Source of the DNA: Bacteroidota bacterium
GTDB taxonomy: Bacteria > Bacteroidota > Bacteroidia > Chitinophagales > Chitinophagaceae
Direction of reading: 5' to 3'
DNA: 64,000 nt
Assembly (NCBI GenBank): GCA_018268085.1
Contig: JAFDXE010000014.1
Span: forward strand, 8,140-72,139
In this document: positions 1 to 64,000 of the stretch, in pieces
Layout of the letters: each line of letters starts with the position of its first letter
Numbering within the stretch: the stretch's first letter is position 1
Translations under genes and position numbers: made by a program
Notes under the pieces: model-generated
What the model was told of the DNA's origin: nothing
Database searches by the model: none
Seen by the model: the letters and a program-made list of their open reading frames with translations, nothing else

Positions 1-1
1 T

Positions 2-385
2 AAGGAAGCGGCCGAGGCTTTTGTTGCCGCCATTGAAAACAGGAAGGTCATTGCTTTTCACGGGGAGATGGGAGCCGGTAAAACAACATTTATTACAGCT
101 TTGTGCCATGCTTTGGGCGTAACCAATGCAGTAAGCAGTCCTACTTTTTCAATCATCAACGAATACCGGTCTGCTGGTGGCGAGAGGATATATCACATGG
201 ATCTGTATCGTTTAAAAGATGAAACAGAAGCAATGAATGCCGGTGTGGAAGATGCAATATATTCCGGCGATCTATGCCTGGTAGAATGGCCGGAAAAAGC
301 ACCGGGAATATTTCCGCCTGATACCGTTCATTGCTATCTCCAATCTGTTGCAGGTAATCAACGTAAGCTGCAAATAAATTTGTAA
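2..385 (+). CDS. tsaE: tRNA threonylcarbamoyladenosine biosynthesis ATPase TsaE (5' truncated by window edge)
   Basis: Frame open from position 2 (KEAAEAFVAAIENRKVIAFHGEMGAGKTT); Walker A GEMGAGKT, SSPTFSIINEY, YHMDLYRL and LVEWPE motifs typical of TsaE/YjeE. Confidence 0.93.
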   Translation, partial: KEAAEAFVAAIENRKVIAFHGEMGAGKTTFITALCHALGVTNAVSSPTFSIINEYRSAGGERIYHMDLYRLKDETEAMNAGVEDAIYSGDLCLVEWPEKAPGIFPPDTVHCYLQSVAGNQRKLQINL

Positions 386-443
386 TTTGTAATATTAACC
401 CGCATATCGTACTAAGAGCCGCTAAGCTCTAAACACAACATAT

Positions 444-1658
444 ATGGCAACTTCAAAACCTTTTGTATCTCCGTCTTTTTCTTATGAAACACTGGAAGAA
501 ACCCTGGATGTTAAACCGAAAGGTGAAGAAATGTTCATAGGCATTCCAAAGGAAAATTCATTTAATGAAAACCGCATAGCTCTTACGCCCGAGGCGGTAG
601 GTGTAATAGTTGCCAATGGCCATCATGTGAGCATTGAAACAAACGCAGGTTTAGGCGCCAATTATTCTGATAAGGATTACAGCGAAGCCGGTGCAAAAAT
701 CATATATGATAAAAAGGAAATTTTCAATTGCAATGTAATTGTAAAAAGCGGGCCGGTGAGTGAGGAAGATTGTGAATTGCTTAAGCCCAATACCTACCTG
801 ATTTCTCCCATACACCTTGCCGTTATGAAACGCTCCATACTGGAAAAGATGATGGAGAAAAAAATTACGGCATTGAGTTTTGAAAATCTGAAAGACGGAA
901 GCGGTCACAACCCGATTGTACGCAGCATGAGTGAAATTGCAGGCAGTGCGGTGATGCTGATAGCCGGCCAGTATCTCAGTAATGCAAACAATGGTAAGGG
1001 TGTGCTGGTAGGAGGGATCAGTGGTATCCCGCCTACTAAAGTAATAATTATCGGTGCTGGTATTGTTGGCGAATATGCAGCAAGAACAGCTTTGGCTATG
1101 GGCGCAAGCGTAAAAATTTTTGATAACAGTATTTACCGGTTAAAACGGTTGCAGAATAATATTGGAGGTAGAATGTGGACTTCCGTAATTGAGCCAAAAA
1201 TCCTGGGGAAACAATTAAAAACCTGCGATGTTGCTATCGGTGCTTTGAGTGGAAGTTCCGGAAGAACACCCATTGTGGTGAGTGAAGAAATGGTGAGCCA
1301 TATGCGTCCCGGTAGTGTGATCGTTGACGTTAGTATCGACCACGGTGGTTGTTTTGAAACCAGTGAAGTAACCACTCATGAAAGTCCGGTGTTCCGAAAA
1401 TATGACGTGATACATTATTGCGTGCCTAATATTCCAAGCGGATTTGCCAGAACAGCATCGCAGGCAATCAGCAATGTACTTACTCCATTATTACTGGAAA
1501 CAGCCGAAGACGGCGGTATCGATAACGTGATCTGGTACAAGATCAATATCCGCAGCGGTATTTATTTATTCAAGGGAAGTTTAACCAATATACACCTCAG
1601 TGAAAGGTTTGATCTGAAATATACCGATTTGAATTTGCTGATTGCGAGCAGGAGATAG
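444..1658 (+). CDS. ald: Alanine dehydrogenase (AlaDh/PNT family)
   Basis: GIPKE...ENRIALTP N-terminus, GAGIVG NAD-binding motif, DVSIDHGGCFETS, HYCVPNIP. Confidence 0.88.
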   Translation: MATSKPFVSPSFSYETLEETLDVKPKGEEMFIGIPKENSFNENRIALTPEAVGVIVANGHHVSIETNAGLGANYSDKDYSEAGAKIIYDKKEIFNCNVIVKSGPVSEEDCELLKPNTYLISPIHLAVMKRSILEKMMEKKITALSFENLKDGSGHNPIVRSMSEIAGSAVMLIAGQYLSNANNGKGVLVGGISGIPPTKVIIIGAGIVGEYAARTALAMGASVKIFDNSIYRLKRLQNNIGGRMWTSVIEPKILGKQLKTCDVAIGALSGSSGRTPIVVSEEMVSHMRPGSVIVDVSIDHGGCFETSEVTTHESPVFRKYDVIHYCVPNIPSGFARTASQAISNVLTPLLLETAEDGGIDNVIWYKINIRSGIYLFKGSLTNIHLSERFDLKYTDLNLLIASRR

Positions 1659-1660
1659 AT

Positions 1661-2269
1661 CTATTTGAATTCCATAATGGAAATCACTTCATCACAAAAA
1701 TGATATTCCTGTTTATCGTTGCTGCTTATAATAACAAGCCTTCCCGTAGTATATTTTTTAATTAACTGCTGATACAGTTGTATTCCTTCTTCATCAAGAT
1801 TCGTTGTTGGTTCATCCAGCAATAAAACACTTGTGTTGCTGAAAAAAGCCTGCGCCAGTTTCAGTCGTTGTTTCATGCCACTGCTGTAATAACGAATCTG
1901 TTTATTGGAAGCATGAACCAGGTTTATCTCTTTTAATATCTCCGGATTGGATATGGTTAGCGTTTTAAACGTTGCATGAAAGTTCAGGAATTCCAGCGCC
2001 GTCATTTCTTCTATAAGTTCTAGGTATGGCCCGGCAATAGATAATTCTTTATGCGCCTGTTCAGGTTTTATCTCCGTTTCCTTATTGTAAATGATCTTTC
2101 CTTCAGTTTGCATGATGGCACCGGCAATTACCTGCAGTAATGTTGATTTCCCTGAACCATTCGGCCCGGTTATAGCATAGGCTTTACCCGGGTTAAACGT
2201 ATAGTTAAAGTGACGGAATATCCATTCCCTGTTGTATCGTTTACCGGTATCAGTGAGTATGATCTGCAA
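1661..2269 (-). CDS. ABC-type ATP-binding protein with no membrane partner in the window
   Basis: Walker A GPNGSGKST, signature YSSGMKQR, Walker B LLLDEP; TTG start. Confidence 0.88.
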   Translation of the reverse strand: MQIILTDTGKRYNREWIFRHFNYTFNPGKAYAITGPNGSGKSTLLQVIAGAIMQTEGKIIYNKETEIKPEQAHKELSIAGPYLELIEEMTALEFLNFHATFKTLTISNPEILKEINLVHASNKQIRYYSSGMKQRLKLAQAFFSNTSVLLLDEPTTNLDEEGIQLYQQLIKKYTTGRLVIISSNDKQEYHFCDEVISIMEFK

Positions 2270-2323
2270 AACAGGGATGATTTATTCGGAAAATAAAAAG
2301 AAATGATGTTTGGCAGGTACAGA

Positions 2324-3121
2324 TTATTCATCTTCCATACTGCCCTTGCTGAATCTTTTGATGATGCCCCTGCCGCTTTCACGAATGAACGTAACGATCT
2401 CATCGCGTTCGTCTGTAGCAGGTAGTTCTTCTTCAATAAAGTTCAGCGCCTGCGAAGTGTTCAGGTTTTTATTGTAAATGATCCGGTATATATCCAGGAT
2501 ATGATTGATCCTGTCGAGTGAAAATCCTCTTCTTTTTAAGCCAACAGAATTCACACCGGCATAACTAAGCGGCGTACGGGCAGCTTTAATATATGGCGGT
2601 ACATCTTTACTTACAAGTGAACCTCCGGATACAAAAGCATGCTGACCAATATGTACAAACTGGTGAATGGCACACATACCGGCAAGGATGGCATTGTCGC
2701 CCATTACCACGTGACCCGCCATTTGTGTATTGTTACTCATGATGCAATTACTGCCAATCACACAATCGTGCGCAATATGACTGTAAGCCATGATCAGGCA
2801 ATTGTCTCCAACTTTTGTCGTCCACCTGTCTTTACTGCCCCGGTTTATGGTTACAAATTCACGAACGGTTGTATTGTCGCCAATTTCCACGGTAGTGTTT
2901 TCACCTTCGTATTTAAGATCCTGAGGGATACCTGCGATTACAGCACCGGGAAAAATGCGGCAGTTGTTTCCAATGCGGGCTCCTTCCATGATGGTAACAT
3001 TACTACCAATCCAGGTGCCTTTGCCAATTTCTACATTATGATGTATTACGGTAAATGGATCGATCTTTACGTTATTGGCCAGTTTGGCATTCGGGTGAAT
3101 ATACGTGTGCGGATGAATCAT
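2324..3121 (-). CDS. lpxA: Acyl-ACP--UDP-N-acetylglucosamine O-acyltransferase
   Basis: Hexapeptide repeats, PQDLKY, REFVTINRG, MAYSHIAHDC, HQFVHIG; directly downstream of lpxC-fabZ. Confidence 0.95.
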   Translation of the reverse strand: MIHPHTYIHPNAKLANNVKIDPFTVIHHNVEIGKGTWIGSNVTIMEGARIGNNCRIFPGAVIAGIPQDLKYEGENTTVEIGDNTTVREFVTINRGSKDRWTTKVGDNCLIMAYSHIAHDCVIGSNCIMSNNTQMAGHVVMGDNAILAGMCAIHQFVHIGQHAFVSGGSLVSKDVPPYIKAARTPLSYAGVNSVGLKRRGFSLDRINHILDIYRIIYNKNLNTSQALNFIEEELPATDERDEIVTFIRESGRGIIKRFSKGSMEDE

Positions 3122-3163
3122 TTAATTTATTTGGTACTTTAACGATGCGGTTATAGTGTTTTA

Positions 3164-4570
3164 TTAATCTTTCTTTACCAGTTGTGCAGTGAAGTCGCCT
3201 TCCGTACATAATTTATTGCCTACATACACACTGCCTCTCATGGCACAGATTCCCCTGCGTATCGGCTCTATCAATTCCATTTTAAGGATCATGGTATCGC
3301 CGGGTACAACTTTTTGTTTGAATTTGCAATTATCAATTTTAATGAAATAGGTATCATATGTTCCTTTCGGCATGGCATTGATACAAAGCACGCCACCGGT
3401 TTGCGCCAGTGCTTCTACCTGCAACACGCCTGGCATTACCGGGTTGCCCGGAAAATGTCCCTGGAAAAATGTTTCATTGAAAGTTACATTTTTAATTCCT
3501 ACAATCATGTTGTCGTGCAGTTCAATGATCTTATCTACCAGCAGGAACGGATAACGATGCGGTAATGTTTTTTCTATGTACTCATGTGTGTACACCGCAG
3601 GCCTGTTGGGATCGTACACCGGTATGTTCTTGGTGTGTTTGTTTTTCTTGATGTATTGTTTGATCTGTTTGGCAAACTCAACATTACTGCTGTGTCCCGG
3701 ACGGCTGGCGATGATATGCCCTTTAATAGGATAACCAATCAATGCCAGGTCACCAATTACATCTAACAGTTTATGCCTGGCAGGTTCATTGGGAAACCGC
3801 AACTCAAGATTATTTAAATAGCCTTCTGTTTTTACTTCTACTTTCTTTCTCCCGAAGGCTTTTGCAAGACGATGCATTTCTTCTTCCGTAACGGCCTTAT
3901 CTACCACAACAATGGCGTTGTTGATATCACCGCCTTTTATGAGGTTGTTATCGAGTAACATTTCCAGCTCATGTAAAAAACAAAAAGTGCGGCAGGGAGC
4001 GATTTCAGTTTTAAACTCATCCATACTTTTCAGGCTGGCGTGTTGTGTTCCTAAAACGGGGCTGTTAAAGTCTATCAGTGTGGTGATCTGGTAATTGGTA
4101 GCAGGCAATGCAGTGAGTTCAACTCTTTTCTTTTCATCGTAGAAAGAAAGATTGGTATCAATAGTGTACCAGGCTTTGGCTGCGTCTTGTTCTACCACAC
4201 CGGTTTCTTCGATAATATCTACAAAGGGGCCGCTACTGCCATCGATGATTGGAATTTCCGGTCCGTTGATTTCGATTAGACAGTTATCGATACCCATTCC
4301 TACCAATGCAGCAAGTATATGTTCTACTGTGCTAACCTTTACGCCGTTTTGCTCAAGTGTAGTACCTCTTGATGTATCCGTTACCAGGTCGCAATCTGCT
4401 TTTATGATGGGCATTCCTGCCAGGTCAACACGTTGAAACTGGAATCCAAACCCGGCATGTGCAGGTTTAAGGGTCATGTCTACATTTATTCCTGTATGTA
4501 AACCGGTTCCGGAAATATTGATCGCATCTTTTAAGGTATGTTGCTTGTCCGGGTTGAAGTTTTTATCCAT
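3164..4570 (-). CDS. lpxC-fabZ: Bifunctional UDP-3-O-acyl-GlcNAc deacetylase / 3-hydroxyacyl-ACP dehydratase (LpxC-FabZ fusion)
   Basis: LpxC motifs GTGLHTG, STVEHILAAL, RHKLLDVIGDL; C-terminal FabZ LPHRYPFLLVD, FFQGHFP, PGVLQVEALAQ; ATG at 4570 preferred over TTG at 4576. Confidence 0.95.
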   Translation of the reverse strand: MDKNFNPDKQHTLKDAINISGTGLHTGINVDMTLKPAHAGFGFQFQRVDLAGMPIIKADCDLVTDTSRGTTLEQNGVKVSTVEHILAALVGMGIDNCLIEINGPEIPIIDGSSGPFVDIIEETGVVEQDAAKAWYTIDTNLSFYDEKKRVELTALPATNYQITTLIDFNSPVLGTQHASLKSMDEFKTEIAPCRTFCFLHELEMLLDNNLIKGGDINNAIVVVDKAVTEEEMHRLAKAFGRKKVEVKTEGYLNNLELRFPNEPARHKLLDVIGDLALIGYPIKGHIIASRPGHSSNVEFAKQIKQYIKKNKHTKNIPVYDPNRPAVYTHEYIEKTLPHRYPFLLVDKIIELHDNMIVGIKNVTFNETFFQGHFPGNPVMPGVLQVEALAQTGGVLCINAMPKGTYDTYFIKIDNCKFKQKVVPGDTMILKMELIEPIRRGICAMRGSVYVGNKLCTEGDFTAQLVKKD

Positions 4571-4591
4571 TGCCAAAATTCAGATTTGGCG

Positions 4592-4599
4592 CAAAGATA
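4592..4599 (-). promoter_or_regulatory. Bacteroidota sigma-A -7 element (TATCTTTG) upstream of lpxC-fabZ
   Basis: Exact TAnnTTTG match 22 nt upstream of the ATG. Confidence 0.6.
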
Positions 4600-4649
4600 T
4601 TTTAATTTTTCGCTTCTAACATATATTAAGGTGCTTAAATGTGAGGTAA

Positions 4650-7133
4650 TTAAAACTGGAACTGGAAGCTTCCGAAAATACCAAACCTGGATGTTTTGTT
4701 AAGAGCAGAAGGGTCTTTTGAAAGCCGCCAAACAAAGTCAAAACGCAGTAATTTGAATATATTGTCAATGCCGGTACCTACTTCTATATACGTATTATTG
4801 TTGAGCGTTTTGAAATTACTCTTTGCATTATTCAATGCGTTGTTTGCCTGGCTTAAAGAACCCCAAAGCGTTTTTGCAGTCCAGAATTGCCGCCACTTCA
4901 ATTTCCTGGTAATTGGGATAAACCGGAATAATCCTGAGCCGATATTGTGTTCAACATTAATACCTGCCCATTGATCGCTCAGGTATTCGAAACGGTTCAT
5001 CAGGTCATACACATTCGGGTTGTAATAATAGATATCATTTCCCGGATGATTTTCCAGGAAGGCAAACGGCAGTGTTCCGAAAACTTTTCCTGCATACACT
5101 TTATAGGTAACAGTTCCGTATGGGGAGATCTTCATTTTATCTCTTACCATTAAACTGAGTTTTGAATAATCGTAAGCGCTGTTGGCAATACCGGAAATTC
5201 CTTTGGTTGCCGTTAACTCAACAATAGGATATTTTGTACCGAGTGAATACCGGAAATAATCTCCTTCAAAAAATTGTTCGAGGTATGCGAAGCGCAGTTT
5301 CAATGCAATATCGAAGCTGGTTAAAGGGTTGCCTAATTTTGTAGGAAAATCAGATTTCAGCGGAAGGTTCTGCAAAGGGGTATAGCTACGATGCGCTAAA
5401 AACAATTCCGTGGAAAAACCGCCTTTGCCCCATTCTTTGAATATTTCAAAGCGGCTGTCTTTTACGCTTACAAATTTGCGGTTTACGTTGGGCTTGCGGA
5501 TGGCCAACGAAAAAATATTGTCCTGGCTAACTTCGCCGATCTGGCTAATGCCATTATCGATATCATTGAGGTAAGAAGCGTGCAGGCGAAACCTTGGGTA
5601 TTTTTTCAGTATCCAGAAAGCTTCCAGCATCCCCTTGAATTTCTTATCCGTTGTTCCATACGCACCATAGCCATGAAGATAAATATGCTTGTTGAAGCCG
5701 GTATTCGTTCCGAGATCGAAACGGAATCTTGTGCCTTCCCATTGATTGGCACTGATCCAGTTAAACCACGGACCTATTTCAATATTGCCAATATTTTTAT
5801 AACCGGTTGCAATAAATTTTATGGTGCGCTCGAGTTTATGAAACTTCGGCATTTGCAGCAGTTTATTCACGGTTTCATAAATCGTTTTTTCATTTTCCGA
5901 TAAACTGTCGTGTCGCAATTGCTGCCAGGTTGAATCGGTAAGTTCAGTGAGTGTGTTGTCGGTTTTTACGATCTCGGCGATCTTCTGTTCTTTAAACAGC
6001 GCCGCGATAGAATCGCTGTTTACAACAATATTCCGGTACGACGTTGTTTTACGACCAATAAGTGTCAGCGACTGTTTGCCCAATGCCCTGAAATCTGCAT
6101 AAAATTTATCCCTGCTTAAAAAATACACACTGTCGTTTATCGGGATAAATTCCTGGAATACACTTACCCTGTCGATGTAATTGATATTGGCATCTTTACC
6201 GAGGTACAGCGATATTTTCTGGATCTGGTAGGTTTGAGCCGTTACCCAGGCGTCTCCTTCAAAGGTGTTCTGACCCGGATGTTTCGAGCGAAATACAAAA
6301 TGAAAGATCTTTTTTCCGTTTTGAATCTGCGTGTCGGGAACGGAAAAAATATAATAGTCGTCGCCATTATCGTTAAACGGACTTACAAAATCCTTATCCA
6401 TCACATTTACAAAATTCGCATACACGTTTACGTTCTGGTTCATCACACCCGTTAGTTTTGTAATGCTTTCGTTCTTAAAACCCTTTATATTATTTGCTCT
6501 TATATTTTCATAATATTTTTTTGGATTTTTCTGGTATGCATAATCGCTTATGCTTTCCAGTAAGTATGCAGGAAGGAAAGGTTCTTTTTCGGAAGTACTG
6601 TCTATATTGTCTAATACAAACGTAAACGGCTTTAGTAATGGGTTGCGTTTGATCTTTTTTATCTTGAGATTTTTGATATCCACCTCAAGTTTATTGTATG
6701 CTTCATATCCATAGTTGGGAAGGTTGGAGCGATTGTACATTTTCTTTTTGCTCATGATCTTCTTCCATAAAAACAAACCTTTATTGAAAGATGTTTTTAC
6801 GATCACCGCATTGTTCAGGCCGCCTCTTTGCATTTGTATATTCAAAGCAACATTATCTGAACTGCCGGTTACCACGGTTACTGCATTCTGGTATCCCACA
6901 TAGGAAACAACCAGGCTGTCTTTTACCAATTTGCTCACACGGAAACTAAAATTACCGGCGCTGTCGGATGTTTGGCCGTAACCAGTACTTTTCAGGTAAA
7001 CGGATGCGTAGGGTACAGGTTCATTTGTATGGGCATCGTGTACAGTACCTTTTAACGTTACCTGCGCCTGTAATTGAACCACAGAAAAAAATATGATCGC
7101 AGTAAGAAAAAAATATTTAGTGAGTAAGTTCAA
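4650..7133 (-). CDS. Secreted/outer-membrane protein: N-terminal carboxypeptidase-regulatory-like domain + DUF5686-type beta-rich domain
   Basis: Signal peptide, LKGTVHDAHTNEPVPYASV...TSDSAGNF...SYVGY (CarboxypepD_reg-like), YEAYNKLEVD, YIEVGTGIDNIFKLLRFDFVWR near the C-terminus, terminal Phe. Confidence 0.75.
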   Translation of the reverse strand: MNLLTKYFFLTAIIFFSVVQLQAQVTLKGTVHDAHTNEPVPYASVYLKSTGYGQTSDSAGNFSFRVSKLVKDSLVVSYVGYQNAVTVVTGSSDNVALNIQMQRGGLNNAVIVKTSFNKGLFLWKKIMSKKKMYNRSNLPNYGYEAYNKLEVDIKNLKIKKIKRNPLLKPFTFVLDNIDSTSEKEPFLPAYLLESISDYAYQKNPKKYYENIRANNIKGFKNESITKLTGVMNQNVNVYANFVNVMDKDFVSPFNDNGDDYYIFSVPDTQIQNGKKIFHFVFRSKHPGQNTFEGDAWVTAQTYQIQKISLYLGKDANINYIDRVSVFQEFIPINDSVYFLSRDKFYADFRALGKQSLTLIGRKTTSYRNIVVNSDSIAALFKEQKIAEIVKTDNTLTELTDSTWQQLRHDSLSENEKTIYETVNKLLQMPKFHKLERTIKFIATGYKNIGNIEIGPWFNWISANQWEGTRFRFDLGTNTGFNKHIYLHGYGAYGTTDKKFKGMLEAFWILKKYPRFRLHASYLNDIDNGISQIGEVSQDNIFSLAIRKPNVNRKFVSVKDSRFEIFKEWGKGGFSTELFLAHRSYTPLQNLPLKSDFPTKLGNPLTSFDIALKLRFAYLEQFFEGDYFRYSLGTKYPIVELTATKGISGIANSAYDYSKLSLMVRDKMKISPYGTVTYKVYAGKVFGTLPFAFLENHPGNDIYYYNPNVYDLMNRFEYLSDQWAGINVEHNIGSGLFRFIPITRKLKWRQFWTAKTLWGSLSQANNALNNAKSNFKTLNNNTYIEVGTGIDNIFKLLRFDFVWRLSKDPSALNKTSRFGIFGSFQFQF

Positions 7134-7349
7134 TCCTTTTCAATTATGTTTTCAAAAGCCTCTCGTTGTAAGTGTACGGTAGTTGTTCAGTGAAACAATG
7201 TTCCGGTTACAAAAAAAGTAAATACCTGTTAAAGTTATCTGCCTGTTGCAAATAAAATTTGCCGTTTAACTATTTATTAATGAGGGCAACCACAATAAAA
7301 GGCTGGGTAACGTAATTGGCTTAAAAAATAAAAAAAACAGTGGTGAATA

Positions 7350-8411
7350 TTATTTCTGTGGACTATCAGTATGTACCAACAACATTTCTTTGATTAATTT
7401 CTCCATTTCAATAATCCTTTTTTCCAGTTGCGGCAGGTTGCGGGTAATGGCCTGGCTGCGCAATGCGGCTGTATAATCGTATGCCGGTGAACCGGTAACT
7501 GCTGTATTGGGAGTTTTGATCGATTTGCTTACTCCGCTTTGGGCGTTTATTTTACTGCCATCAGCAATTTGTATATGACCTACAATGCCTGCCTGGCCAC
7601 CGATCATTACATTCTTCCCGATCTTGGTGCTTCCGCTTACGCCACTCTGAGCTGCAATTACACTGTTGTTTCCCACTTCCACATTGTGTGCGATTTGTAA
7701 GAGGTTATCCAGTTTTGCGCCTGATTTAATAAGCGTACTCCCAATAGTTGCCCGGTCGATGGTTGTATTGGCTCCAATTTCTACCCCGTCTTCAATTACA
7801 ACATTGCCAATTTGAGGTACTTTTTTCAGGCTGCCATCCTTTTGTGGTGCATAGCCGAATCCATCACTGCCAATTACTGTTCCCGCATGAATCACTACGT
7901 TGCTGCCAATCACGCACTCATGATAAATTTTTACACCAGCATGAATAATTGTATGGTCACCAACAACTACATTGTTGCCCAGGTATGCATTCGGAAATAT
8001 TTTTACGCCTTTACCAATCACCACATTTTCTCCCAGGTATGCAAAAGCACCGATATACACCTGTTCACCCATCTTCACCGTTGGGTCGATATATACGGGT
8101 TGTTGAATGCCCGATAATTGCTGGGTTCTGATCTGCTGGTATTTGTCGAGTAAAGTGGCAAATGCACTATAAGCATCGGGCACACGTATCAGCGTGGCAG
8201 TAATCGGATTCTTTAGTTGTAATGTTTGGTTTACAATGATAACCGATGCTTTTGTACTGTATAAAAAATCTTCGTATTTGGGATTTGCTAAAAATGCGAG
8301 CTGCCCGGATTTGGCTTCTTCAATTTTTCCAAATGAATGAACCGTTGCATCCGACGGGCCTTCCAGGATTCCACCAATGATAGCTGCGATTTGAGCTGCA
8401 CTGAATTGCAT
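7350..8411 (-). CDS. lpxD: UDP-3-O-(3-hydroxyacyl)glucosamine N-acyltransferase
   Basis: FLANPKY, hexapeptide repeats, [28 protein letters not shown]. Confidence 0.95.
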
Positions 8412-8495
8412 AGTTTAAGCTTTTAGCAAATAACAGCATGTAGCGTTCTATAGCGTTTAATAAAAATTACTAAAAGCATTCACCTTCTCCTGCCG

Positions 8496-9677
8496 TTACC
8501 TTAAATAACAAATGTAATATTTTTTAATCTTGCCCTTAAGGTTTTCATTTATTAGCGCATTGTCAACCTCAGATATATCTTTAATCCCTCCATCCTTAAA
8601 TAGGATATGAATATGCTCATTTTCGAAATTGTAGGTTCTGCTCGAAGCTTCTCCCGTAAATACAAGCCAACCAGCATCTTCTTCAGATATATTCAGTGTA
8701 AGACAAGCTTGCTGTAGTTTTTGCTGCACAATGTTTTCAGCAACCGGTTCGGGATAATATTTTACTTTTAAAAGCCTGCGGTCAATGATTCCACGGCTTA
8801 GCAACGATAATACCGGGTCTGCATGATTACACCATCCTTTAATGGCCATCATTACATCATAATCATCAATATTACAAAACTGGCTCAGTGATATATCGCC
8901 TGCATTACCGGTAATGAAATGATTCAACGGTTCCTGGCATCCGGCATTTATTTGTTTAGCCCGTTTAATGATCCGTTGCAACATTTGTTCTGCACTTAAA
9001 ACCGTTTTATGTAAATATACCTGCCAGTACATCAGCCTTCTGGCGACAAGAAATTTTTCAATCGAATAAATTCCTTTTTCTTCTACCATTAATTCGCCGT
9101 TATGAACAGTGAGCATTTTTAAAATGCGGTCGTAGGCAATCACACCTTCATTTACGCCGGTAAAAAAACTATCACGGGTTAAATAATCCATACGGTCTAC
9201 ATCTAACTGCCCGCTCACCAACTGGTGCAGGAATTTTTTAGGATAGGCATCTGTAAAAATGTCTAGTGCCATCTGCAATTTTCCATTGAAAGCTTTGTTC
9301 AGTTCTTTAATAAGCAGGAGCGAAATTTCTTCATGGTGCATTCCTTCTGCCAAAACCTGTTCGAGTGCGTGAGAGAAAGGGCCATGGCCAATATCGTGAA
9401 GCAGGATTGCAATTTTGGATGCCTGCTGTTCTTCCGGGCTGATATCAATTCCTTTACTTACCAGTTCCTGTAATGCACAACGCATAAGGTGGTAAGCGCC
9501 CAATGAATGATGAAGACGTGTATGTACTGCGCCCGGATATACCAGGTGCGCCATTGCCATTTGATGAATGCGCCGTAAACGCTGGTAAAACGGATGTGCT
9601 ATGATATCATTGATCAGTTCATCATCTATTGTAATAAAGCCATATACCGGATCGTTGATTATTTTGTGGAAACGCAT
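8496..9677 (-). CDS. HD-domain phosphohydrolase (dNTPase/SAMHD1-like family)
   Basis: IINDPVYGFI, FQRLRRI-type motif (FYQRLRRIHQ), HTRLHHSLG, LLHDIGHGPFSH, QLDVDRMDYL. Confidence 0.88.
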   Translation of the reverse strand: MRFHKIINDPVYGFITIDDELINDIIAHPFYQRLRRIHQMAMAHLVYPGAVHTRLHHSLGAYHLMRCALQELVSKGIDISPEEQQASKIAILLHDIGHGPFSHALEQVLAEGMHHEEISLLLIKELNKAFNGKLQMALDIFTDAYPKKFLHQLVSGQLDVDRMDYLTRDSFFTGVNEGVIAYDRILKMLTVHNGELMVEEKGIYSIEKFLVARRLMYWQVYLHKTVLSAEQMLQRIIKRAKQINAGCQEPLNHFITGNAGDISLSQFCNIDDYDVMMAIKGWCNHADPVLSLLSRGIIDRRLLKVKYYPEPVAENIVQQKLQQACLTLNISEEDAGWLVFTGEASSRTYNFENEHIHILFKDGGIKDISEVDNALINENLKGKIKKYYICYLR

Positions 9678-9757
9678 TCTGTTTAATTGAATTAGGACAA
9701 ATATGTTAAAACTAGTTACAAAATTTCATAAAGCTGGTATCCATCAACCTAAAAAAT

Positions 9758-9765
9758 TAAATTTG
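9758..9765 (+). promoter_or_regulatory. -7 element (TAAATTTG) upstream of porX
   Basis: Exact TAnnTTTG match in the HD/porX divergent spacer. Confidence 0.5.
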
Positions 9766-9865
9766 TACGAATAGTTTATTATGTAAGAAATTTCTACGCC
9801 TAAATTTAACCGCTGTAGCAGGCATACAGATTGCGTTGCTGCTTTAAACCATAAAATAATAAACT

Positions 9866-11422
9866 ATGAATGTTGCAAAAATACTCTGGGTAGATGATGA
9901 AATAGACAGCCTGAACTCACAGATCATGTTTCTCGAAAATAAAGGTTACGAAGTGCAAACCCGTACTAACGGATTTGATGCAGTTGAGTTTGTGAAAGAC
10001 AATTTTGTAGATGTAGTGTTGCTTGATGAAACCATGCCTGGCATTACCGGTTTGCAAACATTACAACAAATAAAAGAGGTGAATAACAATCTCCCGGTAG
10101 TGATGATCACCAAAAATGAGGCAGAGAATTTAATGGATGAAGCTATAGGCAGCCAGATCAGTGATTATCTCATTAAGCCTGTAAATCCCAACCAGGTTTG
10201 GTTAAGCCTTAAAAAAATTATCGACAATAAAAGACTGGTTGCCGAAAAAACAACTTCAGCTTACCAGCAGGAATTCCGTAACCTGTTTATGGCACTCAAT
10301 AATAATCCTGATTATAATGAGTGGATGGATATTTATAAAAAACTTGTTTACTGGGAACTGGAAATGGAGAAAAGCGACAGCCCCGAAATGCGTGAAGTAT
10401 TTCAAACACAGAAACAGGAAGCCAATACCGAATTCTTTAAATTCATTTCTAAAAATTATGCATCCTGGGTGGCACCTAAAAGTACCGATGGCCCGATCAT
10501 GAGCCATAATTTATTAAAGTTTAAAGTGCTGCCGCATCTTGAAAAAGGAACGCCCTTATTTTTTATTTTGATTGATAACCTGCGTTTTGATCAATGGAAA
10601 AGTATCCAGCCCATGTTTGCTGAAAGTTTCAGGATACTGGAAGAGGAAACCTTTTATGCCATATTGCCCACCGCCACACAATACGCACGCAATGCTATTT
10701 TCGCAGGCATGTTACCGATAGATATTGAAAAACAATTTTCCGCACAATGGAAAAATGATGATGAAGAAGGCGGAAAGAACTTACACGAAGAAGAATTTTT
10801 AAAAGCACAATTAAAGCGACTGGGAAAATCAGACCTGCGGATTTCCTATACCAAGATCACCAATAATTATGATGGTCAGAAAATGGTAGACAATATCCAT
10901 AACCTGATGCAGAATGACCTGAACGTAATCGTGTACAATTTTATTGATATGCTCAGTCATGCACGCACCGAAATGGAAGTGCTGAAAGAACTGGCCGGAG
11001 ATGAAACGAGTTACCGCAGTATTACCGAAAGCTGGTTTGAACATAGCCCGCTGCACCAGGCATTAAAAAAGATTGCCGATAAAAATCTGAACCTGGTTGT
11101 AGCAACCGACCATGGATCTACAAGGGTAAAAACACCGGCTAAAGTGATCGGGGATAAACAAACAACAGCCAATCTCCGGTATAAACACGGCAGAAACCTG
11201 AACTATGAACCGAGAGATGTGCTGGCCTTCCGTGATCCGAGAGAGGCAGGGCTTCCGGTACCCAATGTAAATTCATCATTCATATTCGCAAAGGGCGATC
11301 TTTACCTCTGCTATCCCAACAATTACAATCATTTTGTGAATTATTACCGCAATACTTTTCAGCATGGAGGGATCAGCCTGGAGGAAATGATCGTACCGGT
11401 AATCCGGATGTCGAGTAAATAA
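9866..11422 (+). CDS. porX: T9SS-associated response regulator PorX (receiver + PglZ/alkaline-phosphatase-like domain)
   Basis: Receiver ILWVDDE...LLDETMPG; PglZ-type IDNLRFDQW, LPTATQYARN, NFIDMLSHAR, ATDHG, FQHGGISLEEM; divergent from the HD-lpxD block. Confidence 0.9.
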   Translation: MNVAKILWVDDEIDSLNSQIMFLENKGYEVQTRTNGFDAVEFVKDNFVDVVLLDETMPGITGLQTLQQIKEVNNNLPVVMITKNEAENLMDEAIGSQISDYLIKPVNPNQVWLSLKKIIDNKRLVAEKTTSAYQQEFRNLFMALNNNPDYNEWMDIYKKLVYWELEMEKSDSPEMREVFQTQKQEANTEFFKFISKNYASWVAPKSTDGPIMSHNLLKFKVLPHLEKGTPLFFILIDNLRFDQWKSIQPMFAESFRILEEETFYAILPTATQYARNAIFAGMLPIDIEKQFSAQWKNDDEEGGKNLHEEEFLKAQLKRLGKSDLRISYTKITNNYDGQKMVDNIHNLMQNDLNVIVYNFIDMLSHARTEMEVLKELAGDETSYRSITESWFEHSPLHQALKKIADKNLNLVVATDHGSTRVKTPAKVIGDKQTTANLRYKHGRNLNYEPRDVLAFRDPREAGLPVPNVNSSFIFAKGDLYLCYPNNYNHFVNYYRNTFQHGGISLEEMIVPVIRMSSK

Positions 11423-11563
11423 TTAAATCCTGTCCTGTAAATCATCGTATTGCAGCCGTTTTATTAATCCACATTTGTGAACAAACTTTTTTTTATTTCC
11501 TGTATTATTAAAGCAAGTTGCGGATGATTTGTAAATTGGAAAAGCTACATACCTATAGTGAAT

Positions 11564-11833
11564 ATGAAATACACCCAGCATACATTAGATAAAATAGAAA
11601 GAGTAATCGAAGAAGGTGGATATTTGATCCGTTATGAAAGAGGCACATTCCAGAGTGGTTACTGCATTTTGCAATCGAAAAAAGTTGTTGTGTTGAACAA
11701 GTTCTTTCAAACAGAGGGAAGGATCAATACATTGATCGATTTACTTCCGCAACTTGATATCAACATTGATGCGCTCACACACGAAAGCCAGAAATTATAT
11801 GAAGAGCTGATTACGATTGAAGTGGAACATTAA
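11564..11833 (+). CDS. Small hypothetical protein, probably conserved in Bacteroidota
   Basis: Clean ORF after porX with RYERGTFQSGYCIL motif, followed by a terminator. Confidence 0.7.
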   Translation: MKYTQHTLDKIERVIEEGGYLIRYERGTFQSGYCILQSKKVVVLNKFFQTEGRINTLIDLLPQLDINIDALTHESQKLYEELITIEVEH

Positions 11834-11860
11834 AATGCGCTTTATACAAAATATTAATAC

Positions 11861-11891
11861 AAAAGGAATGACATTCAGTTCATTCCTTTTT
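11861..11891 (+). terminator. Intrinsic terminator after the small gene downstream of porX
   Basis: AAAAGGAATGA-CATTCAGT-TCATTCCTTTT stem-loop with T tract. Confidence 0.75.
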
Positions 11892-11938
11892 GCTTTTTTT
11901 ACATTCCTGCCTAATTTCGCAGTCCTTATTCATAACGC

Positions 11939-12730
11939 ATGATTTGTCCGCCACTCAAAATAACTTTTCTTGGTACCGGTACAAGTAGTGGTGTACCTAT
12001 GATCGCCTGTCCCTGCCGCGTTTGTTCATCAGAAGATGCGAAAGATAAAAGATTACGCAGCAGTATTCTTGTAGAAAGCAGTACAACCACATTGGTGATA
12101 GATACCACGCCCGACTTTCGGTACCAGATGTTGCGGAATAATGTTACCAAACTTGATGCGGTGTTGTTTACGCATCCGCACAAAGATCATATTGCCGGTA
12201 TGGATGATATCAGGGCTTACAATTATTTTCAGAACCAGGCAATGAATGTATATGCCAATGAACTTACACAACAGGCATTGCGAAAAGAATTTTCCTACGT
12301 GTTTTCAGAATCGAAATATCCGGGAGTGCCGGAGGTGAAGCTGATAGATGTACACATGGAACCATTTATGGTAGGAGATATCCCGGTTATCCCGTTTATT
12401 GTTTGGCATCTTAAAATGCCGGTAGTTGCATTTCGCTTCGGCGACTTTACGTATATCACAGATGCAAACCGGATAGATGATGCAGAAAAGCAAATCATCA
12501 AAGGAAGCAAAACCATTGTACTGAATGCACTGCGCCACGAAAAACATATTTCTCATTTCAACCTTGAAGAAGCCGTATCGCTCGTTAAAGAACTGGATAT
12601 TCCCGAAGCTTATTTTACACATATCAGTCACCAGTTAGGAAAGTACAAAGACATCAGTCCGATTTTACCTCCCGGAATTCACCTTGCATACGACGAATTG
12701 CAGTTGATTTTCTCCCCAAATACTGTTTAA
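11939..12730 (+). CDS. MBL-fold metallo-hydrolase (PhnP/YycJ-like phosphodiesterase)
   Basis: LGTGTSSGVP, CPCRVC, IDTTPDFR, THPHKDHIAG, YITDA, THISH. Confidence 0.88.
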   Translation: MICPPLKITFLGTGTSSGVPMIACPCRVCSSEDAKDKRLRSSILVESSTTTLVIDTTPDFRYQMLRNNVTKLDAVLFTHPHKDHIAGMDDIRAYNYFQNQAMNVYANELTQQALRKEFSYVFSESKYPGVPEVKLIDVHMEPFMVGDIPVIPFIVWHLKMPVVAFRFGDFTYITDANRIDDAEKQIIKGSKTIVLNALRHEKHISHFNLEEAVSLVKELDIPEAYFTHISHQLGKYKDISPILPPGIHLAYDELQLIFSPNTV

Positions 12731-12770
12731 TTTCTCCTGATCGTTTTTTGCATGCATGATAGTTTTGGTT

Positions 12771-13709
12771 ATGCAGAAAAGAAATGAAAACCGGTTTTTC
12801 CAGTTTACCCGTAAAGAAAAAAACGGAACAATTGTGTTGTTGCTGATCATTATGTTGTTATTGGCAATTCCCATATTGTTTCCTTTACTGTATAGAGAGC
12901 AGCCATTTGATCCGGTTGCCTTAAAGTACGGTTCGGAGCAACTGCAGTTATCGTCACCTGATTCTGTAAAAAAGCAAAAGGTGTTTTATAACAATACAGC
13001 ATTTCATAAAGAAAGTAAACAGCATTATGAGAAGAATCTGCCTGTTCAATTATCGTTGTTTTATTTTGATCCCAACACCCTGGATGATGAAGGATGGAAA
13101 AGACTTGGACTAAGAGAAAAAGCAGTGGCAACCATTCAGCGTTATGTTTCAAAAGGAGGAAGAATTAAGGTTGCAGATGATATCAGAAAAATATGGGGAT
13201 TGCATGAAGATGAGATCGCACAATTGCTGCCGTACATTAAGATTGAAACGCAGGTAGTGGATAATACGGCTTCCCGTACCCCGGTTAAAAATACAGTTGA
13301 TCCTGCAAACCATGTGATAGATATTAATGAAGCAGATTCTACCGCATTTATTTCTTTACCTGGCATTGGGCCCGGATATGCCAAACGAATCATTAAGTTC
13401 AGGGATAAACTGGGAGGATTTATACAGGTTAACCAGGTAGCAGAAACATTTGGATTACCCGATTCAACCTTTCAGAAAATTAAAAGCCACTTAAAAATTT
13501 CCAATGCTACCGTCAGAAAAATAAATGTCAATACAGCCACACTGGAAGCATTAAAGGAACATCCGTATATCCGGTATCAAACGGCAAACGCCATCATACA
13601 ATACCGCACGCAGCATGGATTATTTACTGCAACTACCGATTTGAAAAAAATCCAACTGGTAACAGATGAATTGTATGAAAAGATTGCGCCTTATATCAAT
13701 ATTCAATGA
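12771..13709 (+). CDS. ComEA-like helix-hairpin-helix DNA-binding membrane protein
   Basis: N-terminal TM helix; HhH repeats FDPNTLD, IDINEADSTAFISLPGIGP, INVNTATLEAL. Confidence 0.8.
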   Translation: MQKRNENRFFQFTRKEKNGTIVLLLIIMLLLAIPILFPLLYREQPFDPVALKYGSEQLQLSSPDSVKKQKVFYNNTAFHKESKQHYEKNLPVQLSLFYFDPNTLDDEGWKRLGLREKAVATIQRYVSKGGRIKVADDIRKIWGLHEDEIAQLLPYIKIETQVVDNTASRTPVKNTVDPANHVIDINEADSTAFISLPGIGPGYAKRIIKFRDKLGGFIQVNQVAETFGLPDSTFQKIKSHLKISNATVRKINVNTATLEALKEHPYIRYQTANAIIQYRTQHGLFTATTDLKKIQLVTDELYEKIAPYINIQ

Positions 13710-13856
13710 AAAGTAATAAGCTGATCATGCAATGAGGCCACAGCTAATTAAATTTTATGCACTTCGGGATTCATGCCTATCTCTGTGGCACTTCTTACCA
13801 CGAAGCATGGCTTTTCATCTGATATTCCCTAAATTGCGCCCTCAATAAATTGCCAT

Positions 13857-14999
13857 ATGATTGAATTTGCACAAAATGAACTCACCCACCAGGTGGCCCA
13901 GTCGGCCCGTGATTTTGCCCAACAATATATCAAACCTCATTTAATGGAGTGGGATGAATCGCAGGAGTTTCCTGTTCACATCTTCAAAGAACTCGGAAAA
14001 CTGGGGATGATGGGTGTATTGGTTCCCGAATCGTATGGCGGTACCGGCCTGGGTTATTTCGAATACAGCGCCGTAATCCAGGAAATTGCAAAAGTGTGTG
14101 GTTCAGTAGGATTGTCCCTGGCGGCTCATAATTCATTATGTACAGGTCATATCATGACTTTTGGGAACGATGCTCAAAAGAAAAAATACCTTCCCAAACT
14201 GGCAACAGCCGAATTCATTGGCGCCTGGGGATTAACAGAACCCAATACCGGCAGTGATGCTGGTAATATGAAAACGGTAGCAGTTAAAGATGGTAACAAC
14301 TGGAAAATTAACGGTACCAAAAGCTGGATCACCCACGGGAAATCCGGTGATGTGGCAGTTGTGATCTGCCGCACCGGTGAACCAAGAGCGAAAAATAATT
14401 CAACTGCGTTTATTGTTGACCGTGGTACGCCTGGTTTCAGCGCCGGGAAAAAAGAAAATAAACTCGGCATGCGTGCAAGTGAAACAGCAGAAATGATATT
14501 TGACAATTGCATCATCCCCGATGAAAACCGTTTGGGCGAAGTAGGAGAAGGATTTAAACAGGCAATGAAAATACTTGACGGCGGAAGGATTTCCATTGCA
14601 GCACTAAGCCTCGGTATTGCAAAAGGCGCTTATGAAGCTTCGATACAATACTCAAAAGAACGCCAGCAGTTTGATCAGCCGATTGCCAACTTCCAGGCCA
14701 TAGGTTTTAAACTGGCAGATATGGCAACAAAGATCCAGGCAGCCGAACTACTCATCAACCAGGCCTGCGATTTAAAAATGAAAGGGCTGCCCATGACTAA
14801 AGAATCGGCCATGGCAAAATATTACGCCAGTGAAATTGCAGTGGAGATCAGCACAGATGCTGTACAGATATTCGGCGGTTATGGTTATACCAAAGATTTC
14901 CCGGTAGAAAAATTTTACCGCGACAGTAAATTATGTACGATCGGCGAAGGAACCAGTGAAATTCAAAAGCTGGTAATAGCCAGGGAAATTTTAAAATAA
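13857..14999 (+). CDS. Acyl-CoA dehydrogenase
   Basis: GAWGLTEPNTGSDA, INGTKSWIT, KLGMRAS, RQQFDQPI, QIFGGYGY, IGEGTSEIQ. Confidence 0.93.
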   Translation: MIEFAQNELTHQVAQSARDFAQQYIKPHLMEWDESQEFPVHIFKELGKLGMMGVLVPESYGGTGLGYFEYSAVIQEIAKVCGSVGLSLAAHNSLCTGHIMTFGNDAQKKKYLPKLATAEFIGAWGLTEPNTGSDAGNMKTVAVKDGNNWKINGTKSWITHGKSGDVAVVICRTGEPRAKNNSTAFIVDRGTPGFSAGKKENKLGMRASETAEMIFDNCIIPDENRLGEVGEGFKQAMKILDGGRISIAALSLGIAKGAYEASIQYSKERQQFDQPIANFQAIGFKLADMATKIQAAELLINQACDLKMKGLPMTKESAMAKYYASEIAVEISTDAVQIFGGYGYTKDFPVEKFYRDSKLCTIGEGTSEIQKLVIAREILK

Positions 15000-15019
15000 G
15001 TTCAAAAGAATTTTTTTTT

Positions 15020-15046
15020 AAAACACGTAGCGATACGTGTTTTTTT
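15020..15046 (+). terminator. Intrinsic terminator after the acyl-CoA dehydrogenase gene
   Basis: AAAACACGTA-GCGA-TACGTGTTTT followed by further T residues. Confidence 0.75.
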
Positions 15047-15084
15047 ATAGCTGATATTTTGTGGGTTTACATTTCAAATTTTAA

Positions 15085-15474
15085 ATGGATAAGCAATTGA
15101 TCATAATAAGAAAAATAGTTTTCCTGCTGATGACAGTAATGGCTATTGTTGCCTGCAATGAAAATGCCGGTAATAAAAAATCGCCAGGCAACGATGGATC
15201 AATATCGGGAAAGCAATTGTTTACAATCAACTGCGGGCAATGTCATAAACCAACCGAAAATTTTGTGGGACCGGCGCTGCATCATGTTGCTGATCGCTGG
15301 AAAGACCAGCAATTGTTATTTGAATTTATTCGCAATCCCTCTGCTGTAATTGCAAAAGATGCGTATGCCAAAGCATTGTTTGAGCAATGGCAGCGGGCTT
15401 ATATGCAACCATTCCCTTCGTTAACTGATGAAGAAATTAAAAGCATACTGGCTTATTGTAATGAAGCGCAATAA
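15085..15474 (+). CDS. Monoheme c-type cytochrome lipoprotein
   Basis: Lipobox IVAC, heme motif CGQCH, VGPAL, distal Met in YMQPF. Confidence 0.85.
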   Translation: MDKQLIIIRKIVFLLMTVMAIVACNENAGNKKSPGNDGSISGKQLFTINCGQCHKPTENFVGPALHHVADRWKDQQLLFEFIRNPSAVIAKDAYAKALFEQWQRAYMQPFPSLTDEEIKSILAYCNEAQ

Positions 15475-15520
15475 AAAAGCCGGCTGAGCAAACAACCAGC
15501 TTATACTTTTTTTCGAAAAA

Positions 15521-15817
15521 TTATTTTTTCCCGAATATACCCTTTGCAAAGTCTTCTACTTTTTCGCCAATGTCACCGGGAATGATATCACTGATCTTAT
15601 CCATCATTCCACCACTGTCTCCCGACGCTACATTGTTGTTTACCTGTGTGGGAGCAGCAGATGCTGCAGGTGCGTTACCCGGTAAAAAATTATCTACTGC
15701 CCCGGCGAGCATTGGAAATTTTTCCTTAATAAAATCTTTAACGGTGTGAATAGCAGTATGTGCCTGTTCGGGGCTGATGCCGGCTTTTTCTATCAGCTTG
15801 TCAATTAACTCTTGCAT
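15521..15817 (-). CDS. Small hypothetical protein
   Basis: Helical N-terminus MQELIDKLIEKAGISPEQA, Ala/Pro linker; downstream of relA/spoT. Confidence 0.65.
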   Translation of the reverse strand: MQELIDKLIEKAGISPEQAHTAIHTVKDFIKEKFPMLAGAVDNFLPGNAPAASAAPTQVNNNVASGDSGGMMDKISDIIPGDIGEKVEDFAKGIFGKK

Positions 15818-15855
15818 AACCTATTGTTTAATTCGTGAAAAATAGTTGATGAATT

Positions 15856-18087
15856 TTATTCAGTATCGTATCTGTCTACCCGCTCAATACCTGGCAGTGC
15901 CAATAATTGGTTTACTAAGTTATCCAGTTCTTCCTTATCGTGAACAAATACTCTTACATTACCTTCAAACACGCCGTCTTTTGCTTCAATGGTCATCGCT
16001 GAAATATTTACCCTTAGTTCCCCGCTGATGAGATTGGTTATTTTATGGATCACACCTACATCATCCAATCCAATGATCTTTAAGCCGGTAAGGAATGATA
16101 TCTCTTTATTTTTAGCCCATTTGGTTTTTACCACACGATGCCCGTAATTAGCTAATAACCTGGCTGCATTGGGGCAGTTGGTTCGGTGTATCTTTAATCC
16201 TTCACCTGCTGTGATAAAACCAAATACATCATCTCCCGGAATGGGTTTGCAGCAATTGGCAAGTGTGTACATGATGCGATCGCTGCTTTCTCCGAAAATG
16301 ATCAGTTCCGCATCTTTCTTTACACCGGTTTTGTTCTCGGTGTACTCAGGTTTCTCTTCTACAACCTTTACCGGTTTTGGCGGAACAACCTTGTCGCCTA
16401 ACACAGAAAATTCTTTTAATTCCTTAAGGTCTATTTTCTTTACAGCAATATCATATAACAAATCAAGGCTGCTGTTGATCTTGTAAAAAGTAGCGATCTC
16501 CTCCATATTTCCCTGGCTCATGGCAGCGCCCATGCCTTCCAGTTTGCGCTGCAGAATATATTTGCCATCTTCAGCAATGGCACGCTTTTCTTCTTTAAGC
16601 GTATCTTTTATTTTACTTTTTGCTTTGCTGGTTACTACAAAATTCAGCCATTCGGAATTGGGTTTCTGTTTGGCACTCGTAATGATCTCAATCTGGTCGC
16701 CGCTCTTTAATTTATAACTGATCGGAACAAGTTTATGATTCACTTTTGCTCCAATACATTTGCTCCCAACGGCAGTGTGTACACTAAATGCAAAATCCAG
16801 GGCAGTAGCGCCAATCGGTAACATTTTTACATCCCCCTTAGGTGTGTACACATATATTTCTTCTGCTAAAAAAGATGTTTTAAAATCCTGTAAAAAATCG
16901 AGCGAGTTGGATTCCTGGTTGCTCAATGCTTCCCGAATTTGTTGAAACCATTTGTCGAAACGGCTTTCATCTTCTTTTCCTTCCTTGTATTTCCAGTGAG
17001 CAGCCAGTCCTTTTTCGGCAATTTCGTTCATGCGTTGTGTGCGGATCTGAACTTCCACCCATTTTCCCTGCGGGCCCATTACCGTGGTGTGCAGCGCTTC
17101 ATAACCATTACTCTTGGGATTGCTCAGCCAGTCTCTCAATCTTTCCGGCGATGGATTATACGCATCTGTAATAATGCTGTACACTTTCCAGCAATCTTCT
17201 TTTTCTTTTTCCGGAACAGCGTTTACAATAATGCGTATGGCAAACAGGTCATACACTTCTTCAAAGGAAACGCCTTTCTTTTTTATTTTGGTCCAGATGG
17301 AATGAATACTTTTTGGCCTTCCGTAAATCTCAAAACTGAGTCCTGTTTTATCCAGTTTCTCTTTCAATGGCCTGATAAAATCATTGATATAGCGGGTGCG
17401 TTCTCTTTTAGTATCCTGTAATTTTTGTGCGATGTAGCGGTAAGTATCGGGTTCCATATACTTCATCGCCAGGTCTTCCATCTCCGTTTTAATATTGTAC
17501 AAGCCCATCCGGTGGGCCAGCGGCGCATAAACATACACTGTTTCAGAAGAGATCTTTAGTTGTTTATCTCTCTTCATGTGATCCATTGTACGCATATTGT
17601 GCAGGCGATCGGCAAGCTTAATAAGTATCACACGTGGGTCATCGGTGAGCGTTAACAGTATTTTTTTAAAATTCTCTGCCTGTTGTGTGGTATTGGAATC
17701 CATCACGGTAGAGATCTTTGTTAAACCGTCAACTATTTTAGAAATCTCACTTCCAAATTCACGCTGAATATCTTCGAGTGTTACGTCAGTATCTTCAACC
17801 GTATCGTGTAATAGTGCACAAATGGCGCTGCGGATACCGAGCCCAATTTCTTCCGCACAAATCTTAGCAACAGCCAACGGGTGCAGGATGTACGGCTCCC
17901 CACTTTTGCGGCGCATGGTTTTATGGGCTTCGGCTGCTATTTCAAAGGCATTACGAAGCATCATCTTATCGCCCGGCTTCAATTTTGATTTTAAAACTTT
18001 TAATAAAGCCCGGTATTGGCGTAAGATTTCTTTTTTTTCTTCCTCTTCAGACAAATTGTAGGATTGTATTGGTTCTGTAGCTTCCAT
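15856..18087 (-). CDS. relA/spoT: Long bifunctional (p)ppGpp synthetase/hydrolase (RelA/SpoT homologue)
   Basis: HD domain RKSGEPYILHP...LLHDTVED, synthetase GRPKS...KSNGYEALHT...EVQIRT, TGS (VYTPKG) and C-terminal ACT; ATG at 18087 preferred. Confidence 0.94.
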   Translation of the reverse strand: MEATEPIQSYNLSEEEEKKEILRQYRALLKVLKSKLKPGDKMMLRNAFEIAAEAHKTMRRKSGEPYILHPLAVAKICAEEIGLGIRSAICALLHDTVEDTDVTLEDIQREFGSEISKIVDGLTKISTVMDSNTTQQAENFKKILLTLTDDPRVILIKLADRLHNMRTMDHMKRDKQLKISSETVYVYAPLAHRMGLYNIKTEMEDLAMKYMEPDTYRYIAQKLQDTKRERTRYINDFIRPLKEKLDKTGLSFEIYGRPKSIHSIWTKIKKKGVSFEEVYDLFAIRIIVNAVPEKEKEDCWKVYSIITDAYNPSPERLRDWLSNPKSNGYEALHTTVMGPQGKWVEVQIRTQRMNEIAEKGLAAHWKYKEGKEDESRFDKWFQQIREALSNQESNSLDFLQDFKTSFLAEEIYVYTPKGDVKMLPIGATALDFAFSVHTAVGSKCIGAKVNHKLVPISYKLKSGDQIEIITSAKQKPNSEWLNFVVTSKAKSKIKDTLKEEKRAIAEDGKYILQRKLEGMGAAMSQGNMEEIATFYKINSSLDLLYDIAVKKIDLKELKEFSVLGDKVVPPKPVKVVEEKPEYTENKTGVKKDAELIIFGESSDRIMYTLANCCKPIPGDDVFGFITAGEGLKIHRTNCPNAARLLANYGHRVVKTKWAKNKEISFLTGLKIIGLDDVGVIHKITNLISGELRVNISAMTIEAKDGVFEGNVRVFVHDKEELDNLVNQLLALPGIERVDRYDTE

Positions 18088-18272
18088 GTAGTAAAACGAA
18101 TTTAGTTGAAAAAGGCCAAAGCAGGAAATGGCCAATTGTATTAAACCTGTTGCTGAACAATAAATTATAGCCTCCCCGTACTGATTTTTTGCGCAGGTTG
18201 TATAGCCTGATTTTATTGGATACTATGCGGCAAATAATCAGTAAATGAAGCATTTTTTCGGAAGAAAAGCCG

Positions 18273-18280
18273 TAGCTTTG
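18273..18280 (+). promoter_or_regulatory. -7 element (TAGCTTTG) of the tRNA-Leu/tig transcript
   Basis: Exact TAnnTTTG match 10 nt upstream of the tRNA. Confidence 0.75.
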
Positions 18281-18290
18281 CGTCCCATTT

Positions 18291-18372
18291 GCGGATATGG
18301 CGAAATTGGCAGACGCACCAGACTTAGGATCTGGCGGAGCAATCCATGTAGGTTCGACCCCTATTATCCGCA
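18291..18372 (+). tRNA. tRNA-Leu (anticodon TAG), CCA end not encoded
   Basis: Acceptor GCGGATA/TATCCGC; anticodon arm CCAGA-CTTAGGA-TCTGG; long variable arm; T arm GTAGG-TTCGACC-CCTAT; discriminator A followed by CAA. Confidence 0.95.
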
Positions 18373-18499
18373 CAACAGGATACTGAACAGATTTTTGGCA
18401 AGGAACAAGGTTTACAGAACACAGCAGTTCATTATTCCTTGTTCCTTGTTCTGTATCGGGTATCGCTCATTACAGTAGAAATTCTAAAAAATAAACATA

Positions 18500-19864
18500 A
18501 TGCCTACAGTTGAAAGAGAAAATATTGGTTTGTTAACCGATAAACTAATTGTGAAGATTAAAAAAGAAGACTACCTGCCTTCTTTCGAAAAGAAATTAAA
18601 AGAATACAGTAAAACAGCCAATATCCCCGGATTCAGGAAAGGAATGGTTCCTGCAGGAATGATTAAAAAAATGTATGGTGCCGGAATATTTAACGACGAA
18701 GTTTTGAAAACAGTAGAGAAGCACCTGTTCACTTATCTTAATGAAGAGAAGCCGGATATTTTCGCCCAGCCATTACCGTTACAAAATGACATCAGCATTG
18801 ATCTCAACAATCCTGCTGATTATGATTTCGGTTTTGAAATTGGACTGAAACCATCATTTGAAATACCTGATTTTTCAAAAGCAAAACTCACCAGGCATAC
18901 CGTAGAGGTTACGGAAGAAATGCTTGATGAAGAGATCAGCCACATGCAGATCAAAGGCGGAAAAATGACGGAACCTGAAGTGATCGATAACGAAGAAAAT
19001 GTGATCAATGTATTGTTCACAGAATCGGATAAGGATGGCAATACAGTTGAAGGCGGTATTTCAAAAGAAAACTCTGTACTGCTTAAATATTTTACACCTA
19101 AAATGCAGAAAGAGCTGAAGGGTAAAAAAGCAGGAGATCATATCGTGTTCCAGTTGAATAAAACTTTTGAGGGCGACAAACTGGAAATGATGCTCCATGA
19201 TCTCGGATTGGCAAAAGATGATAAAGAAGCTGCTGCAAAATATTTCAGGGCTGATATTGTAAAAATTGGATTGATTGAAAAAAGGGAATTGAATGAAGAA
19301 TTCTTCAACGAAATCTTCCCGGGTAAAAACATTGGCACCATTGAAGCGTTGCGTAATGAATTAAGAGAGGAGATGACGAAATACTGGGAATCACAAACAC
19401 GCAATCAATTGCACGATCAACTGTATCATTTCCTGGTAGATGATACTAAGATGGAATTCCCGGAAGGATTTTTAAAACGCTGGCTGCAAACCGGTGGCGA
19501 AAAACCAAAAACAGCAGAAGAAGCCGAAAGTGAATTTCCGGTATTCAGCAACCAGCTAAAATGGACACTCATCAGCGACCGCCTGATTAAAGACAATAAC
19601 CTGGATGTTACAGAAGAGGAACTTAAGCAAAGCATGCGTGGCGAAGTAATGCGTTACTTTGGCCAGATGAACCTGGGAGAAAATATTGATTGGCTTGACA
19701 GCTATATAGACAGGATGATGAAAGATGAAAAGCAGGTAGATGCAACCTACCGCAGGCTGGTTACGGAAAAATTGTTCAACTGGATGGAAGCTCAAACCAA
19801 ACCAAAAGAGAAGAAAGTAACCGGGGGAGAATTAACTGCGATGCAGCACAATCATCACCATTAA
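18500..19864 (+). CDS. tig: Trigger factor
   Basis: Ribosome-binding motif IPGFRKGMVP, length 454 aa, position downstream of tRNA-Leu. Confidence 0.92.
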   Translation: MPTVERENIGLLTDKLIVKIKKEDYLPSFEKKLKEYSKTANIPGFRKGMVPAGMIKKMYGAGIFNDEVLKTVEKHLFTYLNEEKPDIFAQPLPLQNDISIDLNNPADYDFGFEIGLKPSFEIPDFSKAKLTRHTVEVTEEMLDEEISHMQIKGGKMTEPEVIDNEENVINVLFTESDKDGNTVEGGISKENSVLLKYFTPKMQKELKGKKAGDHIVFQLNKTFEGDKLEMMLHDLGLAKDDKEAAAKYFRADIVKIGLIEKRELNEEFFNEIFPGKNIGTIEALRNELREEMTKYWESQTRNQLHDQLYHFLVDDTKMEFPEGFLKRWLQTGGEKPKTAEEAESEFPVFSNQLKWTLISDRLIKDNNLDVTEEELKQSMRGEVMRYFGQMNLGENIDWLDSYIDRMMKDEKQVDATYRRLVTEKLFNWMEAQTKPKEKKVTGGELTAMQHNHHH

Positions 19865-19885
19865 TTTATTCGTATTTATTGTAGT

Positions 19886-19913
19886 AAAAGAGGTAGCGAT
19901 CTACCTCTTTTTT
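19886..19913 (+). terminator. Intrinsic terminator after tig
   Basis: AAAAGAGGTAG-CGAT-CTACCTCTTTT plus T tract. Confidence 0.8.
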
Positions 19914-20009
19914 CGTTTAACATATTCTTAGCGGCAGGCATATACAATAGCAGGTTTTTTATCGTTCCGTTTATCTATCCTCATTCTTAACTTAATAAAC
20001 CTTACTGCC

Positions 20010-21332
20010 ATGCCTAATCTACGCAGCGCCTTCCTGTGCGCATTTATTTTTTTAAGTTTAATCTCCTGTAACTACAAACATGCAGATGAACGGTCAGCAT
20101 CGTTACCTGCTGATGCAACTTCAGCCTTGCCTCTTGAAGAATCAGCGAATATGTTCGACATCGGTGCATTGCACACGAAATTTATAACATCGGCAACCCA
20201 ACATTTTTTTGTTTCAGCAAAAAATCCATCTAAAATTGAAACGAAAGCCGGACTAAAATTACAGATCGATCCTTCTACACTGGAAAGAGAAGACGGACAG
20301 TTATTTAACGGCAATCTTGATGTGAGCATTCTTGAACTTACAAATGTGAACGACTTATTTAAAAGTAATGTAGGAACAATGAGCAATGGAAAATTACTCG
20401 CCTCCGGTGGAAGCTATTATATTGATATACATAATGCAGGTTCAGACGTTCGAATCAAAAAAGGAAAATCAATAGAAGCTTCATTCCCTGTGTTGAAAAA
20501 TGAGAATATGGAATTGTTTTATGGAGAACGGGATGCCAACAGGAATATGAATTGGGAACCCGCTAATGTGGTATTTAACAAACAATATGAAACGATAAAC
20601 TTTACGAATACCGGGTGGGGCGACTTACGGCCACAGGTACAGGAGGAAATAGCAGCCAAAGTTTTTAAATCGCTTGATGAAACTGTGTACTATTACAATA
20701 AGCGAATGACTTTACAGCAAATGGTAGATACGATCAATAAAAACGACACGAAAGTTTTGCTTAAAACGGTTTCCTACTGGCCTAAAGATCTTCCAAAAGA
20801 TAAAAAGCTTGATACCAATTACCTGACAAAGATTTACGGACCTTATCAGCAATACATTCTAAAAGTGTGTAAGGATATAGAAAACCAGGAAGAAAAAAGT
20901 AAAGAAACCATTGCCAACTGGAAACCAACAACACTTGCCGGGCAATTATTAAAAAATTATGCTCCTGTTTCCATTACTTCACTTGGCTGGATCAACTGCG
21001 ACAAATTTTATACTGTGCCCGAAAACACCGAAACTCCCATAGAAATTCCTTATGCGTTTAACAATAGCCGCATACAATATTTTTTATTGTATAAAAAGTT
21101 CAACGGGTTAATGACCGGAAGTGCAGTTGTAGACACAGAAGGAAAATTTATTTTATCCGGGTTGCCTGTAGGAGAAGCTGTAAAACTAATTGCTTTTACT
21201 AAAAAAGATGGTGTGGTTTACCAGTCGGTTGAAGATTTTAATATTAAAAAAGATAGATCCCTTGCCATTGAGTTTAAAAAAATTTCAAACCTGGAGTTGA
21301 TGAATATTTTCGGGCCGAATGTAAAAATTTAG
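20010..21332 (+). CDS. Hypothetical lipoprotein (beta-rich; LASGG and GWINCD motifs)
   Basis: Lipobox LISC; 440-aa clean ORF. Confidence 0.7.
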   Translation: MPNLRSAFLCAFIFLSLISCNYKHADERSASLPADATSALPLEESANMFDIGALHTKFITSATQHFFVSAKNPSKIETKAGLKLQIDPSTLEREDGQLFNGNLDVSILELTNVNDLFKSNVGTMSNGKLLASGGSYYIDIHNAGSDVRIKKGKSIEASFPVLKNENMELFYGERDANRNMNWEPANVVFNKQYETINFTNTGWGDLRPQVQEEIAAKVFKSLDETVYYYNKRMTLQQMVDTINKNDTKVLLKTVSYWPKDLPKDKKLDTNYLTKIYGPYQQYILKVCKDIENQEEKSKETIANWKPTTLAGQLLKNYAPVSITSLGWINCDKFYTVPENTETPIEIPYAFNNSRIQYFLLYKKFNGLMTGSAVVDTEGKFILSGLPVGEAVKLIAFTKKDGVVYQSVEDFNIKKDRSLAIEFKKISNLELMNIFGPNVKI

Positions 21333-21573
21333 AAAAGGATGTAACTTTTGTTCTGTACTGTTCGTATTACAATTGATTTCATAAAATAGTTATTATTAGT
21401 TTATTCATTTTGAACAGGAACCCAGGATGGTTGTTCCTGTTCAAAATGTTTTTGCAATCACGCATAAAGCGTTGCTATAATTTTTTGTTAATCGTATTTT
21501 TTTGGATTGATATCATTCTTAAAATTTAATTTCGGCTGTAAATTTGATCGGCACAAACAATAAAAAATTTACT

Positions 21574-21939
21574 ATGCAAAAAATATTACTCCTTAATTTC
21601 CTGGTATTAATCTCCATAGCTGCCGGTGCCCAGGAAACAACCAGTCCTGATCAGAATCCGAACTACAGGCAAAGCCTTGAAAAATACATAGCGCAAAAAG
21701 ATAACCTGCAGACTACAATGAATACTACTGTTCAGCAAACGTACAAAGCGTACGACTGGTACGAGGCTAAACAGGAACGCAAACGCCAACGTATTGAAGA
21801 CAGGAGAGCCCGCAGGTTATACGAAGCACAGAACTTCGGTTATTATTATAATCCATACAATTACCTGTATGATCCTTATTCCACACCTTTCCGGTATTCA
21901 CCATATTATTTCCATCGTCATGGATGGAGGCATTGGTAA
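21574..21939 (+). CDS. Hypothetical secreted protein with Tyr-rich C-terminus
   Basis: Signal peptide MQKILLLNFLVLISIAAGAQ; ATG at 21574 with A-rich leader. Confidence 0.7.
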   Translation: MQKILLLNFLVLISIAAGAQETTSPDQNPNYRQSLEKYIAQKDNLQTTMNTTVQQTYKAYDWYEAKQERKRQRIEDRRARRLYEAQNFGYYYNPYNYLYDPYSTPFRYSPYYFHRHGWRHW

Positions 21940-21984
21940 TTTTTAATTGCTTTTTATTTCGTTTAAACATTTCAAAATTTATTT

Positions 21985-22566
21985 ATGAAGTCAATTTTCT
22001 ACTCAGCAATCACAGCATTGCTTCTACTAACTGTGTCCTGTAGCCGCCAAGTAACCAGGATTGATCCTGCTGCAACACCTGATATCAGCGGGAGCTGGAA
22101 CAATACCGATAGCAGGCTTACTGCCGAAGCCATGATAAACGATGCGTTAACAGCAGACTGGCTGACCAATCATTCGCAGGCAAAAGGAAAAAAGCCAGTG
22201 GTTATTGTTGGAATGGTAACCAATAACAGTCATGAACACATTGAAGCGGAAACATTCATGAACGACCTGGAAAGATCATTTATCACTACATCAAAAGTTA
22301 GTGTTGTACAAAGTGGTAAAAAACGGGAAGAACTTCGTGGAGAAAAAGCAGATCAGCAAACCAATGCTTCTCAAAGCACCATGAAAAAATTTGGATTGGA
22401 AAATGGCGCTGATTATATTTTACAGGGTTCAATTAACTCAATTGTGGATGCCTATAAGCGTAAGAAAACAGTTACCTATCAGATTAATCTTGAACTTACC
22501 AATATTGAAACGAATGAAGTGGTTTGGATTGGAGAGAAGAAGATTGCGAAGATGGTAAAGAATTAA
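21985..22566 (+). CDS. LpoB-like (penicillin-binding protein activator/CsgG-fold) lipoprotein
   Basis: Lipobox TVSC; DISGSWNNTD, NNSHEHI, GADYILQGSINSI, YQINLELTNIETNEVVW. Confidence 0.78.
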   Translation: MKSIFYSAITALLLLTVSCSRQVTRIDPAATPDISGSWNNTDSRLTAEAMINDALTADWLTNHSQAKGKKPVVIVGMVTNNSHEHIEAETFMNDLERSFITTSKVSVVQSGKKREELRGEKADQQTNASQSTMKKFGLENGADYILQGSINSIVDAYKRKKTVTYQINLELTNIETNEVVWIGEKKIAKMVKN

Positions 22567-22661
22567 AATTCTCGTCAGAGTGAAATTTTATTGTGTTTTT
22601 TCCCCTACAGAAATCTAGAATACAATTGAGTAAAACGCTAATGTTGAGCAACATAATTTTA

Positions 22662-24122
22662 ATGAATAAAAGGGCATGGGCAGTTTGGCTGCTCGTGCCT
22701 TTTTTATTGTCATGTGCAACGTATAACTCACGTATGAACATGTATTATAGCAGTGTCAGGGAACATAACTATGATAAGGCCATTCGGAAACTTGATAATA
22801 AATTTATCAAGCGCAACAGGAACCAGTTGTTGTTCTATATGGAATCGGGAAGAATGTACAGGTTAAAAAACGACTACGTTACCAGCAACCAGTATTTCAA
22901 CCAGGCAGATAATTTTATTGAAAACTACCGGAAAACTGCCGGTGATGTTGCTGTATCAAACCTGGTAAACCCCATGCAGCAAACTTACCGGGGTGAAGAT
23001 TTTGAAATCTTCATGGTTCATTTTTATAAAGCACTTAATTATGCCGCTTTGGGACAAACAGATGATGCTCTTGTGGAAGCCAGGCGGATTACACTTTCCG
23101 AAAATACACAAGGAGATAAGTTCATAAATAAAGACAAACGGTATAGCGCAGACGCTTTTGCACTAAACCTGCAAGGTATGATCTATGAGATGGCAGGCGA
23201 CATTAACAATGCATTCATTGCCTACCGTAACGCTGCTGATGTTTACCTGAAAGCCGGTGGAGAATATTATGGTGTTACAATACCGGAACAATTAAAAAAA
23301 GACCTGCTCAGAACTGCCCGTGCAATGGGATTCGGCAGTGAGGCTGAACGGTATGCGAAAATATTCAATGCAAACTATTCAGAGGAAAGCGTACCGGCAT
23401 CTGAGTTGGTATTGTTTATTGAACAAGGCATGGCGCCTGCAAAGGAAGAACGCAATTTTGTGTTGACCAATTCCGGTTCCGGGATCGGTAATTTCACATT
23501 TGTTGATGAGTTTGGCCAGCCTTCAATGGTGAACTTCAATTATAACAACTATAATATTTCGGCAGACCGTTTAAGCAGTGTGCGTACTGTACGGGTGGCA
23601 GTACCGGTTTACCATATAAATTTTCCTGCTCCACAAAGTGTATCCGTTGCCGTTAATGGAACATCGTATTCGGTGCAAACTGCCCAAAATATCAATAGCC
23701 TTGCCGTAAATATTTTAAGAGAACGTTTTTTAACTGAACTCACCAATGCCATCGCCAGGCAGGTTACCAAGAAGCTGGTGGAAAAGGGAACAGAAGCTGC
23801 AACGGAAAGTATTGCTAAAGGACAACAAAAGAAACCGGATGCCAACGCATCAGATGCAGAGAAAGAAAAGAAGAACAGGAAGAATGAAGAAAATGCGAAA
23901 TTGGCCGGCGATGTAGCGGGCCTCTTAATTAATCTTGTTAATACTGCATCAGAAAAAGCGGATACCCGTAACTGGCAGAGCCTGCCTGCATTTGTACAAT
24001 ATGTTCGGATTCCACTTACAGATGGGGAAAATACGATCACTATCAATGCCAATGGGAAATCGAAGACCGTGAAAATAAACGGTGTTAAAGGACTACAGTT
24101 ACTGAGTGAGGTTATCGAGTAA
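22662..24122 (+). CDS. COG3014-like TPR lipoprotein
   Basis: Lipobox LLSC; LLFYMESG, YRGEDFE...HFYKALNY, ARRI, DTRNWQSLP; follows the LpoB-like gene. Confidence 0.7.
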   Translation: MNKRAWAVWLLVPFLLSCATYNSRMNMYYSSVREHNYDKAIRKLDNKFIKRNRNQLLFYMESGRMYRLKNDYVTSNQYFNQADNFIENYRKTAGDVAVSNLVNPMQQTYRGEDFEIFMVHFYKALNYAALGQTDDALVEARRITLSENTQGDKFINKDKRYSADAFALNLQGMIYEMAGDINNAFIAYRNAADVYLKAGGEYYGVTIPEQLKKDLLRTARAMGFGSEAERYAKIFNANYSEESVPASELVLFIEQGMAPAKEERNFVLTNSGSGIGNFTFVDEFGQPSMVNFNYNNYNISADRLSSVRTVRVAVPVYHINFPAPQSVSVAVNGTSYSVQTAQNINSLAVNILRERFLTELTNAIARQVTKKLVEKGTEAATESIAKGQQKKPDANASDAEKEKKNRKNEENAKLAGDVAGLLINLVNTASEKADTRNWQSLPAFVQYVRIPLTDGENTITINANGKSKTVKINGVKGLQLLSEVIE

Positions 24123-24135
24123 TCAACGCCGGCTG

Positions 24136-25683
24136 TTACAATTTAATCTCTTCATCGCTATCATCAAAAAACCTGAATTCTGTTAAGTGATAGGCTGAAT
24201 TTGCTTTCACTTTTACTTTTTGTTTATACTTCCAGCTCCATTTTAAACGGCGTGATGGGAACCCGCTGGTGAGATAGGTATATAATATCGGGTGAACTTC
24301 AATGGTAAGTCCCCGGTGTTTTTGCATAATCAGGTAATTCAGGTTCTTTGCAATTTCATCTTCCAGGATCAGTGTAGATGAAATTTTTCCTGTACCCTCA
24401 CAACTCGGGCAAATTTCGCTGGTGTTGATGTTCATTTCAGGTTTCATCCGTTGACGGGTGATCTGCATCAAACCAAATTTTGTAATAGGCAGAACGGCGT
24501 GTTTAGCCCTGTCTGTTTTCATAAACTGGTCCATCGCATCAGCCAGTTTCTTTTTGTTTTCCATCAGCTTCATGTCGATGAAATCAACTACGATGATGCC
24601 GCCAAGATCCCGAAGACGTAGTTGCCTGGCAATTTCTTCAGCCGCTTCCAGGTTTGTTTCCAATGCATTTTGCTCCTGGTTATTGCTTACACTTTTATAA
24701 CCGCTGTTAACATCGATTACATGTAATGCTTCTGTATGTTCTATAATCAGGTAAGCGCCGCTGGGCAGGTTCACTGTTTTTCCAAAAGAAGCTTTTACCT
24801 GTTTGGTAACGCCAAAATTGTCGAATATGGGAAGCCCGTTATTGTAATAGGAAACAATGTCTGCCTTGTCGGGAGCAATACGTTGGATATATGTTTTTGT
24901 ATCCGCAAAAATGGTTTTGTCGTTTACTACGATGCGGTTAAAATCTTCATTCAATAGATCACGCAACATGCTTGTTGCTTTTCCCTGTTCACTCAAAATT
25001 TTTGTTGGTGGTACAGCGCCCCTTAAATTCTGCTGGATGGTATTCCAGGTTTTTTCGAGGCTGATCAGATCTTCCTGGAGTTCTGTCATGTGTTTACCTT
25101 CTGCTGCCGTACGCACAATTACACCCAGGTTTTTTGGCTTGATGGATTCGATGATCTTGTGCAATCTTTTTCTTTCTTCGGAAGAATGAATTTTCCTGGA
25201 AACAGCAACAATATCATTAAAAGGAGTAACAACTACGAATCTGCCGGGCAGTGATAATTCACAACTAAGGCGGGGGCCTTTGGCTGCAATCGGCTCTTTT
25301 AAAATCTGTACGAGAATATTTGGTTTGCCACTCAATACTTCAGTGATCTTACCGGTTTTTACAATTTCCGGTTCTACTTTGAATTTGGCAAAATCAGCTT
25401 TCTCACCAGGCTTTTCATTTATATACTGGCTGGTGAATTTGAGAATGGATCTTACATAAGGACTAAGATCAGTATAGTGAAGGAATGCGTCTTTTTCAAA
25501 ACCCACTTCCACAAATGCTGCATTAAGGCCCGGGATAAGTTTTTTTACTTTACCAAGATACAGATCACCTACAGCAAAACTCGCATCAGCTTTTTCACTA
25601 TGCAGCTCCACTAATTTCTTGTCCTCCAGCAAGGCAATCTCAACGCCCTGCGGTATCGCATTTATAATTAACTCCTTGGTCAA
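24136..25683 (-). CDS. rng: Ribonuclease G/E family (short Rng type)
   Basis: S1 domain AFVEVG, QILKEPIAAKGPRL, VIDVNSG, RQLRLRDLGGIIVVDFIDM, Zn-link CPSC; TTG start. Confidence 0.92.
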   Translation of the reverse strand: MTKELIINAIPQGVEIALLEDKKLVELHSEKADASFAVGDLYLGKVKKLIPGLNAAFVEVGFEKDAFLHYTDLSPYVRSILKFTSQYINEKPGEKADFAKFKVEPEIVKTGKITEVLSGKPNILVQILKEPIAAKGPRLSCELSLPGRFVVVTPFNDIVAVSRKIHSSEERKRLHKIIESIKPKNLGVIVRTAAEGKHMTELQEDLISLEKTWNTIQQNLRGAVPPTKILSEQGKATSMLRDLLNEDFNRIVVNDKTIFADTKTYIQRIAPDKADIVSYYNNGLPIFDNFGVTKQVKASFGKTVNLPSGAYLIIEHTEALHVIDVNSGYKSVSNNQEQNALETNLEAAEEIARQLRLRDLGGIIVVDFIDMKLMENKKKLADAMDQFMKTDRAKHAVLPITKFGLMQITRQRMKPEMNINTSEICPSCEGTGKISSTLILEDEIAKNLNYLIMQKHRGLTIEVHPILYTYLTSGFPSRRLKWSWKYKQKVKVKANSAYHLTEFRFFDDSDEEIKL

Positions 25684-25820
25684 ACGAACACTTTTTTAAA
25701 GACCTGATACACTACGGAAGGAAAACATAAAGGCATGAATAATTACAGCAACAGCCGGAATTATTCATGCATATATAGGTACGAACCGAAGATAGTTCGC
25801 ACTACTAAAGAAAAAGTGAA

Positions 25821-25910
25821 TTACTTCTTCTTATGACGATTCTTTCTTAAACGTTTTTTGCGCTTATGAGTTGCGATTTTATGACGTTTTCTCTTTTTAC
25901 CACAAGGCAT
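25821..25910 (-). CDS. 30S ribosomal protein bS22 (mS38/COX24-like basic mini-protein), absent from the ORF track
   Basis: Hand translation MPCGKKRKRHKIATHKRKKRLRKNRHKKK*, matching my recollection of Bacteroidota bS22. Confidence 0.88.
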   Translation of the reverse strand: MPCGKKRKRHKIATHKRKKRLRKNRHKKK

Positions 25911-25949
25911 ACCGAGTCTTTTTTTGTTTAAATAATAATTTTAATATAG

Positions 25950-26807
25950 TTACTCACTTTTCAGTGATTTTATTCTTTCGTCGATTTGGTTACGATAATC
26001 AGCATTATCAAATAATCCTTTGCTGATCGTGTACCATTTGATGGCTTCTTCCTTATTCCCGGTGGCAGCATAGCTGTCGGCAAGAAATAAATTCGCTTCA
26101 ACATTGGAAGGTTCACGGGCAATCACTTTTTTAAATCTGTCGATTGCTTTATCATACTGCCCCGAAACAAAACCACCAACACCCAGTACCAATTGAGCCT
26201 TCATGTTATTGGAGTCTTTTCTCACTACACTCAACAACTGCTGTATACCTTTCATTGTTTCCTGTGGATCGCCGCCATTTGCGGCAGCCCCAAAAACATA
26301 ACAACTTCCTAATCCAACTTTCAAACTATCATTGTCTGGGTTTAGTTCAATTGCCTTCTCAAAAAGGGATATTGCTTCAGCCTTTTCCCAGTTCAATTTT
26401 GGCAGATCGTGTTCCCCTCTCAGGTTGTCTAAAAATAATTGGCCTGCGAAGGTGAGGTTTTTTTCTGAATTATCCAACTTAGCAGCCTTACTTGTCCAAA
26501 ATGCATACGGTTCAAACAGCCTGGCGCTATCTTTCCAGAATTTTGCAATAAGAGAATAGGTGGTCAACTGCTGGGTATGCACATCGCCCCGCTTAACTGA
26601 ATTTTCAAGCGAATCTAAATAATATGCCTGTGAGGGAGGGAGTTGTTGTTTTGCAGAAAGGATGAACTTTTCAATGTCAAAACTGCCTGTTGGTTTTTCC
26701 GGAGTGGAATTTTTTACGGGTTTCTGGTGCGCAGTTGTGCGCCCGAATATGAACAGGATTGCAACTATAAGCACTCCTGCTCCCGCCATGATAAACTGTT
26801 TTTTCAC
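25950..26807 (-). CDS. Tetratricopeptide-repeat membrane-anchored protein
   Basis: N-terminal TM helix; TPR-like helices (LFEKAIELNPDND, GQYDKAIDRFKKVIAREPSN). Confidence 0.8.
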   Translation of the reverse strand: MKKQFIMAGAGVLIVAILFIFGRTTAHQKPVKNSTPEKPTGSFDIEKFILSAKQQLPPSQAYYLDSLENSVKRGDVHTQQLTTYSLIAKFWKDSARLFEPYAFWTSKAAKLDNSEKNLTFAGQLFLDNLRGEHDLPKLNWEKAEAISLFEKAIELNPDNDSLKVGLGSCYVFGAAANGGDPQETMKGIQQLLSVVRKDSNNMKAQLVLGVGGFVSGQYDKAIDRFKKVIAREPSNVEANLFLADSYAATGNKEEAIKWYTISKGLFDNADYRNQIDERIKSLKSE

Positions 26808-26836
26808 TTCACATAAAATTGAAGCGCAAAGTTACA

Positions 26837-27160
26837 CTAGTCTTCCCCATCTTCATTCACTTCCGGGGCTTCTTTTATGTCTGGTGAATTTTTAATTTCC
26901 TGCACAAATTCTTTTGCAGGTTTAAATGCCGGAATAAAATGTTCGGGAATAGCTACAGCAATATTCTTTTTAATATTACGACCGATCTTTGCTGCTCTTT
27001 TTTTAATGATGAAGCTGCCAAATCCCCTGACATACAGGTTTTCGCCACTGGCTAATGAGGCTTTTATTTCCCTGAACATTGTTTCTAATGTTACCAGTAC
27101 ATCTACTTTTGGTATACCGGTTTTGTCAGATATTTTGTTGATGAGGTCTGCCTTTCTCAT
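26837..27160 (-). CDS. HU/IHF family DNA-binding protein
   Basis: MRKADLINKIS, YVRGFGSF, RNIKKN, PAFKPAKEF. Confidence 0.92.
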   Translation of the reverse strand: MRKADLINKISDKTGIPKVDVLVTLETMFREIKASLASGENLYVRGFGSFIIKKRAAKIGRNIKKNIAVAIPEHFIPAFKPAKEFVQEIKNSPDIKEAPEVNEDGED

Positions 27161-27261
27161 ATTAAGAAGTATTTTAGACAGTAAGTTAATAAATACTATT
27201 GAAAATTCAAAATTAAGTTGGTGATAATCAATACGTTTGCGGATATATTTTTTTTGTGATT

Positions 27262-28338
27262 ATGCGTAAAGGCAAAAAAGAAGTTTTTTTTACTGCAGAA
27301 TTAATGCACTGGAACCAGCATCAAAACTTTCGGGAAATGCCCTGGAAAGCGGAGAAGGATCCGTATAAAATCTGGTTGAGTGAGATCATTCTTCAGCAAA
27401 CACGTGTAGAACAGGGATGGAATTATTACAATGCATTCATAGAAGCATACCCAACCATTCTCCATCTTGCTGCTGCAACGGATAAAGAAGTTTATAAATT
27501 ATGGGAAGGATTAGGGTATTATTCCCGCTGTAAAAACCTGCTCTTTACAGCCAGGTACATTGCTACAAACTATAAAGGAATTTTTCCATCAGCGTATGAT
27601 GCCATACTTCAATTAAAGGGAGTGGGACCATATACTGCGGCCGCCATTGCATCGTTTGCCTTCAATATACCCAAAGCAGTTGTAGATGGTAATGTTATGA
27701 GGGTTTTATCGAGATATTTCGGAAACAAAACAGCTATTGATTCCACAGAAGGTAAAAAAGTATTTACAGCCCAGGCAGAAACATTACTCGATACATCATC
27801 GCCGGGAAAGTACAACCAGGCTATCATGGATTTTGGCGCTACCATTTGTAAACCAAAATCGCCACTTTGCGAACAATGCCCGATCTCTGCCCGGTGTACA
27901 GCATATCATGAAAATGCTGTTGCCGATTACCCGGTAAAAGAAAAAAAGCTGCTGAAAAAAAACAGGTGGCTGTATTATATTATCGCTGAACATGATGATG
28001 CTGTTACAGTGAGGATGCGCAACCAAAAAGATATCTGGCAAAATTTATATGAATTTATTTTAATTGAGAACAGCAGCAGGTTAACGCCGGATGCATTCAT
28101 AGCCTCATCTTCATTCAAAAAAATAGTTGGTAAACAATGCCGGGTAATAGATATTTCACCTGAATATAAACAATTGCTTACCCACCAGGTTATTCACGGG
28201 TTCTTTGTTCACATTAAAACAAAAAATGCAATTGTTCCCGAGGGGTATCATATAGAAAAATTGAAAATTATTGCTTCATTACCCTTCCCGAAATTTATTA
28301 ATAATTACCTGCAGAAAACGATGTTGTTGAAGCCGTAA
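27262..28338 (+). CDS. mutY: A/G-specific adenine glycosylase
   Basis: WLSEIILQQT, GLGYYSR, HhH LKGVGPYTA, VDGNVMRV, Fe-S CKPKSPLCEQCPISARC. Confidence 0.94.
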   Translation: MRKGKKEVFFTAELMHWNQHQNFREMPWKAEKDPYKIWLSEIILQQTRVEQGWNYYNAFIEAYPTILHLAAATDKEVYKLWEGLGYYSRCKNLLFTARYIATNYKGIFPSAYDAILQLKGVGPYTAAAIASFAFNIPKAVVDGNVMRVLSRYFGNKTAIDSTEGKKVFTAQAETLLDTSSPGKYNQAIMDFGATICKPKSPLCEQCPISARCTAYHENAVADYPVKEKKLLKKNRWLYYIIAEHDDAVTVRMRNQKDIWQNLYEFILIENSSRLTPDAFIASSSFKKIVGKQCRVIDISPEYKQLLTHQVIHGFFVHIKTKNAIVPEGYHIEKLKIIASLPFPKFINNYLQKTMLLKP

Positions 28339-28425
28339 AACTTTACCTGGGTTGGCGTTACAGAAAAATAAAAATTGTATCTTTAAGTTACCGGCAACAA
28401 TAAGATTCATGAACAAAGAAAATAT

Positions 28426-28860
28426 ATGAGAGGCGTAAACAGAGTAATGCTTATTGGTAATCTTGGAAAAGACCCTGATATGCAGTTCCTCGAAGGAAAT
28501 ATCGGGGTTGCTAAATTTTCACTGGCAACAACGGAAACCTATAAAGACCGTAGCGGCAAATTAATATCGCAAACGGAATGGCATACGGTTGTTTTATGGC
28601 GTGGATTGGCTGAACTGGCCCAGAAATACCTGCATCGTGGCAGCCTGGTGTACATTGAAGGGAGATTAAAAACAAGAAGTTGGGAAGATAAAGACGGGAA
28701 TAAAAAATTTGCTACTGAAATTGTTGGCGACAACCTGATCATGCTCGACAAAAGAAGTGATGGCTCTCATGTAGATCATCCCATAAGCTCCGCCGATAAT
28801 CCAGGCATCTCGGAAGATTTACCCAGGGATGAAAACGGTAACGAACGCTTGCCTTTTTAA
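28426..28860 (+). CDS. ssb: Single-stranded DNA-binding protein
   Basis: VNRVMLIGNLGKDP, TEWH, YIEGRL, acidic tail ending LPF. Confidence 0.95.
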   Translation: MRGVNRVMLIGNLGKDPDMQFLEGNIGVAKFSLATTETYKDRSGKLISQTEWHTVVLWRGLAELAQKYLHRGSLVYIEGRLKTRSWEDKDGNKKFATEIVGDNLIMLDKRSDGSHVDHPISSADNPGISEDLPRDENGNERLPF

Positions 28861-28922
28861 TTCCATTTACAATACTATTTACTGCACATCGGTAAATAAT
28901 TTTTTAATTAAATACCTTAACC

Positions 28923-30272
28923 TTGGATACTCATTCGGTACTGTTAACCGTAAATAATCGTTTTCTTTATTTCTTAGCGATTACCCCTGCCGCAAACATT
29001 ATACTTATATCTTCAATTTTCCTCCTGCTGGTACTTTCGTTTTTAGTTGCAGGAAGTGAAGTGGCTTATTTTTCCCTTACCGCAAAAGATATAAATATTC
29101 TTAAAACAAGAAAGCAACCTTCTTTCAGACGTATTGTAAGCCTGCTGGAACAACCCAAAATTTTGCTGGCTACCATGCAGATCACCAATAGTTTTGTAAA
29201 CATTGGAATAATTCTGATCGCCAACCTGCTAATCAACGATTGGGTATCGGGCCAAAACATGCCTTTCTTCCTTGTTTTCCTGCTGAAAGTTTTTTCTGTT
29301 ACTATTTTCCTGGTTTTATTTGCGGAAGTTCTGCCTAAGGTTTGGGCAACTCACCATAAAGTTTGGTTTGCAGCTACCGCCTCCTTAATTATAGAAATAT
29401 TCAACAGTTTGTTTTACAGCTTAAGCAAGCGACTGGTAAAATTCAGCGATAATGTAGAGAGAAAAGTGTCGCCGGAAAGTACATCTGCTATGGACCAGAG
29501 CAGCCTTGATTATGCGATAGACCTGTTGCCGGAAGATGAGGCAAGCATCGAAGAAAAACAGATACTCAAAGGCATCCGCAAATTCGGTGATACAACAGTA
29601 AAGCAGATTATGCGTACAAGGCTCGACGTTAGTGGTATCGCTGCATCCAGTAATTTTGCAGAAGTGATCAGGCAAATAGAAGATATGCACTATTCGAGAT
29701 TACCTGTTTATAAAAATAATCTTGATGAGATTGCAGGAATGATTCATGCAAAAGACTTACTTCCTCTTTTACAGGAACCTGCAGATTTCGACTGGCACCC
29801 GCTTATGCGAAAGCCCTATTTCGTACATGAACAAAAACTGATTGAAGACCTGCTACAGGAATTCAGAGCAAAACGCATCCATTTTGCAATTGTGGTAGAT
29901 GAGTTCGGCGGTACATCCGGAATTGTAACTTTGGAAGACATCATGGAAGAGATCATCGGCGACATCAAAGATGAATTTGATGACGAAGAAAGTGTAAACA
30001 AAAAACTGGATGATTTCAACTACATATTTGAAGGGAAAACAATGATCAACGATGTATGCAAAGCAATGAACATCCCCGTTGATACATTCGATGCCATTCG
30101 CGGGGAAAGTGATTCGCTTGCCGGGCTGGTATTGGAGATTGCCGGCGAATTTCCACAGGTAAATGAAACAGTAGCCAATGGCGATTTTACATTCATACCC
30201 CTGGAAATAAATAAAAACAGGATCGATAAAGTAAAAGTAAATATTCAACCAGGGAAAACCGAACATGCTTAA
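28923..30272 (+). CDS. gldE: Gliding-motility-associated CBS/CorC protein GldE
   Basis: CNNM/DUF21 TM region (GSEVAYFSL, AEVLPK), tandem CBS (YSRLPV, VVDEFGGTSGIVTLEDIMEEIIG), CorC C-terminus; upstream of gldD. Confidence 0.85.
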   Translation: MDTHSVLLTVNNRFLYFLAITPAANIILISSIFLLLVLSFLVAGSEVAYFSLTAKDINILKTRKQPSFRRIVSLLEQPKILLATMQITNSFVNIGIILIANLLINDWVSGQNMPFFLVFLLKVFSVTIFLVLFAEVLPKVWATHHKVWFAATASLIIEIFNSLFYSLSKRLVKFSDNVERKVSPESTSAMDQSSLDYAIDLLPEDEASIEEKQILKGIRKFGDTTVKQIMRTRLDVSGIAASSNFAEVIRQIEDMHYSRLPVYKNNLDEIAGMIHAKDLLPLLQEPADFDWHPLMRKPYFVHEQKLIEDLLQEFRAKRIHFAIVVDEFGGTSGIVTLEDIMEEIIGDIKDEFDDEESVNKKLDDFNYIFEGKTMINDVCKAMNIPVDTFDAIRGESDSLAGLVLEIAGEFPQVNETVANGDFTFIPLEINKNRIDKVKVNIQPGKTEHA

Positions 30273-30933
30273 ATCACCAACAAGAATTGCTTATTGCGCC
30301 TTCATCATTTGCAGTTTTTTACTATTCATCGCCTGCAATTCAACCTATACTTCCAAAAAAAGAGGATACTTCAATATTGAATTACCTCAACATACGTACA
30401 CAACTTTTGATACAGCAGGATTTCCTTATAGTTTTGACTATCCTTCCTACGCAACAATTATCCGTGACTCAACTTATTTCGACAGCAGCCCCGAAAATCC
30501 TTACTGGATTAATGTAGATTTTCCAGGCCTGAATGCAAGAATATTCCTCAGTTATAAACTTATTGGCGGGAATGCTATTTATAAAATTAAACAAGCCAAC
30601 GGCACTTACCGTGATTCTGTTTCTATTAACCGGTTTGACAAAATGGTTAACGATGCTTTTAATCTTACCAATAAGAATGATGCCGTTGCCACTTCCATCA
30701 ACGACAGCGTTTTCAGAACCTCCAATGAAGTATCCGGTGTGTATTTTAAAGTTGGGGGCAACGCTGCCACCGCCCGACAGTTTTTTTTAAGCGACACTAC
30801 AAAAAATTTCCTCCGCGGCGCTTTGTACTTTGATGCAACGCCCAATGCAGATTCCCTGAGGCCGGTACTCGATTTTTTAACCGTAGATATGGACCACCTG
30901 ATTCGCAGTTTCAAGTGGAAAAAGTTACCGTAA
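30265..30933 (+). CDS. gldD: Gliding motility lipoprotein GldD
   Basis: Lipobox FIAC; GYFNIELP, FDYP, GNAAT..QFF, LRGALYF; overlaps the gldE stop. Confidence 0.82.
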   Translation: MLKSPTRIAYCAFIICSFLLFIACNSTYTSKKRGYFNIELPQHTYTTFDTAGFPYSFDYPSYATIIRDSTYFDSSPENPYWINVDFPGLNARIFLSYKLIGGNAIYKIKQANGTYRDSVSINRFDKMVNDAFNLTNKNDAVATSINDSVFRTSNEVSGVYFKVGGNAATARQFFLSDTTKNFLRGALYFDATPNADSLRPVLDFLTVDMDHLIRSFKWKKLP

Positions 30934-31008
30934 CATTTGCTTTCATCCTTTTCATTTTTACATTGATGCTTTCATGAAGTCCGCTGTAATAGCTGTATTT
31001 TTGCAACC

Positions 31009-31587
31009 ATGATAGCAATCGATAACGTATTGGTAAGCGATAAACTGGTAAGCGACCAGTTTGTTTGTGATCTTACAAAATGCAAAGGAGCTTGTTGTGT
31101 AGATGGTGATGCCGGAGCCCCGCTCAATAAAACTGAATTGAAAAATATAGATGAGGTTTTTGATAAAGTGTACCCGTATCTGAATAAAGAAAGTAAATCA
31201 GCAATTGAAAAGCAGGGAAGATATGTGTACGACAGGGAGTTTGGCTGGGTAACACCAACAATAGAAAGTAAAATTTGTGTGTATGGTATTACCGACAACA
31301 ATGGTATCGTAAAGTGCGGCATTGAACAGGCTTATCTCGATGGGAAAATTTCCTGGAAAAAGCCAATCAGTTGCCACCTGTTTCCTGTAATTGTTACTAA
31401 AAGCAAAGATGGCATAACAGAATATGCTAATTACGAACCAAGAGAAGATAACTGCAAAGCGGCCTGCGCCCTTGGCAAAAAACTGAAAGTGCCCGTGTAT
31501 CAGTTTTTAAAAGAACCATTGATCAGGAAATTCGGGGAAGAATTTTATGCTGCACTGGATGCAACAGCAACCCATCTTAAAAAATAA
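31009..31587 (+). CDS. DUF3109 family Cys-rich protein
   Basis: FVCDLTKCKGACCVDGDAGAPL, CGIEQAY, KPISCHLFP. Confidence 0.82.
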   Translation: MIAIDNVLVSDKLVSDQFVCDLTKCKGACCVDGDAGAPLNKTELKNIDEVFDKVYPYLNKESKSAIEKQGRYVYDREFGWVTPTIESKICVYGITDNNGIVKCGIEQAYLDGKISWKKPISCHLFPVIVTKSKDGITEYANYEPREDNCKAACALGKKLKVPVYQFLKEPLIRKFGEEFYAALDATATHLKK

Positions 31588-31609
31588 TAAACCAGCTTAA
31601 CATTAATCC

Positions 31610-32428
31610 ATGCGAAAATCAAATTATATACTACTCATTCTTTCCTGTTTAGTGCTCATCATACCTTCCTGTTCGGTTAATAAAGCAAAAATAGACAACA
31701 ACCTTAAAAAGTATTTTGAAGCGAAAAATGTTGATGGATGTTTTACCATGCTCAATAATTCTTCCGGAGAAATAACCGTGTATAACATGGCCCTGGATAC
31801 AACAAGGGTTCTTCCGGCTTCCACTTTTAAAATTGTAAACTCACTCATCGGTTTACAAACCGGTGCGATCAAAGATGAAAACATGATCATCAAATGGGAT
31901 GGAGAAAGGCGGCAGGTGAAAGAATGGAATAAAGATATGGACATGAAAGAAGCATTTAAAGTAAGTTCAGTTCCTTATTACCAGGAAGTAGCCAGGCGAA
32001 TCGGTAAAGACACTATGCAGTTGTGGATCGACAGCATTGGATATGGCAATAAAAATATCGGGGGGCCCATCGATTCATTCTGGCTGAACAATCATTTAAA
32101 AATATCTCCTGATGAACAACTTGGTTTATTGAAGCGTTTATATTTCGACCAGCTTCCGTTTAGAAAATCTGTTCAGCAAATAGTAAGAGACGTGATGTTG
32201 CAGGAAGACAACACTGCCTATAAACTAAGTTATAAAACCGGCTGGGGTTGGGATGAATCAGGCAATACTATCGGATGGCTGGTAGGATGGATAGAAGAAA
32301 ACAGGCATGTATATTTTTTTACAACCATGCTAAAATCAGATAAACATGATTTTGATATGACGAGAACAAGGCTGGATGTAACAAAGGATATCCTGAAAGA
32401 CCTTGGTTTTCTTGAAGGGAAAAAATAA
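31610..32428 (+). CDS. Class D (OXA-type) beta-lactamase-like protein, probable lipoprotein
   Basis: PASTFKI (SxxK), SSV (SxV), YGN, FWL, KTG motifs. Confidence 0.85.
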   Translation: MRKSNYILLILSCLVLIIPSCSVNKAKIDNNLKKYFEAKNVDGCFTMLNNSSGEITVYNMALDTTRVLPASTFKIVNSLIGLQTGAIKDENMIIKWDGERRQVKEWNKDMDMKEAFKVSSVPYYQEVARRIGKDTMQLWIDSIGYGNKNIGGPIDSFWLNNHLKISPDEQLGLLKRLYFDQLPFRKSVQQIVRDVMLQEDNTAYKLSYKTGWGWDESGNTIGWLVGWIEENRHVYFFTTMLKSDKHDFDMTRTRLDVTKDILKDLGFLEGKK

Positions 32429-32527
32429 GCTTGTACCTGTATTGAAATGAAACTGGTATTAAAATTTCAGGAATTTTCAAATAAATAAAATCTTCATCTA
32501 CACCTGGATCATTCCTCAAAGTAGCCT

Positions 32528-34168
32528 ATGCCTGAATTACAGTATACAAGATTTTTACTTTTGCTGTTATTGATACCGCTATTAACAGGCATATTCATAC
32601 TTGCAGTCTACGGCAAAAAATCGGCAGCTAAAAAAATCGGGGATCCGCTCCTGGTAAAACAACTATTAACGGGATACAATGCCAGGGCCTATTTTCAAAA
32701 GTTCGTAATTCTGCTTCTTTCATTTACGTTCCTGGTAATCGTACTCGCCAATCCACGCAAGGCAATCAGCGAAGAAAAGATCAGTCGCGATGGAATCGAC
32801 GTAATGTTTGCCATTGATGTAAGTAAAAGTATGCTGGCGCAGGATATTAAACCAAGCCGGTTGGACAGAGCAAAGCAGGTGTTGAACAGGCTGATAGATA
32901 AACTCGACAATGACCGGATCGGAATTGTAATTTTTGCCGGCAAAGCATACCTGCAAATGCCGCTTACTTCAGATCACTCCGCTGCTAAAATGTATTTATC
33001 GGCTGCTAATACAGAATCTGTTCCCACCCAGGGTACGGTAATCGGCGAAGCACTGAGAATTTGCAATAATTCATTCAACAACAAAGAAAAAAAATACAAA
33101 GCAATTGTTTTAATTACAGATGGCGAAGATCATGATAAAACTGCGCTAAAGGTTACGGAAGAATTGGCGGCATCAGGAGTAGCCATTTATACCGTTGGTA
33201 TTGGGTCTTCGCAGGGAGCTCCTTTAATTGATGAAACAACAAATGAAGTGAAGATTGACAATGAAGGAAATGCTGTTGTTACCAAATTGAATGAATCTAT
33301 ACTCAAACAAATTGCCCAAAAAGCAAATGGTGCTTACTTTCTTTTTAATAATACTGATGCTGTAATATCAGGAATTCAGCACGAGATCAATAGTATGGAT
33401 CAGCGGGGTGTAAAAGATGATTCTTTGATGAACTATTCGTCCTATTTCCAATACTTCCTGGCGCTGGCTTTTATTTTACTCATATGGGAATTATTTATTT
33501 CAGAAAATAAAAAAAGAAAAAAAGCAATCTCCAATCTAAAACCCGGATTGGCAGTATTATGTATGGTTGTTGCTCTTCCTGCAATGGCACAACAGCATCC
33601 TGAAAATGCAAATATTAAAAAAGGGAATGAGGCGTATTCAAAAGGCAATTATAAAAAGGCAACGGAATATTACGAGAAGGCATTAACAATAAATCCAAAT
33701 AGCCCGGTAGCAAAATTCAACCTGGGAAATGCAAAATGCAGATCCGGTAATAATGAAGAAGCCATTTCATTTTATGAGGCGGCTTTTAAGGTAATGGATA
33801 ATCCTGTTGATAAGAGTAATGCACTGTATAACAAAGCTGTTATTTACCAACGGGAGAACAAACTGGAAGAATGTATCGATGCTTATAAGAAAGCACTAAG
33901 GCTTGATCCTTTAAATGAAGATGCACGGCAGAACCTGCAAAGAGCACTTCAGTTACAGAAAAAGCAACAGCAGCAAAAAGAAAATAAAAAGAAAGAACAG
34001 CAACAGCAGAAGCAACAAAAGCAGGAACCGAAACAACAGCCATCCAAATTAACAAAGGAAGATGCGGAGAATAAATTAAAAGCTTTGAGCCAGCAGGAAA
34101 AAAATCTGCAGGATAAATTGCATAAGGTAAATGAAGTTTCAACCAATAAGCCGGCAAAAGACTGGTGA
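32528..34168 (+). CDS. BatB-like VWA protein fused to a BatC-like TPR domain
   Basis: MIDAS DVSKS, DIKPSRL, FAGKAYLQMPLT, ITDGED; then TM helices and TPRs (KGNEAY, KFNLGNA, ALYNKA, DARQNL) with a Gln/Lys tail ending KDW. Confidence 0.82.
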   Translation: MPELQYTRFLLLLLLIPLLTGIFILAVYGKKSAAKKIGDPLLVKQLLTGYNARAYFQKFVILLLSFTFLVIVLANPRKAISEEKISRDGIDVMFAIDVSKSMLAQDIKPSRLDRAKQVLNRLIDKLDNDRIGIVIFAGKAYLQMPLTSDHSAAKMYLSAANTESVPTQGTVIGEALRICNNSFNNKEKKYKAIVLITDGEDHDKTALKVTEELAASGVAIYTVGIGSSQGAPLIDETTNEVKIDNEGNAVVTKLNESILKQIAQKANGAYFLFNNTDAVISGIQHEINSMDQRGVKDDSLMNYSSYFQYFLALAFILLIWELFISENKKRKKAISNLKPGLAVLCMVVALPAMAQQHPENANIKKGNEAYSKGNYKKATEYYEKALTINPNSPVAKFNLGNAKCRSGNNEEAISFYEAAFKVMDNPVDKSNALYNKAVIYQRENKLEECIDAYKKALRLDPLNEDARQNLQRALQLQKKQQQQKENKKKEQQQQKQQKQEPKQQPSKLTKEDAENKLKALSQQEKNLQDKLHKVNEVSTNKPAKDW

Positions 34169-34259
34169 TACATGAAGCCTTTCTAAAACCGGTTCTGCTC
34201 CTGCGTAAATGCAATGTTTGTTATTATTTATGATAAATTGAAAACAGGTTTATATCTAT

Positions 34260-36233
34260 ATGCAATGGTATTGTGAATCTTTAACGGAATATAAGCGCCT
34301 TCCTGTAAGAGAGGTAAAGGTGGGAGAATTGTTGTTGGGTGCCAATCACCCGGTACGGGTACAAACAATGACCACCACCGACACAATGGATACAGCCGCA
34401 ACGGTTGAACAGGCGATCCGGTGCATCGAGGCCGGGGCTGAACTGGTGCGTATAACGGCTCCGTCCAAAAACGAAGCAGAAAATCTCAGGAATATAAAAG
34501 ACGCATTGCGAAAAAGAGGTTATACTACACCGTTAGTAGCAGATATTCATTTTACACCAAACGCTGCGGAAATTGCCGCAGGTATCGTTGAAAAAGTGAG
34601 GATCAATCCCGGTAACTACGTTGATAAAAAGAAATTTGAGCAACTTGAATATACCGATGAGGAATATGCAGAAGAAATAGATCGCATCAGGGAACGATTC
34701 ACACCACTGATTGCTATTTGTAAACAACATGGTACAGCTATGCGTATCGGTACCAATCACGGTAGCCTCAGCGATCGAATCATGAGCAGGTATGGCGATA
34801 CGGCAATAGGCATGGTGGAAAGTGCAATGGAATTTTTAAGGATTGCCCGGGCGCAAGATTACCATAATATCATGCTGAGCATGAAGAGCAGCAATCCTCA
34901 GGTTATGGTACAGGCATATCGCTTACTGATTCATCACATGATGAATGAATTCGGCGAGTGTTATCCTTTACACCTGGGTGTTACGGAAGCGGGCGATGGT
35001 GAGGATGGGAGAATCAAATCTGCCATCGGCATCGGTACTTTACTGGAAGATGGCATCGGCGATACCATACGGGTGTCGCTTACCGAGGATCCCGAACTGG
35101 AAATTCCGGTTTGTAAAGATCTTGTAAAAAGATACACTAACGGAACAGTACAAACGAAAAGTAATGTACCGGCTGTAAATAAGCTTCCCTATTCTCCCTT
35201 TGATTATAAAAGAAGGGAAACCATAGAAGTGAATAATATCGGTGGCAGGCATGTGCCCATTGTAATTGCCGACTTTAGTAAATATGCAACCATTACTGCA
35301 AAAGATCTTGAAGCCATCGGGTATATGTATGATGAAGGCTCGGATAAATGGTTTATTGGTGATATGGCAGCAGATTATATTTTTTGTAATGAAGCTTTAC
35401 CTTTTGAACTTCCGGGTACATTAAAAGTATTGTTATTGTACAATAACTGGATAGCCGTAAAAGAGAAAGTTGGGTATTACCCGTTGCTCAACGCGGTACA
35501 GTATATTGATGATAAGTTAGCCAAATCTTCAAGCGCTAATTTTGTAATGATAGATTGTTATTCTGAAGGCTATCCTGATCAGCAACTGGAAATTTTGTTT
35601 GAAAGGATTAAATCAGATCCAACCGTTGTGCTGTGTTTAAGTTCAAAGGAAAAGAACAGCATGCAATGTATCCGAAGGATGTTTATCGAACTTATAGAGC
35701 GCAGTATAAAAAATCCTGTGGTTGTTATAACAGATAGTACGCATGATACGTTGGATGAAAGCCTTATACACTACGCCGTTGAAACAGGTGCATTGCTGAT
35801 CGATGGATTTACTGATGGCATTTGTTTGGAACACCATTATGGAAATAGCACTGTTTCTCCGCAAACCGGGTTATTAAACAGTATAGCGTTTGGAATTTTA
35901 CAGGCCACCCGAACAAGGATTTCAAAAACAGAATATATCAGTTGCCCAAGTTGCGGACGTACGCTGTTTGATCTGCAGGAAACCACGGCAAAGATCCGTG
36001 CAGTAACCAATCATTTAAAAGGAGTGAAAATTGCCATCATGGGATGTATCGTTAACGGTCCAGGTGAAATGGCTGATGCAGATTTCGGTTATGTTGGCAG
36101 CGGGGTTGGAAAAATAACATTGTACCGCGGTAAGGAAGTAGTGAAAAGAAATGTAAACAGCGATGTAGCGGTTGATGAATTGATCAAACTATTAAAAGAA
36201 AGCAATGCCTGGGTTGATGCACCTGCTGTATAA
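34260..36233 (+). CDS. ispG: (E)-4-hydroxy-3-methylbut-2-enyl-diphosphate synthase, long three-domain form
   Basis: VQTMT, PLVADIHF, RINPGN, RIGTNHGSLS, HLGVTEAG, SCPSCGR, MGCIVNGPGE. Confidence 0.95.
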   Translation: MQWYCESLTEYKRLPVREVKVGELLLGANHPVRVQTMTTTDTMDTAATVEQAIRCIEAGAELVRITAPSKNEAENLRNIKDALRKRGYTTPLVADIHFTPNAAEIAAGIVEKVRINPGNYVDKKKFEQLEYTDEEYAEEIDRIRERFTPLIAICKQHGTAMRIGTNHGSLSDRIMSRYGDTAIGMVESAMEFLRIARAQDYHNIMLSMKSSNPQVMVQAYRLLIHHMMNEFGECYPLHLGVTEAGDGEDGRIKSAIGIGTLLEDGIGDTIRVSLTEDPELEIPVCKDLVKRYTNGTVQTKSNVPAVNKLPYSPFDYKRRETIEVNNIGGRHVPIVIADFSKYATITAKDLEAIGYMYDEGSDKWFIGDMAADYIFCNEALPFELPGTLKVLLLYNNWIAVKEKVGYYPLLNAVQYIDDKLAKSSSANFVMIDCYSEGYPDQQLEILFERIKSDPTVVLCLSSKEKNSMQCIRRMFIELIERSIKNPVVVITDSTHDTLDESLIHYAVETGALLIDGFTDGICLEHHYGNSTVSPQTGLLNSIAFGILQATRTRISKTEYISCPSCGRTLFDLQETTAKIRAVTNHLKGVKIAIMGCIVNGPGEMADADFGYVGSGVGKITLYRGKEVVKRNVNSDVAVDELIKLLKESNAWVDAPAV

Positions 36234-36263
36234 CCGTAAGGGCTACCTGCAAATAAGAAGAAT

Positions 36264-37862
36264 ATGCAAACAGATTTTCTAGTGATCGGATCGGGTATAG
36301 CCGGTTTAACCTATGCATTAAAAGTTGCAGAAGCATGCCCGGATAAAAAGGTAACCGTAATCACCAAAACCAAAAGCGACGAAACAAATACAAAATATGC
36401 CCAGGGCGGTATAGCAGGTGTAATGGATACCGACCATGATAGTTTCTCAAAACATATAGATGATACTTTGATTGCAGGTGATGGCTTATGCAATGTACCT
36501 GTAGTTGAAATTGTTGTAAAAGAAGGGGTAGACAGGATTGAAGAATTGATCGCCTGGGGCGCACAGTTTGACCGGGAGCCTGAAGGTGATTTTAAATTGG
36601 GCAAAGAAGGTGGCCATAGCGAAAACCGCATCCTGCATCACAAAGATGTAACCGGCAGGGAAATGGAGCGAACCTTACTGGAAGCGATCAAAAGCCGCAG
36701 GAATATTGAAATGGTAAATCATTGCTTTGTTCTCGACATCATTACACAACACCATCTCGGCTACCTGGTAACAAAATCAACTCCCGATATCGAATGTTAT
36801 GGTGTGTATGTTTTGAATCTCACAACAAACAAGATTGAGAAGATCGTTGCTAAGATAACCTTACTGGCAACCGGGGGAAACGGCCAGGTGTACAGGAGCA
36901 CTACCAATCCTGCCATTGCAACCGGAGATGGTGTGGCAATGGTTTACCGGGCCAAAGGACGAATTGAGAATATGGAGTTTATACAGTTTCATCCAACAGC
37001 ATTGTATGAGCCTGGTGTACGTGGACAATCATTTCTCATAACGGAAGCGGTTAGGGGCGATGGAGCCATCCTGCGCAACGCGTCTGGAGAAGCATTTATG
37101 GAACGCTATGATAAAAGAAAAGATCTTGCACCCAGAGACATTGTTGCAAGAGCCATAGATAGTGAAATGAAGATCAATGGTACAGAGTTCGTATATCTTG
37201 ATTGCAGGGATATGGACCCCGGGAAATTTGTAGAACATTTTCCGAACATCCATGCCAAATGTTTGAGTATCGGGATAGATACACGGAAAGATATGATCCC
37301 GGTTTCACCAGCGGCGCATTACAGTTGCGGCGGCGTTAAAACCGATGAATGGGGAAGAACTTCTATTAAAAATTTATATGCCTCCGGTGAGTGTGCCAGT
37401 ACAGGGTTACACGGCGCCAACAGGCTTGCCAGCAACTCATTGCTGGAGGCGATGGTTTTTTCTCACCGCAGCTATATTGATGCAGTAGCATTGATTGAAA
37501 GTTTATCCTTCAATGAAAGAATCCCGGATTGGAATGCGGAAGGAACTACGGCTCCGCATGAAATGATCCTGATTACACAAAGTTTGAAAGAACTGAAATT
37601 ACTCATGAGCGATTATGTGGGCATTGTACGCAACAACGAACGTTTACAGAGAGCCAATCGCCGGCTTGATTTGCTGCATGAAGAAACAGAGCAATTATAC
37701 CAGCGTCTTATTGTATCTCCTCAATTGTGCGAACTAAGGAATATGATAACGGTTGCCTATCTCATTGTAAAAAGCGCTGAACTGCGTAAAGAAAGCAGGG
37801 GGTTGCATTACAATACCGATTATCCCGGTCGTTCGGAGATTTTGCAGAATACTATTTTGTAA
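36264..37862 (+). CDS. nadB: L-aspartate oxidase
   Basis: GSGIAGL, TKYAQGGIA, EGGHS..RILH, QFHPT, LAPRDIVAR, GLHGANRLASNSLLE, ESRGLHY. Confidence 0.94.
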   Translation: MQTDFLVIGSGIAGLTYALKVAEACPDKKVTVITKTKSDETNTKYAQGGIAGVMDTDHDSFSKHIDDTLIAGDGLCNVPVVEIVVKEGVDRIEELIAWGAQFDREPEGDFKLGKEGGHSENRILHHKDVTGREMERTLLEAIKSRRNIEMVNHCFVLDIITQHHLGYLVTKSTPDIECYGVYVLNLTTNKIEKIVAKITLLATGGNGQVYRSTTNPAIATGDGVAMVYRAKGRIENMEFIQFHPTALYEPGVRGQSFLITEAVRGDGAILRNASGEAFMERYDKRKDLAPRDIVARAIDSEMKINGTEFVYLDCRDMDPGKFVEHFPNIHAKCLSIGIDTRKDMIPVSPAAHYSCGGVKTDEWGRTSIKNLYASGECASTGLHGANRLASNSLLEAMVFSHRSYIDAVALIESLSFNERIPDWNAEGTTAPHEMILITQSLKELKLLMSDYVGIVRNNERLQRANRRLDLLHEETEQLYQRLIVSPQLCELRNMITVAYLIVKSAELRKESRGLHYNTDYPGRSEILQNTIL

Positions 37863-38003
37863 CGGGCGTTTACCAGATTACCCGGAATCGTCATCCAGCC
37901 GGAAGAGGGTTTCAGGCGGGTGTCAGTCACTTGAAAGGTAAATCATTGCTCAGCTATTTCTAATCACCAAAACTTCTTTTATTACAGGAAATTCCGTTAC
38001 GCA

Positions 38004-38011
38004 TAACTTTG
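38004..38011 (+). promoter_or_regulatory. -7 element (TAACTTTG) upstream of the acyltransferase gene
   Basis: Exact TAnnTTTG match 15 nt upstream of the ATG. Confidence 0.6.
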
Positions 38012-38026
38012 TGCAATAATTAAGGC

Positions 38027-38929
38027 ATGTATTATTTCATTTACGGTTTATTATACCTTATTTCTTTACTACCGCTGTTTATCCTGTATCGTATCAGTGA
38101 TCTTGCTTTCCTGCTTATTTATTATGTTTTTGATTATCGAAGGGAAATGGTGATGAATAATATCAGCAATGCATTTCCAGATGCAACTGAAAAGGAAAAG
38201 AAACGAATTGCAAAAAAATTTTACCGGAATCTAACGGATACATTTATTGAGACGATTAAGTTACTCAGCATGTCTGAAAAGCAATTTTCAAAAAGGGCCA
38301 CAATGGATTTAACGGAATGCAATGCATTGGCGGCACAGGGAAAGAACCTGGTATTTTGCACCGGTCATCAAATGAATTGGGAATTTGGTAACCGCCTGAT
38401 GGCTGAAAATATGAATATTCCCTGGGTAGGTGTGTATATGAAAATAAAGAATGAAGCAATTGAAAGGTTGTTTTATAATTTACGTACAAAGCAGGGTGCG
38501 AAATTGATTGCTGCACAGGAATTCCGGTCGAAGTCGCACAACATTTTAAAAACGCCCTATGCATTGGGTTTGGTAGCAGACCAGAATCCGGGAGCGCCCA
38601 ATAGTTCATACTGGCTTAATTTCTTTGGTAAACCGGTGCCGTTTATTATTGGGCCCGACAGGTGGGCCGTACGAAATAATACGGTAGTTGTATTTGCAGA
38701 GTTGATAAATCTGAAGCGTGGATACTACCGTTTTGAACCAACGGTGATTACTGAAAATGCAGGTTCATATAAACCGGGGGAACTTACGTTACTGTATCGT
38801 GATTACCTGGAAGATTCTATTCGCCGCCATCCCGATAATTATTTATGGAGTCACAATCGCTGGAAATGGACTTTTGATCCGGCGTATAAAAAATGGTGGA
38901 TCGACAGGGATCCACCACCGGGGGACTAA
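38027..38929 (+). CDS. Lipid A late acyltransferase-like (LpxL/HtrB lysophospholipid acyltransferase family)
   Basis: GHQMNWE, LVADQNP, YLWSHNRWK. Confidence 0.85.
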   Translation: MYYFIYGLLYLISLLPLFILYRISDLAFLLIYYVFDYRREMVMNNISNAFPDATEKEKKRIAKKFYRNLTDTFIETIKLLSMSEKQFSKRATMDLTECNALAAQGKNLVFCTGHQMNWEFGNRLMAENMNIPWVGVYMKIKNEAIERLFYNLRTKQGAKLIAAQEFRSKSHNILKTPYALGLVADQNPGAPNSSYWLNFFGKPVPFIIGPDRWAVRNNTVVVFAELINLKRGYYRFEPTVITENAGSYKPGELTLLYRDYLEDSIRRHPDNYLWSHNRWKWTFDPAYKKWWIDRDPPPGD

Positions 38930-38944
38930 ATAGCGTTAAGTAAC

Positions 38945-40378
38945 TTAGCCTGCAGTATCGCTTATAGCAGGTGAGTCTGATTTTTCATTTTTCTTACTCT
39001 TAAACAAATCGTCTACATCGATTGAGATACCTGCCTGTATTTGTAAGAAATTATTGTAAAATCGAACAGGCTCATTGCTTCTTTGATAAATAGTTTCGCC
39101 TGTATTGGATGTTCTTTTGCGAACAGGGAAGTATTTTCCTGTCTGATACATCCAGCTTCCACGTAAATAAGCGAAGTGATCTTTATCGGTTCCGATATTT
39201 TTTATTAACCTAAAAGAAAACATATAAACAGGTTTTACTTTTTTTGTTGGATAGCTTACAGGCAGGAGCATTGAAGCTCGTTCATAGGGATCTATAACTG
39301 CAGCATCATATTGTTTGTAGTAGCTATCATGTAGGTACAGCCACATAATTCCAACATTGAAGTCCAGATTTAGTCTTGCTTTTTCTACAAATAACGTTTT
39401 CCCATATAATTCAATATTGTAAGCCATTGAATAAGCAGGCCTGAAAATTGACGAATCCGTTTTTCCAGTTTGGGATAAAGAAGTATCTACAAACGGACGG
39501 TTCTTGATCAATTTTGCGCCTGCCTGTAAATGCACTCTAAAATTATCTTTTTTAACAGCGAGCAAAATAATACGGGCACCAATATGAAGGTTTGAATATT
39601 TCCAGATATCCATGGTTGTAAACTTCGGTGTGGCGCTATCCGGATTTGATGAGCCATACAGATAGGCAGGGTAATTGTATGTTTCTTCTTTCTGGCTTTT
39701 GTCTATACGGTTAAAAAGTATGTCTGGAAAAATGATTGAACGAAATAATTGGGCAGACCAACTATTTTCTTTTCCAAAGGCATTTTTATTCAACGCCCAT
39801 TTACATCTTAGTTCGGTTTGTAATCTTCCATTTGGCTTGTCGTTATCGAATCCGGCAAAATCAGTAAATTGATTGTATTCTATTTTGTTGGTATTTGAAA
39901 CATCTTTAAACCATTTCGCCTTGTTCTTGTTAGAAACAGTAGTAACAGAAGGTGCAGTAGATGCAATAAGAGTAGAAGAAGTAATTGTAATAGTATCTAA
40001 TCTGTGAATAATTGTATCATCATTTAGTTCAAGCCTGAAATGTAATATTATCGTTTCATCGTTTGATGCTGGTCTAACAGGAAAATTTAAGGTTAACGTA
40101 AAATTACCATTGAGGCTAAGATTGGAAGGATTAGTTATGGACGTTATCGAGTAATTTCTCGGATCTGCAGTTCCTGAATTATCGTTGTAGAAATTTGCGT
40201 TTGTAATAGATGCTGCCGGGCATCCTGTAACAAAAAATATAAACGGATTAACAGTTAATGTAGTTCCTGCTGCACCTCGAATAATTTTCTTTTGTGCTGG
40301 ATTTAAACAAATTGTTTGATTAAATCCCTGACCGGCTATATGAATAAGTAATATTGATAAAAATAGTTTTGTCTTCAT
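38945..40378 (-). CDS. Hypothetical secreted protein; N-terminal Ig-like region and putative C-terminal beta-barrel
   Basis: Signal peptide MKTKLFLSILLIHIAGQG; Thr/Asn-rich beta N-terminus, S/T linker, amphipathic aromatic strands; AT-rich. Confidence 0.7.
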   Translation of the reverse strand: MKTKLFLSILLIHIAGQGFNQTICLNPAQKKIIRGAAGTTLTVNPFIFFVTGCPAASITNANFYNDNSGTADPRNYSITSITNPSNLSLNGNFTLTLNFPVRPASNDETIILHFRLELNDDTIIHRLDTITITSSTLIASTAPSVTTVSNKNKAKWFKDVSNTNKIEYNQFTDFAGFDNDKPNGRLQTELRCKWALNKNAFGKENSWSAQLFRSIIFPDILFNRIDKSQKEETYNYPAYLYGSSNPDSATPKFTTMDIWKYSNLHIGARIILLAVKKDNFRVHLQAGAKLIKNRPFVDTSLSQTGKTDSSIFRPAYSMAYNIELYGKTLFVEKARLNLDFNVGIMWLYLHDSYYKQYDAAVIDPYERASMLLPVSYPTKKVKPVYMFSFRLIKNIGTDKDHFAYLRGSWMYQTGKYFPVRKRTSNTGETIYQRSNEPVRFYNNFLQIQAGISIDVDDLFKSKKNEKSDSPAISDTAG

Positions 40379-40400
40379 AAAATTTATTTTTGTGTGTTAA

Positions 40401-40408
40401 CAAACGTA
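40401..40408 (-). promoter_or_regulatory. -7 element (TACGTTTG) upstream of the 477-aa gene
   Basis: Exact TAnnTTTG match on the minus strand 22 nt upstream of the ATG. Confidence 0.55.
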
Positions 40409-40564
40409 AATATCCACTACAAAAAAAGTTCAAGGAAAAAGGATGAAAAGGGGTAGGTGTTTTTCCGGTATTTTTTGTTTTAAATACCTGATTTTGATTA
40501 TTTGCATTGAAAATTAAAGTCTGAAAAGTATTTTGGGTAATTATCGAACATTAAACTATAAAAA

Positions 40565-41056
40565 ATGAAGTCAATTATTTTCTTATCTGTCTTTTTCCTT
40601 GTTGTTTCCCAGATATCCTGTACAACAAATTCCAATCAGGATAGCCGTGTGGTTCACGATACCGTGTATGTAAAAGTTCCTGATACGGCTGGCATAAAAA
40701 CTTTTAATGATAAAGCTTACAATGCAGTTGTACTATGGGAAGATTTTAAAACTGATTCAATAGAATACGAAAATTTGAAGAAGAAGTGCCCTGATTTGGC
40801 AAATTCCAAAACTGTCGCAGTAAGGTATGATATTGCAGCACTAAAAGGTTACCTCGATTTATTACAAAGATTAAGTTATAAGAATATCGACGTTTTTATT
40901 GGAAGATATCCAGACAGGTCAACATATCCAGGTACCGGCACAATAATATCCCCAGATCACAGTGGTCGTTTAACAGTGTTATTTGCCGGCGAAGGTATGT
41001 CGAAAGAAGTAACGCCTAATATATTGCCGTATAATGTAGGAAATCCCTGGCCTTAA
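40565..41056 (+). CDS. Hypothetical lipoprotein, first gene of the signalling cassette
   Basis: Signal peptide with lipobox-like QISC (Cys19); C-terminus YNVGNPWP; stop 2 nt before the next ATG. Confidence 0.75.
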   Translation: MKSIIFLSVFFLVVSQISCTTNSNQDSRVVHDTVYVKVPDTAGIKTFNDKAYNAVVLWEDFKTDSIEYENLKKKCPDLANSKTVAVRYDIAALKGYLDLLQRLSYKNIDVFIGRYPDRSTYPGTGTIISPDHSGRLTVLFAGEGMSKEVTPNILPYNVGNPWP

Positions 41057-41058
41057 AG

Positions 41059-41706
41059 ATGCAGTTCATTCCAATCATCTCAGAATCTGTTGCTCTTTTG
41101 GCTGCAATATTATTTTGTGGCCAAAAGAACATTTTTAAATATTTTATTCCATTTTTAGTTTACACTTTACTTAATGAGTCTGTTGCATTTTATATGGGCT
41201 ATATAATGAGAACAAAAAATTATTTTCTTTATACTATTTATGTTCCCATTTCTTTTTGTTTTTATTCCTTTATTATCAGTGCTAAAGTAATAAACATAAA
41301 ACTTGTTAAGTTCGTTCGGGCAACAACTTATTTTTGCTTCCCTTTTTTTTTATGGAATATATTATTTATTCAGGGCTTTAATTCATTTAACACTTATTCA
41401 AATACACTTGTTTCTCTTGTACTGATACTATTCTCCTTAATTTATCTATTTGATTATTTAAATTATTCTCAAGAAAAATCAAATCCCATTACGGAACCGA
41501 TGTTTTGGATCGTTGCAGGTTTGCTATTCTTTTATTTTGGAGGAATGATTTTAAATATTCTCTACAATTATTCTGTTCAACAGGAATTTAAAATAAACGA
41601 AAAAAAAATGTATAGTTTTGTTTTTGCTTTTTTGAATATTCTGTTATATGGATGCCTCAGTATAGCTTTTTACTTATGTTGCAAAAGAACGAAGTATATA
41701 TACTAA
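41059..41706 (+). CDS. Seven-TM membrane protein of unknown function
   Basis: Seven hydrophobic segments by eye (approx. aa 3-20, 28-49, 55-75, 85-104, 113-134, 148-169, 185-207); FWIVAGLLFFY; basic C-tail. Confidence 0.78.
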   Translation: MQFIPIISESVALLAAILFCGQKNIFKYFIPFLVYTLLNESVAFYMGYIMRTKNYFLYTIYVPISFCFYSFIISAKVINIKLVKFVRATTYFCFPFFLWNILFIQGFNSFNTYSNTLVSLVLILFSLIYLFDYLNYSQEKSNPITEPMFWIVAGLLFFYFGGMILNILYNYSVQQEFKINEKKMYSFVFAFLNILLYGCLSIAFYLCCKRTKYIY

Positions 41707-42470
41707 TTATAGTTGCTTCTGTTGTTTTCCTGTTGGTTGCTTTCTTTCTATTTATATTTGTTTTGTACTTTTTTAAAAAACGTCGACAAATGTTTTTGGA
41801 AAGGGAACTAATTAAAAAGGAATACAATGAAAACCTTCTTCAATCCCAAATCGAAATCCAGGAACAAACACTTCGCCATGTAAGTCATGAACTTCATGAT
41901 AACCTCGGGCAAATTGCCAGCCTGATCAAAATCAATCTCAATACACTAAACCTGGATGACAGCAGTAAGGCAATACAAAAAATTGAAGACACCAAAACTC
42001 TAACCCGCCAGTTAATCTCAGATCTTAAAAGTTTATCCGTCGGTCTTGGCAGTGACCATCTATCTAAAACAGGAGTTATAAAAGCACTTGAAATAGAAAT
42101 TGAAAGGTTAAATAAAACCGGGCAGTTTACTGCAACTTTTAGTAATGATGCAGGAGATATACATATACCTGCAGATAAAGCCATTATCCTTTACCGTATG
42201 GTTCAGGAAATTTTAAATAATTGTATCAAGCATGCTAATGCAAAAAATATAGATCTGCATTTGCAGCATCACAATCAGGAAAATAAATATATATTAGCAA
42301 TCAGGGACGATGGTGTAGGCTTTAGTATACAGGATTCCGGATCAGATACAAGTGCAGGATTAAAAAATCTTCACAACCGGGCTCAATTGATTAATGCCAA
42401 TTTGAACTTTTACAGCACTCCAGGTAAAGGCACAGAAGTAATCATCAGCATTCCTGATACTATAAACTAA
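41676..42470 (+). CDS. HisKA_3-type sensor histidine kinase with one TM helix and no sensor domain
   Basis: H-box SHELHDNLGQ, N-box YRMVQEILNNCIKHA, DDGVGF, GKGT; ATG 41676 overlaps the 7TM gene by 31 nt. Confidence 0.9.
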   Translation: MLQKNEVYILIIVASVVFLLVAFFLFIFVLYFFKKRRQMFLERELIKKEYNENLLQSQIEIQEQTLRHVSHELHDNLGQIASLIKINLNTLNLDDSSKAIQKIEDTKTLTRQLISDLKSLSVGLGSDHLSKTGVIKALEIEIERLNKTGQFTATFSNDAGDIHIPADKAIILYRMVQEILNNCIKHANAKNIDLHLQHHNQENKYILAIRDDGVGFSIQDSGSDTSAGLKNLHNRAQLINANLNFYSTPGKGTEVIISIPDTIN

Positions 42471-42480
42471 ATTCCTGTTT

Positions 42481-43149
42481 ATGACTGCTGCTGAACAACC
42501 AAAAATAGCCCTGGTTGACGATCACAGGTTGTTCCGTAAAGGATTGATAAGCCTGATAGAAATGTTGTATCCTGATTGTGTTATTGTTTTTGAGGCTGAT
42601 AACGGATACGATCTCCAGAAAAAAATAGACAAGCTAAACCAACCCGATCTTATACTGATGGATGTAAACATGCCGGGTATGGATGGTTTTGATACCGTAA
42701 CATGGCTCAATACCAATTATCCGCTGGTTAAAGTACTTGCCGTAAGTATGATTGAAAGAGAGGAAAGCATAGTAAAAATGCTCAAGCTAGGTGTAAAAGG
42801 TTATTTGAGTAAAGACGTTGAGCCTAAAGAACTGGGCGAAGCCATTCATGCCGTATTAAATAAAGGTTTTTATTATACAGATTTCATAACCGGTAAACTG
42901 GTACATTCTCTCCAAACAGGCAATAACGATTCTTTGAAGGCTGAAAGCCTTTCATTGATTAGTGAAAGAGAAATGGAATTCCTGAAGATGGCATGCAGCG
43001 AAATGACTTACAATGAAATTGCAGCCAGGATGTTTTTAAGCCCCAAAACAATAGATGGATATAGAAATTCCCTGTTCGAAAAATTACAAATAAAAAGCAG
43101 GGTGGGCCTGGCACTTTATGCAGTAAAAAATGGAATAGTAACGTTGTAA
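42481..43149 (+). CDS. NarL/LuxR-family DNA-binding response regulator
   Basis: Receiver LVDDH...MDVNMPGMDG...GYLSK; LuxR HTH SERE...EIAARMFLSPKTIDGYR. Confidence 0.93.
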   Translation: MTAAEQPKIALVDDHRLFRKGLISLIEMLYPDCVIVFEADNGYDLQKKIDKLNQPDLILMDVNMPGMDGFDTVTWLNTNYPLVKVLAVSMIEREESIVKMLKLGVKGYLSKDVEPKELGEAIHAVLNKGFYYTDFITGKLVHSLQTGNNDSLKAESLSLISEREMEFLKMACSEMTYNEIAARMFLSPKTIDGYRNSLFEKLQIKSRVGLALYAVKNGIVTL

Positions 43150-43279
43150 ATTAAGGGTACGGATTAAAACATCAACTTAAAAAAAGATGATAGCAGCAAT
43201 TAATCCTTACTACAAATTTTGTTTATTTTGCCAGCATAAAAAACCGTGAAAACACCCATTTTTTGTAGTAACTGCTATA

Positions 43280-44680
43280 TTAGTTCAATACACTTGCCTC
43301 TTTAATTATCTCAACGCCTTCCTGTTGCTTGATTTTTCCCCATCCACCCAAAACATTTCTCAGGTTATGAATTCCCTGGCGCTTTAAGAGTGATGCCGCT
43401 ATTACACTCCGGTAACCGCCGGCACAATGTACATACAGGTTCTGGTTGTCTTCAAACTGGGCCAGCAAGGCATTATCAGTCATTTCATCTAAAGGCAGGT
43501 TCACCGCATCTTTGAGGTGTCCATCCCCGAATTCGGTTTCTTTGCGTACATCAACAACAACCAGGTTTGGATCGTGTGGCATGTCCATCAGCAATTCATC
43601 TGCTTCCACATCAACAATCATATCAATTTTTTCACCGGCATTTTTCCAGGCTTCAAAACCGCCCTCCAGGTAACCTTCCATTTTATCAAAGCCAACTCTT
43701 GATAACCTGATCACGGATTCTTCTTCTTTACCCGGTGCTGTTACCAATAAAATAGGCGTATTAAAATCCAATAAGGTGCCAGCCCATTCTGCAAAGCGGC
43801 CTTCAAGACCAATAAAAATGGAACCTGGTACAAATCCTTCCGTAAATGCAGCCGCTGTTCTTGTGTCCAGAATTATCTTCCCTTCTGAAGCTTTTTTAAA
43901 TGCTTCTATACTTAATGCCTGCATACCTTTTAATTTAACCTCATTCAGCGTTTCATATCCCTGCTGGTTTATCCGGGCATTGATGGCAAAATAAACAGGC
44001 GCCGCATTTAATCCATGTGTAACGGAAGCTATAAAATCTTCTTTCGATGATGCCTGCAATGCATAATTCATTCTTTTTTCATCTCCGATCGTGCTATAGG
44101 TATTTTGGCCTAAATTTTTACCACAACTACTGCCGGGGCCGTGTGCAGGATATACAATGATATGGTCTGCCAATGGTAAAATTTTATGCTGAATGGTTTC
44201 ATACATGATCCCGGCAAGTTCTTCGGAACTCATGTTGCCACTGCTTAAATCGGGGCGACCAACATCACCTACAAACAATGTATCCCCGGTAAAAATTGCA
44301 TAAGGATTTCCTTCTTCATCTTTTAATAAATAGCAACTGCTTTCCAGTGTATGTCCGGGTGTATGTATTACTTCAATTGTTAGTTTACCAAGTTTAAATA
44401 TCTCGCCATCTTTTGCCTGGTGAATTGGAAAATTTGTTTTAGCGCCCGGACCATAAATTATAGGAGCGCCGGTTTGTTTGCTTAAATCCAGGTGACCACT
44501 TACAAAGTCAGCATGAAAATGCGTTTCAAAAATATATTTCACTGATGCATTTCTTTCCTTTGCCATTTTAATATAAACATCTGTATCTCTTAATGGATCA
44601 ATGATGGCAACTTCACCTTCGCTTTCAATATAATAGGCTGCTTCACTTAGGCAAATGGTGTATAACTGTTGTATGAACAT
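43280..44680 (-). CDS. MBL-fold persulfide dioxygenase-like domain + two rhodanese domains (CstB-like)
   Basis: ETHFHADFVSG, TPGHT, TGDTLFVGDVGRPDL, PAHGPGSSCGK, C-terminal HCAGGYRS. Confidence 0.85.
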   Translation of the reverse strand: MFIQQLYTICLSEAAYYIESEGEVAIIDPLRDTDVYIKMAKERNASVKYIFETHFHADFVSGHLDLSKQTGAPIIYGPGAKTNFPIHQAKDGEIFKLGKLTIEVIHTPGHTLESSCYLLKDEEGNPYAIFTGDTLFVGDVGRPDLSSGNMSSEELAGIMYETIQHKILPLADHIIVYPAHGPGSSCGKNLGQNTYSTIGDEKRMNYALQASSKEDFIASVTHGLNAAPVYFAINARINQQGYETLNEVKLKGMQALSIEAFKKASEGKIILDTRTAAAFTEGFVPGSIFIGLEGRFAEWAGTLLDFNTPILLVTAPGKEEESVIRLSRVGFDKMEGYLEGGFEAWKNAGEKIDMIVDVEADELLMDMPHDPNLVVVDVRKETEFGDGHLKDAVNLPLDEMTDNALLAQFEDNQNLYVHCAGGYRSVIAASLLKRQGIHNLRNVLGGWGKIKQQEGVEIIKEASVLN

Positions 44681-44699
44681 TTTTTAAAAATTTATCTGT

Positions 44700-44707
44700 C
44701 AAAGTTA
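44700..44707 (-). promoter_or_regulatory. -7 element (TAACTTTG) of the MBL-rhodanese gene
   Basis: Exact TAnnTTTG match 19 nt upstream of the ATG, downstream of the arsR terminator. Confidence 0.65.
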
Positions 44708-44712
44708 AAAAT

Positions 44713-44740
44713 AAAAAAGCGGATGAATTTCATCCGCTTT
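44713..44740 (-). terminator. Intrinsic terminator after the ArsR-family gene
   Basis: AAAGCGGATG-AAATT-CATCCGCTTT on the minus strand running into a T tract. Confidence 0.75.
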
Positions 44741-44759
44741 CATTACAATGCTATGAGCT

Positions 44760-45110
44760 TTACCCTACAAGGTTTTGTACGAATTGGTTTATTTCATCAA
44801 TTCTTTTGTGGTTAACGGTGTAATAAATAAATTTTCCGTCACGCTGTGTTGTTACAATTCCTGCACGTCTTAATATTGCTAGATGCTGAGAAGCTACTGA
44901 TTGTTCGAGGCGCATACGCACATAAATTTCAGTAACTGTAATTCTCTTTTCTGTTTCAATTAATGCAAGGATCTGCTGGCGAAGTTTGTGATTCAATGAT
45001 CTTAAAACCAACGCCGCTTTTTTCAAATTGTGAAAATTAATCTTCAATGTATCGGGGGTTACATTTGAAGTTTCCATCGTCTGCTCATTTGGCTGTGTCG
45101 CTACTATCAT
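44760..45110 (-). CDS. ArsR/SmtB-family transcriptional regulator (no Cys)
   Basis: LRSLNHKLRQQIL, EQSVASQHLAILR, RDGKFIYY winged HTH. Confidence 0.9.
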   Translation of the reverse strand: MIVATQPNEQTMETSNVTPDTLKINFHNLKKAALVLRSLNHKLRQQILALIETEKRITVTEIYVRMRLEQSVASQHLAILRRAGIVTTQRDGKFIYYTVNHKRIDEINQFVQNLVG

Positions 45111-45204
45111 AGGTAAATTTTAAATGCTTAAACAATACTGTTTAGACTGCAAATATACATTGATATATTAAGTATGTTTGTATTATATTGTTAAAATAAA
45201 CTTT

Positions 45205-45903
45205 TCAATAATTTATTATTTTACCGGAGTTATCGGGTGATGAGTGGAACTCTTTGACATATAATGGTTCAGCATATAATAAGTCGGAAAAACTATTTGC
45301 TGAAAATTTTTTGTGAGACAAAATACTCATTGCCTGCATACTATTTTCTCCAGTTATAAATGCAGCATTTTTACTTAGTACAATTCCCCTGAATTTTTCA
45401 GATCCGTTTCCGGAAAAGTATATTTTCGTTTTCTGTAAATAATCGTTGAATGAATTTTCATTGAGAATCAATGCTTGTTCGGGTACCACTTTATCCATAC
45501 GTTCATCATACAGTGCAGTAAATACTTCCATTCTTCTCGCATCTATCATCGGGCAATACAATACGTTCGATTCATTTCCGGTTTCAAGTACAGCAGCTAC
45601 TGCCATAATATCAAGCGTACCCAATGCAATGAATGGTTTGGATAATGCATAACTCAGCCCTTTGGCACTAGCCATGGCTACCCGTAAGCCAGTGTACGAA
45701 CCAGGGCCGTTAGCTACGGCAACCGCATCAATTGTATGTAATGTTGCGCCCGTTTTTTTAATCACATCTTCAATGGCTATATGCAAAAAAGACGCATGTT
45801 CTTTTTGTTGCTGATTGGAAACTTCCTGCAATACCTTTCCATTTTCTGCAACGGCAACTATTGCTTTTTCTGTAGAACAATCAATATTTAAAATTAAACT
45901 CAT
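45205..45903 (-). CDS. tsaB: tRNA threonylcarbamoyladenosine biosynthesis protein TsaB
   Basis: IDCST, HASFL, GPGSYTGLRV, MIDARRMEVF, EPLYVK. Confidence 0.93.
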   Translation of the reverse strand: MSLILNIDCSTEKAIVAVAENGKVLQEVSNQQQKEHASFLHIAIEDVIKKTGATLHTIDAVAVANGPGSYTGLRVAMASAKGLSYALSKPFIALGTLDIMAVAAVLETGNESNVLYCPMIDARRMEVFTALYDERMDKVVPEQALILNENSFNDYLQKTKIYFSGNGSEKFRGIVLSKNAAFITGENSMQAMSILSHKKFSANSFSDLLYAEPLYVKEFHSSPDNSGKIINY

Positions 45904-46514
45904 GGTTGTTGTATTGTTGTTTGCAGCAATGAAGCAGGTTGATATCTATTATCCGTTTTACTTAAACAAAACAATAACTCATAAATATTCTTTATTCCAA
46001 CTTCCCTGGCCCATTCAAAAGGACCTTTGGGATAATTGGTGCCCAGCTTCATAGCGATATCAATTTCATCTTCCGTACTTATTTTATCTTCTTTAGCAAA
46101 AAAAGCTTCATTAATGATCATCGAAATAATTCTGGCTGAAATAAATCCAGGTTCATCGGGGCAGGCGATTAATTTTCTTTGCAGTGAATCTGCAACAGAC
46201 TGGTGAACACTGCTCAATGTTCCTGCAAATTCCCATGAACTTCTTTTAATAAATCCGTGCCACCCGTTTATTCTTACAACCCAATCATTAGTCTTCATTT
46301 GTTGCAGTGTTGTTGTTACACTGTTTACAAAAACCGGGATAGCAATCAATGAATAATCTTCCATAGCTGCATTTTCTGAAAGATTGAAAATGGTATCAAT
46401 ATCATTTAACTGTATTGCTTCAGTGAGATTTTTTACCACCACCCATTCCAGTGTATTGGTAATGCCGGTGAGTTCATTAACAGAGGATTCATTTCCAATA
46501 ACAGCTATTTTCAT
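45900..46514 (-). CDS. 3-hydroxyacyl-CoA dehydrogenase C-terminal-domain protein with degenerate NAD-binding region
   Basis: PGFISARI, INEA, EIDIAMKLGTNYPKGPFEW; no GxGxxG motif. Confidence 0.75.
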   Translation of the reverse strand: MKIAVIGNESSVNELTGITNTLEWVVVKNLTEAIQLNDIDTIFNLSENAAMEDYSLIAIPVFVNSVTTTLQQMKTNDWVVRINGWHGFIKRSSWEFAGTLSSVHQSVADSLQRKLIACPDEPGFISARIISMIINEAFFAKEDKISTEDEIDIAMKLGTNYPKGPFEWAREVGIKNIYELLFCLSKTDNRYQPASLLQTTIQQP

Positions 46515-46527
46515 CTTAAAATTTTTG

Positions 46528-46558
46528 CAAAAATAGGTTGTTGATTAAGATATATTTG
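46528..46558. promoter_or_regulatory. Back-to-back -7 elements: TATTTTTG (minus, 46528-46535) and TATATTTG (plus, 46551-46558)
   Basis: Two exact TAnnTTTG matches in a 63-bp divergent spacer. Confidence 0.6.
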
Positions 46559-46577
46559 TAGTCAATTAAAATAAACT

Positions 46578-46961
46578 ATGTCAAAAGAAATATTTATTAC
46601 AACAGATGCGCCGGCTCCCATCGGCCCCTATAACCAGGCCGTGAAAGCTGGTAATTTATTATTCCTTTCCGGCCAGATTGCACTGATTCCCGGCACTTCT
46701 GAACTGGTGAATTCGGGCATTAAAGAAGAAACACACCAGGTGATGCGTAATATAAAAGCAATCCTTTACGCAGCATCTGCCAATTTTCATCACGTAGTTA
46801 AAACAACTATTTTCCTGAGTGATATGAGTTTGTTTGCAGAAGTTAATGAAGTATATGGTTCTTATTTTGAATCAGATTATCCTGCAAGAGAAACCGTAGC
46901 CGTTAAAGGACTGCCCAAAAATGTAAATGTAGAAATCAGCATGACGGCTTATTTACCATGA
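46578..46961 (+). CDS. ridA: RidA/YjgF/UK114 enamine deaminase
   Basis: [37 protein letters not shown]. Confidence 0.9.
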
Positions 46962-47878
46962 TGGTTATTATTACAGCAAAAGCGCATGATTATTTAATAC
47001 ATACTCTTACACAAAAAGGGTATGAGGTAACGTATGCACCAGGAATAACGTATGATGAATTATTACAGGTAATTAACCGGGCAACGGGTTTGGTGGTAAC
47101 TACGCGGTTAAAAATTGATAAGCAAATCCTGGATAAGGCGGTTAATTTGCAATGGATCGGCAGGTTGGGTAGCGGCATGGAATTGATAGATACCAAGTAT
47201 GCTGCAGAAAAAAATATACGTTGTGTAAGCACACCCGAAGGAAACAGCAATGCCGTGGGAGAACATGCGCTGGGAATGTTGCTGAATTTGATGAACAATA
47301 TTTCCATTAGCAGCAATGAAGTGAAAGAAAAAATCTGGCTTCGTGATGAGAACCGCGGTGTTGAACTAAGTAGTAAAGTAGTTGGCATCATCGGTTACGG
47401 TAATACCGGTGCAGCTTTTGCAAAACTATTAGCCGGTTTTGATGTAAATGTGCTGGCTTTTGATAAATACAAATCAGGTTTTGCTAACAATTTTGTTCGT
47501 GAAGCGAATATGGAACAAATATGCAGGTATGCTGATGTGATCAGTTTTCATCTTCCGCTTACAGATGAAACTTTTCATATAGCCGATACCCAATTTTTTT
47601 CTTCACTAAAACAACAACCGTATATTCTTAATACTTCCCGTGGGCAGATCATACATACAGCATCTCTTATTGATGCATTGGAAAAAAAACATATTGCCGG
47701 CGCCGGACTTGATGTCTTGGAAAATGAAAAAATAGCAACCTTATCTGTTGATGAAGTAAAACAGTTTGAATTTCTTACCCGTCATAAAAAAGTATTGATA
47801 ACACCGCATATTGCCGGGTACTCAAGAGAGGCCTATTTTAAAATGAGCAGCATACTCCTGGAAAAACTGGGGATTTAA
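46958..47878 (+). CDS. D-isomer-specific 2-hydroxyacid dehydrogenase (phosphoglycerate dehydrogenase-like)
   Basis: [33 protein letters not shown]. Confidence 0.88.
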
Positions 47879-47997
47879 CCGGGATTATTTAATTGTGTGC
47901 TGCTGTAACCTGCTTTTTATTTATATTTGTATATATGTGCAACGCTTTAGCTGGTCTGAGGCGTTGTATTTTTTTTCTATATACTAAAAAGAATTTT

Positions 47998-48471
47998 ATG
48001 GCAGAAACGAATTATGTAACGCAGGAAACATTTGATAAGATGCAGGCGGAACTACATATTTTAAAAACAGTTGACAGGCCCGCAGCTAGTGCAGCCATTG
48101 CAGAAGCAAGGGAAAAAGGCGACCTGAAAGAAAATGCAGAATATGATGCAGCAAAAGAAGCGCAGGGTTTGCTTGAAGCAAGGATCAACACATTGGAAGG
48201 CGCTGTTGCAAATGCAAGGATACTGGATGCATCTACAATCGACACGAGCAGAGTGAGTATTTTAACCAAGGTAACGCTCACCAATCTCAGTACAAAGAAA
48301 ACCGTTACATACCAGATCGTTTCAGAAACAGAAGCTGATCTTAAAGCAGGTAAAATTTCTGTTACTTCACCCATCGGTAAAGGTCTATTGGGCAAAACGG
48401 TTGGAGAAATCGCTGAAGTATCCGTTCCTGCAGGTGTATTGAAATTTAAACTCGAAGATATTACGATCTGA
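47998..48471 (+). CDS. greA: Transcription elongation factor GreA
   Basis: AREKGDLKENAEYDAAKE, ISVTSPIGKGLLG; ATG at 47998 (the ORF-track 5' extension is spurious). Confidence 0.95.
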   Translation: MAETNYVTQETFDKMQAELHILKTVDRPAASAAIAEAREKGDLKENAEYDAAKEAQGLLEARINTLEGAVANARILDASTIDTSRVSILTKVTLTNLSTKKTVTYQIVSETEADLKAGKISVTSPIGKGLLGKTVGEIAEVSVPAGVLKFKLEDITI

Positions 48472-48548
48472 TTGTTTGAAACATGTTTTATAATCGCCAT
48501 TCAGTTTTTGAATGGCTTTTTTATGTTTGTATATTTAGCGAAAAAATT

Positions 48549-48938
48549 ATGTCAATATTCACTAAGATCATCAGTGGCGAAATACCCTCTTACAAAATAA
48601 TAGAAGACGAGCATTTTTTTTCTTTCCTCGATATATTCCCGCTCGTTAAAGGACACGTGCTGGTAGTGCCCAAACTGGAAGTAGATAAACTATTTGATCT
48701 TCCGGGCGATTACCTGTCGAAAATGTTATTGTTTGCCCAACCCATTGCAAAGTCGATAGAAAAATCATTCAATTGTAAACGTTGTGGTATTAGCGTTGTT
48801 GGGTTGGAGGTTCCGCATGCACACATGCATTTATTGCCGATCAATACAGCCAACGATTTAAATTTTACACAACCAAAAATTAAAGTAACGGAAGAAGAAC
48901 TGAAAATGTTTCAAAAAATGATTATCGGAAATCTCTGA
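48549..48938 (+). CDS. HIT family nucleotide hydrolase
   Basis: SIFTKIISGEIP, GHVLVVPK, EVPHAHMHL histidine triad. Confidence 0.92.
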   Translation: MSIFTKIISGEIPSYKIIEDEHFFSFLDIFPLVKGHVLVVPKLEVDKLFDLPGDYLSKMLLFAQPIAKSIEKSFNCKRCGISVVGLEVPHAHMHLLPINTANDLNFTQPKIKVTEEELKMFQKMIIGNL

Positions 48939-48973
48939 TTGTTTTTTGATGAAAGTAATTATTGCAGCGATAA

Positions 48974-49540
48974 TTATTTCAGTTTAAACCTGCCGGGGTT
49001 TTTCGTTATAAAATCTTTCCAGCCATTCACTTTTGAAGAAGACGAAGGCAGCATATTGCTTTGCTGAAAATGATGACATACGGCTACAGCCAGTGCATCT
49101 GAAGCATCCATGTGTTTTGGATCCTGCGAAAATTGTAAAAGGTGCTGAAGCATTTTCATCACCTGCTCTTTATCTGCATTACCATTACCGGTTATCGACT
49201 GTTTTATTTTTCTTGGTGAATATTCACAAACGTCTAATCCTGCATGCATGGCCGCAGCTATGGCAACCCCCTGTGCTCTTCCTAATTTGAGCATACTTTG
49301 TACATTTTTTCCAAAGAAGGGGGCTTCAATGGCAAAGCTATCCGGTTTGTGTGTTCTGATGAGTTGAGACACCCTGTGGTGAATATTTGCGAGCCGCTCA
49401 TAAGCATCCTGTTTGGAAGAAAATTTCAGCACATCCATTTCAATTAATTGCATAGCGGCACCTTTAATACGTATGAGGCCATAACCCATGATTACGGTTC
49501 CCGGATCAATTCCCAAAATGATTTTTGATGCTTTTTGCAA
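48974..49540 (-). CDS. ruvC: Holliday junction resolvase RuvC
   Basis: ILGIDPG, AIEAPF, KLGRAQG, GNADKEQV, DASDALAVA. Confidence 0.95.
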   Translation of the reverse strand: MQKASKIILGIDPGTVIMGYGLIRIKGAAMQLIEMDVLKFSSKQDAYERLANIHHRVSQLIRTHKPDSFAIEAPFFGKNVQSMLKLGRAQGVAIAAAMHAGLDVCEYSPRKIKQSITGNGNADKEQVMKMLQHLLQFSQDPKHMDASDALAVAVCHHFQQSNMLPSSSSKVNGWKDFITKNPGRFKLK

Positions 49541-49570
49541 TGCGCAGCCTATTTTTATGGATAAATTTCT

Positions 49571-50551
49571 TTGTTGAACAAAAATATCAAATTAATAATC
49601 AACTACCTGCTGGGGCCGGTGCTATTCATTGTGCTTTCTTATAGTTTGTATAAACAGATTATACGCCAGCCCGATCTTGCATTGCGCTGGAGGGAGATCA
49701 GGCATAGCTGGGCAGATGCAGGTTTTTGGCTGGTGTGTGGATTAATGATAGTGAACTGGGGTTTTGAAGCAGCAAAATGGAAGCGATTGATATCTCCCCT
49801 TGAACAGTTCAGTTTGACGAAAGCATTTAAGTCTGTATTGGCTGGCTGCAGTATAACCATGCTTACTCCTAACCGCATAGGAGAATACGGCGGAAGAATA
49901 ATGTATGTTGATGAAAGGCACAGGTTAAAAGCGATATCTCTTACAATACTGGGAAGTATCAGCCAGTTAACGGTTACCATGCTGATGGGATCTATTGGAT
50001 TAATCGTATTGGCAAACTCAGATGAAAGTGAAAAGCTGTTGAGTCTTTTCCCGTCATTTCTCAGCAATGCAATGATCTATGTTAGTATTATCGTTACCGT
50101 TATCCTGTTACTCGTTTATTTCAAAGTGCATTTTTTTGTGATGATCGTTGCCAAGACAAGGTTTTTACAACGAATGCTGAAATACGTGGAAGTGGTTGAT
50201 TTTTTCACCGGAAAACAATTGTTAAGAATATTATTTTTATCTTTTTTCCGCTATCTGGTGTTTATTTTGCAATACGTGCTGCTCTTACAGGTAATGGGCG
50301 TTGAAATTCCGGTAATGCTGTTTTTTTGGGTGATTACTATTTTTTATGTGGCCATGGCTTTGTTACCTTCGGTTGGTTTCATCGAATTGCCGATAAGGGC
50401 AACAGCAAGTGTAACGCTGTTAAGTGTGTACAGTTCAAATATATTGGGAATTCAGGCGGCGGCGTTTGGAATATGGTTAATAAACCTGGTGATCCCGGCG
50501 ATAATCGGAAGCCTGCTCATTTTTGGAATCAAAATAATGAAGGAAAGATGA
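49571..50551 (+). CDS. Lysylphosphatidylglycerol synthase TM-domain (flippase-like) protein
   Basis: Multi-TM; NWGFEAAKW, TPNRIGEYGGR, WLINLVIPAIIG. Confidence 0.78.
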   Translation: MLNKNIKLIINYLLGPVLFIVLSYSLYKQIIRQPDLALRWREIRHSWADAGFWLVCGLMIVNWGFEAAKWKRLISPLEQFSLTKAFKSVLAGCSITMLTPNRIGEYGGRIMYVDERHRLKAISLTILGSISQLTVTMLMGSIGLIVLANSDESEKLLSLFPSFLSNAMIYVSIIVTVILLLVYFKVHFFVMIVAKTRFLQRMLKYVEVVDFFTGKQLLRILFLSFFRYLVFILQYVLLLQVMGVEIPVMLFFWVITIFYVAMALLPSVGFIELPIRATASVTLLSVYSSNILGIQAAAFGIWLINLVIPAIIGSLLIFGIKIMKER

Positions 50552-51348
50552 AAAGATTTACAAAGCTGTTTTTATTACCGGTTTGTTTTTTCGCCATGGG
50601 CAGTTCTCCATTAGATGATTCTTTTTGCGGAATACGAAATACAGCTTTCAGTGCCGGTGAAAACGTTACCATGACGGTTTATTATTCCACACTTGGTGCT
50701 TACGTTCCCGCAGGCGAAGCAAATTTTACCGTTACATTGGAAAGGTTCAATGGCAGGCCGGTCTATCATTGCGTAGGTGTTGGAAAAACCTATTCTTTCT
50801 TTGATAATTTTTTCAGGGTGAGAGACCGCTATGAAAGTTATATAGATACGGCTACCATGCAACCCTATAAATTCATTCGCAACATTGATGAAGGAGGATA
50901 TAAAAAATACAATAATGTAACCTTTAACCAGAATGAGCATACCGCTGTAAGTACAAACGGAGTATTTAAAATTTCAGATTGTATGCAGGATGTGGTGAGC
51001 GCTGTGTATTATGCCCGTAACATCGACTTCAATAAATACAAACCCGGCGACAAAATCCCTTTCGATATGTTTTTGGATGATGAGATTTATCACTTATACA
51101 TCCGTTACATTGGGAAAGAAAAAATTAAAACCCGTTATGGAAAATTCAATGCGATAAAATTCAAACCGCTGTTGGTTAAGGGAACCATTTTTGAAGGCGG
51201 AGAAAAAATGAACGCATGGGTAAGTGATGATCCCAATCATTTGTTGTTACGTGTAGAAAGCCCGATTTCCGTAGGTAGTATTAAAGTAGATATGATGGGC
51301 TATTCCAACCTTCGTTATCCCCTTACTTCCATGAGAAGTTTCAGGTAG
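50548..51348 (+). CDS. DUF3108 family exported protein
   Basis: ATGA overlap with the upstream stop; AFSAGE, FFRVRDRYES, PYKFIRNIDEG, WVSDDPN. Confidence 0.75.
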   Translation: MKRFTKLFLLPVCFFAMGSSPLDDSFCGIRNTAFSAGENVTMTVYYSTLGAYVPAGEANFTVTLERFNGRPVYHCVGVGKTYSFFDNFFRVRDRYESYIDTATMQPYKFIRNIDEGGYKKYNNVTFNQNEHTAVSTNGVFKISDCMQDVVSAVYYARNIDFNKYKPGDKIPFDMFLDDEIYHLYIRYIGKEKIKTRYGKFNAIKFKPLLVKGTIFEGGEKMNAWVSDDPNHLLLRVESPISVGSIKVDMMGYSNLRYPLTSMRSFR

Positions 51349-51350
51349 TG

Positions 51351-52187
51351 CTATATTTCCGATAATGTAAATGCTTCTTTCTTCCGGATACCTTTTTCGG
51401 TAAGTTCCAGTGTACAGCATTCAATTTGCGGATCGTGTTCAAAAAATAATACAAAGTTGTTTTGCTGTGCTTCGGTAAGAAATGATTTCTTTTCGTTCAA
51501 TGTTGTGAGAGGGAACATGTCATACCCCATGATGTAAGGCAGGGGAATGTGTGCAGCAGATGGTAAAAGATCTGCCATATATAAAATCGTTCTTCCTTTG
51601 TATTCTATTTGCGGGAGCATCATGGCGTCGGTATGCCCGAATACCTGCCGCACTTTTAAGGATCCAGGAAAATCATCAGCCGATGTTTCAATGTATTTTA
51701 ACTGGCCACTTTCTTTGATGGGTAAAATGTTTTCTTTCAGGAAGGAAGCTTTTTCACGATCATTGGGTTCTGTTGCCCATTTCCAGTGACGTTCATTGCT
51801 CCAGAATGTTGCGTTTTTAAATGCAGGAACCAATTTATCTCCTTCTCTTTTGATACTGCCGCCGCAATGATCAAAATGCAGGTGTGTAAGAAATACATCC
51901 GTAATATCATCTTTACCAAACCCGTGTTTCGCCAGTGAGGAATCAAGTGTGTCGTCGCCATGTAAATAATAATGCCCGAAAAATTTTGCATCCTGCTTAT
52001 CGCCGATTCCGTTGTCTATTAAAATAAGCCTGTTGCCATCTTCAATCAATAAACAACGCATGGCCCAGTTACACATATTGTTTTCATCTGCCGGGTTTAA
52101 TTTGTTCCATATCGTTTTTGGAACCACGCCAAACATGGCGCCCCCGTCTAATTTAAAATAACCGGTATTGATTGTATAGAGTTTCAT
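51351..52187 (-). CDS. MBL-fold metallo-hydrolase (YtnP/lactonase-like)
   Basis: LDGGAMFG, THLHFDHCGG, GHT, ADLLP, FEHD. Confidence 0.85.
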   Translation of the reverse strand: MKLYTINTGYFKLDGGAMFGVVPKTIWNKLNPADENNMCNWAMRCLLIEDGNRLILIDNGIGDKQDAKFFGHYYLHGDDTLDSSLAKHGFGKDDITDVFLTHLHFDHCGGSIKREGDKLVPAFKNATFWSNERHWKWATEPNDREKASFLKENILPIKESGQLKYIETSADDFPGSLKVRQVFGHTDAMMLPQIEYKGRTILYMADLLPSAAHIPLPYIMGYDMFPLTTLNEKKSFLTEAQQNNFVLFFEHDPQIECCTLELTEKGIRKKEAFTLSEI

Positions 52188-53506
52188 ATATCTGCAGATA
52201 ATTGTTTTTGTTTACGCAATGCTAAGGTTAAACCGATGGCACCGAAAATAAAGAAGATGATTAAAGCGAGTACGGATCCCCGTTGTGATCCGGTTAATTC
52301 TGTTATAAATCCGAAGCTGAACATGCCGATAACGATGGCGATCTTCTCCGTTACATCATAGAAGCTGAAGAATGAAGTGGTATCTTTAGTAACGGGCATT
52401 AATTTACTGTATGTACTCCTGCTCAGGCTTTGAATGCCTCCCATTACAAAACCTACCGCAACTGCGAGTGCGTAAAATTCAATTATTCCTTTTACGGGAA
52501 GGTTATATCCGGCAATACAGAGGAGTATCCAGGTAGCTACGCAAATCATCAGTGCTTTAAAATTGCCAATGCGGCCCGATAACCTGGAGATTAAGAATGC
52601 GCCGGGTATGGCAATGATCTGTATGATTAAAATGGCAACGATGAGGTTTTCAGTGGGTATCTGTAGTTCACTTTTGCCGTATAAAGTAGCAGCAAGCATT
52701 ACTGTTTGCACGCCCATGTTAAAAAAGAAAAATGAAAAAAGATATCTTTTCAAAACAGGCAGGTGTAAGAGTTGATTCCATACTTTTCCCAGCTCACGAT
52801 AACCATTGGTTAAGATATTTTTTTGATTGCCCTCGCCTGCAGGTATGCTTTTAGGTAGCCTGCTCAAAGAAAATTGCCCGAACGACCACCACCAGATTCC
52901 CACGAGTAAAAAGGAAAGCTGGTATTGAATTACAGATTCTTTGTTTCCGCCGATGATTTCCGGTTTAAATACAAAAACAAAACAAATAACCTGGAGGATT
53001 ACGCTTCCGATATAGCCCATTGAAAATCCTTTGGCGCTCACCCTGTCCCTGTCATCAGGCGCTGCTATTTCCGGTAAGAATGAATTATAAAAAACGAGGC
53101 TTGCCCAATAACCAACACAGGCAATGATCATGCAGAGTATGCCAATGGATAAATCGTTGTGCGATTTAAAAAAGAACAATCCGCAACAGGCAAAACTTCC
53201 CATGGTGAGGAAGAAATTCATGAAACTCTTTTTGTTTCCTTTATAATCTGCAATGGAAGAAAGTAATGGAGAAATAATTGCAACAATTAAAAACGCAGTT
53301 GCCAGTGCGTAGTTGTACAGCGATGTATTCACAAACTCCCTGCCTGCGAAATGCACATAGGCTTGGCCGCTGCTGTCTGTTCGTTCTTTTGTGATGGCTT
53401 CGTAATAAGCGGGAAAAATGGTTGATGTAATTACTAGATTGTAAACCGAATTGGCCCAATCATACATAGCCCAGCCATTGATAACTTTTTTGGAAGCAGT
53501 TTGCAT
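52184..53506 (-). CDS. MFS transporter (UMF1/Atg22-like)
   Basis: WAMYDWANS, LSSIAD, FYNSFLP, SLSRS, FFSFY; about 12 TM. Confidence 0.85.
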   Translation of the reverse strand: MQTASKKVINGWAMYDWANSVYNLVITSTIFPAYYEAITKERTDSSGQAYVHFAGREFVNTSLYNYALATAFLIVAIISPLLSSIADYKGNKKSFMNFFLTMGSFACCGLFFFKSHNDLSIGILCMIIACVGYWASLVFYNSFLPEIAAPDDRDRVSAKGFSMGYIGSVILQVICFVFVFKPEIIGGNKESVIQYQLSFLLVGIWWWSFGQFSLSRLPKSIPAGEGNQKNILTNGYRELGKVWNQLLHLPVLKRYLFSFFFFNMGVQTVMLAATLYGKSELQIPTENLIVAILIIQIIAIPGAFLISRLSGRIGNFKALMICVATWILLCIAGYNLPVKGIIEFYALAVAVGFVMGGIQSLSRSTYSKLMPVTKDTTSFFSFYDVTEKIAIVIGMFSFGFITELTGSQRGSVLALIIFFIFGAIGLTLALRKQKQLSADI

Positions 53507-53558
53507 CAATTATATTAAGAATGAAAAATTAATAATTAAAACTGATAGCTGCATCATT

Positions 53559-54350
53559 TTATTGAATTATCCCTTTTGAGATCAGCACCAGTAAAATGGC
53601 ACCCAGTATAATTCTATAAATTCCCCAGATTTTGAAACCATATTTTTTTACAAAGCCGATGAAGAATTTTATGGCCATAACCGCAACGATAAAAGCAACA
53701 ACGTTTCCCAACGCCAGCATTTTAATTTCCTCGCCGGTAAATCCACCTGATTCTTTATAGTACTTTAATAATTTATAACCTGTAGCTGCCAGCATTGTAG
53801 GTACAGCAAGAAAAAAAGAAAATTCTGCAGCTTCGCTACGGGTAAGTTTTTGCTGCATACCACCAATTATGGAAGCAGCACTCCTGCTAACACCTGGTAC
53901 CATTGCCAGGCATTGCCAGATCCCGATAACAAATGATTGCAGGTAGGTAACCTGTTTCTCTGAAGCACTTGTATGTTTAGTGAAGATTTTATCAATGAAA
54001 AGCAGTACAACCCCACCGGCAAGTAATGATATGGCAACTGTTAAAGAGCTTTCCAGCAACGCATCAATTTTTTTGGAGAACAATAAGCCTAAAATAATTG
54101 CAGGAATTACACCAACTACCAATTTAAAATAAAAAGGAAGATTTTTAAAGTCGAAGAATTTTTTCCAGTAAAGTACAACTACCGCAAGTATGGCGCCCAG
54201 TTGAATGGCAACCGTAAACATTTTTGTGTATTCATCATCGGGAATATGTAATAGTTTTTCCGTGATGATCATGTGGCCGGTTGAAGAAACGGGTATGAAT
54301 TCTGTTAGTCCTTCAACGATGCTTACGATGGTGGTTTGGAGGGAAGTCAT
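53559..54350 (-). CDS. uppP: Undecaprenyl-diphosphate phosphatase
   Basis: [40 protein letters not shown]. Confidence 0.95.
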
Positions 54351-54483
54351 TATGAATTATGAATTATGAATTGTGAATTATGAATTATGAATTATGAATT
54401 ATGGATTCTGAGTTATGAGTTATTAGTTATGAGTTATTAGTTGTTAGTTGTTAGTTGTTAGTTGTTAGTTGTTAGTTGTTAGT
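54351..54483. repeat. Tandem heptamer array, 19 units, drifting from TATGAAT through TATGAGT/TATTAGT to TGTTAGT
   Basis: Counted unit by unit; first unit abuts the uppP start codon. Confidence 0.95.
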
Positions 54484-54489
54484 TGTTTA

Positions 54490-54515
54490 ATTAAAAACGC
54501 CGTAATATACGGCGT
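54490..54515 (-). terminator. Putative intrinsic terminator after the DUF3098 gene
   Basis: ACGCCGTA-TAT-TACGGCGT on the minus strand running into TTTTAATTAA. Confidence 0.55.
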
Positions 54516-54544
54516 GGGTGTTAAATGATTTTATGTGGATGTGC

Positions 54545-54790
54545 TTATTTTGATTTTTTCATGATTGCAAAGATCTCGATGATGAAACCGGCAATGATGA
54601 GCATGGGCGCAATCGTAATACGGGTTGTACTGTACACTGATTTTGGATCGAATTCATTCGGGTTGCTGCTTTTGCCTCCCATCATTAACAGGAAACCCAA
54701 TGCTAAAACCACAAGGCCGATGAGCATCCAGATATAATTTTCCCTGCCGAATAAGTTGTTGTTTGAAACCTGTTTATTGTCTTTCGCCAT
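54545..54790 (-). CDS. DUF3098 family small membrane protein
   Basis: FGRENYIWMLIG, MMGG, RITIAP; lies between ftsX and uppP; ATG at 54790. Confidence 0.85.
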   Translation of the reverse strand: MAKDNKQVSNNNLFGRENYIWMLIGLVVLALGFLLMMGGKSSNPNEFDPKSVYSTTRITIAPMLIIAGFIIEIFAIMKKSK

Positions 54791-54836
54791 GGTAATGTAA
54801 TTGAGCGTGCAATATAGTGTAATTTTTATTGCAGGT

Positions 54837-55715
54837 TTAATAGAGGTCATCCAGTTTCATGCGCAGGTACTTTATCACGGATCGGTGTGTACTGGCCAGT
54901 GAGATGGTGATACCTAAAACAATTATTATAGTAAAGAGGATGATCATCCCGTTGTTATCGTGCAGCAGTTTAAAATCGGGGAGAAAACCTTCAATAAGCA
55001 GTATTGTTCCCCAGATGGCGGCAATGGCGATCACTGATGCAATTAATCCATTGATCACCGCCCGCTGGTTGATGGGTTTAGCGATGAACCACCGGGTGGC
55101 ACCTACCATCTGCATTGTTTTTATAAGGAAACGGTTACTATACATCGCCAGCCTGATGGTATTGTCGATTGAAAAAACTACCAATATCGTAAGCAGTATG
55201 GCTGCAATTAAAAAAATAACACCGGCAGTTTTTACGTATGTACCTACTTTGCTTACGGTTTCTGTGGGAAACTGGAATTCTGAAATAACACCGGGGAACG
55301 TACCCTGGAGATTGGAGGAAAGTACGTCGAGGCTGTCTTTTTGCACATAGGCGGCCTTTACGTAAAAGTCGATGCTTTCCGGAAGTGGATTATTACTAAG
55401 GAATTGCTTCCAGGTAGTATCATTCTCTGCATTCCATCTTGCAATCGCTTTTTCTTTGTCTACATATTCAACCCGGTTGGCATAAGGTATAGCTGAAATA
55501 TAGTTAACAAGACTATCAATTTGTTTTTTTGAAGCATCCCGGTTAAGGTAGGTATGCACCTGGATATTTTCTTTGAAATAGTCGCCCGTTTTACGAAGAT
55601 TTAAAAAGAACCAGCCAACGATTCCGAATAAAAATAATACAAGGGATACGCCAATGATTGCACCGGTATAACTTGGTTTACCTTTTTTGCTGGATGCTTT
55701 TCCGAATTGAGCCAT
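54837..55715 (-). CDS. ftsX: Cell division permease-like protein FtsX
   Basis: Four-TM ABC permease layout, NPLP, IDNTIRL, TMQMVGAT..FI..P; ATG at 55715. Confidence 0.88.
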   Translation of the reverse strand: MAQFGKASSKKGKPSYTGAIIGVSLVLFLFGIVGWFFLNLRKTGDYFKENIQVHTYLNRDASKKQIDSLVNYISAIPYANRVEYVDKEKAIARWNAENDTTWKQFLSNNPLPESIDFYVKAAYVQKDSLDVLSSNLQGTFPGVISEFQFPTETVSKVGTYVKTAGVIFLIAAILLTILVVFSIDNTIRLAMYSNRFLIKTMQMVGATRWFIAKPINQRAVINGLIASVIAIAAIWGTILLIEGFLPDFKLLHDNNGMIILFTIIIVLGITISLASTHRSVIKYLRMKLDDLY

Positions 55716-55763
55716 AGTACGTTTTGTAAGTAATGGATGAAAGTAAGCTGCTTTGAAAGCGGA

Positions 55764-55801
55764 CAAAAATAAAGATTTTTAAGTGGTTTGTTTTACTTTT
55801 G
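55764..55801. promoter_or_regulatory. Divergent -7 elements: TATTTTTG (minus, ftsX, 55764-55771) and TACTTTTG (plus, leuS, 55794-55801)
   Basis: Exact TAnnTTTG matches. Confidence 0.55.
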
Positions 55802-55991
55802 TGCACTGCAAAAAAACGATTGCCTGCCAAATATATTTTGATAGTTGTTCTATAGCAGCTTATTTATTTGTTAAAATAAATTTTATATTGTTATTGGCTC
55901 AACAGCGAATAACGGTTGAAGTGTGCGACGCCACTGAAGCGGAACAATGATCATTAGCCGGGACAAAAAATAAAAATACATATTGATTACA

Positions 55992-58900
55992 ATGGAATAT
56001 AATTTCAGGGAAATAGAAGAAAAATGGAGAGCGCAATGGAAGGCCGATAAACAATACAAAGTAGAAACGCCTGCAGGCGCAAATGCGAAGCCTAAATTTT
56101 ATGTGCTGGATATGTTTCCTTATCCGAGTGGAGCAGGGTTGCATGTAGGCCATCCGCTGGGATATATTGCCAGTGATATTTACAGCCGGTACAAGCGATT
56201 GAAAGGGTTTAATGTACTTCACCCGATGGGGTTCGACAGCTTTGGTTTACCTGCTGAACAATATGCAATTGAAACGGGGCAGCATCCTGCCGTAACCACA
56301 GAAAAAAATATTGCCACGTTTAAATCGCAGTTGGATAAAATAGGATTTTGTTACGACTGGGACAGGGAAGTGCGAACCAGTGAGCCGGGTTATTACAAAT
56401 GGACACAGTGGTTGTTTTTACAATTGTTTAATAGTTATTTCTGCAACACACAAAAAAAAGCAAGGCCTATAGCCGACCTGGTAAAAAAATATGAAACCAG
56501 CGGATCAAAAAATTTTACGGCTGCTCAATGGAACGCATACACGAAAAAAGAGCAGGAAGATATACTGATGAAGAGAAGGCTTGCCTATTCTGCCTATGGT
56601 GAAGTAAACTGGTGTGAAGCATTGGGTACGGTGCTGGCCAATGATGAAGTTGTAAATGGTGTGAGTGAACGTGGTGGATTCCCGGTTGTGAAAAAGAAAA
56701 TGAAACAATGGTATCTCAGGATTACCGCTTATGCCGATCGGTTGCTGGAGGGATTGGAAAAAGTAGCTTTTAGTGAAAGTATGAAAGAGATGCAGCGGAA
56801 CTGGATAGGGAAGAGCGAAGGTGCGGAAGTATCATTTGCCGTAAAAGATGCGGCTTGTAATATAAACGTGTACACAACCCGCCCGGATACTATTTTTGGC
56901 GTTGACTTTCTTGTATTGGCACCCGAGCATGAACTGGTGCAGAAAATTACTACTGTTGCACAAAAAGGAAAAGTTGAAGACTATCTTACTTATGTAAAAA
57001 GCCGCAGCGACCGGGAACGCATGGCCGAAGTGAAGCAGGTTACCGGTTGTTTTACCGGGGCGTATGCGGTGCATCCCTTTAGTGGAAAGCCGATACCGGT
57101 ATGGATCGCTGAATACGTTTTGGCAGGATATGGAACAGGAGCGATTATGGCGGTGCCTTGCGGCGACCAGCGTGATTATTTATTTGCAAAGCATTTTAAT
57201 ATTCCGGTTACCAACATTATTGGAGAAGAATACAATGGCAGTGAAGCAAATCCAACAAAGGATGCCGTTTTGCAGCAATCGGATTTTCTCGACGGTTTGA
57301 AGATGAAGGATGCAATTGGAGTTGCCATTAATAAAATTGAAGAAGCAGGTATTGGTAAACGTAAGGTGAATTTCAGGATGAGAGATGCCGGTTTCAGTCG
57401 CCAGCGTTACTGGGGTGAACCGTTTCCGATCGTTTGGGAAGATGATGTGGCTATTGCCTTAGATGAAAGTGAGTTGCCGCTTACTTTACCACATGTAGAT
57501 GCGTACGGGCCGGGTCCGGAAGGAGAAGGGCCGCTGGCGAATATTAAGGATTGGGTAGAGGTGAAAGGAAGGTTGAAAGAACAGGAATTTGTTGACCTCA
57601 CCCCTGACCCCTCTCCAAAGGAGAGGGGAACAATGCAGCCCGATCGCTACGGCTACATGAACAGCAGCGTTGAGGAATGGAAAAATACCATTCGGTTTGC
57701 TAAAGAAAACAGGAAAGATCCAACGTTGGAAGAAGATATCATCTGGCAGCGATTGAGAAACCGGCAGGTAGAAGGATGTAAGTTCCGTCGGCAGCATCCG
57801 GTAGCAGGATATATCCCGGATTTTATTTGCCTGGAGAAAAAACTGATTGTTGAAGTTGATGGTGCTTATCATAATGCGGCTGAACAAGTGAAATTTGATA
57901 TTGCCCGTGAAAAATGGTTAGCGGAATATGGTTATGTGATGGTGCGTATTACCAATGAAGAAATAAATAACAATGTTGCTGCCTCAATTGAAAAAATAAA
58001 AACGGCATTGCGTAATCAACCGGATTTTATTGTTGAAAACGAATTAAGCGCCCCTCTCCTTGGGAGAGGGGTTGGGGGTGAGGTCAAACGCGAAACCTCC
58101 ACCATGCCCGGTTATGCCGGTTCATCCTGGTATTTTTTACGATACATGGATCCGCATAACGATCAAACCTTTTGCGACCGCCACGCCAGCAACTACTGGA
58201 ACCAGGTAGATGTATATGTAGGCGGAACGGAACATGCCGTGGGACATTTGTTATACAGCCGCATGTGGACGAAAGTGATGTACGATCTTAACCTCATTGG
58301 ATTTGATGAACCTTTTAAGAAACTGGTTAACCAGGGGATGATCCAGGGAAGCAGCAGGTTCGTGTACCGGGTTAAAGGAACAAATACATTTGTTTCGGGT
58401 AACCTTAAGGGTGATTATGAAACGGATGAGCTGCACGTAGATGTAAATATTGTAGATGGCGTTGAACTGGACATTGATTCGTTTAAAAAATGGAAGACAG
58501 AATTTGCTACGGCCGAATTTATCCTTGAAAACGGCAGGTATATCTGCGGCGTGGAAACGGAAAAAATGAGTAAGCGTTATTACAACACCGTTGATCCTGT
58601 TGTACTAACTGATAAATACGGTGCCGATACTTTCCGTATGTATGAAATGTTTCTCGGCCCGGTTGAACAAAGCAAACCCTGGGATACAAAAGGTATTGAA
58701 GGGGTACACCGTTTTTTAAGAAAATTATGGCGTTTGTTTTTTGATGAAATGAAGGGTAGGGTTTGGAATACAGATGCTGCCACAGATGCAGAGCTGAAAG
58801 TTTTGCATAAAACGATTAAAAAAATTGAATCAGATACAGAGAATTTTTCTTTCAATACGGCCGTGAGCGCTTTCATGATTGCGGTAAATGAATTGTTTGA

Positions 58901-59246
58901 TCTGAAGTGTCATAAAAAAGAAATCCTGGAAAAGGTGCTGATCCTCCTTACGCCTTACGCACCACACATCGCAGAAGAATTATGGCAGCAGTTGGGCAAT
59001 GAAGGCTCAATCCTTAATGCAGTATACCCTGTTGCCGAAGAGAAGTATTTAGTGGAAACAAGCAAAGAATACCCGATCTCGGTAAATGGAAAACTTCGTA
59101 CAACCATTAGTATGGATGTAAACGCGTTGCAACCGGAAGTAGAACAAATAGTACTGGAAAATGATATTATTCAGAAATGGCTGGAAGGAAAATCGCCGAA
59201 GAAGATCATATTTGTGAAGGGGAAGATGGTGAATGTGGTGGTGTAA
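55992..59246 (+). CDS. leuS: Leucine--tRNA ligase with an internal DUF559-like endonuclease insertion
   Basis: MFPYPSG..LHVGH (HIGH), CP1 editing TTRPDT..G and GTGAIMAVP, FSRQRYWG, RETSTMP, KMSKR; 1084 aa from ATG 55992. Confidence 0.96.
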   Translation: MEYNFREIEEKWRAQWKADKQYKVETPAGANAKPKFYVLDMFPYPSGAGLHVGHPLGYIASDIYSRYKRLKGFNVLHPMGFDSFGLPAEQYAIETGQHPAVTTEKNIATFKSQLDKIGFCYDWDREVRTSEPGYYKWTQWLFLQLFNSYFCNTQKKARPIADLVKKYETSGSKNFTAAQWNAYTKKEQEDILMKRRLAYSAYGEVNWCEALGTVLANDEVVNGVSERGGFPVVKKKMKQWYLRITAYADRLLEGLEKVAFSESMKEMQRNWIGKSEGAEVSFAVKDAACNINVYTTRPDTIFGVDFLVLAPEHELVQKITTVAQKGKVEDYLTYVKSRSDRERMAEVKQVTGCFTGAYAVHPFSGKPIPVWIAEYVLAGYGTGAIMAVPCGDQRDYLFAKHFNIPVTNIIGEEYNGSEANPTKDAVLQQSDFLDGLKMKDAIGVAINKIEEAGIGKRKVNFRMRDAGFSRQRYWGEPFPIVWEDDVAIALDESELPLTLPHVDAYGPGPEGEGPLANIKDWVEVKGRLKEQEFVDLTPDPSPKERGTMQPDRYGYMNSSVEEWKNTIRFAKENRKDPTLEEDIIWQRLRNRQVEGCKFRRQHPVAGYIPDFICLEKKLIVEVDGAYHNAAEQVKFDIAREKWLAEYGYVMVRITNEEINNNVAASIEKIKTALRNQPDFIVENELSAPLLGRGVGGEVKRETSTMPGYAGSSWYFLRYMDPHNDQTFCDRHASNYWNQVDVYVGGTEHAVGHLLYSRMWTKVMYDLNLIGFDEPFKKLVNQGMIQGSSRFVYRVKGTNTFVSGNLKGDYETDELHVDVNIVDGVELDIDSFKKWKTEFATAEFILENGRYICGVETEKMSKRYYNTVDPVVLTDKYGADTFRMYEMFLGPVEQSKPWDTKGIEGVHRFLRKLWRLFFDEMKGRVWNTDAATDAELKVLHKTIKKIESDTENFSFNTAVSAFMIAVNELFDLKCHKKEILEKVLILLTPYAPHIAEELWQQLGNEGSILNAVYPVAEEKYLVETSKEYPISVNGKLRTTISMDVNALQPEVEQIVLENDIIQKWLEGKSPKKIIFVKGKMVNVVV
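57592..58087 (+). mobile_element. In-frame IR-bounded insertion encoding a DUF559/Vsr-like endonuclease domain
   Basis: 37-bp inverted repeats at 57592-57628 and 58051-58087 (34/37 match); enclosed peptide FRRQHPVAGYIPDFICLEKKLIVEVDGAYH. Confidence 0.78.
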
Positions 59247-59303
59247 AAGGCATTAATGCAGCCTGTTTTATTTTTCAGTTTTCCTAACAAAACAATCTGA
59301 CAG

Positions 59304-60005
59304 ATGTCGATCATTTCAATTTTACAAAAACATGCCCATGATTTTCACAGGGTGGTAAATTGGGATGAACAGGATAGTATTGCACCAATTGATCTTTCTG
59401 CTTCCAATAAAAATTTTTCAGAACAGGTGTACAACAATGCAGAAAAATTCAACGCATATATTGAAGCCCAGAGAAAATTACACCATGCCCGCTTTTTAAC
59501 CGGCGGCTACAGGGAACACCGGGAAATGTACCGCCGCAGCCAACTTTTTGATAAAAATGTACTGCACCCTGGAGTTGCAAACAATGAACCCAGGAGCATT
59601 CACCTGGGCGTTGATATATGGGGCGAAGCGGGCACAACCGTATATGCTCCGCTGGGAGGCATGATACATAGTTTTGCTTTCAACAACAATTTCGGTGATT
59701 ACGGTGTTACTATCATATTGCAGCACCAGTTGGAAACGTTGAACTTCTTTACACTGTATGGTCATTTATCGTTAAAAGACCTGGATGACAAAAGAAAAGG
59801 TCAGTTCATTACCCGTGGTGAACCGTTTGCGCATTTCGGAGCCTGGGAAGAAAACGGGAACTGGCCTCCGCACCTCCATTTTCAGCTTATCCTGGACATG
59901 GAAAATTATGAAGGAGATTACCCGGGTGTTTGTAAACTGTCGGAAGCCGGTAAATACCTGCACAATTGCCCGGATCCTGAATTTATTTTAAAAATGAAAC
60001 CATAG
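59304..60005 (+). CDS. M23-family peptidoglycan DD-metalloendopeptidase-like protein
   Basis: IHLGVD, GDYG..IILQH, LYGHL, WPPHLHFQ. Confidence 0.85.
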   Translation: MSIISILQKHAHDFHRVVNWDEQDSIAPIDLSASNKNFSEQVYNNAEKFNAYIEAQRKLHHARFLTGGYREHREMYRRSQLFDKNVLHPGVANNEPRSIHLGVDIWGEAGTTVYAPLGGMIHSFAFNNNFGDYGVTIILQHQLETLNFFTLYGHLSLKDLDDKRKGQFITRGEPFAHFGAWEENGNWPPHLHFQLILDMENYEGDYPGVCKLSEAGKYLHNCPDPEFILKMKP

Positions 60006-60050
60006 CAGAAAAGAATTCGGATATATACGGTAGCAACCCGCTTAAAAATG

Positions 60051-60058
60051 TAATTTTG
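60051..60058 (+). promoter_or_regulatory. -7 element (TAATTTTG) upstream of dxs
   Basis: Exact TAnnTTTG match 19 nt upstream of the ATG. Confidence 0.6.
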
Positions 60059-60077
60059 CAACCAAAGCCTAACGTAA

Positions 60078-61997
60078 ATGGAAATTAAAGCCGGCGCATT
60101 ACTTCAAACAATTGATAGCCCTGCAGACTTAAAAAAACTCAGCAAATCACAAATGCAACAGGTGGTAGATGAGTTACGCCAGTACATCATCGATGTGGTA
60201 AGCGTACACGGCGGGCATTTCGGTGCCAGTTTAGGTGTAGTAGAGTTGAGCGTAGCGCTTCATTATGTATTTAATACACCGTACGACCAACTGGTTTGGG
60301 ATGTAGGTCACCAGGCTTATGGTCATAAAATTCTCACCGGCAGAAGGGATATTTTTCCAACCAACAGGAAATATCATGGCATCAGCGGTTTTCCAAAACG
60401 AAGCGAAAGTGAATATGATACGTTTGGTGTAGGTCATTCTTCCACATCCATCAGTGCGGCTTTGGGAATGGCCATGGCAAGCTATTACAAAGGGGAAAAA
60501 GACCGCCAGCATATTGCCGTAATTGGTGATGGCGCCATGACGGCAGGCCTGGCATTTGAAGCAATGAACCATGCCGGTGCTGCCAATAGCAATGTGCTGA
60601 TCATCCTGAACGACAACTGCATGAGCATTGATCCGAACGTTGGCGCTTTAAAAGAATATTTAACGGATATCACCACTTCTCATACTTACAATAAAGTAAA
60701 AGATGATGTATGGAACCTGTTGGGAAAATTACCGGTTGGTAAATCCTTTTCACGTTCCATGGCACAAAAACTTACCGACGGAATTAAAGGCATGGTGAGT
60801 AGCAGCGCCAATTTATTTGAGGCGCTGGGTTTGCGTTATTTCGGTCCTATTGACGGGCATAATGTTTCAAAACTTATTGACACCTTCAAAGACCTGAAAG
60901 ATATTCCCGGACCAAAAATCCTGCACATAAAAACGGTGAAAGGTAAGGGGTACGACCTGGCGGAAAAAGATCAAACACTCTGGCATGCACCCGGGTTATT
61001 TGACAAAGTAACCGGAGAGATTCGCAAAAAAACATTCGATATTCCGCAACCGCCGAAATACCAGGATGTGTTCGGGCATACGATTATCGAACTGGCCGAA
61101 CAGAATGAAAAGATAATGGGTATAACTCCTGCAATGCCCAGTGGGTCTTCTTTAAAATACATGATGGAGAAAATGCCGGATCGTGCGTTCGATGTTGGAA
61201 TATGCGAACAACATGCCGTAACGTTAAGCGCCGGATTGGCAACGCAGGGAATGAAAGTATTCTGCAATATTTATTCATCGTTCATGCAGCGGGCCTACGA
61301 CATGGTAGTACACGATGTAGCGATACAAAAGCTGCCTGTAATATTTTGTTTAGACAGGGCAGGTTTGGTAGGTGAAGACGGGCCAACACATCATGGATGT
61401 TACGATATTGCTTACATGCGTTGTATTCCCAATATGGTTATCAGTGCACCAATGAATGAATCGGAACTGAGAAACCTGATGTATACGGCACAACTGGATA
61501 GCAATAAACTTCCTTTCGTAATCAGGTATCCACGTGGCGAAGGAGTTATGCCGGAATGGAGAACAGCCATGAAAGAGATAAAGATTGGTACCGGCAGGAA
61601 GCTAAAAGATGGAAATGATATTGCCATACTCAGCATTGGTCACCCGGGAAATTTTGCGGCTACGGCTATCCGTGAGGTGAAGGCAGATGGTATCAACCCT
61701 GCACATTATGACATGCGTTTTGTGAAGCCGCTGGATGAGGAAATGCTGCATGAAGTGTTTGGTAAGTTTACTAAAGTTATTACGATTGAAGATGGAACGG
61801 TAGTAGGTGGATTCGGATCTGCTGTATTGGAATTCATGAATGAACATGGATATAAAGCAGATGTAAGAATTATGGGCATCCCGGATCGACTGGTAGAACA
61901 TGGAACGCCTAAACAGTTGTATGAAGAAATTGGCATTGATGCGCACGCAATTGCAACAATGCTGAGAGAGATGACTGCGGTGAAAGTACTCGTATAA
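60078..61997 (+). CDS. dxs: 1-deoxy-D-xylulose-5-phosphate synthase
   Basis: GGHFGASLG, WDVGHQAY, TPP motif GDGAMTAG..LNDN, DVGICEQHA, DRAGLVGEDGPTH, IRYPRG. Confidence 0.96.
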   Translation: MEIKAGALLQTIDSPADLKKLSKSQMQQVVDELRQYIIDVVSVHGGHFGASLGVVELSVALHYVFNTPYDQLVWDVGHQAYGHKILTGRRDIFPTNRKYHGISGFPKRSESEYDTFGVGHSSTSISAALGMAMASYYKGEKDRQHIAVIGDGAMTAGLAFEAMNHAGAANSNVLIILNDNCMSIDPNVGALKEYLTDITTSHTYNKVKDDVWNLLGKLPVGKSFSRSMAQKLTDGIKGMVSSSANLFEALGLRYFGPIDGHNVSKLIDTFKDLKDIPGPKILHIKTVKGKGYDLAEKDQTLWHAPGLFDKVTGEIRKKTFDIPQPPKYQDVFGHTIIELAEQNEKIMGITPAMPSGSSLKYMMEKMPDRAFDVGICEQHAVTLSAGLATQGMKVFCNIYSSFMQRAYDMVVHDVAIQKLPVIFCLDRAGLVGEDGPTHHGCYDIAYMRCIPNMVISAPMNESELRNLMYTAQLDSNKLPFVIRYPRGEGVMPEWRTAMKEIKIGTGRKLKDGNDIAILSIGHPGNFAATAIREVKADGINPAHYDMRFVKPLDEEMLHEVFGKFTKVITIEDGTVVGGFGSAVLEFMNEHGYKADVRIMGIPDRLVEHGTPKQLYEEIGIDAHAIATMLREMTAVKVLV

Positions 61998-62084
61998 TTC
62001 TTTTAAAAACACGAACGCGATAACACGGATTTGTGGCGATGAACTGGTGTTTGTCACAAATATTTAAATAACACAAAATTTTTT

Positions 62085-62120
62085 AAGCTAATTGTTTCAT
62101 AGGCAATTAGCTTTTTTTTT
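62085..62120 (+). terminator. Intrinsic terminator after dxs
   Basis: AAGCTAATTG-N9-CAATTAGCTT plus a long T tract. Confidence 0.82.
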
Positions 62121-62455
62121 GCCACTCATGCTTTGATTACTGTACAAAAACAAGGATGAATAAGCAATTCAGCTAATCAGCCCAATACCTCATTGCCGAA
62201 TTAAGCCGCTTTATATTTTCATTAACGTCTTCTATAAAATTTTCGCTGCACCGGCGTCGTTATATTGATGATAACACATGAAGCTTTTATTGTCAATTAT
62301 CCTTAGCAAAAATCAGCCCCGTTCTTATACCTGTATTATTTACAATTCCTGCGAAAACACCTCGATACTTCTGAAAAACCTATTTGTTGAATATAGAAAC
62401 TGATGGTCGTTGGATATCAGTAACCCTGGAAAACATATCCTATCGAATTGCTATT

Positions 62456-62489
62456 AAAAAAGTCTCCTGGAATTACCGGGAGACTTTTT
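62456..62489 (-). terminator. Intrinsic (probably bidirectional) terminator after scpA
   Basis: AAAAAGTCTCCTGG-AATTA-CCGGGAGACTTTTT. Confidence 0.8.
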
Positions 62490-62514
62490 ATTATTGGATG
62501 AGTATATTCTTTTC

Positions 62515-63321
62515 TTAATTCAGTTGCCCGAAATCCTCTGCGCTTAAAGGAATGTGTACTTCTTCTTCTCTTTCTTCATTGTATTCAATGATGAAATTAT
62601 TCCTTCCCTCACCGATGATAATATGCAGGTATTTCTGTTGTACCAGTTCAAGCATGTTGAGGAAAAGAAAAATAGCATGGATCCTGTTTTCACAATCATC
62701 AAATATCCTTTCGAAGGAAAGTGTTTTTTCTTTGCTGCAAACATCGAGCATATACTCCCTGCAGCCTTCCATCGTATAGTTGTAATTGATAACGGTGTGT
62801 ACCGGTTTGTTCGATTTGTCTTTAAGCCGCTGAATCACTTTTTCAAATGCTTTCATCAGCTTAAACATGGTAACCGTTTGAATTTCGGTACCCTCGCCCG
62901 ATTCCTCACCAATCTGGGATAACTCTCTCTGCAGGTTCCCTCTTTTAATCATCAGCATCCTGATCGCTTCCATCTCAGCCATCTTAACAGAGGCCTCCTT
63001 GAATTTTTTGTATTCAAGAATTTTGTCAACCAGTTCCATCCTCGGATCAATTTCATTTCCGTTTGCGTCTACTTCTTTACGCGGCAACAGCATTTTTGCT
63101 TTGATCCGCATCAGCGTGCTCACAAATAAAATGAATTCACTACTTAGTTCAATATTCAGTTTTTCAGTCTGGTGAATATGATCGAGAAACTCGTTGGTAA
63201 TTTTTGTAATGGGAATATTGTAGATATCCAGTTCATCTCTTTCAATAAAGAAGAGCAACAGGTCGAAAGGGCCTTCAAAATCCGCTAATCGTATCTGGTA
63301 TGATTCTGTATTATGGCTCAA
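62515..63321 (-). CDS. scpA: Segregation and condensation protein A (kleisin)
   Basis: FEGPFDLLLFFI...LDIYNIPI, SEFILFVSTLMRIKAKMLLP, FLNMLEL; TTG start. Confidence 0.9.
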   Translation of the reverse strand: MSHNTESYQIRLADFEGPFDLLLFFIERDELDIYNIPITKITNEFLDHIHQTEKLNIELSSEFILFVSTLMRIKAKMLLPRKEVDANGNEIDPRMELVDKILEYKKFKEASVKMAEMEAIRMLMIKRGNLQRELSQIGEESGEGTEIQTVTMFKLMKAFEKVIQRLKDKSNKPVHTVINYNYTMEGCREYMLDVCSKEKTLSFERIFDDCENRIHAIFLFLNMLELVQQKYLHIIIGEGRNNFIIEYNEEREEEVHIPLSAEDFGQLN

Positions 63322-63344
63322 TGCGTGGTGTTTTACATGAAAAG

Positions 63345-63375
63345 AAAGTCCCGAAGATAATACCTTCGGGACTTT
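63345..63375. other. Perfect 12-bp hairpin between the DUF3078 gene and scpA
   Basis: AAAGTCCCGAAG-ATAATAC-CTTCGGGACTTT. Confidence 0.7.
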
Positions 63376-63433
63376 ACAAAGCTAACAATTATCAACAATA
63401 TTTTAAGATGGCATCCGGGTTGAAATGGGTTTG

Positions 63434-64000
63434 TTATTTCCTGAATGTATAGGAAAATCCGATGCCCATCAGTTCCAGCCATTGAGGAGCCGGGCCTTTT
63501 GACGGATCTACGTTTTTGGTATCGTTATCATAGATCATATCTACGTTTAAGGAGAAGTTGATGAACTTCGTGATTTTGGCTGTAAGTACATTCGACCAGT
63601 AAACATCTATGTTCTGGGGATCGTGTTTGTAATTTGAGAACAGATCGAACCTGGTTTTGAATGTAAAGCTCGTGCCGATCTTTTTCATATAATTGGCTGA
63701 AAGGAAAGCACCGATCTCAGATTTTACTTTTTTGCCCGGATCCAATCCATAACCTGGCCCCAAAAGCGTATCGCCTACGAAAATCCATCTGCCTGTGATC
63801 GGCGATATAAAAATTGAAAGATCTTTAACGGGCTTATAATCCAATCCAAGGGATAGCAGCAAATAAGCAGGGGCGAATGATTTGGAAGTAAGTGTGGCCG
63901 TATCTTTTCCAGCAGCTGTTTTTGAATAGGCATACCCATTGGCAAACTGTGAGCGGAAATTGAGTAATGCACCCACACTAAGGTGTTTTGAAATATCGTA
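63434..64000 (-). CDS. DUF3078 family putative outer-membrane beta-barrel (5' truncated by window edge)
   Basis: Frame open to 64000; LNFRSQF..GY, FAPAY, GLDYK, LFSNY, terminal GFSYTF. Confidence 0.75.
   Translation of the reverse strand, partial: YDISKHLSVGALLNFRSQFANGYAYSKTAAGKDTATLTSKSFAPAYLLLSLGLDYKPVKDLSIFISPITGRWIFVGDTLLGPGYGLDPGKKVKSEIGAFLSANYMKKIGTSFTFKTRFDLFSNYKHDPQNIDVYWSNVLTAKITKFINFSLNVDMIYDNDTKNVDPSKGPAPQWLELMGIGFSYTFRK

Follow-up and report, generated by a model that had tools for sequence, protein, structure and literature searches.

A candidate two-piece membrane sensor in Bacteroidota: an uncatalogued seven-helix protein encoded in overlap with a one-helix histidine kinase

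Introduction

Histidine kinases without an input domain are common, and the true sensors that serve them are mostly unidentified. In Bacillus and Staphylococcus, the swap of alleles on an identical backbone is the mark of strain-specific signalling; our literature search found no comparable strain-specific allele-swap signalling for Bacteroidota.

Several described systems divide or exchange the sensory part of a kinase. In LiaFSR and VraTSR of Firmicutes, and also in BceS-BceAB and GraS-VraG, an input-less kinase of the HisKA_3 type depends on a separate membrane protein whose gene is adjacent, and a NarL-type regulator provides the output (PMC3543457; 10.1101/2020.02.28.969956; PMC7951975). 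SRII-HtrII consists of a stand-alone seven-helix receptor and a separate transducer, which meet through lateral helix contacts in a 2:2 complex and control a histidine kinase (PMC3274258, PMC12917780). The pherotypes of ComQXPA combine a variable membrane sensor part and variable upstream genes with a conserved cytoplasmic kinase part and regulator (PMC4008528, PMC4408185). In BtsS, pyruvate is bound in a seven-transmembrane (7TM) domain (PMC10653868).

The DNA analyzed here, referred to as the window, is a stretch of 64,000 nucleotides from a Bacteroidota bacterium of the Chitinophagaceae (contig JAFDXE010000014.1, positions 8,140 to 72,139), and all coordinates below are positions in it. A preliminary description of this DNA had proposed that a 7TM protein and a histidine kinase without input domain form a sensor of eight membrane helices.

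Results

Layout of the Locus

The ORF list revealed four closely spaced + strand genes at 40565-43149, encoding an accessory protein (X), the 7TM protein, the kinase and a response regulator. The intergenic distances are, in order, 2, -31, and 10 nt, and the spacer upstream of X is the only room for a promoter; it contains TAnnTTTG-like elements starting at 40385 (+) and 40408 (-). The features are as follows.

38945..40378, - strand: divergent gene for a secreted protein of 477 aa, an ORF without Pfam match, within the variable island
40379..40564, no strand assigned: AT-rich spacer of 186 bp (25% G+C), common to the divergent gene and the cassette
40565..41056, + strand: accessory protein X, 163 aa, with a lipoprotein-like signal (Cys19) and the C-terminus LPYNVGNPWP
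41059..41706, + strand: 7TM protein, 215 aa, of an uncatalogued family, predicted N-out/C-in, proposed input module (ORF, AlphaFold2, charge counts)
41676..41706, + strand: overlap of 31 nt, with the kinase ATG inside the last 7TM codons in frame +2
41676..41852, + strand: variable N-terminal segment of the kinase (tail MLQKNEVY, membrane helix, KKRR, juxtamembrane helix)
about 41700-41774, + strand: membrane helix of the kinase, a hydrophobic stretch
41775-41786, + strand: KKRR, directly after the membrane helix
41853..42470, + strand: conserved core of the kinase (EIQEQTL helix, H-box, HisKA_3, HATPase_c)
about 41877-42050, + strand: HisKA_3 (Pfam)
41895-41897, + strand: H-box histidine in the motif ELHDN
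about 42180-42461, + strand: HATPase_c (Pfam)
42481..43149, + strand: NarL/LuxR-type response regulator with Response_reg and GerE domains (Pfam), which follows the kinase in most loci

Whether the product of 38945..40378 belongs to the cassette is uncertain. In the regulator, PF00072 matched at 1e-24 and PF00196 at 3e-13, and its best NCBIfam match was NarL, under the cut-off of that model. With kinase domains and an adjacent receiver-GerE regulator both present, the locus carries the parts of a HisKA_3/NarL-type two-component system. Scanning X and the 7TM protein against Pfam and NCBIfam gave no match.

A Kinase With a Single Membrane Helix

The kinase comprises 264 aa. Its frame contains ATG codons at 41652 and 41676 and ends at 42470; a start at 41652 would extend the overlap with the 7TM gene from 31 to 55 nt and lengthen the N-terminal tail. 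As close homologues start with MLQK(E/Q)EVY, the ATG at 41676 is favoured, in agreement with the preliminary description, which had placed the start within the last 7TM codons. From there the protein runs through a tail of eight residues (MLQKNEVY; five to six had been counted before), about 25 hydrophobic residues, KKRR, and about 35 further residues to the ELHDN H-box. Pfam recognized HisKA_3 (PF07730, E 4e-5, 24.5 bits against a cut-off of 24) and HATPase_c (PF02518, E 5e-12) only, and no PAS, Cache or periplasmic domain; sequence and Pfam thus bear out the earlier account of one helix, a basic stop and no input domain.

This architecture is shared by homologues. A single hydrophobic segment was present at the N-terminus of the window kinase and of 52 homologues. 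In these 52 N-termini the tail had a median length of seven residues and an acidic residue in 47 cases, and lysine plus arginine (K+R) averaged 0.52 on the N-terminal side of the helix and 3.81 over the ten residues that follow it, so that the kinase is predicted to lie N-out/C-in. The public gene call gives a protein of 226 aa that begins downstream of the membrane helix, and automatic annotation thereby hides the architecture of the kinase.

An Uncatalogued Seven-Helix Family

The AlphaFold2 model of the 7TM protein, built with an alignment of 90 homologues, reached a pLDDT of 94.6 and a pTM of 0.90 and contained seven helices (residues 4-19, 25-49, 55-76, 80-104, 112-136, 147-175, and 184-211). 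Searching 1.84 billion representative proteins returned 579 clusters at E <= 0.001. Among the best 150 of these 579 clusters all lengths fell between 79 and 233 aa, and the source databases name the homologues ‘hypothetical protein’. The family profile had no match among PDB sequences. When 90 members were scanned against Pfam (E <= 1), no relevant model was matched: 42 families were hit in all, the 25 listed ones each by at most two members, and 7TMR-DISM (PF07695), HisKA_7TM (PF16927) and 5TMR-LYT (PF07694) were absent among these 25. Foldseek returned GPCR matches alone, and these were non-significant (E >= 0.18, TM <= 0.52), so the label ‘receptor’ is drawn from context and not from fold. 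Microbial rhodopsins were not matched by Pfam, PDB sequence or Foldseek searches, nor were transporter or enzyme families in Pfam, NCBIfam or PDB. The family is uncatalogued, having no relative in Pfam, NCBIfam or PDB. We found no description of the family or of the split arrangement in the literature, in a search that was incomplete, so that an earlier description is possible.

Family averages of K+R per segment, from N-tail to C-tail, were 0.26, 2.77, 1.11, 2.50, 0.66, 1.66, 1.96, and 2.81. The loops 1-2, 3-4, and 5-6 together with the C-tail thus sum to 9.7, the remaining segments to 4.0, and these charge counts indicate an N-out/C-in topology. Together with the counts for the 52 kinase N-termini they agree with the earlier assignment of both C-termini to the cytoplasm.

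The best-conserved residues were polar or aromatic. Judged from their position along the helices, E9, E40 (91%), N54, N59, N100, Q105, N193, and Y197 (98%) lie in the outer helix halves; at the N59 position the window protein has T. Helix 6 has the conserved pair F149/W150 at its inner end. The conserved residues of helix 7 are L192, N193, L196, Y197, F204, and C207, and do not include a lysine.

Two Genes Throughout the Phylum

A profile search was performed on a sample of 401 genomes of the phylum. The 7TM family was present in 87 of the 401 genomes and in 57 of 179 genera, often in multiple copies per genome (up to seven), and the open frames listed measured 166-304 aa. Family members also occur in the tractable relatives Flavobacterium johnsoniae and Chitinophaga pinensis. 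In all 38 top-scoring loci the order was 7TM gene, kinase and, usually, regulator. The 40 lower-ranked loci contained the same short kinase in 26 cases, a long kinase in 12 and no kinase in two; a one-helix kinase therefore stood directly downstream in 38/38 top and 38/40 lower-ranked loci. Of 96 7TM genes in total, about 79 had a one-helix kinase as the immediate next gene, and the overlap there had a median of 22 nt. Overlaps in the first 38 loci, counted from the kinase ATG through the 7TM stop codon, were mostly of 22-43 nt, and the median was 22-25 nt across locus sets. The overlap is repeated in about 70 independent loci, a recurrence far beyond chance. The reverse check, starting from kinase homologues, found a gene of 215-219 aa without Pfam match overlapping upstream in three of three cases.

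These data bear on the explanation that a single receptor-kinase gene has been split by a sequencing error or by a recent or programmed frameshift. The frames of the 7TM and kinase genes do differ by one base, and a run of nine adenines (A9) lies at 41602-41610. A programmed -1 frameshift at this run was considered and rejected: the kinase frame is open only from 41616 onward, and slippage at A9 would run into a stop. Five independent Logan contigs were 99.9-100% identical to the window over the junction or the stretch that follows it directly, with 100% identity through the junction itself, and the family profile aligns as far as residue 214 of the 215 of the window protein, that is, to its last residues; an indel is therefore excluded. 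The split itself is seen again in about 79 loci, where the overlap differs in length, and no fusion of a 7TM protein with a HisKA_3 or other kinase was found among the best 150 of 579 clusters or in about 150 genomic places. The topology offers a reason for this absence: as the 7TM protein would end inside and the kinase helix must start outside, a chain that joined the two end to end would have its kinase domains in the periplasm. We regard a broken fusion as a practically negligible explanation, and the separate polypeptides of the preliminary description recur across the phylum.

The same description had read the overlap as translational coupling with a 1:1 ratio. The overlap proved conserved, but the ratio is not universal. 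In four loci (L043, L044, L046, and L047), a single kinase is preceded by two or three 7TM genes in tandem, so 1:1 is common and not obligatory. In some loci the overlap is replaced by a gap of 120-300 nt. 7TM genes without nearby kinase occur in L065, L069, as the first X-7TM copy in L044, and in L045, which is an X-7TM module without kinase and with two tandem 7TM genes.

Pairing With Two Classes of Kinases

The genome from which the window derives contains 41 kinase-like frames and five paralogues of the 7TM gene. Among these frames, five are short and lack a sensor, and precisely these five have a 7TM paralogue in front of them, a reciprocal association of 5/5. Elsewhere in the phylum, members of the 7TM family overlap a kinase of a different class, with one membrane helix, two PAS domains, HisKA (PF00512) and HATPase_c (1TM-PAS-PAS-HisKA-HATPase_c), to which a receiver is added in some cases. 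The two classes have nothing but the short acidic tail and the single helix in common, and the helix is therefore the likely contact point with the 7TM protein.

Accessory Protein X

A gene on the same strand upstream of the 7TM gene, encoding 117-310 aa, was found in 36 of 38 loci. Twenty-six members of the X family are linked by phmmer, and the X of the window joins them by jackhmmer (E 5e-11). This link came from searches that started with other family members; window X as the lone jackhmmer query found nothing, and a word-based homologue search returned only X itself. The family motifs are GxRxYFG, TxxxVPT, and a C-terminal NxGxxxP. In the AlphaFold2 model of X, which is of moderate quality (pLDDT 73), an alpha/beta core is predicted and the C-terminal motif forms a strand of its sheet; no relatives were found in Pfam, PDB or a fold search. 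A signal peptide or anchor is present in about 15 X proteins and absent in about 21, and in the genome of the window X is missing from two of the five cassettes. X belongs to the cassette as a third conserved gene, upstream of the two in the preliminary description.

Exchange of the Cassette on a Conserved Backbone

Related loci were compared gene by gene. In the syntenic locus L040, identity to the window was 61% for the acyltransferase, 27% for X and 17% for the 7TM protein. Its kinase (P0162) is 33% identical over residues 1-53 and 74% in the core, and the values were 80% for the regulator, 81% for a Lactamase_B-rhodanese protein and 91% for an HTH (HTH_5/ArsR-type) protein. In L104 the values were 42% for X, 54% for the 7TM protein, 75% for the N-terminus of the kinase, 58% for its core and 75% for the regulator. 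L040 and L104 each have a gene in the place of the divergent gene at 38945..40378, but the identity is only 23-26%, compared with 61-91% for the outer flanks. The contigs of a strain 99.2-99.5% identical to the window end at 38968-39320.

The sharpest case was the P0161 allele on two metagenomic contigs, L089 and L090, which stem from two runs of a study that also yielded most of the contigs with the window allele. Here the kinase core is 100% identical to that of the window and the N-terminus 26%. On the DNA level both contigs are unalignable before position 41830 and have five mismatches at 41833-41852, and L089 then shows no mismatch to the window over 41853-42719. More generally, relatives whose kinase cores are closest to that of the window (71-100%) were 26-33% identical to it in the N-terminal segment. 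Conversely, kinases whose N-termini were 68-75% identical had cores of only 58-62% identity, and those checked adjoin the closest 7TM relatives.

These comparisons show that X, the 7TM gene and the first ~55 residues of the kinase are inherited and exchanged as one unit, apart from the core and the regulator, and they place the junction at the EIQEQTL motif in the kinase, with the DNA breakpoint at 41830-41853. The pattern is the same as the polymorphism of pherotypes, with a variable sensor and upstream genes, a conserved core and regulator, and a breakpoint inside the kinase gene. Among 67 distant pairs, the identities of the 7TM protein and the kinase N-terminus were only weakly correlated (Spearman 0.29; partial 0.17 given the core), and the argument for co-variation therefore rests on the close comparisons. 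As the 7TM gene and the kinase helix were swapped together between near-identical strains, they probably constitute one sensor in two pieces.

Discussion

We consider it likely that the four genes at 40565-43149 make up one signalling cassette, in which the 7TM protein and the one-helix kinase form a non-covalent receptor-kinase sensor in the membrane. The comparative data support coupling and the contact is a prediction, hence we infer the sensor from the association of the two genes. Functional coupling had already been suggested in the preliminary description, and the 5/5 pairing, the two kinase classes and the joint replacement speak for it.

In the proposed mechanism the 7TM protein would be the receptor, and a small molecule would probably be bound by a predicted pocket of polar residues in the bundle's outer half, with E9, E40, N54, N59, N100, N193, and Y197 as its putative members. 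The 7TM protein would pack sideways on the single membrane helix of the kinase, probably in a 2:2 complex; since kinases dimerise, the unit of eight helices proposed earlier would be a protomer. A shift of the kinase helix could travel along an unbroken helix of about 40 residues, with no HAMP or PAS domain in between, to His74, where it would set the balance of kinase and phosphatase activity and, through it, how far the regulator is phosphorylated. The gene overlap may give coupled synthesis, so that the partners would insert together. X, a predicted periplasmic lipoprotein at the window locus, might modulate or present the signal. The many paralogues and the tandem 7TM genes fit with a diversified ligand specificity.

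The same neighborhood can be read differently. The 7TM protein might contact the kinase as an inhibitor or scaffold in the manner of LiaF and be released by a general perturbation of the membrane or envelope, as LiaF/LiaS and VraT/VraS provide the precedent of an upstream-encoded membrane protein that controls a sensor-less HisKA_3 kinase (PMC3543457; 10.1101/2025.01.23.634444), and adjacency, overlap and co-variation would suit such a regulator too. However, five to seven diverged copies per genome would not be expected of a general stress sensor, nor would replacement of a hypervariable cassette between near-identical strains; the conserved polar residues in the outer helix halves suggest a binding site, and Pfam revealed no sequence relation between the 7TM protein and LiaF. 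We regard this reading as unlikely. Physical coupling might also be missing altogether, with a kinase helix that senses the bilayer alone like minimal DesK and a 7TM protein that is a co-expressed transporter or enzyme. One chimeric membrane helix suffices for thermosensing by DesK (reviewed in PMC6879721), the kinase helix here enters the DHp helix directly without a HAMP domain, and a few 7TM genes occur without kinase. Nevertheless, independence of the two proteins would leave unexplained why the kinase helix and the 7TM gene were exchanged together on an identical core, why the overlap is kept with two unrelated kinase classes, and why pairing in the genome of the window is exact; the lack of a transporter or enzyme family match for the 7TM protein also speaks against it, and we hold it to be highly improbable. 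Both readings are less compatible than a receptor-kinase sensor with the paralogues, the joint exchange and the two kinase classes.

Going beyond the sensor itself, the cassette might be a strain-specific system of communication or recognition in Bacteroidota, analogous to the ComQXP/Agr pherotypes. X or its C-terminal product would then be the signal and the cognate 7TM allele would sense it; recombination would occur at the EIQEQTL junction, and the receptor would be kept separate so that it can be swapped with the kinase helix and leave the core untouched. X is the sole candidate for a signal precursor in the cassette; it is a folded protein with a conserved C-terminal motif, and no signal-processing enzyme was recognized in the cassette. 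This idea is speculative, and we put it forward as a rather doubtful one.

The 7TM family, with 579 representative clusters and a presence, often multicopy, in about a fifth of the sampled genomes of the phylum, is linked to one-helix kinases of two classes by gene order, topology and joint exchange. It is a candidate for a new type of bacterial membrane receptor, which would signal in trans via helix-helix contacts.

Comparison With Known Systems

With LiaFSR/VraTSR the locus shares a sensor-less HisKA_3 kinase, a neighboring gene for a membrane protein and a NarL-type regulator; dependence of the kinase on that membrane protein is suggested here by sequence comparison. Their kinases have two membrane helices and a short outside loop, whereas the window kinase has one helix, and they belong to Firmicutes, the present locus to Bacteroidota. 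The 7TM protein is unrelated to LiaF/VraT and BceB, and X likewise has no match to LiaF/VraT in Pfam or NCBIfam. Behavior as a hypervariable cassette is not described for LiaFSR/VraTSR in the literature cited here.

A seven-helix domain as the input of a histidine kinase is known from BtsS/LytS, 7TMR-DISM and HisKA_7TM proteins, and such a role is predicted for the 7TM protein. In contrast to the locus described here, those proteins are single chains whose helix 7 continues into the cytoplasmic domains, and the families are unrelated.

The pattern of polymorphism matches that of ComQXPA, which also has a kinase with HisKA_3 and HATPase_c and a regulator with REC and GerE domains. In ComP, however, the kinase carries its 8-10 membrane helices in the same chain, while here a separate protein takes their place, and the cassette encodes neither a ComQ-like prenyltransferase nor a short precursor like ComX, X being folded and 117-310 aa long.

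From SRII-HtrII the locus differs in its partner, since HtrII is a two-helix transducer that acts on CheA via a chemoreceptor-like domain and the partner here is the kinase itself, and in the 7TM protein, which unlike sensory rhodopsin II matches no rhodopsin and lacks a conserved helix-7 lysine. What both have in common is a seven-helix protein that is separate from its membrane-anchored partner, with a contact that is established in SRII-HtrII and predicted here.

Reading frame and gene call of the kinase

In the region at window 41676-41810, the kinase gene call on record, P0160 (226 aa), begins at a methionine past the membrane helix, and the kinase is therefore annotated without a membrane anchor. 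The late start of P0160 was probably chosen to avoid an overlap. Within the upstream gene for the seven-helix membrane protein (7TM gene), a run of nine A residues is found at window 41602-41610, in the part encoding loop 6-7; no frameshift is present at this run, and the kinase frame contains a stop at window 41613-41615. At two homologous loci, L037 and L005, the kinase is in frame with the 7TM gene, and only a stop codon or a stop plus one codon lies between them. The 7TM gene also contains a promoter-like match:

41613-41620, within the 7TM gene: -7 promoter-like match TAGTTTTG, fitting the Bacteroidota consensus TAnnTTTG

The kinase ATG lies 63 nt downstream of this match, which may have arisen by chance in AT-rich sequence.

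Base composition and variable island

Across window 41059-41831, which covers the 7TM gene together with kinase codons 1-52, the G+C content is 26-27%; it is 37-38% in the kinase core and the regulator, and 39.6% in the whole window. The low value may stem from the codons used for hydrophobic residues, from a foreign source of the cassette, or from a combination of the two. The variable island includes a divergently transcribed neighbor:

38945-40378, minus strand: secreted protein, 477 aa

The genes that occupy this position at the homologous loci L040 and L104 are 23-26% identical to it. In a strain 99.2-99.5% identical, contigs end at window 38968-39320.

Accessory protein X family

The C-terminus of the family, comprising X (window 40565-41056) and the upstream genes of L002-L039, carries a conserved [FLY]-[ND]-x-G-x-x-x-P motif, often followed by P-x-x-C; the linker ahead of the motif is variable and of low complexity. 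A signal peptide or anchor is present in about 15 members and absent from about 21. X genes occur as a tandem pair in L002 and in L042.

Further cassettes and other pairings in relatives

The same genome contains four more cassettes (C33:21781-24333, C22:30035-32614, C54:71624-73762, and C54:75142-77280); the two on contig C54 lie near each other and lack X, with additional NarL-type regulators between and beside them. Among related loci, a single kinase is preceded by two or three tandem 7TM paralogues in L043, L044, L046, and L047, and L045 contains an X-7TM-7TM module without a kinase nearby, followed on the opposite strand by a prolyl-tRNA synthetase gene. In other clades (L054-L056, L060, L071, L074, L075, L078, L081, and L087), the 7TM gene overlaps by 8-52 nt with a kinase of 520-684 aa, which has the architecture 1TM-PAS-PAS-HisKA-HATPase_c, in some cases with an added receiver.

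Follow-up and report, generated by a model that had tools for sequence, protein, structure and literature searches.

In-frame insertion of a DUF559 nuclease cassette with triplex-type inverted arms in the leucyl-tRNA synthetase gene of a wastewater Chitinophagaceae bacterium

The window, a stretch of 64,000 nucleotides from the genome of a wastewater Chitinophagaceae bacterium, contains a leuS gene that carries a nuclease cassette in frame. A profile search of the genome gave this as the only bacterial-type leucyl-tRNA synthetase (LeuRS) gene (n = 1), with no other match above the cut-off, which rules out a relaxation of constraint through a second leuS copy. The gene forms a single open frame from 55983 to 59246, bearing out the original prediction of one unbroken frame of 1084 amino acids (aa); its product is 1087 aa long from a TTG start, or 1084 aa if the ATG at 55992 is taken, as in the list of open reading frames. 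Between the LeuRS sequences GPLANIKDW and RETSTMPG lies the additional block that had been predicted there. Alignment places the insertion point between residues 476 and 487 of Thermus thermophilus LeuRS, which we take to be the ZN2 module, in agreement with the placement first proposed. A full-length structure model of the LeuRS had a mean pLDDT of 64.7, too poor for an analysis of domain packing. The features of the locus are as follows.

55983-59246, plus strand: leuS, bacterial-type LeuRS, host of the cassette (TIGR00396, 934 bits)
57564-57590, plus strand: KGRLKEQEF loop extension, 5' of the left arm and found in this genome only
57592-58087, plus strand: whole cassette of 496 bp, composed of left arm, linker, DUF559 domain, linker and right arm
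57592-57628, minus strand: left arm of 37 nt, encoding (V)DLTPDPSPKERG
57592-57604: left-arm terminal TTGA (57592-57595) and candidate third-strand segment CCTCACCCC (57596-57604), followed by the loop TGA
57608-57628: left-arm hairpin CCCCTCTCC-AAA-GGAGAGGGG
57602-58066: stretch of 465 nt (155 codons) missing from the short allele described below, an in-frame loss
57690-58010, plus strand: DUF559/Vsr-like PD-(D/E)XK nuclease domain, aa 570-676
58051-58087, plus strand: right arm of 37 nt, encoding (A)PLLGRGVGGEV
58051-58071: right-arm hairpin CCCCTCTCC-TTG-GGAGAGGGG, followed by the loop TTG
58075-58087: right-arm mirror segment GGGGTGAGG (58075-58083) and terminal TCAA (58084-58087)

Translated in frame, the cassette corresponds to about aa 537-702 of LeuRS and is bounded, as had been described for it, by 37-bp inverted repeats with three differences (92% complementary). 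All three differences fall in loops, and with the two 3-nt loops masked the arms have 0 mismatches to one pattern, which gave 0 matches when the window was shuffled 100 times. Each arm contains a 9-bp G/C hairpin of -10 to -11.7 kcal/mol (z -2.1 to -3.4; ViennaRNA, hairpin only) and has a GC content of 62-65% as opposed to 40% for the genome; the composition of the cassette as a whole matches that of its host (40.8% versus 42-44%). The intrastrand triplex motif (TM, Holder et al. 2015) is a pyrimidine stem, loop, purine stem, loop and mirror purine segment in which A may be T (Y-loop-R-loop-R3). Both arms conform to this definition, the left arm when read on the minus strand, and a triplex is accordingly a prediction from the sequence; they are perfect motifs and the sole G/C-rich matches in the 64 kb of the window. 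Four of the six frames of the full 37-nt arm are free of stops, so that a description of the arms as open in every frame is an overestimate, and the cassette ends that they encode are predicted to be disordered Pro/Gly/Ser linkers. An internal start at ATG 57633, 4 nt past GGAGAGGGG, is not conserved in relatives and was dropped, since the nuclease would anyway stay fused to the C-terminal part of LeuRS.

The terminal inverted repeats (37 nt, identical outside the loops) are of the kind found in TIR transposons and MITEs. The genome holds one cassette and one lone arm and does not have the multiple similar copies typical of MITEs. No target-site duplication was seen, the flanks (..GAATTTG/TTGACC and GGTCAA/ACGCGA) having no direct repeat and those in relatives likewise none. 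No transposase of the DDE, HUH, serine or tyrosine recombinase type was found in the insert, whose Pfam domains are DUF559 and MTES_1575.

The intact DUF559/Vsr-like core that had been predicted, and with it the nuclease homology of the insert, proved to be real. The insert covers positions 4-108 of the 109 in the PF04480 profile with a score of 105-110 bits against a cut-off of 20.6 (E-values 1.8e-30 to 8.5e-32), and it also matches NCBIfam PRK09767 (E 3e-22) and the sequence of PDB entry 3HRL (E 3.8e-17). The motif residues RRQ, the D of PDF, the E-x-D of EVDG and the H are all present in this copy, which is the only DUF559 domain in the genome. In the predicted structure the nuclease core has a pLDDT of 76-95, and the closest solved folds identified by Foldseek were 3HRL (TM 0.79) followed by the catalytic domain of I-Bth0305I, 3R3P (TM 0.78, prob 1.00), so the modelled domain appears to have a Vsr-like alpha/beta fold. 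We regard the encoded protein as a putative Vsr-like DUF559 endonuclease. For one DUF559 protein, Caulobacter VsrA, DNA damage in vivo has been shown genetically (PMC12907096).

Inteins with homing endonucleases resemble the cassette in occupying conserved loops of essential proteins without disrupting the frame, with one lineage per site, and in their cycle of invasion, persistence and precise loss, where deletion is barred by the essential host gene. Unlike inteins, the cassette contains no Hint splicing domain in a Pfam search and lacks the junction residues (an initial Cys/Ser/Thr, and a final His-Asn followed by Cys/Ser/Thr), beginning instead with ..FVDLTP, in which V-D-L forms the start, and ending with ..GGEV/KRE, where K-R-E follows the insert. 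This rules out an intein, and a group I or group II intron is ruled out by the finding of no Rfam intron family in 57300-58400 at E ≤ 1. As far as the sequence can tell, the insert would be kept, unspliced, in the mature LeuRS. The one metatranscriptome among the runs, X21, has no coverage of the cassette.

In six public metagenomes (runs X6, X8, X9, X10, X12 and X13), which represent at least five studies, we found a leuS that is 98-99% identical to this one and has no cassette (flank identity 98.4-99.3%); the long allele with the cassette was found in runs X1, X2, X5 and X7. The joint of the short allele, TTGACCTCAC/AGGGGTTGGGGGTGAGGTCAA, giving ..EFVDLTGVGGEVKRE.., retains both repeat termini, which fold once joined as a 10-bp hairpin, and it is identical across the six runs; this natural footprint allele of leuS reads TTGACCTCACAGGGGTTGGGGGTGAGGTCAA. 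An assembly artefact was rejected, as no letters are shared at the joint, the depth over the cassette is 0 and the flanks are covered. We also rejected the idea that the short allele is a never-occupied target. The inverted-repeat symmetry of the long allele runs past both breakpoints, which is what a deletion would be expected to show. The cassette is thus optional, and its loss proceeds through in-frame deletions in which the repeat termini stay behind. The DNA alignment of G065 and G066 leaves the exact deletion ends ambiguous.

Among 105 species of the genus, the leuS site is occupied in 40, empty in 64 and holds a remnant in one; given these empty sites and the cassette-free sister strains, the block is not a fixed part of all related LeuRS. 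Occupancy changes at least 24 times on the LeuRS tree, at least 15 of these changes being forced by well-supported branches, compared with a shuffled mean of 30.6. Two unrelated cassette lineages, type A (33) and type B (5, never clustered), hold the same leuS codon, a second leuS site is held by three lineages (types C, D and B), and further in-frame cassettes lie in metG (two sites), metH, icmF and a methylase gene. On the nuclease tree the host-site label changes 10 times, against a minimum of 8 and a shuffled mean of 28.5, showing that the nucleases form a separate clade for each insertion site, as is the behaviour of homing genes. About 120 of the best 150 DUF559 matches in the genus lie within open frames of at least 349 aa, and one cassette carrier, Parafilimonas terrae, is in culture. 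The arms, too, occur elsewhere with DUF559, as the idea of a mobile element had implied: the same arm sequence flanks the type C nuclease, and variants of the same design flank the cassettes in icmF, metG, metH and the methylase gene. Other arm families have the stem/third-segment combinations GGAGAAG/GATGAGG (type B), GGGGAGA/AGAGGGG (icmF) and GGAGGGG/GGGGAGG (metG), the third segment co-varying with the stem across families. Triplex-motif matches numbered 91 in 29.5 kb of cassette DNA versus 39 in 276.5 kb of host DNA.

The residues R, R, Q, D, E, D and H are invariant in 50-51 of 51 leuS cassettes, and dN/dS is 0.04-0.17 for the nuclease core compared with 0.07-0.14 for LeuRS. At third codon positions, identity is 0.87-0.90 in the arms but 0.50-0.59 in the most conserved protein motifs. 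These data show that the nuclease core and the DNA of the arms are both under purifying selection, which for the domain could alternatively stem from a host benefit or a folding constraint. The cassette in the window is sister to the G065 copy in both the cassette and the LeuRS tree, and this common ancestor and the host-like base composition mark it as an old, vertically inherited copy. Its nearest known relative is 62-66% identical, and no recent gain is therefore documented for it. More generally, cassette and host distances are correlated with a Mantel r of 0.54, which points to a mostly vertical history. Some tree conflicts, picked after the trees had been seen, are significant: G050+G062 and G120+G129, which are sisters on the cassette tree, are rejected as such by the LeuRS data (p 1.7e-8 and p 0.017, respectively), and G120+G094, a pair on the host tree, is rejected by the cassette data (p 0.0008). 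G050-like sites are enriched immediately 3' of the cassette in G062 (29% versus 7%, p 0.007), in a leuS that is mosaic elsewhere too, and this enrichment possibly represents one co-conversion tract; co-conversion was also looked for around the G120 and G129 cassettes, where none was seen.

Taken together, we think that the insert is probably a site-specific, homing-like selfish nuclease cassette, which is tolerated in leuS because it is in frame and is marked as an optional selfish element by the sister strains that lack it. This sustains the original prediction of a mobile or homing-like element that persists in frame without a transposase; as to movement itself, we infer both that it occurs and that it is driven by the cassette's own nuclease. 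The cassette would consist of one gene-less open reading frame for a Vsr-like endonuclease between G/C-rich arms that may fold into a hairpin and third strand. Made as a LeuRS fusion, the nuclease would cut or nick cassette-free alleles of its own site when cassette-free DNA meets an occupied allele after gene transfer, and repair would then copy the cassette into the cut allele. The conserved loop of an essential gene would shield the cassette from deletion, given that a deletion has to be exact and in frame to survive. The arms would provide linkers without stops (in the four open frames of six) and probably also a DNA structure needed by the nuclease or by a recombination step; arm pairs that lack a nuclease, and arms that stand alone, would then be non-autonomous derivatives. 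Classical homing genes do not need terminal repeats, and homing in a haploid chromosome requires frequent DNA exchange. Lone arms exceed nucleases in some genomes (12 arms versus one DUF559 in G072), so that some other process might move or multiply the arms.

Among known systems, the Vsr-like (EDxHD) homing endonucleases, with I-Bth0305I as prototype, have the Vsr-like PD-(D/E)XK fold in common with the cassette. Like the cassette on the homing-like reading, they are selfish, occupy conserved sites of essential genes in a patchy manner and form site-specific lineages. EDxHD homing genes, however, reside in spliced group I introns or inteins, whereas the cassette nuclease would stay inside LeuRS; the cassette also has the DUF559 motif set rather than EDxHD, and its triplex-type inverted arms are not found in homing genes. 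For the arms, the nearest counterpart is TMECO (BoxC) of E. coli, CCCTCTCCC-TTGA-GGGAGAGGG-TTA-GGGTGAGGG (Holder et al. 2015, PMC4666352). The right arm, CCCCTCTCC-TTG-GGAGAGGGG-TTG-GGGGTGAGG, has the same Y-R-R3 design with a near-identical core, and TMECO too occurs as inverted-orientation pairs (Holder et al. 2015 Table 1, PMC4666352). In E. coli K-12, one TMECO copy is located 168 nt away from a DUF559 gene, ycjD. TMECO copies are intergenic, whereas the cassette arms bracket a nuclease frame and are translated. The hairpin UCUCUCC-UUGG-GGAGAGA of Rfam RF01762 (whalefall-1), followed by AGGGUGAGGAC, also resembles the right arm, although at a score of 19.2 against a gathering threshold of 37 bits this is a resemblance only; the whalefall-1 motif is said to be a proposed RNA of unknown function. 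REP sequences with their RAYT enzymes are alike in concept only, in that short hairpins are dispersed through a genome that also encodes one copy of a nuclease believed to act on the hairpins; RAYT is an HUH/Y1 enzyme and REPs are extragenic, and there is no sequence or fold relation to the cassette. Rickettsia palindromic elements (RPE), reportedly described by Ogata et al. in 2000, are in-frame palindromic repeats said to be translated as extra peptides. The nuclease-less arm pair of G091 resembles them in lifestyle only, and RPE encode no enzyme, whereas the cassette has a nuclease between its arms. To our knowledge, the sequences of RPE and of the cassette arms are unrelated.

It is conceivable, although we hold this only tentatively, that the cassette belongs to an autonomous, unrecognised class of mobile element with a Vsr-like nuclease as its sole protein and triplex inverted-repeat ends, of which the TM, TMECO and BoxC repeats would be derivatives. 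Such elements would do without expression signals or splicing, residing in frame in loops of essential enzymes. Their non-autonomous derivatives would be comparable to MITEs and perhaps include whalefall-1, and the nuclease would cut at the left breakpoint that recurs after CCTCA(C). We judge it unlikely that the arms are instead the active entity, as triplex or hairpin repeats like TMECO/BoxC or REP, and DUF559 their cargo. The arms would then spread by replication slippage, recombination or an unlinked host enzyme, and the DUF559 frame would be retained only because its breakage would break LeuRS. Lone arms that have no nuclease (a single one in this genome and as many as 12 in relatives), many arm-only metagenomic contigs, tandem multiplication of arms in G105, G128, G072 and G016, the in-frame arm pair of G091 and the DNA-level conservation of the arms are consistent with this idea, as is the association of TM repeats with genomic instability, for which no partner protein or endonuclease was named (Holder et al. 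2015, PMC4666352). Cargo, however, is not expected to hold seven motif residues in 51 copies or a dN/dS as low as that of LeuRS. Arm family and nuclease lineage match site by site, the arm hairpin is missing from 82 of 121 genus genomes and tracks the type-A cassette, and arms are absent from 7 of 10 free-standing DUF559 genes, which shows that arms do not build up around such genes as a matter of course.

The strong purifying selection on the domain, its long vertical persistence and the cellular roles that are possible for DUF559/Vsr proteins (PMC12907096) would also suit a takeover by the host, in which a beneficial Vsr-like repair or defence nuclease is carried on LeuRS or uses leuS expression and ecology sets its retention or loss. 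We find such a role improbable: the cassette is absent from 64 of 105 species and from the sister-strain allele, which is the more widespread one, unrelated nuclease lineages occupy the same codon and unrelated housekeeping genes serve as hosts, a pattern that fits a parasite and not a LeuRS function, and the DNA-level conservation of the arms would be left unexplained. A dead relic, that is, an ancient insertion drifting neutrally as a tolerated loop extension, deserves hardly any credence. The age of the copy, its GC of 40.8% against 42-44%, the want of any close relative (65% at best) and the losses under way in nature would fit, but this explanation is already contradicted by the selection tests (dN/dS 0.04-0.17, motif residues invariant), and the arms are conserved at synonymous sites, hold their GC at 62-65% and confine their three differences to loops.

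New here are the strain-level polymorphism of the cassette, its distribution in the genus, its other host genes, and the conservation and TMECO-like design of the arms. We found no paper on DUF559 cassettes in frame in housekeeping genes, and the main texts of Holder et al. (2015) and of a 2012 survey of PD-(D/E)XK proteins draw no such link. With the strain-level presence/absence polymorphism and a carrier in culture, Parafilimonas terrae, the question can be tested directly. If the homing-like interpretation is true, compact site-specific nucleases and permissive LeuRS and MetRS insertion sites would become available for engineering, and the many aminoacyl-tRNA synthetases, methionine synthases and mutases that annotation pipelines name "DUF559 domain-containing protein" would be accounted for. 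It would also provide a function and a partner protein for widespread triplex-type repeats so far tied only to "genomic instability", and would add to introns and inteins a third route by which a selfish nuclease can persist within an essential bacterial gene, carried as an extra in-frame domain.

The leuS gene of the window is the only bacterial LeuRS gene copy in the 3.86-Mb genome and matches the model for bacterial LeuRS with 934 bits. As originally predicted, it is one uninterrupted frame with an alien block, about 165 additional LeuRS residues between GPLANIKDW and RETSTMPG, and a profile search confirmed a recognisable DUF559/Vsr-like nuclease within the block: PF04480 (Pfam DUF559) matches it over nearly the full profile (positions 4–108/109, 105–110 bits, cut-off 20.6). 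By alignment, the insertion point maps between residues 476 and 487 of Thermus thermophilus LeuRS, which in that structure is the ZN2 module. The nearest solved sequence to the nuclease is 3HRL (E 3.8e-17), and the top structural matches of the DUF559 core are 3HRL (TM 0.79) and the I-Bth0305I catalytic domain (TM 0.78); weak Foldseek matches include mitoribosomal proteins of Toxoplasma and Tetrahymena (9i05, 9g6k, 6z1p; E 0.02–0.2). Structure models give the nuclease core a pLDDT of 76–95 and the arm-coded ends, which are devoid of secondary structure, a pLDDT below 50. Named relatives are Ferruginibacter and other Chitinophagaceae, and the organism is present in metagenomes of bioreactor, wastewater and activated sludge. 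The features are as follows.

leuS: 55983–59246, plus strand, single uninterrupted frame (1087 aa from TTG, 1084 aa from ATG at 55992)
Left arm: 57592–57628, minus strand (motif reading), 37-nt inverted repeat
Right arm: 58051–58087, plus strand (motif reading), 37-nt inverted repeat
Lone arm TTGACCTCACCTCCAGCCCCTCTCCAAAGGAGAGGGG: contig C34:3540–3660 of the same genome (locus L004, about 1470–1600), outside the window

We compared public metagenome contigs with the leuS cassette region. A 6932-nt contig from run X8 matches 56900–57601 (98.4%) and resumes directly at 58067–58800 (99.3%); it is short by exactly 465 nt (155 codons), with no intervening letters and none common to the two sides of the joint, that is, without microhomology. 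The identical joint occurs in X6, X9, X10, X12 and X13, making six runs from at least five studies, and in these runs cassette depth is 0 and the flanks are covered. The long allele, with no differences within the cassette, was found in four runs: X1 and X2, which come from the source bioreactor, X5 and X7. The short-allele joint, TTGACCTCAC followed directly by AGGGGTTGGGGGTGAGGTCAA, retains both repeat termini, translates as ..EFVDLTGVGGEVKRE.. and folds into a 10-bp hairpin. We rejected the reading of the short allele as a never-occupied target: it is a deletion derivative, because the 37-nt symmetry of the long allele extends beyond both breakpoints. LeuRS does not need the cassette to function in nature, and losses occur by in-frame deletion with the termini left in place.

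The census covered leuS of the window and of 104 further species in its GTDB genus. At the codon of the window cassette (site 554), 40 of the 105 species carry a DUF559 cassette, one a 23-aa remnant and 64 nothing, so that the empty-site alleles sought by the original prediction exist among congeneric species. The occupants are two unrelated lineages, type A (including the window copy; arms DLTPNPSPKERG ... SPLxxRGxGGEV) and type B (G011, G055, G074, G091 and G114; arms PSLLHGVEKG ... SHPSPQSGEG), and the five type-B carriers never group together on the LeuRS tree. Occupancy on that tree, for which insert columns were left out, requires at least 24 changes, at least 15 of them forced by well-supported branches (shuffled mean 30.6). 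Cassettes of three lineages (C, D and one B) occur at a second leuS site, site 315, at the margin of the editing domain; 13 of about 100 species have one there, for example L085 (G065), L068 (G081) and L128 (G063). Several "empty" alleles bear footprints: G123 (TTGACCTCA-14 nt-GAGGTCA), G066, G106, G048 and G132. The left terminus was kept up to CCTCA(C) in three independent losses (window 57596–57601, G123 at L095 and G066 at L096), an endpoint that could reflect either a cleavage hot spot or an in-frame filter effect. The leuS of G015 (L127/L012) is divided by an in-frame TAG within the cassette into two frames (463 and 566 aa). This reflects either an error in the MAG or a two-piece LeuRS like that of Aquifex.

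Other in-frame DUF559 hosts in the genus are metG (two sites), metH, an icmF-type mutase and a restriction-modification methylase, and about 120 of the best 150 DUF559 matches in 121 genomes lie within open frames of at least 349 aa. In a large protein collection, 349 clusters match the cassette region at E≤1e-10, with a highest non-self identity of 65%; nearly all of the best 120 are LeuRS, and the cultured Parafilimonas terrae contributes one. On the nuclease tree, copies group according to where they are inserted (10 label changes; minimum 8, shuffled mean 28.5), and the sole clear site switch is type B, present at both leuS sites. There is one nuclease lineage per site, and the same codons have been occupied repeatedly.

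The closest relative of the window cassette is the G065 copy, at 66% for the core. It forms a sister pair with the window copy on the cassette tree (98/89) as well as on the LeuRS tree (94). The clade of this pair also holds G066 (remnant) and G009 (empty), so the window copy was inherited vertically, with repeated loss around it. Its interior GC of 40.8% equals that of the host. In the comparison of insert and host that the original prediction had proposed, cassette and host distances proved to be correlated (Mantel r 0.54, 0/2000 permutations). Conflict appeared in some pairs picked after viewing the trees: the sister groupings G050+G062 (p 1.7e-8) and G120+G129 (p 0.017) of the cassette tree are rejected by the LeuRS data, and the host pairing G120+G094 is rejected by the cassette data (p 0.0008). 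G062 has a cassette and G093, a relative 93% identical to it, has none; G050-like sites in G062 reach 29% in the 50 codons after the cassette versus 7% in the 100 before (p 0.007), in a leuS that is mosaic in another part of the gene too.

The arms had been described as 37-bp inverted repeats with three differences; they are 92% complementary, all three differences fall in loops, and once the two 3-nt loops are masked a single pattern describes both arms without mismatch, a pattern that 100 shuffles of the window never matched. Both arms form G/C hairpins of 9 bp (-10 to -11.7 kcal/mol, z -2.1 to -3.4), and each consists, in order, of a pyrimidine stem, a loop, a purine stem, a second loop and a mirror-image purine segment; the right arm is CCCCTCTCC-TTG-GGAGAGGGG-TTG-GGGGTGAGG. 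The TMECO intrastrand-triplex repeats of E. coli have the same design and nearly the same sequence, for example CCCTCTCCC-TTGA-GGGAGAGGG-TTA-GGGTGAGGG; they form triplexes in vitro, in a study that makes no mention of an endonuclease (Holder et al., PMC4666352). In E. coli K-12, TMECO number 9 sits 168 nt downstream of the DUF559 gene ycjD (L169, NC_000913.3 1351204–1351760), and the YcjD C-terminus, ..RRSPSP, resembles arm-coded peptides. The right arm (58050–58085) matches Rfam whalefall-1 (RF01762) below threshold (19.2 bits versus 37); the consensus of that family is a UCUCUCC/GGAGAGA hairpin with a downstream AGGGUGAGGAC, and this "RNA" motif may be the DNA arm of elements like the leuS cassette.

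A simple finder for the design (stem-loop-stem-loop-mirror segment), run on the window and the 105 leuS genes, returned only the two arms as G/C-rich matches in the window. In the leuS genes it returned 91 matches in the cassette regions (29.5 kb in all) and 39 in the host sequence (276.5 kb), where many are additional lone arms. The strand of the motif is constant, minus on the left and plus on the right, and the full 37-nt arm lacks stops in four of six frames. Other arm families keep the design with different letters (GGAGAAG/GATGAGG, GGGGAGA/AGAGGGG, GGAGGGG/GGGGAGG), the third segment co-varying with the stem. Seven of 10 free-standing DUF559 genes have no such arms. Copies elsewhere, for which the original prediction had proposed a search, were found: the type-C cassette at site 315 has the same arm sequence as the window cassette, 39 of 121 genomes contain the type-A hairpin (1–12 copies each; reversed control 0), with lone arms outnumbering nucleases in some, and one lone arm lies in the own genome between an ABC-transporter ATPase gene and metF. 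No DUF559 was found near that arm (C34:3540–3660), and a degenerate second copy follows 70 nt on with the same 16-nt leader (GGTTAATGAAATTTGG). Lone in-frame arms of another family (..SPVGGGMEGAG.., ..SPVGGGLEGA..), the one that flanks the icmF and metH cassettes, occur at L156 (G130 leuS, alignment column 867) and L121 (G132, site 554). The leuS of G091 (L078) has a nuclease-less left-plus-right type-B arm unit of ~50 aa in frame at site 315, duplicated at site 554 to flank the DUF559 cassette on both sides; it looks like a miniature non-autonomous derivative. In X8–X13, many short arm-only contigs matching 57593–57633 and 58047–58090 enter unrelated sequence at depths up to 40–52; wastewater communities hold many arms of this kind in other genomic settings.

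Both the nuclease and the arm DNA are kept by selection. The DUF559 motif R, R, Q, D, E, D, H is invariant in 50–51 of 51 leuS cassettes of all four types, and dN/dS of the cassette core (0.04–0.17) is similar to that of LeuRS (0.07–0.14). Conservation of the arms is at the DNA level: at third codon positions, pairwise identity among 22 type-A copies averages 0.87 in the left arm and 0.90 in the right, compared with 0.50–0.55 in the best-conserved DUF559 motifs and 0.51–0.59 in LeuRS motifs. Arm GC is 62–65% against 40% for the genome. That the cassette is a neutral relic is very improbable, because a drifting relic would give none of these signals. A benefit to the host would be consistent with them; the parasite-like distribution does not fit it, and we hold it to be improbable. 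The main rival, in which the arms would be the active part and the nuclease their cargo, draws on the lone arms and tandem arm copies, but the invariant nuclease motif residues and the pairing of each arm family with a nuclease lineage make it unlikely.

We favor, as the probable explanation, homing-like spread driven by the cassette's own nuclease, in which loops of essential genes would shelter the cassette, since no deletions there are viable except exact in-frame ones, and the arms would act both as protein linkers and as a DNA structure needed for cutting or recombination. That the cassette is optional, in frame and unspliced is shown, and movement by its own nuclease is what we infer. 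Against homing are the vertical history of the window copy, for which no recent gain is documented, the mostly vertical history of the family, the absence of a target duplication at the cassette and the terminal repeats, which to our knowledge are not a feature of known homing genes.

Full-text literature searches turned up no account of housekeeping genes with in-frame DUF559 cassettes. A 2012 PD-(D/E)XK survey groups Vsr, DUF559, 3HRL and 3R3P, with synthetases absent from its main text, and the only functional work on a DUF559 protein found in the literature concerns Caulobacter VsrA, a cause of in vivo DNA damage in cells that lack a cognate methylation (PMC12907096). The window adds a natural strain-level deletion allele with an exact joint, a one-site census of 105 species, a nuclease tree ordered by site and arms conserved at synonymous sites. 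The cassette is akin to homing nuclease genes and inteins on one side and to in-frame palindromic elements on the other, and might, tentatively, deserve a class of its own.
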